Shown in pieces: positions 1 to 25,940 of a stretch of DNA of 25,940 nucleotides. The position numbers and the translations under genes are program-made. Source of the DNA: Candidatus Bathyarchaeia archaeon (GTDB taxonomy: Archaea > Thermoproteota > Bathyarchaeia > Bathyarchaeales > Bathycorpusculaceae); contig JBEKKX010000036.1 of assembly GCA_050010515.1 (NCBI GenBank), positions 1 through 25,940 of the forward strand. The letters run 5' to 3'. The notes below the pieces were generated by a model, which saw only the letters and a program-made list of their open reading frames with translations, was not told the DNA's origin and did no database searches. Numbering within the stretch: the first letter of the stretch is position 1; each line of letters opens with the position of its first letter.

Positions 1-1556
1 GACTGGTTGTGTTCTGGATACGGAATTGTTGAGGCACAAATTCCTAGAATCGTGTAAGTGGCTATTTCCACATGGGTGTTTTGAGGGTTAATTGCGTCAA
101 AGGTTAAGGCGATGTATGCGTTTTCTTCTTCTTCAGCGTCCAAATACTCGATTAAACCATTCTTGACTACGTCTTCCCAAGTCCACTCACCTAAACCGAT
201 CTTTTCAAAATGTTTAGGCTGAAGTTTTGAAGCCCCATTCTCAACAATTATGAGTGGGCGCCTGACTCTGCCCTCGTCACAGTTAGCATGTACTTCTTCG
301 GTTTCAGTTTGCTGTCTTGAGAAGTATGTTACGTTTACTTCGGTTGAGATTTCTCCAGCTCGTCTTTTCTCTCGGAAAGACTTCACCATTTCCTGCGGGT
401 TATTGCAGTAGCCTATGATGTTTCCGTCAACGAAAACTTTTGCGCCTGAAATACGTAAATCGCGGCTGGCTTCTGCTGCTGGAACAGCACCCATTTCAAA
501 AAGTAACTGCTTAACTCTATCAGGATTTACACCAACGGCTATGGAAGCTGAGAGCGCTAAGTTCTTGACTAAGCCACAGTTAGAGCCTTCAGGGGTTTCG
601 TTTGGACATAAGCGTCCCCAATGAGTTGGGTGTAAGTCTCTGGCTTCGAAGTTTGGTTGGCTTCTGCTCAATGGCGACTGAAGCCTACGCAAGTGACTTA
701 GAGTTGAGATATAGTTTGTTCGGTCTAAAAGCTGGGTGATACCGACTCTGCCTCTTCCCCAGTTGCCCGTTGCCAACGCATGCTGAAAACGTTCAGTAAT
801 TATGCCAGAGCGAACAGCGACTGAAACAGTTATGATTGGTCCTTTAACGCCTATACGTTCAAGCTGGTACTTTATGTCCCTTATCAAGTTTCTGAATGAT
901 ACGCGGAAGAGGTCTGCGAGAAGTGGACCACCGAGGCGCAAACGTTTGTTCTTGAAATGGTCTTTGTCGTCAGGTTGCCTTCTACCCGTTTTCAACTGCA
1001 AAACTCTGTAGGCCATTTCGCCTAGGAAAATTGCTTTTTCCTTTCGGTTCTTTTCGCTTCTGCCTAAGTGTGGCAAGAAGTTTTTGTCAATGGCAGTCTC
1101 AGCTTTCTGTAAACGGTACTCTTCAACTTGCCCGTGGGCTACACGGTTACCAATGAATAGGATTGCGTCTGCAGGTGTGTCTACACCAATGGCTTTTTCA
1201 AATGAAGAGGCAAGTTGGCTTTGCATTTCGCTGTCAAGTGAGACTGCTTCTGCAATGTCTTTGTCTTTTTCAAGGCTTAAGGCGCGCATTATGACAACAA
1301 ACGGGATTTCTGTAGGTACTCCAGGCATGGTGACGTAGATGGCGTCGTCTGATTTGAGTTTAAGTTCAATTCGTGCCCTAAAGCCAACGGTGGTTGAAAA
1401 AATTTTTGCTTGATAAACAGGTGAGGTTCCTTTCTCGTCAATGTCTACAATTACGCGGTTAGGCGCCAGGTCTTCCATGGCGACAATGACGCGTTCAGAA
1501 CCGTTAACAACAAAGTATCCGCCTTGGTCATCAGGGTCTTCTCCAGCCGCAATAAG
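1..1556 (-). CDS. rpoB: DNA-directed RNA polymerase subunit B (Rpo2), main reading frame downstream of the lesion; runs off the window start
   Basis: Manual translation of the minus strand from 1556: LIAAGEDPDDQGGYFVVNGSERVIVAMEDLAPNR...DKDHFKNKRLRLGGPL...LQHALATGNWGRGRVGITQLLDRTNYISTLSHLRR...EARDLHPTHWGRLCPNETPEGSNCGLVKNLAL...IPYPEHNQ. These are hallmark RpoB motifs, in the same frame at both ends. Absent from the ORF track, probably because there is no stop in the window. Confidence 0.97.
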
Positions 1557-1896
1557 CGATGACAGGCGTCATTTCCAAAGCTATAGGCGCCGAGTACGCT
1601 AAATTGCGCAGTCGGGCTTCCATCGGGTAAATTTCATGTTTTGTACCGTCCACTTCGGTTACATATGGGCTGGTTATTCTTGATTGAGGGTCAATTACCC
1701 ATATTTGCCCAAGTTTCACTTTGTATGGATTTTCTGGAACTTCAATGGGGATTTCGGCGACTTCATCACATACTTCTTGTAAGCCATGGTCGATGAACTC
1801 GTTGTAACTGTCAAGGTGTTGGCGCACTAAGCCTTTCTCGCTGAAAAAAGTTTTCAATAACTCATGAATATCTTCTTTTTGTATGAGGCTGGTCAA
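1531..1896 (-). CDS. rpoB: RNA polymerase subunit B N-terminal fragment (out of frame with the rest of rpoB)
   Basis: GLVRQHLDSYNEFI and YPMEARLRNLAYSAPI motifs of the RpoB N-terminus; TTG start with GGAG upstream; homology ends at ...EMTPVI (1558), after which the frame runs to a TGA at 1531. Confidence 0.93.
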   Translation of the reverse strand: MTSLIQKEDIHELLKTFFSEKGLVRQHLDSYNEFIDHGLQEVCDEVAEIPIEVPENPYKVKLGQIWVIDPQSRITSPYVTEVDGTKHEIYPMEARLRNLAYSAPIALEMTPVIAYCGWRRP

Positions 1897-2030
1897 TTTA
1901 CCAATTCTCCATAAATTTTAAGTTTTTGTGATTTAGCTAAGCGTGTTTCTTTCAAACTTTCGACTCCTTCGATACGTGGATCATCCAACTTGAAAAAGGA
2001 TTCTGCTAACTTTTCTAAGAGCACAAACAC
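1893..2030 (-). CDS. Small hypothetical protein (45 aa) overlapping the rpoB start
   Basis: GTG at 2030 to TGA at 1895-1893: VFVLLEKLAESFFKLDDPRIEGVESLKETRLAKSQKLKIYGELVN. The stop overlaps the rpoB TTG start (TTGA). No family recognised. Confidence 0.4.
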   Translation of the reverse strand: MFVLLEKLAESFFKLDDPRIEGVESLKETRLAKSQKLKIYGELVN

Positions 2031-2224
2031 ATGCTACATAGCTCACTAATAAACCTTATTATTCATATTCAGGCTAAAATGAAGGTCCGATAAACTTTCA
2101 TAGAGCCAAAGCTTCAGAAAAACTTTGCGAAGTTGCCGTTGCATGAAGCAAAAAGCGAAAGAAAGGCAAAAAGTCAAGCGTTAGCTAAAACTGGTTTTTT
2201 TGGTGTAAATTTTTGTGGAAATCG

Positions 2225-2277
2225 GGTTTTGTAGAATTTTTAGTTGCGACTTTGTGGTTTTGTATAGTTGCGACTTT
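2225..2277. repeat. Imperfect tandem duplication GGTTTTGTA...TAGTTGCGACTTT x2
   Basis: GGTTTTGTA at 2225-2233 and 2256-2264; TAGTTGCGACTTT at 2241-2253 and 2265-2277. Confidence 0.7.
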
Positions 2278-2336
2278 TAGCTTAGTCTAATTATTGGGAT
2301 GCCCACGCTTCTAAAGCAACGGCGCTATCAAAAAAG

Positions 2337-2558
2337 TCAGCTGCCAAACGTTGCCTCTCCAGAATCCAAGAACGCTTCTTTGCCCCACCTTCGATGGCTA
2401 CCATCAACCTGCAACGGCTCAGGAAGGATAGGCTTTAGAACTAAGAAGCCGCCCTCACAGACTAAGTCAAATTCGATGCCACCTATCAAGCCGAGCCTCT
2501 TTCGCTCATCTATAGGAATAAGAATCCTGCCCTGTTTATCCATCTTAACTCTTACCAA
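2337..2558 (-). CDS. AbrB/MazE/SpoVT family DNA-binding protein
   Basis: VKMDKQGRILIPIDERKRLGL swapped-hairpin motif. The likely start is TTG 2558 rather than the ORF-track start at 2624. Confidence 0.8.
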   Translation of the reverse strand: MVRVKMDKQGRILIPIDERKRLGLIGGIEFDLVCEGGFLVLKPILPEPLQVDGSHRRWGKEAFLDSGEATFGS

Positions 2559-2671
2559 CAGTATGCAACCACTACATAATACATTAAAAGCCAGATAAGA
2601 GTAAAACTTTTTTGGTCCCATCAACTACTAATATTATTCTGCAAAAGCGCTACGCTCAAAGGCGAACAAAA

Positions 2672-3001
2672 ATGCCGTCACTTAAAGATTCCAAAGACGC
2701 CGAAGAATACGCCACTCGAGGACCGCTTGCAAGCATATTTAGCGGACCAGTAGCACGCTTCCTTGACCAAGCCCTAATCGTTGGAAACATGGAACAAACC
2801 ATATCCATTCTGGCTGAATCAACAAACCAGTCCTACAAGACAACCAAAGCAGCACTCGAAAAACTTGAAAAAATGGGGTTTGTTGCCCAAACAAGAAAAA
2901 TAGGAAACGCCCAAGCATACAAATTCCAAATCGAAAACCACCTTAACGGATTGCTGGCATGCGGCGCAGAATTTCAGCGAAACCGTCGGACATTTAGATA
3001 A
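2672..3001 (+). CDS. Winged helix-turn-helix protein
   Basis: TISILAESTNQSYKTTKAALEKLEKMGFVAQTRKIGNAQAYKF reads as HTH plus wing; ATG at 2672. Confidence 0.75.
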   Translation: MPSLKDSKDAEEYATRGPLASIFSGPVARFLDQALIVGNMEQTISILAESTNQSYKTTKAALEKLEKMGFVAQTRKIGNAQAYKFQIENHLNGLLACGAEFQRNRRTFR

Positions 3002-3161
3002 AAAAGATTGATTCGATTTATTTGCTCGGTTCATTAAATATTGATAATCACTAGCGGCTTTGCCACTGCTTTTGTCTAAGTGAAAAAAACGGGATTTATT
3101 ACTATGATTAAAAGCATAAAACAGATTACGGATTAATGATAAGTATATTTGGTAGAAGTGT

Positions 3162-3488
3162 ATGAGCGAGGTTGTCTTTGAAGTCGTCTCGAAACTTTCA
3201 AAAAAGATTGCTTTGACAACAAAGGGGTATGAACATATTTCTGAAAGGCATCCTGAGGTTTCGGGGGAGTTCGAGAAGATGAAGGAGACGCTGGTTAACC
3301 CACGAATAATCCGAAAGAGTATGTATGACGACAAGGTTTGGTTGTTCTATAGGCTATTTAGTAAGACACCTGTCAGTCGGAAATATTTAATGGTTAGTGT
3401 GAGATTATTCAATAACAAAGGAATTGTGATTACGAGCTACTTCACAGACAAAATAAAGATGGGTGACGAAATTTGGAGGGAAGAATAA
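3162..3488 (+). CDS. Putative BECR-fold (RelE/DUF4258/PBECR-like) RNase toxin
   Basis: EHISERHPE...TLVNP...LFYR...YLMVSV...IVITSYFT pattern; basic 108-aa protein overlapping a DUF2283-like gene. Confidence 0.65.
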   Translation: MSEVVFEVVSKLSKKIALTTKGYEHISERHPEVSGEFEKMKETLVNPRIIRKSMYDDKVWLFYRLFSKTPVSRKYLMVSVRLFNNKGIVITSYFTDKIKMGDEIWREE

Positions 3489-3709
3489 ACTTCTTCTTTG
3501 ACGAAGAAAGCGATGTATTAGACATTACCATCGGAGAGCCTAAAAAAGCTGTAGCAAAAGAACTCAAGAATGACATCGCTGTCAGATGTGACCCTGCGAC
3601 AGGTGAAATAGTTGGAATAGTAATATTGAATTTCAGAAAAAGATTTGAAGGAAAAAATAAACCCGAGAAAATCGACCTACCCCTCAACATCACCATAACA
3701 CCAAGCTAA
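3473..3709 (+). CDS. DUF2283 family protein (putative antitoxin)
   Basis: FDEESDVLDITIG...DPATGEIVGIVILNF is typical of DUF2283; 16-nt overlap with the upstream gene. Confidence 0.8.
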   Translation: MEGRINFFFDEESDVLDITIGEPKKAVAKELKNDIAVRCDPATGEIVGIVILNFRKRFEGKNKPEKIDLPLNITITPS

Positions 3710-3844
3710 CAACTTTTCAATCAAGCTTCAAGTTCTGTACGTTCAATAATAGTTTTGTTTTAAGGGAATTTTATCTCAATATGCGGCGCTGAATTCCAAA
3801 GAAACCGAACAGACATCTAAAAATTCGGAACCTGAAACGTGGCT

Positions 3845-4732
3845 TTACCGTTTGATTATCTTCACATCTGTGTCCTTGTTGTCGTTATTTCCTGTTTTTT
3901 TGGTTAAGATTGGTAGCAGGTTTTGGTCTGTTTCATACCCGACGCTGTTGCGTTCATTTTGCATGGCAATTTTTGCTGTTGTTCCTGAGCCTAGGAAGGG
4001 ATCTAGAACGGTGTCGCCTTTGATGCTGAACATTTTGATTAGGCGGTCGGCGATTTCGTCTGGGTAGGCTGCAGTTCTTCGTTCCAGCTGGCTTGCGGTT
4101 TGGCGTGTTCCCTTCAGCGTCCAGATTTGGCTGAACCATTCGTCGCGCTGGGGCTTGGTGAAGGCGCTGTCGTATCGCGTTTGGTCGTGGGGTGGGAATT
4201 TTCGGAGGCTGCCTTTCCTGAAAAGCAGGATGAATTCGCAGTCAAGCGTGACATAGGCATTTGGCGGCAGAAAACCTGAGCCTAAAAAGGCGCCTTTTCC
4301 TTTGTATTTTGGTTTGGTTGTGGGTTTTTTCCATAGAATGTATGGGAGTGTGGTGAAGCCGATTTTTTCGCAAATCTCAGTTATTCTGGCGTGGTTGGGG
4401 TAGAGCTTGAATTTTCCGTTAAGGGTGCGTGTTGCGTCGCCGATGTTTATGCACGCTATGCCCCCGTCAACGAGAACACGCCAAGTTTCCTCCCAAACCT
4501 TAGCGAGATAATCATGCATGGCATCGTAGATTTGCCTCACGGTTTCTTCTCGGCTGTCCGTTTCCAGTTTGCGCCATAACTCTGCAATTTTTGGGTTTGC
4601 TTTGGCGAAGAGAATGTCCCACATTTGTATCATGGGGTAAGGCGGCGAAGTAACCATTAGCTGGATGCTGCCGTCTTGGAGTTCGGGCATTGTTTGGCTG
4701 TTGCCGAGGATTATTTTGTGCTCCGTATGCAT
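3845..4732 (-). CDS. Site-specific DNA methyltransferase, beta class (N4-C/N6-A; SPPY suggests m4C)
   Basis: Catalytic motif IV VTSPPY near the N-terminus and SAM-binding motif I VLDPFLGSGTT near the C-terminus (beta order). Confidence 0.92.
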   Translation of the reverse strand: MHTEHKIILGNSQTMPELQDGSIQLMVTSPPYPMIQMWDILFAKANPKIAELWRKLETDSREETVRQIYDAMHDYLAKVWEETWRVLVDGGIACINIGDATRTLNGKFKLYPNHARITEICEKIGFTTLPYILWKKPTTKPKYKGKGAFLGSGFLPPNAYVTLDCEFILLFRKGSLRKFPPHDQTRYDSAFTKPQRDEWFSQIWTLKGTRQTASQLERRTAAYPDEIADRLIKMFSIKGDTVLDPFLGSGTTAKIAMQNERNSVGYETDQNLLPILTKKTGNNDNKDTDVKIIKR

Positions 4733-4779
4733 GCGTGTTCCCTATTGTATCGTTGATGCAGCGTTTTTACTTTTGCGGT

Positions 4780-4804
4780 GATGGAAATGATTAATGAGAA
4801 AGAA
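4780..4804 (+). promoter_or_regulatory. BRE/TATA-like promoter of pepF; copy 1 of a 25-nt direct repeat
   Basis: GATGGAAATGATTAATGAGAAAGAA; 23/25 identical to 6635-6659; about 40 nt upstream of ATG 4835. Confidence 0.6.
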
Positions 4805-4834
4805 ATGTTTTATTCTTACTGAAAGGCGAAAGAA

Positions 4835-6622
4835 ATGACCAACAAGGAACAGGAAGTCACATGGGACCTAACGGAGCTTTTCCCCAGCATCAACGATGCT
4901 TCCGTTGAAAAAGCAATTAATGAAGCAAAAGCTTTGGCGGACGCTTTCGAGAAGTCATACCGAGGAAAAATAGCCTCTCTTGACCCAGCCAGTCTGCTGC
5001 AGTGCATTCGAGAACTGGAGGCTTTTGAAGTTGAACTGGGCGACGTATCGCTTTTTGCAGGCTTATCTTTTTCAGCTAACATGACACTGCCCAAGACGCA
5101 GGCGCTATACGATAAGGTGAGCAAGTTTGAGGCGCAACTGGGTAAGCAGCTAGCTTTCTTCTCGCTGGAACTCGGCACGCTCGTTAAAGCTAAACCCGAG
5201 TTGATTGCGGAGCCAGTTTTGGCTGTGTACAGGCATATGCTGGAGCGTGTGCAACGTCGCGTGGCTCACCAGTTGACGGAGGTAGAGGAGCAGCTTATCA
5301 TCGAAAAGGACCAGTTCGGCGTTCAAGCTTGGGAGGAACTGCAGAGCAAATGGCTCAACACCCGCATGTTCGACGTTACCGTCCTGGGCGAGAAGAAGAC
5401 TCTTAGTTACGGCGTAGCGAACGGGTTGCTGCCGCATCCTGATAGGGCAACAAGGGAATCCGCGAACCGCTCGATTTACGGTTTGCTTGGCAGAGACGGC
5501 GAAATCTTCGCTTCAGCCCTGCGCAGCATCTGCAACGACTGGGTCACCGTTTCTCAGCGCAGAAAATACGCTTCACCTATGGAGTCGAGCCTCATAAGCA
5601 ATGATACGGAACAGGCGATAGTTGAGAATTTGCTAGGGGCAATACAGGACAACGCGGGCACATATCGCCGTTATCTGAAACTGAAAGCTAAACTCATGAA
5701 CCTGCCCATTCTGGGAAACCATGACATCGTCGCGCCCCTGCCAGATGCGCCTGAACTCAAGTTTACCTTTGAAGGAGCCCAAAACCTCGTCGAGCGGGCA
5801 TACAGCCGCTTCGATGAAGAATACGCCACCGCGGTTCGGGAAATGTTTGCGAAACGCCGCATCGATGCCACGCCCAGATTTGGCAAACGCAACGGCGCGT
5901 TCTGTGCAAGCTGGTACAGGGGCAAATCCGCTTTTGTTCTTGACAGCTTCAATGGCACCCTCAGCGATGTTTACACGTTAGCACACGAGTTGGGACATGC
6001 CACCCATGACTACTATGTCTCCCGCAGTCAAACCATCATGAATACAAGCATTCCGTCTATTGTGGCGGAGACTGCGTCGATTTTCGGTGAGCTATTGCTT
6101 ACGGATTTGCTGCTGGATGAGGCAAAGTCGGATGCGCAACGCAAAGCCGTTCTCTGCCTGGTTCTAGACGAGGTAGGCATGACGGCGTTCCAAGTCACCG
6201 CACGCGTCTGGTTCGAGCAGGCACTCTACAACTCCATTCAGCATGGCGAATACCTGGATTACAAGACTATCTGCAGCCACTGGACGGGGGCGCGGGACCG
6301 CATCTTCGGCGACGCAGTCACCTGGTTCCCCGAAATGGAAGCTGAATGGACCATGAAACCGCACTATTACATGGCGAACTACCGCTTCTACAACTACCCC
6401 TACGTCTACGCCCAAATGTTCGTTTACGCCCTCTACGAGCGGTACCTACAGGAGGGCAAAGCATTTGTGCCAAAGCTGGAATCGGCGTTGTCGGCAGGCA
6501 GCAGCGTGTCGCCGCTGGAAATCGGCAAAATCGTCGGCTTAAACGTGGCAGCACCCGACTTCTGGAAAAGCGGCTTAAAAGTGTTTGAACGCTTCATCGT
6601 TGACTTAGAAAAAGTCATCTAA
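4835..6622 (+). CDS. pepF: Oligoendopeptidase F (peptidase M3B)
   Basis: N-terminal WDLTELF, GKRNGAFC, HELGHATH zinc motif, downstream AETASIFGE, C-terminal PHYY...FYNYPY. Confidence 0.95.
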   Translation: MTNKEQEVTWDLTELFPSINDASVEKAINEAKALADAFEKSYRGKIASLDPASLLQCIRELEAFEVELGDVSLFAGLSFSANMTLPKTQALYDKVSKFEAQLGKQLAFFSLELGTLVKAKPELIAEPVLAVYRHMLERVQRRVAHQLTEVEEQLIIEKDQFGVQAWEELQSKWLNTRMFDVTVLGEKKTLSYGVANGLLPHPDRATRESANRSIYGLLGRDGEIFASALRSICNDWVTVSQRRKYASPMESSLISNDTEQAIVENLLGAIQDNAGTYRRYLKLKAKLMNLPILGNHDIVAPLPDAPELKFTFEGAQNLVERAYSRFDEEYATAVREMFAKRRIDATPRFGKRNGAFCASWYRGKSAFVLDSFNGTLSDVYTLAHELGHATHDYYVSRSQTIMNTSIPSIVAETASIFGELLLTDLLLDEAKSDAQRKAVLCLVLDEVGMTAFQVTARVWFEQALYNSIQHGEYLDYKTICSHWTGARDRIFGDAVTWFPEMEAEWTMKPHYYMANYRFYNYPYVYAQMFVYALYERYLQEGKAFVPKLESALSAGSSVSPLEIGKIVGLNVAAPDFWKSGLKVFERFIVDLEKVI

Positions 6623-6634
6623 CCTGTAGCAAAG

Positions 6635-6659
6635 GATGGAAATGATTAATAAGACAGAA
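6635..6659 (+). promoter_or_regulatory. BRE/TATA-like promoter of tRNA-Leu; copy 2 of the 25-nt direct repeat
   Basis: GATGGAAATGATTAATAAGACAGAA, about 35 nt upstream of tRNA G1 (6684). Confidence 0.6.
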
Positions 6660-6683
6660 CCCAGACAATTTTAGCTACACTGT

Positions 6684-6804
6684 GCTGCGGTAACCAAGCC
6701 AGGTCAAAGGTGAAGGACTCAAGATCGACGCTTTGACTTGAGCGCCCGAATGGGAAATCCTTTCCCGTAGGGGTTCGCAGGTTCGAATCCTGCCCGCAGC
6801 ACCA
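6684..6804 (+). tRNA. tRNA-Leu(CAA) with 33-nt intron at canonical position 37/38 (intron 6724-6756); CCA encoded
   Basis: Acceptor GCTGCGG/CCGCAGC + A + CCA; D-arm ACC...GGT; anticodon stem AAGGA/TCCTT with CT-CAA-G; long variable arm; T-arm GCAGG-TTCGAAT-CCTGC; BHB-like central helix CTCA/TGGG with 3-nt bulges AGA and AAA. Confidence 0.95.
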
Positions 6805-6992
6805 AATAGCCCTATTTTGGACCTGTTTTACAATTTAAAGCGTAAATTGCGCTGACCCTAATTAATTTCAGATTAATGAGAAAGAGAAAAAGATCAATCC
6901 AAATTTTGTAACTTGATCTTAAAAAAAGAAAAGATGGCTAGAGGGGTTCAGGAGACGAACCAATTAGTCGATATAGGTATGTCGGCTTTTGT

Positions 6993-7433
6993 CTAAGCCA
7001 TGGTTTTAGCTAATTTCTCGCCTAGTTGTTTTGCTTGTTGTTTATCGGTTTCTGAAATTTTGTTACCGATGGCTAGTCCGGGCAGAATCAGCTTTGGGTT
7101 GAAAGCTTTGAGAATGCTCTCGATGTTTGCGGTAGTCTTCGTTTGGCTTCCAGCTCCAGTTGCGAATGCAACCATAGGTTTGCCAGCTAATTTTTCGCGT
7201 ACAAAGTAAAGTTCTGTAAGCAAAGTCAGCAATGGACCTGACATCATGCTAAAGTATGCTGGCGACCCAAATGCGAATCCGTCAGCTTCAACTGCTTCTT
7301 TTACACTGATATCTTCAACCTTTTTTATTTCAACATTGACGCCTTTGACGCTTTTCGCGCCCTCGGCTATGGCTTCAGCAACTTGTTTGGTGTTTCCAGT
7401 CTTAGAATAATATGCAACTAACACTTTTGGCAC
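6993..7433 (-). CDS. Flavodoxin family protein (WrbA-like)
   Basis: VLVAYYSKTGNTKQVAEAIAEGA FMN-binding loop and FGSPAYF; likely GTG start at 7433 after GGAGG. Confidence 0.9.
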   Translation of the reverse strand: MPKVLVAYYSKTGNTKQVAEAIAEGAKSVKGVNVEIKKVEDISVKEAVEADGFAFGSPAYFSMMSGPLLTLLTELYFVREKLAGKPMVAFATGAGSQTKTTANIESILKAFNPKLILPGLAIGNKISETDKQQAKQLGEKLAKTMA

Positions 7434-7508
7434 ATAAATACCTCCTATTTCATGATACAAAACAAACAGAATAGTTTTATATACTTTTAGCGAGCGCTAG
7501 TTGAGGGT

Positions 7509-7682
7509 ATGTCGGGAGAATTTGAAAAACAAATAAAAAAATATGGCTCTTAACGAAAAACAAAAAAGGAAATAAATGAAATTATTAACAAAGCTGGAGA
7601 AGAGTTCCCTTGTTTATCCTGTACTTCAAAGGATGAATGCAACAATTTTAACTGGTTCAAAAAATGGTTTACCAACAAGTAG
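7509..7682 (+). pseudogene. Interrupted small Cys-containing protein
   Basis: MSGEFEKQIKKYGS*RKTKKEINEIINKAGEEFPCLSCTSKDECNNFNWFKKWFTNK; in-frame TAA at 7551 lies between two A-runs; GAGG upstream of the ATG. Confidence 0.5.
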
Positions 7683-7747
7683 CTACCTTATATAAAAGAA
7701 AGACCAAATTTAAGTTGAAATCTATTTTCTGACTACAACTCATGAAC

Positions 7748-7858
7748 ATGTCTGCACCGAAAAAGACAGCGCAAGGCAAATGGCGTTGGCCTAATGACAA
7801 CACAGAATAAGACACCGAGGAAGACTATGAGGCACACTGCAGAGAAGAGCACATGTAA
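7748..7858 (+). pseudogene. Interrupted C2H2-zinc-finger-like microprotein
   Basis: MSAPKKTAQGKWRWPNDNTE*DTEEDYEAHCREEHM; resembles W-x-C-x2-D-x3-Y-x5-Y-x2-H-x4-H with Cys->Trp (TGG) and Tyr->TAA (7808). Confidence 0.45.
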
Positions 7859-7908
7859 ACAAACTAATTAAAGGGATTAAAAATGGAGCAGAGAACTCTT
7901 GCCCTTTT

Positions 7909-8418
7909 TTACTGCTTGTTTTCTTTCTCGTCTGGCTCTTGGAAGAGTCTCTTGATTGCGCTGATTCTTGCTTTCTGCGCCAGCACGTCGCTTGTGACTA
8001 GTGTTAATGCTTCTTCAGGGCACCATTTGATGCATTGTGGGCCGTCGGCTTTTTCTTTGCATAGGTCGCAGACGTAGACTACTTTGGTTTCAGGATGCAG
8101 CATTATGGCGCCGTAGTCGCATGCTTCGATGCACCAACCGCAGCCGTTGCATTTGTCTGGGTCAAGGGTTATTGTTCCTGTTTCTTCTGACTGAGTAAGT
8201 GCGTCTCTTGGGCAAGCTGCTACGCAAGCTGGATCTTCGCAGAGTCTGCATGTAACCGACATGTTGGCTAACTGGTTAATGCGCACAACACGGATGCGTG
8301 ATTTAAGCGGGTTGAAGGCTTTCTCCTTCGTGAATGAGCAAGCGTACTCGCAGACTTGGCAGCCTACGCATTTTTCTGGGTCAACGGAAACAAATTTTCT
8401 ATCGTGAATCTTCACCAT
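7909..8418 (-). CDS. 4Fe-4S dicluster (DmsB/CooF-like) electron-transfer subunit
   Basis: CVGCQVCEYAC, CRLCEDPACVAACP, CNGCGWCIEAC, CDLC...PQCIKWCP; directly downstream of the AOR gene. Confidence 0.93.
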   Translation of the reverse strand: MVKIHDRKFVSVDPEKCVGCQVCEYACSFTKEKAFNPLKSRIRVVRINQLANMSVTCRLCEDPACVAACPRDALTQSEETGTITLDPDKCNGCGWCIEACDYGAIMLHPETKVVYVCDLCKEKADGPQCIKWCPEEALTLVTSDVLAQKARISAIKRLFQEPDEKENKQ

Positions 8419-8422
8419 TTTT

Positions 8423-10279
8423 TTATGCCTCTTTTCCTTCTATTATGTTGGATAAGTCTTCCATTCCCAGTTTGTCTAGTTGAGACTTTGTAGGTATGCC
8501 GTCTGCTGTCCAACCGCGTGATTGGTAATAATCATCCAGCAACAAGTCAAGTTCATCTTGGGTTATCATGGCGCCTTTTGCTGGTCCATCGTCAGGGATT
8601 GGCTTGTTCATAACTTTCCATGGCAACGTGTCATCTTTGCGGCTTAATCCTTCTCTGATGTTAATTAGCCGTGCAAGGGTGTTTATTCTTTGACCGGCAA
8701 GGCTGAGTTCTTCAGGCGTCATCTCGTAGCCGGTTACTAAAGTGTAGAGCTTTGCCATATCAGCTAGTTCCTTATAGAAGGTACCTTTGGCATTCTTGCA
8801 GACAATAAGTGAATCAAGCAACGCGTAAACATCCTCTGAATCTTTGACAAGTTTACCGCGACCCTTTTCAGCCTTCAAACGATCAACTTTACCCGTCAAA
8901 TCAAACGTGTAAGCGCCGCTTCGGTTATGGTCTGCTCCTCGGAACGAGACGGCAAAGCCTAAAGCGGCAGTTTTGAGGCATCGTAAATCATAGCCTGTGA
9001 CTTCCAAGCCCTTAATGTTTTGAGCAAGCTTATCGGAGCCTTTGCCGATTTTTTCTGCAGCTATTTTTACACCGTCAGCGAGAACATCGCCGATTCCTTC
9101 CCGTTTGCCTATCTTCTCTATGAGTTGCAGGAGCGCTTCTGCGTTACCAAAGTGAGCGTCAATTCCACCAAGATCCTCATGGGAGAGGATGCCCGTTTCA
9201 TGGCAGTCCATTACGAAACTTACGGTTACACCTGTGCTTTGCGCGTCAAGGCCATAGTAGTTGCAGAGTTCAGCGGCTTTTATTATTGCATCAAGTCTAT
9301 CGATACCGCAGTTTGGTCCAAGCGCCCACAAATTATCATATTCCATCCTTGCCATAGTTCCCTTGTATGGTCCTTCACGAACTACAGCTTCATGTTCGCA
9401 CCGCATTGCGCACGAGTTGCAAGCAATTATTTTTGCGATGAACCGTTCATTTAGGGCTTCACCGCTTACTTTTTCAGCGTTCTCAAAATGAGCATTATTA
9501 TAGTTGCGTGTGGGCATGCAGAACAAAGCGTTTTGAATCATGACGTTTTCTGCTGACCCTAAAGTTCGGTATTTCTGAGCTGCAGGCCCCTTCATTCTTT
9601 CATGAAATTCTTTCACCATTTCAATGAATTCGTCAGGCTTGGCGACAACAATGTCGCGGGTTCCGCGAACAGCAATTGCTTTGAGGTTCTTGGAGCCCAT
9701 AACTGCGCCTAATCCTGTTCTTCCAGCAGCACGAGTTTTCTCGTTAATTATGCTGGCTATTTTTGATAGTTTTTCACCAGCTAAACCTATGGATGCTACG
9801 CGTACGTAGTAATCGCCAATTTCATCTTTAATTGCGTCTTCGGTTTCAGATGGTGATTTGCCCCAGATTTGTTCAGCATCAAGTAATTGGACGGAATCAT
9901 CATCGATCCATAAGTAAACAGGTCTTTCAGCTTTCCCAGTTAAAATAACCGCGTCATATCCAGCTCTTTTTATTTCTGTGCCAAAAGTGCCGTGGCTTAC
10001 TGCTTCCCCGACACCGTTGGTGGCTGGAGACTTTGATATGAATGCATGCCCGTTTCCGCCTGTTGGAAACATTGTTCCTGAAACTGGACCGACTGCTAAA
10101 ACTAGTGGATTGTCAGGGTTGAATGCGTCAACGCCTGCTTTTGAATTGGCTAGCCATAGTTTCATGCCTAAACCTATGCCGCCAATGTATTTTTTGGCAG
10201 TTTCCGCGTCTAGTTTTTCAAAGCGAGTTTTGCCTGTGGTTAAGTCAACGCGTAAAACTCTTCCTGCGTAACCGAGCAA
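8423..10279 (-). CDS. aor: Aldehyde:ferredoxin oxidoreductase (tungsten-dependent AOR family)
   Basis: GYAGRVLRVDLT start, KSPATNG, AAGRTGLGAVMGSKNLKAI, CNSCAMRC Fe-S ligands, YGLD, YYQSRGW. Confidence 0.95.
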   Translation of the reverse strand: MLGYAGRVLRVDLTTGKTRFEKLDAETAKKYIGGIGLGMKLWLANSKAGVDAFNPDNPLVLAVGPVSGTMFPTGGNGHAFISKSPATNGVGEAVSHGTFGTEIKRAGYDAVILTGKAERPVYLWIDDDSVQLLDAEQIWGKSPSETEDAIKDEIGDYYVRVASIGLAGEKLSKIASIINEKTRAAGRTGLGAVMGSKNLKAIAVRGTRDIVVAKPDEFIEMVKEFHERMKGPAAQKYRTLGSAENVMIQNALFCMPTRNYNNAHFENAEKVSGEALNERFIAKIIACNSCAMRCEHEAVVREGPYKGTMARMEYDNLWALGPNCGIDRLDAIIKAAELCNYYGLDAQSTGVTVSFVMDCHETGILSHEDLGGIDAHFGNAEALLQLIEKIGKREGIGDVLADGVKIAAEKIGKGSDKLAQNIKGLEVTGYDLRCLKTAALGFAVSFRGADHNRSGAYTFDLTGKVDRLKAEKGRGKLVKDSEDVYALLDSLIVCKNAKGTFYKELADMAKLYTLVTGYEMTPEELSLAGQRINTLARLINIREGLSRKDDTLPWKVMNKPIPDDGPAKGAMITQDELDLLLDDYYQSRGWTADGIPTKSQLDKLGMEDLSNIIEGKEA

Positions 10280-10503
10280 ACCTTGTTCCTCCGTTATTTT
10301 TAGAGTTATTAGTCAGTTGAAAAGTATATTAACTTAATGGGTTTCTAATTTGGAAATTCACGGCTAAAATGGAGTCTTCTGCCGCCCGTTATGTACAAAC
10401 AGTCATAACGGTTTTCTTGGCATTGCAGGTTAAAGCTGCATTTGAATAGAGAAAAAAGATATCAGATGCTTCTGTTAATCTCATACTAAGGCTCGAAGGC
10501 AAG

Positions 10504-10800
10504 GTGGAAAAAATGAAAATAAAAGTCCACTACATCAGTCTAGTTAAAAGCTTTACAAAAACAAGCCAAGACGAATTCGACCTAAAAGAAGCTGCCCCGC
10601 TATCGGAAGTGCTCTACCAAGTCGCCGAGAAATATGGAAAACCGTTCACTCAAGAAGTTTATGACCCAGAGCACCAAGAGATGAAATCAACCTTTGTTGC
10701 AATGGTTAACGGCGTCTTAATGGATCAATTACAAGGTATTAACACGCAACTAAAAGACGGCGACAGCATAATCATCATGTCGCTTATGACAGGCGGATAA
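10504..10800 (+). CDS. MoaD/ThiS/SAMP ubiquitin-like sulfur carrier
   Basis: Beta-grasp size, MVNG...LKDGD...MTGG with a C-terminal di-glycine; divergent from aor; alternative ATG at 10513. Confidence 0.9.
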   Translation: MEKMKIKVHYISLVKSFTKTSQDEFDLKEAAPLSEVLYQVAEKYGKPFTQEVYDPEHQEMKSTFVAMVNGVLMDQLQGINTQLKDGDSIIIMSLMTGG

Positions 10801-10804
10801 AAAA

Positions 10805-11434
10805 CTGGCTAAAGATGAAAAACCCAGAGCCGTCTACTGGCTAGATAACAAGCTGTACCTAAACATAACCAATCAGTGCTCAAACTGCTGCTTTTTCTGC
10901 CTCAAACGCTACAGACGCGGGGTCGGCGGCTTCAACCTTAAACTATCTGAGGAACCGAGCATTGCCCAAATCACAGGTGAGCTTGGCGAGGTTTTGAACA
11001 TGAGAAGATGGGATGAATTGGTCTTCTGCGGCTTTGGCGAGCCAACGGAGAGGTTGGATGTTTTGTTGGAGGTTGCGCAGTGGGCAAGGCAGCATTATAG
11101 CAGACCACTGAGAATCCGGGTTAACACAAATGGGCATGGTTACGTGGTTAATCCAGGCAAAGATGTGGCGGCAGAGTTGAAGGCTGCTGGCGTTGATAAA
11201 GTAAGCGTCAGCTTAAATGCTGGGGACAGGGAAACCTACAGGGAGATTTGCAGGCCAACTTTCGCTGATGCCTACGAAGCAGTGATTGATTTCATACGAA
11301 AAGTCAAGCCTAAGCTCGAAGTTGAGGTTACGGCGGTAAGAATGCCAGAAGTAGACATAGCGAAAGCTGAGGCTGTTGCTGATGGTTTGGGTGTTAAGTT
11401 TAGGGTTAGAGAGTATATTCCATGTTTCTACTGA
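10805..11434 (+). CDS. TatD-associated radical SAM protein
   Basis: The ORF-track frame extends upstream of 10994 to CTG 10805: LAKDEKPRAVYWLDNKLYLNITNQCSNCCFFCLKR (CxxxCxxC), then ELVFCGFGEPT, RVNTNGHG, SVSLNA. Confidence 0.88.
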   Translation: MAKDEKPRAVYWLDNKLYLNITNQCSNCCFFCLKRYRRGVGGFNLKLSEEPSIAQITGELGEVLNMRRWDELVFCGFGEPTERLDVLLEVAQWARQHYSRPLRIRVNTNGHGYVVNPGKDVAAELKAAGVDKVSVSLNAGDRETYREICRPTFADAYEAVIDFIRKVKPKLEVEVTAVRMPEVDIAKAEAVADGLGVKFRVREYIPCFY

Positions 11435-11611
11435 CAGATTGACGCCATGGGCGAGTCTGGGCTTAAATGTTTAATTTATGCAATCGCAGAAACTTAACTT
11501 CAAAAGACTTGGTAGCGGTGGGAAAAAGCGTTTTTGTAAGAGTGATAAGGGTAAAACATATATTATTTGCTAACGAAATATTTCTTAGTTGTGCTGAAAG
11601 AGGAATAAACA

Positions 11612-12598
11612 ATGGTTTCTCTTAGATCAATAGCCCCATCATTAACAAGAATAACAGTCGCAGCAGCAATAGGCGCTGCTTTGCATGTTGGTCAAGGCGA
11701 CTGTGACCTAATAGATGCAAAAGCCATTGAATATTCAAGAGCAGTCCTTGCCCAAACAGATGTAGAAGGCGAAGTAATCTGCTGCGAAGGACCCAAAGAC
11801 CACGCGCCATCATTTGAACACCGCGAAAAAGTCGGAACAGGCGGAGGACCCAAAGTCGAGTTCATTATTGATCCAGTTGACGGAACCACAGCCGCCAGCA
11901 AAGGCAGAAAAGACGCCATATCTGCATTGGCATGTGCACCAGCAGGACGCTTCCAAGTTTTGCCCGATGACGGCTACTACTTTAAAATTGCCACAGACTA
12001 CCATTCAATAGGCAAAATATCCCTGGACATGCCCATTGAAGAAATCGTGCACAAAGTAGCCCATGAAAAAAAACTCCTCCTACCTAACTTCACCGTCATC
12101 ATGCTGGAGCGCGACCGCCACAACGAAATCCTCGCCCAACTCAGAAAACTCGGAGTACGAATTTTACTTATCCCAGACGGAGACATCGCAGCGGCAGTAG
12201 TCAGCTGCCAACCGAACAGCGGCGTCGACTTGCTGATTGGCGCTGGCGCAGGACCTGAAGCCACCATAGCCGCAACAGCAGTAAAGATTCTCGGCGGAAC
12301 CATGCTCGCCAACGTTTGGCGGGACAAAAAAGACGATGCAAAACGCTTAGAACGTTTAAAGAAAACTGGAGTTGACGTGGACAAAACTTACAACCAAGAT
12401 GAACTTGCCAAAGGCAAAGAACTAGTGTTTGCAGCTTCAGGCGTCACTAAAGGCGAACTCTTAGATGGCGTAAGAATAATTCCTGATGGCGCAGTTGTCT
12501 ATTCAATTTGCATGCGGTTGCCAAGCGGAACCCAAGAGAAATCTGAAACTACATTGCGGTTCAAGGATCACCCGGTTTACCAGCAGTTCCAGCCATAA
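11612..12598 (+). CDS. glpX: Fructose-1,6-bisphosphatase class II (GlpX family)
   Basis: IIDPVDGTT, LERDRH, LIPDGDIAAAV, GAGAGPEATIAA, FAASGVTKGELLDGV motifs. Confidence 0.88.
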   Translation: MVSLRSIAPSLTRITVAAAIGAALHVGQGDCDLIDAKAIEYSRAVLAQTDVEGEVICCEGPKDHAPSFEHREKVGTGGGPKVEFIIDPVDGTTAASKGRKDAISALACAPAGRFQVLPDDGYYFKIATDYHSIGKISLDMPIEEIVHKVAHEKKLLLPNFTVIMLERDRHNEILAQLRKLGVRILLIPDGDIAAAVVSCQPNSGVDLLIGAGAGPEATIAATAVKILGGTMLANVWRDKKDDAKRLERLKKTGVDVDKTYNQDELAKGKELVFAASGVTKGELLDGVRIIPDGAVVYSICMRLPSGTQEKSETTLRFKDHPVYQQFQP

Positions 12599-12636
12599 TC
12601 CTTCTTTTCTTTCTTTTTTTAGTAGAAGGCATATTG

Positions 12637-13059
12637 TTACAGTGTCATGAACATTGCTCGTACTTGTTGGATCCCGTGCATGCCTCTTAGTCGGTTAATT
12701 AAGTTAAGTATTCTATCGTTGTTTCCTTCAGTTACGAATATTTCTACGCAGTATTTTCCATTGATGTGTCTGTGAACGTTTTCGATGACTACGTCATCAA
12801 ACTCATGCCGCAACTCTGTTATCTTCAAGTCAACATCCTTACGTGCATAATCACATGTTGTCATAATAGTGGCAGCCACGTTTCCTGAAGAAAATTTCGC
12901 AATTTCAGCTTCTGAGATGAGGTTTCTTACAGCGTCTCGGAAAGCTTCTGATCTGCTGAAGTATCCTCTTGACTTCATAAATTCATCAAACTGGTTGAGA
13001 AGATCCAACGGTAACGTTATACTTATCACTGTCAAGGTTGATTCTCCTGCTATTAACAT
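12637..13059 (-). CDS. nikR: Nickel-responsive regulator NikR family (RHH + ACT)
   Basis: VISITLP..LL..FD...RGYFSRSEAFRDAVR ribbon-helix-helix; Ni ligands H..HRH.....C retained (RHEF...VHRHINGKYC). The true start may be TTG 13035. Confidence 0.88.
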   Translation of the reverse strand: MLIAGESTLTVISITLPLDLLNQFDEFMKSRGYFSRSEAFRDAVRNLISEAEIAKFSSGNVAATIMTTCDYARKDVDLKITELRHEFDDVVIENVHRHINGKYCVEIFVTEGNNDRILNLINRLRGMHGIQQVRAMFMTL

Positions 13060-13071
13060 TCAAGAGAATAG

Positions 13072-13089
13072 TTAATATCTGGATATTAA
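13072..13089. promoter_or_regulatory. Palindrome in the nikR/ATPase divergent promoter (candidate operator)
   Basis: TTAATATC-TG-GATATTAA, a perfect 8-2-8 inverted repeat. Confidence 0.4.
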
Positions 13090-13151
13090 TTTTTCCCATC
13101 ATATTAGCACTATCTTAATATTTTCTCAGCCTTTTTCTTTAAAAGATAACA

Positions 13152-15116
13152 ATGACTACTGAAGAAGAGAAAATCTGCCTAGAAAAGCCAAGGCAGAAAC
13201 AAGCAGAGGAACATGAAAATAAACATGTAATGATTTTCTTCGCCATTCTACTAGGCTTAACTGTTCTTATTGGCGGTTTACTTGACTTTTTCTTCGCAGG
13301 GGTCCCCCTTCACTTTACTATACCACTTATAAACGTTCGAGCAACCTTAAGCACGATTTTGTACTATGCATCTGTTCTGTTTGCTTCCGCATACATTGGT
13401 ATAATGGGTTTTAGGGAGCTGTTTGTTGAAAAAAGATTTTCTGTTGAATTTTTGATGGCTGCCGCAGCGCTAGGCGCCTTGTACCTAAATGCGCGGTTTG
13501 AAGCGGCAACGGTGCTGTTTCTTTATTCTATCGCTCAGTACTTTGAGGGCTACATTGAGGACAGAGCGCGCCGAACAGTTGAGAAATTATCAAAGTTCAT
13601 GCCGGACCAAGCTAGAATCGTAGCTGATGGAACGGAAAAAACTGTTAATGTCAACGAAGTCGAGCCTAACATGACTTTGCTTGTGAGACCCGGCGAGCGG
13701 ATACCTTTAGACGGCAATGTTGTTGACGGTTTCTCACATGTTGACCAAGCCATAGTGACTGGTGAATCCGTGCCTGTCGCCAAGAGAGTGAACGATTGTG
13801 TTTATGCTGGCACATTAAACATGAGTGGCGTTCTAAAGATAGCTGTTACAAAAAAGGCCAGTGAAACTCTTGTATCAAGGATTATGGTGCTTGTGGCTCA
13901 ATCGGGCAAACGAAAGGCATCCATGGAAAAGCTTGTTGACCGATTTGCAAAAATTTATGTTCCAATAGTTATCGTGTTAGCTGTTTTAACCGCTGCTTTG
14001 CCCACGTTGGTCGCTGGCATGTCTTTTCACGTGTGGCTATATCGTTCGCTTATTCTTCTTGTGGTTTCTTGCCCAAGCGCCTTTATCATTTCGGTTCCTG
14101 CAACAGTCCTTGTAGCGATAACAGTTGCGGCTAGAAGAGGAGTAATAATCAAAGGCGGAATCTACGTTGAAAAACTCGCCAAAGTAAAACGAGTGGTTTT
14201 TGACAAAACAGGCACATTAACATTGGGCAGACCAGCCGTTCATGAAGTACGGCTTGTGGAAAGAACTGAACAAGAAGCATTGGCTTTGGCTGCGTCACTT
14301 GACCAGTTTTCAAATCATCCCGTCGCTCAAGCCATTGTTAGACGCGCCACGGAAAGAGGCATTGACCTAAGCAAGTTCAAGGTAACCGACGTGGCTGAGG
14401 TTCCTGGAAAAGGCATCGTGGGGAAAGTTGACGGAAATTTTGTGGCGGTTGGCAACTTGGAGTTGATGAAAGATTTCGGTTGCAATTGTAAGGAAGCCTT
14501 TGAAATCACTGAAAATGACACCCATACTACAGTTTGTGTTTCCCTAGGTAAAGAAGGGTTGGCTACAGTTTGCGTTGTTGACCAAGTTAGGGAAGATGCT
14601 CTCAAAGCAGTGAATGATTTGAAGAAAAATGGCATAAAAACCGCCATGCTAACTGGCGACAGAACAGAGATTGCTAAGGAAACTGGGGATATCTTAAAGA
14701 TTGATGAGGTTTACGCGGAACTGTTTCCTGAGGATAAACTGAAATGCATTGAAGAGATGAAGGGTAAAGACGGGCTAGTAGCAATGGTCGGCGACGGTGT
14801 GAATGATGCTCCAGCGCTTGCCGCTTCAGACGTGGGCATTGCTATGGGTGCAGCGGGGGTTGATGTTGCTTTGGAATCTGCGGATGTGGTGTTGGCAAAA
14901 GATGAGCTTGCGCAAATTCCATACCTAATTAAGCTCAGTAACAAAACGATGAATATTGCAAAACAGAACATCACTGCATCACTTATCATAAAATTAATTT
15001 TAGGAGCACTAGGAGTACTCGGCGTGACAGGCTTGCTGGCAACCGTGATTGCCGGCGACGACGGACTTACAATGCTTCTTTTGCTAAATTCTCTACGTCT
15101 TGAAAGAATAAAATAG
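13152..15116 (+). CDS. Heavy-metal translocating P1B-type ATPase
   Basis: TGES, SCPSA intramembrane motif, FDKTGTLT, SNHP, MLTGD, GDGVNDAPAL; Lys in the penultimate helix and DG in the last (P1B-2-like); no N-terminal HMA domain. Confidence 0.95.
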   Translation: MTTEEEKICLEKPRQKQAEEHENKHVMIFFAILLGLTVLIGGLLDFFFAGVPLHFTIPLINVRATLSTILYYASVLFASAYIGIMGFRELFVEKRFSVEFLMAAAALGALYLNARFEAATVLFLYSIAQYFEGYIEDRARRTVEKLSKFMPDQARIVADGTEKTVNVNEVEPNMTLLVRPGERIPLDGNVVDGFSHVDQAIVTGESVPVAKRVNDCVYAGTLNMSGVLKIAVTKKASETLVSRIMVLVAQSGKRKASMEKLVDRFAKIYVPIVIVLAVLTAALPTLVAGMSFHVWLYRSLILLVVSCPSAFIISVPATVLVAITVAARRGVIIKGGIYVEKLAKVKRVVFDKTGTLTLGRPAVHEVRLVERTEQEALALAASLDQFSNHPVAQAIVRRATERGIDLSKFKVTDVAEVPGKGIVGKVDGNFVAVGNLELMKDFGCNCKEAFEITENDTHTTVCVSLGKEGLATVCVVDQVREDALKAVNDLKKNGIKTAMLTGDRTEIAKETGDILKIDEVYAELFPEDKLKCIEEMKGKDGLVAMVGDGVNDAPALAASDVGIAMGAAGVDVALESADVVLAKDELAQIPYLIKLSNKTMNIAKQNITASLIIKLILGALGVLGVTGLLATVIAGDDGLTMLLLLNSLRLERIK

Positions 15117-15336
15117 GGTTGCTGAAACGTAGTAAGCGACTTCTCAAGCAGACTTTAGCGGAGATTGAAGTGGGTAAAGCCTTATGCTTTGCCTATCTTG
15201 CTTGTTTTTCAGGGTCCTTTTAATTTTGAGCTGTCGCTAATTTAGCCCTTTACACTTGTTTTTTACGAAGTTGACTGAGGACTTTCTTGTTATTCAATGA
15301 AAAATTAATTAAGGGAAAAAAGTAGTCAGATGAGTC

Positions 15337-15840
15337 ATGCCTAAGACTTATCCGAAGACTCAGCGTAAAAAGACCAAGCGTAAGAAGCCTCAGCCTAAGA
15401 CTCAATCGAAGCCAGTAAGCATAACAACGCGAAAATCTTATTGGATAACGCTGACGTTATTTACAGTTGTTTTTGCTTCTGTTTTCGGATATTACGTGAA
15501 CATGTCTTTAGAAAGAATAGTAATGATGCTTGTTACTGTTCTGTTACTGATAGGCTTTGCAGTCTATATAAGATTTAAACCTTCCACTGCAACGGCCGAC
15601 AAAAGAGCAATATTCATTTTTGTTGGAGCATCCGTCATTGGTTTCTGTATTTGGGCTATAATAGTGCTTTCCTTAAACGCAACTGAGCTTCACACGCAAA
15701 TAGCAAGTGCAATAGGTGATAGTTTCTTTGCCATAACAAGCCTAATGATTTGCCTAATTTTAGGAGCATTTATAGGTGACTGGATAGGCGAGAAGAGAGA
15801 ACGCATAAGTATTTTTCTTAAAAATAAATTGAGCAAATAG
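15337..15840 (+). CDS. Hypothetical membrane protein (about 4 TM helices, Lys-rich N-terminus)
   Basis: 167-aa ORF with four hydrophobic segments. Confidence 0.7.
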   Translation: MPKTYPKTQRKKTKRKKPQPKTQSKPVSITTRKSYWITLTLFTVVFASVFGYYVNMSLERIVMMLVTVLLLIGFAVYIRFKPSTATADKRAIFIFVGASVIGFCIWAIIVLSLNATELHTQIASAIGDSFFAITSLMICLILGAFIGDWIGEKRERISIFLKNKLSK

Positions 15841-16029
15841 ATTTAAGTTCTTTTGACTAAAATCTCGTCTAAAGGACGCATGCAAGCTCAATCGATCTTG
15901 TCCTCTGATTATTGGTTGGCGGAAGAGACAGGATAAGCCGTAATTTTCCATTTTCGGTGCTTTGTCACAGAAACTTTAAGAGCTTAATCATTAAGCATTT
16001 TCTAAAGACCGACCAAGGATAGACCTGTA

Positions 16030-16908
16030 TTGAAATTTGGAATAATGACGCGGAACATGGAAGCATGGAGCAGCACGCAAGTACGGGAAGCCTTAACTAA
16101 ACGGGGCATTCCATACGAATGCTTCATTTTTCCTAAACTTGTTGCAAGGCTCGCATACAAACCCTATTTTAAAGTTAACGGCACCAGCATCCTAGACGAT
16201 TTAGATGCGCTTATTATTCGTCCGATTGGTCGGGGTTCGCTTGAGGAGCTGGTTTTCCGAATGGATATGCTCTACAAGCTTGAACGCCAAGGCTTCTACA
16301 TGGTTAACCCGCCAACAGCGATTGAGCATTGCGTTGACAAGTATGATATTTTGGCTATCCTTGAGGATGTGGGTGTTCCTGTACCACGCACATTAGCCAC
16401 TGAAAGCGTAAACGAAGCGCTAAAAGCTTTTTCGGAACTAGGCGGAGACATTGTGGTTAAACCAGTTTTCGGCTCCCGAGGACAAGGCGCAACACGCATA
16501 GTTGACGCAGACATCGCTGACACAATTTTCAAAGCAATAACCTTCCATCACGGCGTAATTTACATGCAAGAATTCGTACCTCACGGATACTCAGACATAC
16601 GTGCATTTGTAATCGGCGACCGAGTAGTCGCATCTATGCGTCGCGTAGCTAAAGGATGGAAAACCAACTACAGTCAAGGAGCCAAACCAGCACCAGCAAA
16701 AATCAGCAAAGAATTCGAAGAATTAGCAGTTAAATCTGCTAAAGCCGTAGGCTGCAAAATCGCAGGAGTAGACATCCTAGAAGGACCCGAAGGACCACGC
16801 ATCGTTGACGTAAATAGTCAGCCGGGATGGAAAGGTCTGCAGGTAGTGGCAGAGGTCAACATTGCCGAAGAAATAGTAAGTTTTGTGCTATCTGAATTGA
16901 AAAAGTAA
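16030..16908 (+). CDS. RimK/MptN/CofF family ATP-grasp alpha-L-glutamate ligase
   Basis: DKY...GVPVPRT, VVKPVFGSRGQG, YMQEFV, DIRAFVIG, WKTNYSQGA, GVDIL, DVNSQPGW. Confidence 0.9.
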   Translation: MKFGIMTRNMEAWSSTQVREALTKRGIPYECFIFPKLVARLAYKPYFKVNGTSILDDLDALIIRPIGRGSLEELVFRMDMLYKLERQGFYMVNPPTAIEHCVDKYDILAILEDVGVPVPRTLATESVNEALKAFSELGGDIVVKPVFGSRGQGATRIVDADIADTIFKAITFHHGVIYMQEFVPHGYSDIRAFVIGDRVVASMRRVAKGWKTNYSQGAKPAPAKISKEFEELAVKSAKAVGCKIAGVDILEGPEGPRIVDVNSQPGWKGLQVVAEVNIAEEIVSFVLSELKK

Positions 16909-16909
16909 A

Positions 16910-17908
16910 CTATTTTCTAGAAAGAATTGAAGCGTAAGGGTCGTCGGCAACTTGTGGAAAAAGCGTTTCTTTTCCCGTTTTGATTAAAACACGTTCTTTA
17001 CTTTCCGTGAATTGTCCCAAAAAGCATGCGGAAAGCCCGTTCTTTCTTAATGTTGCTTTTACTTTTTCTTGTGCTTGAGGATCTACAGCAGCCAAAATCG
17101 TGCCCGTTGAAGACACAGCCAATACTTGTTCATCAATTAGCTTAAAGTAATCCTGCAAAACCAGCATTTCCTTGCAGACGAGTATTTTTTCCCAATCGAC
17201 CCTAAAGCCTACTTTTGATGCTTCTGCCAACTCGTTTAGCGCTGCTAAGAGTCCTCCTTCTGTAGCATCGTGCATGGCATGGACACCGCTTATTTCAGCC
17301 AGTTGCAATGCTTCCTTTACGCAGCTTTGCATGTGAACCTGCTTGGAAAGCTTTTCTTGTTGCGCTGCTCCGAAGAGTTTTTGCGCTAAGGCTTTTTGCG
17401 TTAGCGAGAAATTGGTGATTGTTTCTAAACCAAGCGGCTTAGTACATAATATTAGGTCTCCCGGCTTAGCGTTTCCCGGCGTAATCAGCTTTTCAGGTTG
17501 AACCGACCCGTAAACCGTTGCGACGCCAAGCAAATCTGAAAGACTATCATACATACCTGTGTGTCCTCGAACGATGGCCATGTTCAATTCGTCTGCTGCC
17601 GTGCATGTTTGCTTCATTATTTTTTGGAAAGTGGCTGGTTTAGTTGATAGTGGCCCCAAGAGGTTAATGGTGCAGAATTCTGGTTTAGCTCCGGAAAGTG
17701 CCACATCTGAAGCAGCATAATTGATTAGTAGCCAGCCGAACCATTCTTCTGGGACACCAGTGCATGGGTCACTAGCAACTACTACGTATTTGCCGTCTAA
17801 GATGTGGACGCCTGAATCGTAGCCAATCGTGGGCGGAATGATGACTCGTGAATCCTTCTTTATGCAGCTTAACAGTGTTTTCAGTTCCTTATTGGACAGC
17901 TTTCCCAT
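16910..17908 (-). CDS. AIR synthase (PurM/ThiL/HypE) family protein
   Basis: GYDSGV, ASDP, AASDVALSGAKP, RGHTG, AKPGDLI, AMHDATEGGL. Confidence 0.88.
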   Translation of the reverse strand: MGKLSNKELKTLLSCIKKDSRVIIPPTIGYDSGVHILDGKYVVVASDPCTGVPEEWFGWLLINYAASDVALSGAKPEFCTINLLGPLSTKPATFQKIMKQTCTAADELNMAIVRGHTGMYDSLSDLLGVATVYGSVQPEKLITPGNAKPGDLILCTKPLGLETITNFSLTQKALAQKLFGAAQQEKLSKQVHMQSCVKEALQLAEISGVHAMHDATEGGLLAALNELAEASKVGFRVDWEKILVCKEMLVLQDYFKLIDEQVLAVSSTGTILAAVDPQAQEKVKATLRKNGLSACFLGQFTESKERVLIKTGKETLFPQVADDPYASILSRK

Positions 17909-17921
17909 GTTTCTTTGAACC

Positions 17922-18479
17922 TTACATGTAAATTTTTAGAGTCTTGCTTTTTTGCAGTAGGAAGATTGCAAATGCACAGATTATAATGCTTGGCACCATG
18001 TAGATTCCGTTGTATACTGCGGAGTAAACGATTGGGCTCATGCCTGGCGGTGCGTACTGGGGAAAATAGATTACGCCTGAAGTAAAGTGAGACATGAAGC
18101 GTGCTGTACCGCCTACTACTACACCGATAACCGGACCAGCAACTGTAAGTTTTCGGAAGAATCCTGCAAGTCCAAGACATGCAAACGCTAATGGATAATC
18201 AAGAATGAATTGAGCAGGGTTAACAACGAAAGGCTCAATCGCAAGGTCAACTACGCCAAGCACGGCGCCTGCAAATATACCGATTTTTGGTCCTCTTCTA
18301 AGCGCCAGCCAAAAGATAGGCACCATCCCAAGGTTAATTGTCCCTCCTTGTGGCATGACGAAGAAGGAGTGGCTAACCAGAGCTAACGCTCCTGCCATTG
18401 CGACAAATACAATTATTTCTGCAAGTATCTTGGTTGAAAAAATACTATTATTTTTAGTCAGCTCAGTTTGTTGTTTCAT
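17922..18479 (-). CDS. thiT: ECF transporter S component ThiT (thiamine)
   Basis: MPQGGTI, LALRRGPKIG, QFILDYPLAF, RFMSHFTSGVIYF, YSAVYN. The real ATG is at 18479; the ORF-track extension to 18608 is the riboswitch. Confidence 0.92.
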   Translation of the reverse strand: MKQQTELTKNNSIFSTKILAEIIVFVAMAGALALVSHSFFVMPQGGTINLGMVPIFWLALRRGPKIGIFAGAVLGVVDLAIEPFVVNPAQFILDYPLAFACLGLAGFFRKLTVAGPVIGVVVGGTARFMSHFTSGVIYFPQYAPPGMSPIVYSAVYNGIYMVPSIIICAFAIFLLQKSKTLKIYM

Positions 18480-18483
18480 TTTT

Positions 18484-18575
18484 TTCCCTCCGCCAGTATT
18501 ATCTGGTTCAGGTTCTAAGGGTCGACAGCACTTAGCCGTCCTCTCAGCCGGGTCATTCTCCCAGCTCCCCGAGAA
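18484..18575 (-). promoter_or_regulatory. TPP riboswitch (THI element)
   Basis: Minus strand TTCTC-GGGGAGCTGGG...CCCGG-CTGAGA-GGACGGCTAAGTGCTGTCG-ACCCTTAGAACCTGAACCAGATAATACTGGCGGAGGGAA: all core TPP motifs, immediately 5' of the thiT ATG. Confidence 0.93.
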
Positions 18576-18719
18576 CTGTTTGAAAGAATTATTGCTGTTT
18601 CGTTGCATATTAGTTTTTCTAAAGCGTTGGTTTCAGCTGTTATTTGCTAAGAAGCATCGTTTTTTTTCGTTTGGTGGAAATGTAAAAATTAATTTACTCG
18701 TAAAATATTTCAGTAATTT

Positions 18720-18965
18720 ATGGCAGAGGAAATCGAGGGTACAATCAAGGTTTCATCTAAAGGTCAAGTAGTAATTCCCAGAGAGGTCCGCAAGAAATTG
18801 GGGGTGAAGGGCGGCGAGAAGCTTTTGGTGCTTACGCGGGATGGGGATATACTGCTTAGGAAAACTGGGGAATTATCCCTTGATGACATAGCTGAGAAAA
18901 TTGAGAAAGTAACCAAAGAACAATCTATTGACGTTGACAAGCTTGTGGCTGAGGCAGTCGAGTAG
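18720..18965 (+). CDS. AbrB/MazE family antitoxin (slightly truncated by a premature TAG)
   Basis: VSSKGQVVIPREVRKKLGVKGGEKL; the frame continues ARKSK* to 18983 after the TAG. Confidence 0.85.
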   Translation: MAEEIEGTIKVSSKGQVVIPREVRKKLGVKGGEKLLVLTRDGDILLRKTGELSLDDIAEKIEKVTKEQSIDVDKLVAEAVE

Positions 18966-19040
18966 GCAAGAAAGTCAAAGTAGTCTTCGACACGAATATT
19001 TGGTTTCAATCGTCATGAAAAAGATCCTTGGCAAACTGGC
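18962..19040 (+). pseudogene. PIN-domain (VapC-like) toxin remnant
   Basis: (GTA)GKKVKVVFDTNIW, then a 1-nt frameshift to VSIVMKKILGK; VVFDTN is the PIN first-strand motif; no further homology seen. Confidence 0.75.
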
Positions 19041-19075
19041 AGAAAAGGAGTCTCTATGTGGCGAAAAAAATTTGC

Positions 19076-19536
19076 CTATAACCCCTCGCAAATTTTATTT
19101 CTGACGTCGTCTGAAAGATTGAGGTTTAAATCTCTCAATTTGGCAATCAGATCTTCCATTGCCTTGATGCCATTGATAGCGTCAATTTTTGATGGAAAAT
19201 AGCCTTGATGTTTTACTTTATTATCAATATCAATAACTCTTTTTCTAACCTCATTTAAATAAAGATATGGCTCTACTTTGAATTTGTCTCCTTTTCAAGT
19301 TTGATAATTTTTAACAAATGCTCCACTACTGAAATTGCCTTATAACCATTCATGTCAGGCGAGTTTTGACTAGAAGAATTGAATAGCTCACTATATTCTG
19401 GCAAAGTTTCGTTTGATACTGCCATAAGGTTATTAAATTTCGCATAGTTACCAGGCAAGTATTTGAGAGAAGTTGTGGTTTTAGGCAATTCGGCTAATAC
19501 TAATAAAGCTAATTTTTCGAGTTTATCCAAATTCAT
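19076..19536 (-). pseudogene. Frameshifted HEPN-like protein
   Basis: ORF ...AISVVEHLLKIIKLEK continues in the -1 frame from 19294: KGDKFKVEPYLYLNEVRKRVIDIDNKVKHQGYFPSKIDAINGIKAMEDLIAKL...GL* (stop 19078-19076). NKVKH resembles the HEPN RNxxxH region but lacks the Arg. Confidence 0.55.
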
Positions 19537-19685
19537 AGTTCTTCGATCTTCTTTAAAGTTTCTAAGTTTAGTTATACGTATTAACAATTTTCTCTTTAAT
19601 ATTTTTTAATAAAAAAGGAGTTAAGGTCTTAAAGAGTCTTCTGAATTCTTTATCTAGACTACGGTTAGCAGAAAAGCAGAAAGTG

Positions 19686-20297
19686 CTATGTTATCCCTTT
19701 CTTTGTCTTAAGTTCCCTTATTCGAGCAGGTCTAACAAAAACTTCATCAAGTAATTCCGAAGTGAATTTTAGAATTTCCGAAGCATCCTCAAGTGTTACA
19801 TCTCTTAAAGGATCGTTTTGTGGGTGTGCACCCCAGTTACCAATCATTCTAATAGTATGTGCCATATCTTTTAGAGTTGGATTGATTATTCTTTTTGCTT
19901 CAAGTTCATCTATTTGGTCAATTAAATCAGCGTTTGGTGTCCCTTTTAACAAGCACGTGGTTTGCATTGCTCTTCGACACTGTGTCACTGTAGCTTTAGA
20001 AGCTGAAATGTTTTCACACTTGATTGCTTCTATAAGATCATCTGCTACTTCTTTTGGAATCGCCTCATTTACATTTGGTATTAAGCGTGGGTAATAATCA
20101 GTGATACTTTCTAATTCAACTATTACAGTCTGAGGATAATCCTCTTTTATATTCCAACTGTCAGGGACTTCAAAGTAAACAGGTTTTGAACATCCATTGC
20201 AATTTAGAACGAACGCACGATTTGACCCTTTCCCAAAAAAAGAGCATTTAGTGTGGCAATGCGGACACATGAAAGACTTAATGTAAATTGATGCCAA
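19686..20297 (-). CDS. DUF4145 (HEPN-like) protein with N-terminal zinc ribbon
   Basis: CPHC...CNGC; DLIEAIKC...ATVTQCRRAMQ...LIDQIDEL...IRMIGNWGAHP typical of DUF4145. Confidence 0.85.
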   Translation of the reverse strand: MASIYIKSFMCPHCHTKCSFFGKGSNRAFVLNCNGCSKPVYFEVPDSWNIKEDYPQTVIVELESITDYYPRLIPNVNEAIPKEVADDLIEAIKCENISASKATVTQCRRAMQTTCLLKGTPNADLIDQIDELEAKRIINPTLKDMAHTIRMIGNWGAHPQNDPLRDVTLEDASEILKFTSELLDEVFVRPARIRELKTKKGIT

Positions 20298-20444
20298 AGG
20301 TATTCTTCCTTATTTGCTTATCGCTTATTATTTGACAGCTTTGTTCTTTTAAGAGTTTGTTGTGTTTTGGTTTGCTAAATCTGTTGAGGTAGTTTGATGT
20401 TTACGCAGGTTGTGACAATAGCACCTAAATTATCGCATATTGCA

Positions 20445-21233
20445 TCAAAGTTTAATTGAAGAAAAGAAAGAATCTAATTCTATCTTAAGATCTTCACTCG
20501 ACTCATAACTTCGATATTCAATTCCTTTTAAATCCACTGGGACTTCAGACTCCTTATCTTTTATGAGAATAACACTTTTCCCTAAACCGTACGCTAGCCC
20601 CAACTCAAAGAGCACATTTGCGTTCCAGCCAGTTATATTCATAATAGCATATTTAGATTCTTGCAGATGCTCACAAATCTTACATAAAATATCTATGTTG
20701 TCGAAATCCTCATCTGCTTTCCAGCCTTTAAGACGATATTTCTCCAAAACTGGTCGTATGCCGTGTCTATAAGAATCATCAAACTTTGCTCTAAAAGGCA
20801 TTCCAATAAAAACTTGACGTGGATTGACCGCGATCTCTTTTGAACATAGAGCACCCATTTTAAAGCAATACGGTTTAGATTCTAAAGTAGGTCGGTTCAT
20901 TAGGGCTTGCACCTTTTCTTTGATAAATGGAATATCCCTTTTTTTAAGGTCGTCTGCATTATTGCCCATCCATTCAAAATTATCCTCGTCAAAATATCTT
21001 TCAACGAACATAAGATGCCGATTGAAATTAGAGAATGTCTCATCATAGAACTCTAAGGGCAACATATCTTTTAATGTATCAGTAGCTAGTTTCAATTTCT
21101 CGATTTGAGGTTTTATTTCATTCTTCTTTTCATGCTTAATTGCTAAAATCAAAGCATCTACGCTATCTTCTGTTTTATCAACCAGTTTTATGGTAGATAT
21201 TAGCGAGGACATAGAAGTCATAGTAACATACAA
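20445..21233 (-). CDS. Nucleoside 2-deoxyribosyltransferase-like / TIR-like domain protein
   Basis: C-terminal VFIGMPF...KADE...ILCKICEHLQESKYAIMNITGWNANVLFELGLAYGLGKSVILI...VPVDL; N-terminal helical domain unassigned. Confidence 0.8.
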   Translation of the reverse strand: MYVTMTSMSSLISTIKLVDKTEDSVDALILAIKHEKKNEIKPQIEKLKLATDTLKDMLPLEFYDETFSNFNRHLMFVERYFDEDNFEWMGNNADDLKKRDIPFIKEKVQALMNRPTLESKPYCFKMGALCSKEIAVNPRQVFIGMPFRAKFDDSYRHGIRPVLEKYRLKGWKADEDFDNIDILCKICEHLQESKYAIMNITGWNANVLFELGLAYGLGKSVILIKDKESEVPVDLKGIEYRSYESSEDLKIELDSFFSSIKL

Positions 21234-21459
21234 TCAAGCATTAAACATTTCTTCTTACAATGAACAAATGTAGGCATCTTTCGTAATGCATTACCTTGGC
21301 TAATTCCACTTCCAGTTTTCACACACTTACTAAAAAGTTGCCAAACAAACCGAAAATCATCATTTTTCGATATCTTCCTCAACCAGATCATTCTACTAAA
21401 CTATCGCCAGTCTTATTTAGGTGAAATGTTCAAATAGGAAATGCGCGCTAATCGAAAGC

Positions 21460-21534
21460 GCTGGAATGGTGTAATGGAAGCACAGCCAACGATTGGCAGG
21501 CTAGGCGGGTCCGATTCCCGCCACCATTCCACCA
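21460..21534 (+). ncRNA. Non-canonical tRNA-like RNA (tRNA mimic or pseudo-tRNA)
   Basis: Canonical D-arm TG-GTGT-AATGGAA-GCAC-A, stem GCCAA-CGA-TTGGC, T-arm GCGGG-TCCGATT-CCCGC, 3' CCACCA-TT-CCACCA; GC-rich within AT-rich DNA; TATA-like TTCAAATA at 21429-21436. Confidence 0.6.
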
Positions 21535-21559
21535 TATTGGTCATGAGTTGGGCAGTCTT

Positions 21560-22288
21560 ATGGACAATAATTATGTTTATCATTGCGAAAATCTGCGGAT
21601 GATAGAAAAAGCAATAACTAATGTCGAATTGGCTTTAAGGGACTATATATCCCTCAGCGACAATGCTAATACTCAAATATACACTCGAGTCCTCTCCCAA
21701 TTAGTCAACAGTTGGGTTGAAGTAAGATTACTTAAACTCGTTTATGAGCCAGATGCGTTTTCAGATGATAAGAAAGGCAAAATTATAACGACCTCACGTT
21801 TGGAAGATCAATGGAGAAGTGCACTCGACTGTGCGTTCTGTAAAGCGTTTTCCTTAAAGGATATTACAAAAATATCTTCCCCAAATGTTCGATATACCGC
21901 TCGAAAGCAGTATGAAGCAGTAAAGCAACTTATTGAAAAAGACCTTTTAGCGTCTTCTGAGGTGCGGAATAGAATAGCTCATGGTCAATGGAGGTATGCT
22001 TTTACTTCAGACTTGCAAAAAATCAATCCAGATCTAATGCGTGACATAAATAAGGAAAATATTCTAGTTTTACAATTTAGATTAGCTCTATTCAGAAGTC
22101 TATCTCAAATTATACATGACCTGGCGGTATCAAAAAAAACCTTTGAAAGAGACTTTGACAATAATTTCAAAAAGATAGAATCTCAGATAGTTAATGCAAA
22201 AAAGGTAAGTTTTACTGTGTACCAACAAAAAATGGTTAGAAAGAAACAAAGAGGGATTATTAAGAAAACTCAGAACCTTAAAACTTAA
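21560..22288 (+). CDS. HEPN-domain putative RNase
   Basis: N-terminal helix LVNSWVEVRLLKL and intact Rx4H motif EVRNRIAHGQW; ATG 21560 (alternative TTG 21548). Confidence 0.72.
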   Translation: MDNNYVYHCENLRMIEKAITNVELALRDYISLSDNANTQIYTRVLSQLVNSWVEVRLLKLVYEPDAFSDDKKGKIITTSRLEDQWRSALDCAFCKAFSLKDITKISSPNVRYTARKQYEAVKQLIEKDLLASSEVRNRIAHGQWRYAFTSDLQKINPDLMRDINKENILVLQFRLALFRSLSQIIHDLAVSKKTFERDFDNNFKKIESQIVNAKKVSFTVYQQKMVRKKQRGIIKKTQNLKT

Positions 22289-22581
22289 CTGTATTCTTCT
22301 AAACCATCATACGAGAATTTTAGCTGGGCATGAATGTTAAAAATGAGTCTGGCTCCATTTTGTTATGGCGTGTACAGCTATTATTGTCGTCTGTGCGCTT
22401 GCTAGGCGCTGCTGAGTCCTATGTCCTTAGATTGTTGTTGCATAGTTGTTCTATCTGATAACTGGCTGTTACCTAGTAAAGCAAAAAAACGCTGCCTCCG
22501 TTATATCCCGATGCGGGATAATGTTTTTAGGTGATATTTTAGTTTTCCTACCGTCATTACTAACGAGTAGGATTGATTAGT

Positions 22582-25065
22582 ATGCAGCCTTTGCCTAAAG
22601 ATTACAACTTTGCAGAAATAGAGCGTAAGTGGCAGCAGAAATGGGAAGAAATGGGCATCTACCATTACGACTGGAACGACAAGGAGCGGGTTCCCTACAG
22701 CATAGATACTCCGCCGCCTTATCCGTCAGGGGAACTTCACATGGGCAACGTGCTCAACTGGACCTACTTTGATATGGTAGCAAGGTACAAACGCATGCAA
22801 GGCTTCAACGTGCTCTTCCCGCAAGGCTGGGACTGCCACGGCTTAGGCATAGAAATCCAAGTTGAAAAAACATATAACATACGCAAACGAGACGTTCCGC
22901 CTGAACAGTTCCGAAACTGGTGCATGGAGCTGGTGGAAAAATACATTGCCATGATGAAAGAAGGCATTCTCAAGCTAGGCTGCAGCATAGATTGGACAAC
23001 AGAGTACCGCACAATGAACCCAGATTACTGGAGAAGAACGCAATTGAGCTTCATTTTGCTCTACAAAAAAGGCTACATGTACCAGGGCACGCACCCCGTG
23101 AACTGGTGCCCCAGAGATGAAACCGCCATTGCGGATGCTGAGGTAGATTATCAGAAACGCGAGGGCATTCTGCACTACATCCGTTTCCCATTCGAAGGCA
23201 CAAGCGACTACGCGTTAATCGCAACCAGCAGACCCGAGTTTATTCCTGCATGCGTCGCCATCGAAGCCAACCCAAACGACGAGCGATACGGCAAGTACGT
23301 TGGCAAAAAAATAGTTGTACCCATAGTCAACCGTTCAGTGACGGTTATCGCTGACGAATGCGTTGATCCAGCCTTTGGCACAGGAGTAGTCATGATATGC
23401 ACTTACGGCGACAAAGAAGATGTTAAAACAGTCATCAAACACAAGCTTCCCGTCATCATGCTTCTCACCGAGAATGGACGCATTAACGAGAACGGCGGCA
23501 AGTACGCTGGCTTAACCATAAACCAAGCGCGGGTAGCCATAGTTGAAGACCTCACAGCAGCTGGGTTGCTTGAGAAAACCGAGAAAATAACTCAGGAAGT
23601 AGGAGTTTGCGAGCGCTGCAAGACTCATGTGGAAATCCTTGAGCGAAAACAGTGGTTCATGAACACTCGCAAACTAACCGATGCCGTAGAAAAAACGGCG
23701 AACGAGATAGTTTGGTATCCTGATTACATGAAAAACCGTTTAATCGACTGGGCGAAATCGCTGGATTGGGACTGGGTAATTAGCCGCCAACGCCTTTTTG
23801 CCACGCCGATTCCAGTTTGGTACTGCAAAAACTGCGGCGAACTAATTCTAGCTAAAGAGGACTGGGTTCCCATAGACCCGAAACTTGAAAAACCACGCAT
23901 AGACAAGTGCCCAAAATGCGGCGGCAAAGACTTCGCTGGCGAACAAGACGTTTTCGACACTTGGATGGATTCGTCGATAACATGTGCTGTTCACGCTGGC
24001 TGGCCTGACCGAGCAGACTGGAAGCATCTTTTCCCAGCGGACGTTCATCCCTCAGGCACCGACATAATCAGGACTTGGGCGTATTACTTGATGGTTCGGC
24101 ACCTCGCACTTTTTGATGAAGAACCATTTAAGAGTTGCCTTATCAACGGCATGGTGCTTGGCTCAGACGGCAGAAAGATGAGTAAGTCGCTGAAGAATTA
24201 TGCTGCTGCACCTGAAGTGCTAAACAAGAACGGAGCCGATGCTACTAGGCAATGGGCTGCTGGCGGCGGAGCAACAGGCTCGGACATTCCTTATCGAGCG
24301 CAGGATGTTGAATATGGCAGACGCTTCTTAGTGAAATTGTGGAATGCTGCAGGTTTCACAAGCAAACTTCTAGCAAACTACAAGCCTGATGCAAAGGCCC
24401 ATTTTGAACTTCAGCCGTTAGATAAGTGGATTATTAGCAAAGCCGAAAACTTGACATTGAAGGTTTCGGAAGCTTTTGAAAAATGCCAATTTAACGTTGC
24501 CGTTGAAGAAATACGCAATTTCACATGGCATGTCTTCTGCGATTCTTACTTAGAAGCCATCAAAGATAGGCTTTATCGACAGGAGGTACAAGGAGAAACA
24601 AAGAGACAAGCTGCTCAACAGACGCTTTACGAAGTTTTGTATAGAATCTTACAATTACTAACGCCGGTGACGCCTCACTTGGCAGAGGAAATCTACCAAA
24701 ACATGTATGCTGAAGACAAAGGATTCAAAAGCCTGCAGATATCACCTTGGCCACGGTTTAACCAAGATATGGTGGATAAAAATGTCGAAGAGCAAGGAGA
24801 CAAGGTAATAGCATTAATCAACGAGGTCCGCAGAAAAAAAGCAGAGCAGCAGTTGCCATTGAATGTTCCTACTCTATCGCTTACAATCTATACGGGAAGT
24901 CAAGCAAATGCTGATATAATAACTGCCAGCAAGGACGATATTGCAGGAACGCTCAAGGTTACGGGCAATTTTAATATTATTCCAGAAGCAGGTTGCGGAA
25001 AAGAAGTAGCACAGTTTCCAGGAGTGATTCCTGTAGCCACTTTTGGGACGGTTACTAAAAAATGA
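22582..25065 (+). CDS. valS: Valine--tRNA ligase (archaeal type)
   Basis: IDTPPPYPSGELHMGN (HIGH), GWDCHGL, DWVISRQR, DTWMDSS, DIIRTWA, KMSKS. Confidence 0.97.
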   Translation: MQPLPKDYNFAEIERKWQQKWEEMGIYHYDWNDKERVPYSIDTPPPYPSGELHMGNVLNWTYFDMVARYKRMQGFNVLFPQGWDCHGLGIEIQVEKTYNIRKRDVPPEQFRNWCMELVEKYIAMMKEGILKLGCSIDWTTEYRTMNPDYWRRTQLSFILLYKKGYMYQGTHPVNWCPRDETAIADAEVDYQKREGILHYIRFPFEGTSDYALIATSRPEFIPACVAIEANPNDERYGKYVGKKIVVPIVNRSVTVIADECVDPAFGTGVVMICTYGDKEDVKTVIKHKLPVIMLLTENGRINENGGKYAGLTINQARVAIVEDLTAAGLLEKTEKITQEVGVCERCKTHVEILERKQWFMNTRKLTDAVEKTANEIVWYPDYMKNRLIDWAKSLDWDWVISRQRLFATPIPVWYCKNCGELILAKEDWVPIDPKLEKPRIDKCPKCGGKDFAGEQDVFDTWMDSSITCAVHAGWPDRADWKHLFPADVHPSGTDIIRTWAYYLMVRHLALFDEEPFKSCLINGMVLGSDGRKMSKSLKNYAAAPEVLNKNGADATRQWAAGGGATGSDIPYRAQDVEYGRRFLVKLWNAAGFTSKLLANYKPDAKAHFELQPLDKWIISKAENLTLKVSEAFEKCQFNVAVEEIRNFTWHVFCDSYLEAIKDRLYRQEVQGETKRQAAQQTLYEVLYRILQLLTPVTPHLAEEIYQNMYAEDKGFKSLQISPWPRFNQDMVDKNVEEQGDKVIALINEVRRKKAEQQLPLNVPTLSLTIYTGSQANADIITASKDDIAGTLKVTGNFNIIPEAGCGKEVAQFPGVIPVATFGTVTKK

Positions 25066-25796
25066 AGATCGTTGGTTTGATAGGGTGCGGTGCGATTGGC
25101 ACTGTACTGGCAGAAGCTATCGAACGAAAACTAGTAATCTGCGACGAGCTGGTTGTTTATGACTTTGACGCCTCAAAAGCACAAAAGCTTAAAACCGCAC
25201 TCAATTTTCCTGTTACAATTGTTGGAAGCGTTGATGAATTACTTGCACTAAAGCCTAAGGTTATTGTGGAAGCGGCGTCACAGCAAGCCGCAAAAGATTA
25301 CGTTCCAAAAATTGTTTCTGCAGGAATCGAGCTAATCGTTATGAGCACAGGCGCGCTTCTGGATTTGAATGTTGATTTGGGCAGGGTTCATGTTCCTTCA
25401 GGTGCTATCGGCGGCTTAGACGCACTCTCCAGTGCAGCCTTAGCTGGGATTGACGAGGTAATTTTGACTTCACGCAAGAACCCCAAAGCTTTAGGAACCG
25501 ACAGCAAAGAGGAAAAAATTGTTTACGAAGGCTACGCTGAAGAAGCGGCCAAGCTGTTCCCAAGGGAAATGAATGTTGCTGCCACTTTAGCGTTAACTGT
25601 TAAACCAGCCAAAGTAAAAGTACGAGTTGTCTCTGACCCTTCAGTTAAGCGTAACACACATGAGATTCAAGTTAAATGGCGGTTCGGCGAAATGTCCTTA
25701 CGCTTTGCGAACGACCCTCACCCGGATAATCCACATACAAGTGCATTGGCTGCATGGTCCGCCATTAAATTATTGCAGTCTCTTTTGAAAACCTAG
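25062..25796 (+). CDS. nadX: L-aspartate dehydrogenase
   Basis: GLIGCGAIG Rossmann motif, VEAASQQA, PSGAIGGLD, FPREMNVAATL, NTHEI, NPHTSALAAWS; ATGA overlap with valS. Confidence 0.92.
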   Translation: MKIVGLIGCGAIGTVLAEAIERKLVICDELVVYDFDASKAQKLKTALNFPVTIVGSVDELLALKPKVIVEAASQQAAKDYVPKIVSAGIELIVMSTGALLDLNVDLGRVHVPSGAIGGLDALSSAALAGIDEVILTSRKNPKALGTDSKEEKIVYEGYAEEAAKLFPREMNVAATLALTVKPAKVKVRVVSDPSVKRNTHEIQVKWRFGEMSLRFANDPHPDNPHTSALAAWSAIKLLQSLLKT

Positions 25797-25823
25797 CCAA
25801 TCTACTAAAAGTCAGGCGGAAAA

Positions 25824-25940
25824 ATGAATGACCGCAACCTTACGGTTGCGGTATCTTCAGAAAAATTATGGATGCTTAGATTGTTCTATGTAGCGTTTGA
25901 TTGTTTCAGCATTGACCTGGCCAATTGAACGGTAGAATTT
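25824..25940 (-). mobile_element. IS200/IS605-family insertion sequence, right end (partial)
   Basis: Subterminal perfect hairpin ACCGCAACC-TTAC-GGTTGCGGT (25831-25852); on the minus strand it is preceded by GAAG and followed by TTCAT, just after the tnpA stop. Confidence 0.82.
25866..25940 (-). CDS. tnpA: IS200/IS605 Y1 transposase TnpA, C-terminus (partial)
   Basis: KFYRSIGQVNAETIKRYIEQSKHP*, the typical Y1 helix carrying the catalytic Tyr (YIxxQ-like). Confidence 0.85.
   Translation of the reverse strand, partial: KFYRSIGQVNAETIKRYIEQSKHP

Follow-up and report, generated by a model that had tools for sequence, protein, structure and literature searches.

The window, the whole stretch of 25,940 nt analysed from a contig of a Candidatus Bathyarchaeia archaeon, harbors a compact locus: a tRNA-shaped RNA element without an anticodon loop, followed on the same strand by a gene for a HEPN-like protein (Table 1). 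The ATG of the gene lies 25 nt past the element, as a sequence-only reading of this DNA had stated. Its neighbours in the window encode a TIR-like effector, a PD-T7-4-like DUF4145 protein and a class I aminoacyl-tRNA synthetase. The element is single-copy in its genome, and neither a second copy nor a direct repeat was found there.

Table 1. Coordinates of the features at the tRNA-like element and the HEPN-like gene.
Feature	Position	Strand	Basis
TATA-like box CTTATTTA (candidate promoter; GC hairpin follows after 23 nt)	21412..21419	+	read by eye
BRE/TATA candidate GAAATG-TTCAAATA, alternative promoter, start at about 21460	21423..21436	+	present in the sequence
5-bp GC hairpin GCGCT/AGCGC, 7-nt loop, abutting the acceptor 5' strand	21445..21461	+	-6.1 kcal/mol
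Anticodon-less tRNA-like RNA	21462..21534	+	model R1 58.9 bits; independent model R2 62.4 bits; fold z = -3.47
Acceptor 5' strand	21462-65(66)
U8 (T21467)	21467		read from sequence
D-arm	21469-83
D-stem, GTGT paired with GCAC	21469-72 and 21480-83
A14 (A21473)	21473		read from sequence
G18G19	21476-77		read from sequence
Capped hairpin GCCAA-CGA-TTGGC, 5-bp stem, 3-nt loop	21485-97
Variable region	21498-21503
T-arm, 6 bp	21504-22
T-loop TCCGATT	21510-16
Acceptor 3' strand, two alternatives	21523-26 and 21527-31
242-aa all-alpha HEPN-like protein, putative RNase toxin/effector	21560..22288	+	homologues, motif, models
Codons of the RNRIAH (Rx4H) motif	21965..21982	+	read directly; invariant in alignment A1

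The sequence details listed in the sequence-only reading are all found where it had placed them, among them U8, A14 and G18G19, the D-stem, the short hairpin with its 3-nt loop and the T-loop. The 75-nt element that it had drawn at 21460-21534 is real, but G21460 is probably not its first nucleotide: in the family consensus the acceptor 5' strand is 21462-65, with 4 bp, and G21460 and C21461 are part of the small GC hairpin, which is also found in the nearest relatives of the window. The 3' sequence CCACCA-TT-CCACCA is present at 21521-34; a terminal CCA, however, does not hold as a family feature, since bacterial members end in AAAG (42 of 70). The GC hairpin itself folds equally low in 11 of 200 shuffles, and hairpins of -6 kcal/mol or lower also occur in loci L143, L119, L120, L122 and L127. 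It is a trait of a subgroup and not of the whole family. Position 55 of the window element is C, a trait shared with L049 and L122.

ARAGORN and Rfam, two of the tools proposed with the sequence-only reading, call no tRNA at the element. ARAGORN reports no tRNA there, with or without intron mode, and no tmRNA. At gathering thresholds Rfam places no family on the window element, RF00005 included, and the abiF motif matches neither there nor in 17 related loci. In E-value mode the best match at the element is tRNA-Sec, with 22 bits vs. a cut-off of 47. The Rfam tRNA threshold is passed by two of the 17 related loci (L096, 38.4 bits; L062, 36.8 bits). The fold is nevertheless far from random, as none of 200 shuffles folds as well. 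Covariance model R2, which was built from metagenome loci only and excluded the window, recovers the element with E = 2.3e-13 across the whole 2.38-Mb genome (Table 1), the runner-up scoring 24.3 bits.

The same element accompanies the gene in many other hosts. Covariance model R1 finds it just upstream of gene homologues, on the same strand, in 76 of 80 genome loci, which span many bacterial phyla and archaea. Among metagenome loci it is present in 76 of 80; the remaining four have less than 100 nt upstream, so that all 76 loci with adequate upstream sequence carry it. Overall, 152 of 160 loci from unrelated hosts have the element at the same distance and on the same strand; homologous genes do carry it. 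One element per locus is the rule (151 of the 152), with two in L118. In five large genomes, RNA-seeded searches return exactly one match of at least 69 bits each, always at the gene (69-80 bits), and all other matches are ordinary tRNAs of at most 35 bits. A further 150 genomes yield a single match above 40 bits; it scores 43.8 bits and is a true tRNA-Gln(CUG). Elements unlinked to HEPN genes do not appear in either set. The RNA-seeded searches also argue against linkage as an artefact of locus choice. The module occurs in about 1% of the genomes sampled.

Upstream of the homologues, where the sequence-only reading had suggested looking, the tRNA-like fold is conserved and covaries. In two alignments 95.4% and 97.5% of cells are paired, and compensatory changes affect 14 of 17 and 13 of 17 pairs, respectively. 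The covariation score is reached by none of 500 shuffles, and slid controls remain at or below 0.16 vs. observed values of 0.61 and 0.57. The D-arm and T-arm carry the tRNA signature (U8, A14, G18G19, T54-Ψ55-C56, A58), and across 59 sequences the positions of tRNA tertiary contacts are invariant or nearly so (T12, G16, T17, A18, A19, G21, G22 and GGT.C.A.TCC). The sequences of both arms recur across phyla. The two remaining arms depart from tRNA. A 7-bp acceptor stem with discriminator and CCA is not found; the family consensus has 4 covarying pairs, followed by AAAG in the 42 bacterial loci mentioned above. A 5-bp stem with a 7-nt anticodon loop is likewise missing, both from the window and from all 69 elements for which loops were sized: the cap measures 4 nt in 42, 3 nt in 17, 6 nt in two and 5 nt in one, and is unresolved in seven. 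Among the 42 tetraloops, 22 are GNRA and eight UNCG. The earlier proposal that the RNA is unlikely to decode is therefore borne out. The single-stranded GG and AAAG flanks are conserved.

Whether the element imitates one particular tRNA was considered for tRNA-Gln, and as the evidence is mixed no claim is made. ARAGORN calls two bacterial elements tRNA-Gln(UUG), and over the first 32 nt the window D-arm is closest to the two tRNA-Gln genes of its genome (local scores 13 and 10, the lower tying with tRNA-Cys at 10). The 43.8-bit match among the 150 further genomes is a tRNA-Gln as well. Counter to tRNA-Gln mimicry, the top-scoring ordinary tRNAs in five other genomes are tRNA-Gly (four genomes) and tRNA-Thr (one).

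Candidate promoters lie just 5' of the element. The BRE/TATA-like sequence GAAATG-TTCAAATA of the sequence-only reading is present on the plus strand, but the start at 21460 derived from it is uncertain, given the 5' GC hairpin and a second candidate box at 21412-19. The spacing of 23 nt between this second box and the GCGCGC start is identical in the nearest relative, L143. Because G21460 and C21461 belong to the hairpin, the 5' end of the window RNA may lie near 21443 instead. Among archaeal relatives, L028, L029 and L039 show TTTAAATA or TATAAATA some 25 nt before the acceptor strand. In bacterial loci, the best -10-like signal (T A... T) stands at -13 to -8 relative to the acceptor strand, with TT at -37/-36. 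TAnnnT starts between -18 and -8 in 42 of 70 bacterial loci, and 36 of 58 such sites begin at -13/-14. The conserved GG falls at the predicted transcription start of the bacterial loci.

The 3' flank differs between the two types of loci. In bacteria it can draw the strands of acceptor and T-stem into a long alternative hairpin adjoining the ribosome-binding site. Bases of the acceptor 3' strand find downstream partners in most bacterial loci, all four in 63 of 70 and at least three in 65 of 70 whole leaders, vs. 337 of 1400 shuffled controls (24%). The hairpin ends at most 13 nt before the start codon in 45 of the 70. When the entire leader is folded, the hairpin form is more stable than the tRNA-like one by about 15 kcal/mol (median of 64 loci). 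In the hairpin fold the stretch from -14 to -5 has a mean pairing of 0.69 vs. 0.51 in the tRNA-like fold; 38 loci follow this trend, 15 show no difference and 11 show the reverse. Most bacterial loci have the hairpin with a U-tract of 3-5 nt. A terminator consensus scan of two bacterial loci (L038, L070) calls the hairpin in neither, because the U-tract is short, and an intrinsic terminator is kept as a possibility only. In four of five archaeal-type genome loci an oligo-T run replaces the hairpin. The window has neither a competing hairpin nor an oligo-T run.

The protein is putatively assigned as a HEPN-like RNase from an invariant Rx4H motif, an all-alpha model and a predicted dimer. The intact HEPN motif noted earlier, RNRIAH, is confirmed, with R136 and H141 invariant across 41 sequences. 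N137, G142 and Q143 are invariant as well, which gives RNxxxHGQ and, more widely, RN.(I/L)(A/S)HGQ. The gene has 111 homologues, and cluster representatives number 446 at E ≤ 1e-10. The AlphaFold2 model is all helical (pLDDT 92.7). A homodimer is predicted with a score of 0.77 vs. 0.00 for the best control, a mark that 20 of 30 solved homodimers and one of 23 solved single chains attain. Residues 140-146 lie at the dimer interface; the runs agree in at least 92% of contacts, and pLDDT is at least 88. The window protein has no match in Pfam or PADLOC. Foldseek against the PDB and VIA-align wide, each with the full model and the C-terminal domain, and a PDB sequence-profile search return no specific match and rank no solved HEPN; the structure-search lists are full of generic helical hairpins and bundles. 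A protein atlas provides weak leads to HEPN_RiboL-PSP (0.88) and HEPN_Apea (TM 0.32). A further link is to HEPN_MAE_28990 (PF18737): one homologue bears this name in UniRef, and three true members have in common with the family the RN.IAHG motif and the following ..HDLAV helix. However, the family escapes the Pfam model, with no match for the window protein, one among 41 relatives (E = 0.0028) and none in genome G042, which carries a family member. Alignment to the three true members by hhalign covers the 12-residue motif alone, with 24.6% probability.

No other protein travels with the pair. Of 1646 ORFs from 77 loci, only the HEPN cluster recurs (76 loci), so the earlier statement that a protein antitoxin is missing holds across this set; an adjacent MNT nucleotidyltransferase in particular is found neither in the window nor as a conserved neighbour in the 77 loci. 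The module is missing from 40 relatives and thus looks like part of a variable island. It lies inside a prophage in E. coli NH-21 and on an IncFII plasmid in Raoultella, and two complete E. coli genomes hold the whole module in a prophage. Six lambdoid Escherichia phages carry only the C-terminal 105 residues of the gene, and the tRNA-like element was not found nearby; these phage copies are gene remnants.

The arrangement resembles that of known RNA-protein modules. In type III toxin-antitoxin systems (ToxIN, CptIN, TenpIN) the RNA gene lies directly 5' of the endoribonuclease toxin gene, on the same strand; one promoter serves both, and a structured element separates them. These systems have no protein antitoxin and are found on mobile elements as well as in defence contexts. 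Their antitoxins are tandem direct repeats that are processed by the toxin and assemble as pseudoknotted RNAs. The present locus likewise has an RNA directly upstream of a toxin-like gene on the same strand and no protein antitoxin. In contrast to type III systems, there are no tandem repeats but a single copy per locus, the fold is cloverleaf-like and the protein is HEPN-like instead of having the ToxN/AbiQ fold. AbiF(Cd) of Clostridioides difficile, a prophage-borne member of the Abi_2/AbiD/F family, is described as regulated and neutralised in cis and in trans by the ncRNA RCd22, which carries abiF motifs, through direct binding, and its authors link it structurally to ancestral Cas13 (10.1101/2025.04.15.648962). 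The Abi_2/AbiD/F family is counted among the HEPN nucleases (Anantharaman 2013, PMC3710099). Like that pair, the present one joins a putative HEPN-like toxin to an adjacent structured ncRNA, but here there is no Abi_2 Pfam match and no abiF-motif Rfam match, and the RNA mimics tRNA. PrrC and RloC are reported to act in phage defence by cleaving the anticodon loops of tRNAs (Anantharaman et al. 2013, PMC3710099), which makes a tRNA-shaped inhibitor plausible. Like these two and the HEPN-MNT pair (HepT/MntA), the protein has an Rx4-6H nuclease motif; unlike them, it has no restriction-modification partner, ABC ATPase domain or AMPylating MNT, in itself or next to it, to hold it off. The tRNA-like domain of tmRNA and the bacterial Y-RNA-like YrlA keep a T-arm and an acceptor-like helix, and their anticodon arm is lost or replaced. 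The element shares this plan. It differs in that tmRNA and YrlA have other partner proteins (SmpB, Ro60), the window gives neither an ARAGORN tmRNA call nor an Rfam match at gathering thresholds, and the family has no CCA end or aminoacylation features. The tRNA-like domain of tmRNA is mentioned in PMC11090510.

A tRNA-shaped RNA in front of a putative RNase toxin gene, found in well over 100 unrelated bacteria and archaea, suggests a so far undescribed defence or toxin-antitoxin module made of RNA and protein. With slightly better than even chances, the module is type III-like, with the RNA serving as a non-cleavable tRNA pseudo-substrate and antitoxin of the HEPN-like RNase. Its two parts would be an RNA of about 75-90 nt and the nuclease, sharing their orientation and a promoter that directly precedes the RNA. 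In its predicted structure the RNA retains what builds the L-shape of tRNA (U8, A14, G18G19, a 4-bp D-stem, a TΨC-type T-loop and a short acceptor helix), and a short hairpin with a tri- or tetraloop cap stands where the anticodon loop would be. The logic may be that of type III-like toxin-antitoxin or of abortive infection. The nuclease dimer would recognise the tRNA shape, and the mimic, proposed to be uncuttable because the target loop is missing, would bind and inhibit it as a pseudo-substrate. Since the acceptor helix has only 4 bp, tRNA-like recognition is an assumption. A stop in RNA synthesis or destruction of the RNA, e.g., in phage infection, would free the nuclease to attack tRNA, whether of the cell or of the phage, or other RNA. 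In bacteria, re-pairing of the downstream strand with the acceptor and T-stem 3' strands would restrict the tRNA-like fold to short, terminated or processed RNA. In the read-through mRNA this fold would be undone and the ribosome-binding region partly masked, giving low translation of the toxin.

Since the hairpin fold is the more stable one in the bacterial leader, a purely cis-acting switch would fit equally, and such a bistable 5' leader without antitoxin action in trans is credible though somewhat unlikely. It would toggle between the tRNA-like fold, with the ribosome-binding region free, and the long hairpin that masks it, and would control how well the nuclease mRNA is translated or how stable it is, perhaps sensing a factor that binds the tRNA shape. 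Both folds are conserved and mutually exclusive in the 65 of 70 bacterial leaders, the hairpin is favoured energetically with closer pairing at -14 to -5, and it is not called as a terminator in the two loci scanned; moreover, the predicted start at the 5' end of the RNA would make it an mRNA leader. Yet archaeal-type loci, including the window, keep the element without the competing hairpin, so the switch is not the conserved core. The masking difference is also modest and reversed in the 11 loci, two alternative helices alone would need no invariant D-loop and T-loop tertiary nucleotides, and a toxin without an antidote would be hard to maintain.

Other readings make the RNA a working part of the enzyme. 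In one that is unlikely, it is the sensing or targeting subunit of an RNP immune effector, whose HEPN-like dimer would hold the mimic as bait for phage tRNA-handling factors or dock through it to tRNA-binding machinery. In this reading the bait would be meant for, e.g., phage repair, modification or cleavage enzymes, and the two-state leader would act as the trigger, with infection leading to nuclease release and new toxin translation. Very unlikely is a related proposal, a positive subunit that forms a tRNA-shaped particle with the nuclease dimer and targets or activates the enzyme, either by docking to tRNA-handling machinery or as a bait that, once modified or cleaved by a phage factor, sets off the nuclease. 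The strict one-to-one linkage of RNA and gene with no other partner agrees with this proposal, and so do the conserved GG and AAAG flanks and the conserved tRNA elbow nucleotides. Elbow nucleotides are recognition surfaces for tRNA-binding machines. A docking partner is nonetheless without evidence, delivery in the manner of a charged tRNA is improbable with a 4-bp acceptor and no CCA in most members, and a constitutively assembled active nuclease would need another safeguard, of which none is conserved. A decayed tRNA gene or island att remnant, adjacent by accident, is scarcely credible. The module does lie in a strain-specific island, the window D-arm is most like tRNA-Gln of its genome, and the distant members L096 and L062 pass the Rfam tRNA threshold; but accident does not account for the same distance and strand in 152 unrelated-host loci, for compensatory changes that keep the fold or for D- and T-arms shared across phyla. 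Host tRNAs of the same genomes also score far below the element, and the archaeal genome has no second copy or direct repeat.

The module falls under no Rfam, Pfam or PADLOC family, and in a search of main texts, from a library with few subscription journals, no account of a tRNA-like RNA tied to a HEPN gene turned up. The two complete E. coli genomes with the whole module in a prophage make it directly testable. If the RNP-effector reading is true, surveillance by tRNA mimicry would be common to bacteria and archaea. If instead the pseudo-substrate antitoxin model is true, the family would be a widespread yet rare RNA-protein toxin-antitoxin or defence module, in which the antidote mimics the presumed substrate class of the toxin, tRNA, minus the cleavable part. 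This would provide a natural minimal inhibitor design for a nuclease presumed to read tRNA shape, as well as a handle on recognition by an uncharacterised HEPN-like family and a new structured RNA class that Rfam lacks and that RefSeq genomes leave unannotated. Bacteria and archaea would then share one RNA solution, with expression signals specific to each domain.

The element carries every tRNA feature ascribed to it by the sequence-only reading (table below). ARAGORN and Rfam, two of the searches that this reading had suggested, do not call it a tRNA: ARAGORN places none there, whether run on the window or, in intron mode, on the entire genome (45 tRNAs elsewhere), and the sole Rfam matches of the window at gathering thresholds are a TPP riboswitch and an intron-containing tRNA, both away from the element. 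In E-value mode, the best Rfam match at the element is tRNA-Sec (22 bits vs. a cut-off of 47). The 91-nt stretch holding the element folds with z = -3.47, as good in 0 of 200 shuffles, and the 2.38-Mb genome contains a single copy. The intron-containing tRNA is a tRNA-Ser(CGA), whose intron of about 33-36 nt lies in the anticodon loop; taken with the TATA-like promoters, this tRNA is a sign of an archaeal genome. The riboswitch is upstream of a Thia_YuaJ thiamine-transporter ORF, after which comes an AIR-synthase-related ORF.

Features of the module and its surroundings in the window
Feature	Position	Strand	Evidence
tRNA-Ser(CGA)	6684-6804	+	Rfam tRNA 44.4 bits; ARAGORN with intron mode
Thia_YuaJ ORF	17922-18608	-	
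TPP riboswitch	18468-18581	-	64.4 bits
DUF4145/PD-T7-4-like protein	19686-20297	-	PADLOC PD-T7-4, 8.4e-8
TIR-like protein, C-terminal TIR/CAP12-like domain	20445-21233	-	PADLOC TIR effector 1e-9; Pfam 1.1e-5
GAAATG-TTCAAATA	21423-36	+	window sequence
GC hairpin	21445-21461	+	
tRNA-like element	21462-21534	+	
U8	T21467	+	window sequence
D-stem GTGT / GCAC	21469-72 / 21480-83	+	window sequence
A14	A21473	+	window sequence
G18G19	21476-77	+	window sequence
5-bp stem with 3-nt loop	21485-97	+	window sequence
T-loop TCCGATT	21510-16	+	window sequence
CCACCA-TT-CCACCA	21521-34	+	window sequence
ORF start ATG	21560	+	window sequence
RNRIAH codons	21965-82	+	window sequence

The element is conserved upstream of homologous genes. 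Of 208 relatives found in a genome collection, 80 loci were kept, which belong to many bacterial phyla, Methanosarcina, Methanolobus and one Bathyarchaeia MAG. In about 30 loci, short-word BLAST with the window element matches the D-arm region about 100-140 nt 5' of the gene. Of 81 loci searched for a T-loop pattern within 300 nt on the 5' side, 74 have it, and 61 have a D-loop pattern as well. A covariance model (R1), built from 59 aligned elements and a hand-written cloverleaf-like structure, gives a same-strand upstream match in 76 of the 80 loci (75 at E<=0.01), 16-242 nt from the start codon; no such match is found in L087, L100, L101 and L089. In L089 alone, the sole R1 match falls 3' of the gene and on the other strand (3650-3726, -; 37 bits; no ARAGORN tRNA). 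R1 scores are 54-91 bits in the main clade (58.9 for the window) and 22-38 in a distant clade, as against 16-34 bits for the true tRNAs of these loci. In an independent metagenome set, the element is again matched in 76 of 80 loci, the other four having less than 100 nt of upstream sequence. With a second model (R2), built from the metagenome set only, the window element reaches 62.4 bits; the runner-up in its genome has 24.3 bits and lies where ARAGORN calls tRNA-Cys.

Elements unlinked to the gene were looked for with R1 in five large gene-holding genomes and 150 others, and none was found. The five each contain one match of at least 69 bits, always at the gene; their other matches do not exceed 35 bits, and nine that were sampled are tRNA-Gly, tRNA-Thr or tRNA-Arg. 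In the 150 further genomes, all of one class, a single match at E<=1e-7 (43.8 bits) corresponds to a true tRNA-Gln(CUG) with no gene homologue beside it. L118 alone has multiple copies: two tandem tRNA-like elements (1170-1252 and 1375-1456; 44.3 and 32.5 bits) precede one homologue. In some distant members (L096:3880-3964, L088:445-528, L062:3841-3921, L114:2310-2407) the upstream elements are much closer to ordinary tRNAs, those of L096 and L062 lying above the Rfam tRNA threshold. Such elements may record the descent of the mimic from a genuine tRNA gene.

The fold shows covariation in both sets (table below). The alignments were fitted to the model, which biases these values toward the structure; RNAalifold on a plain MAFFT alignment already recovers acceptor and T-stem, 8 of the 12 pairs being compensated. 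In the consensus, a 5' GG precedes an acceptor helix of 4 bp; then come one unpaired A, U8, the D-stem (4 bp, loop AAUGGAA), a short hairpin, the variable region (6-7 nt), the T-stem (6 bp, loop UUCGAUU) and finally the acceptor 3' strand. The short hairpin stands in for the anticodon arm. Its loop has 4 nt in 42 of 69 elements (22 GNRA, 8 UNCG), 3 nt in 17, 6 nt in 2 and 5 nt in 1 (7 unresolved); a 7-nt loop occurs in none, which bears out the earlier judgment that the RNA is unlikely to decode. The element thus retains the parts that build the tRNA elbow and drops the decoding part.

Pairing and covariation of the element in the two sets
Measure	Genome set (69 rows)	Metagenome set (69 distinct rows)
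Cells paired	95.4%	97.5%
Compensated pairs	14/17	13/17
Covariation score, observed vs. shuffled	0.613 vs. 0.200	0.565 vs. 0.180
Shuffles at observed covariation score	0/500	0/500
Slid controls	<=0.159	<=0.150

Promoter signals differ in kind between the domains. An alignment of 70 bacterial loci, anchored at the acceptor strand, is informative upstream only at TT (-37/-36) and T-A...T (-13 to -8), and has a conserved GG at the predicted transcription start. TAnnnT starts between -18 and -8 in 42 of the 70 loci (36 of 58 such sites at -13/-14). Archaeal relatives carry TATA-like boxes about 25 nt upstream and, in the closest relatives of the window only, a small GC hairpin separates box and acceptor strand (<=-6 kcal/mol in the window, L143, L119, L120, L122 and L127). 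The promoter-like motif from which a start at 21460 had been proposed is present; given the GC hairpin and a TATA-like box 23 nt before it (window and L143), the window RNA may instead begin near 21443.

The 242-aa product has no match in Pfam or PADLOC. There are 111 homologues in the clustered protein collection, almost all without a name, and 446 cluster representatives at E<=1e-10 in the representative library. R136, N137, H141, G142 and Q143 are invariant among 41 aligned members. The AlphaFold2 model is all-helical (pLDDT 92.7); Foldseek and VIA-align, with the whole model and the C-terminal domain, return generic helical matches only, and a profile search of PDB sequences gives no match. 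The Pfam family HEPN_MAE_28990 (PF18737) touches 1 of the 41 members (E = 0.0028). An RN.IAHG motif is common to the family and three true MAE_28990 proteins (proteins drawn from 301 genomes), and hhalign of the two aligns the 12 columns of the motif alone (probability 24.6%). The name HEPN-like, a reasonable assignment that is not proven, is thus owed to the motif, the HEPN fold itself being without confirmation in structure and profile searches. A homodimer is predicted with a score of 0.77 (best control 0.00), a mark reached by 20 of 30 solved homodimers vs. 1 of 23 single chains; residues 140-146 are in the interface, run-to-run contact agreement is at least 92% and pLDDT at least 88.

Among 1646 clustered ORFs from 77 loci, only the gene itself recurs (76 loci); the loci thus share no neighbouring protein, in line with the earlier remark that no protein antitoxin adjoins the gene in the window. 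The window module, searched for as the HEPN-like gene and as the RNA element, was not found in 40 related genomes and adjoins two defence-type genes just upstream, encoding the TIR-like and PD-T7-4-like proteins, and hence sits in a small variable defence-type island. In E. coli NH-21 the module is in a prophage (RNA 68.9 bits, without annotated feature), and in Raoultella it is carried by a conjugative IncFII plasmid, where the upstream element is closer to a tRNA (20 bits). Of 5426 complete E. coli genomes, 296 have a homologue reduced to its 3' half (about 97% identity with the Serratia gene), as have six lambdoid phages; these copies are gene remnants. In Lambda_4C10, the phage inspected, the 3' half lies beside sitABC and an integrase, and the tRNA-like element was not found nearby.

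Downstream of the acceptor 3' strand, bacterial loci have AAAG (42 of 70), a stem-loop, a short U-run and then a copy of the acceptor 5' strand; the copy is exact over 4 nt in 53 of the 70 and has TTT before it in 39. Folded alone, the 3' region pairs all four acceptor 3' bases downstream in 63 of 70 loci vs. 337 of 1400 shuffled controls, and in most bacterial loci the hairpin also captures 3-6 bases of the T-stem 3' strand. Since the 3' flank re-pairs these two strands, two mutually exclusive folds are predicted to be conserved in bacteria. For 65 of 70 whole leaders, the minimum-energy fold is the hairpin and not the tRNA-like one; forcing the latter costs a median of 15 kcal/mol (64 loci). 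In 45 of the 70, at most 13 nt separate the end of the hairpin from the start codon. Mean pairing at -14 to -5 is 0.69 in the hairpin state vs. 0.51 in the tRNA-like fold (higher in 38 loci, the same in 15, lower in 11). A consensus terminator scan of L038 and L070 calls the hairpin in neither. These features suit a pure cis switch, with the two-state leader as the main function; archaeal-type loci have no competing 3' hairpin, and this explanation is considered unlikely. An oligo-T run directly follows the RNA in four of the five archaeal-type loci of the genome set and is absent from the window.

A decayed tRNA or att remnant is scarcely credible for an element with covarying stems and a set place upstream of one gene family. 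It is moderately probable that the tRNA-like RNA acts as an antitoxin or pseudo-substrate. The most economical mechanism would be type III-like: the RNA would bind the nuclease dimer as a pseudo-substrate without a scissile loop, and the bacterial two-state leader could form a second layer holding toxin translation low. Passages of the 2013 HEPN survey describe PrrC and RloC as HEPN anticodon nucleases, the superfamily being able to read tRNA (PMC3710099). The closest experimental precedent, a toxin with a neutralizing associated ncRNA, is AbiF(Cd), of the Abi_2/AbiD/F family, neutralized in cis and in trans by RCd22 (10.1101/2025.04.15.648962). A positive subunit, with the RNA as cofactor or bait, would fit the same constant association and is improbable. 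A small share of the probability falls to none of these readings.

No Rfam family for the element is found in the window or in 17 loci, and a full-text search of a library with few subscription journals found no paper tying a tRNA-like RNA to a HEPN gene. Among the full texts searched, MAE_28990 is named only in the 2013 survey, which gives other neighbourhoods for it (PMC3710099). RNA-antitoxin modules are themselves of a known kind; what would be new is one combining a tRNA mimic with a HEPN-like toxin. A non-decoding RNA with the shape of a tRNA obligately accompanies this family of nuclease-like proteins.
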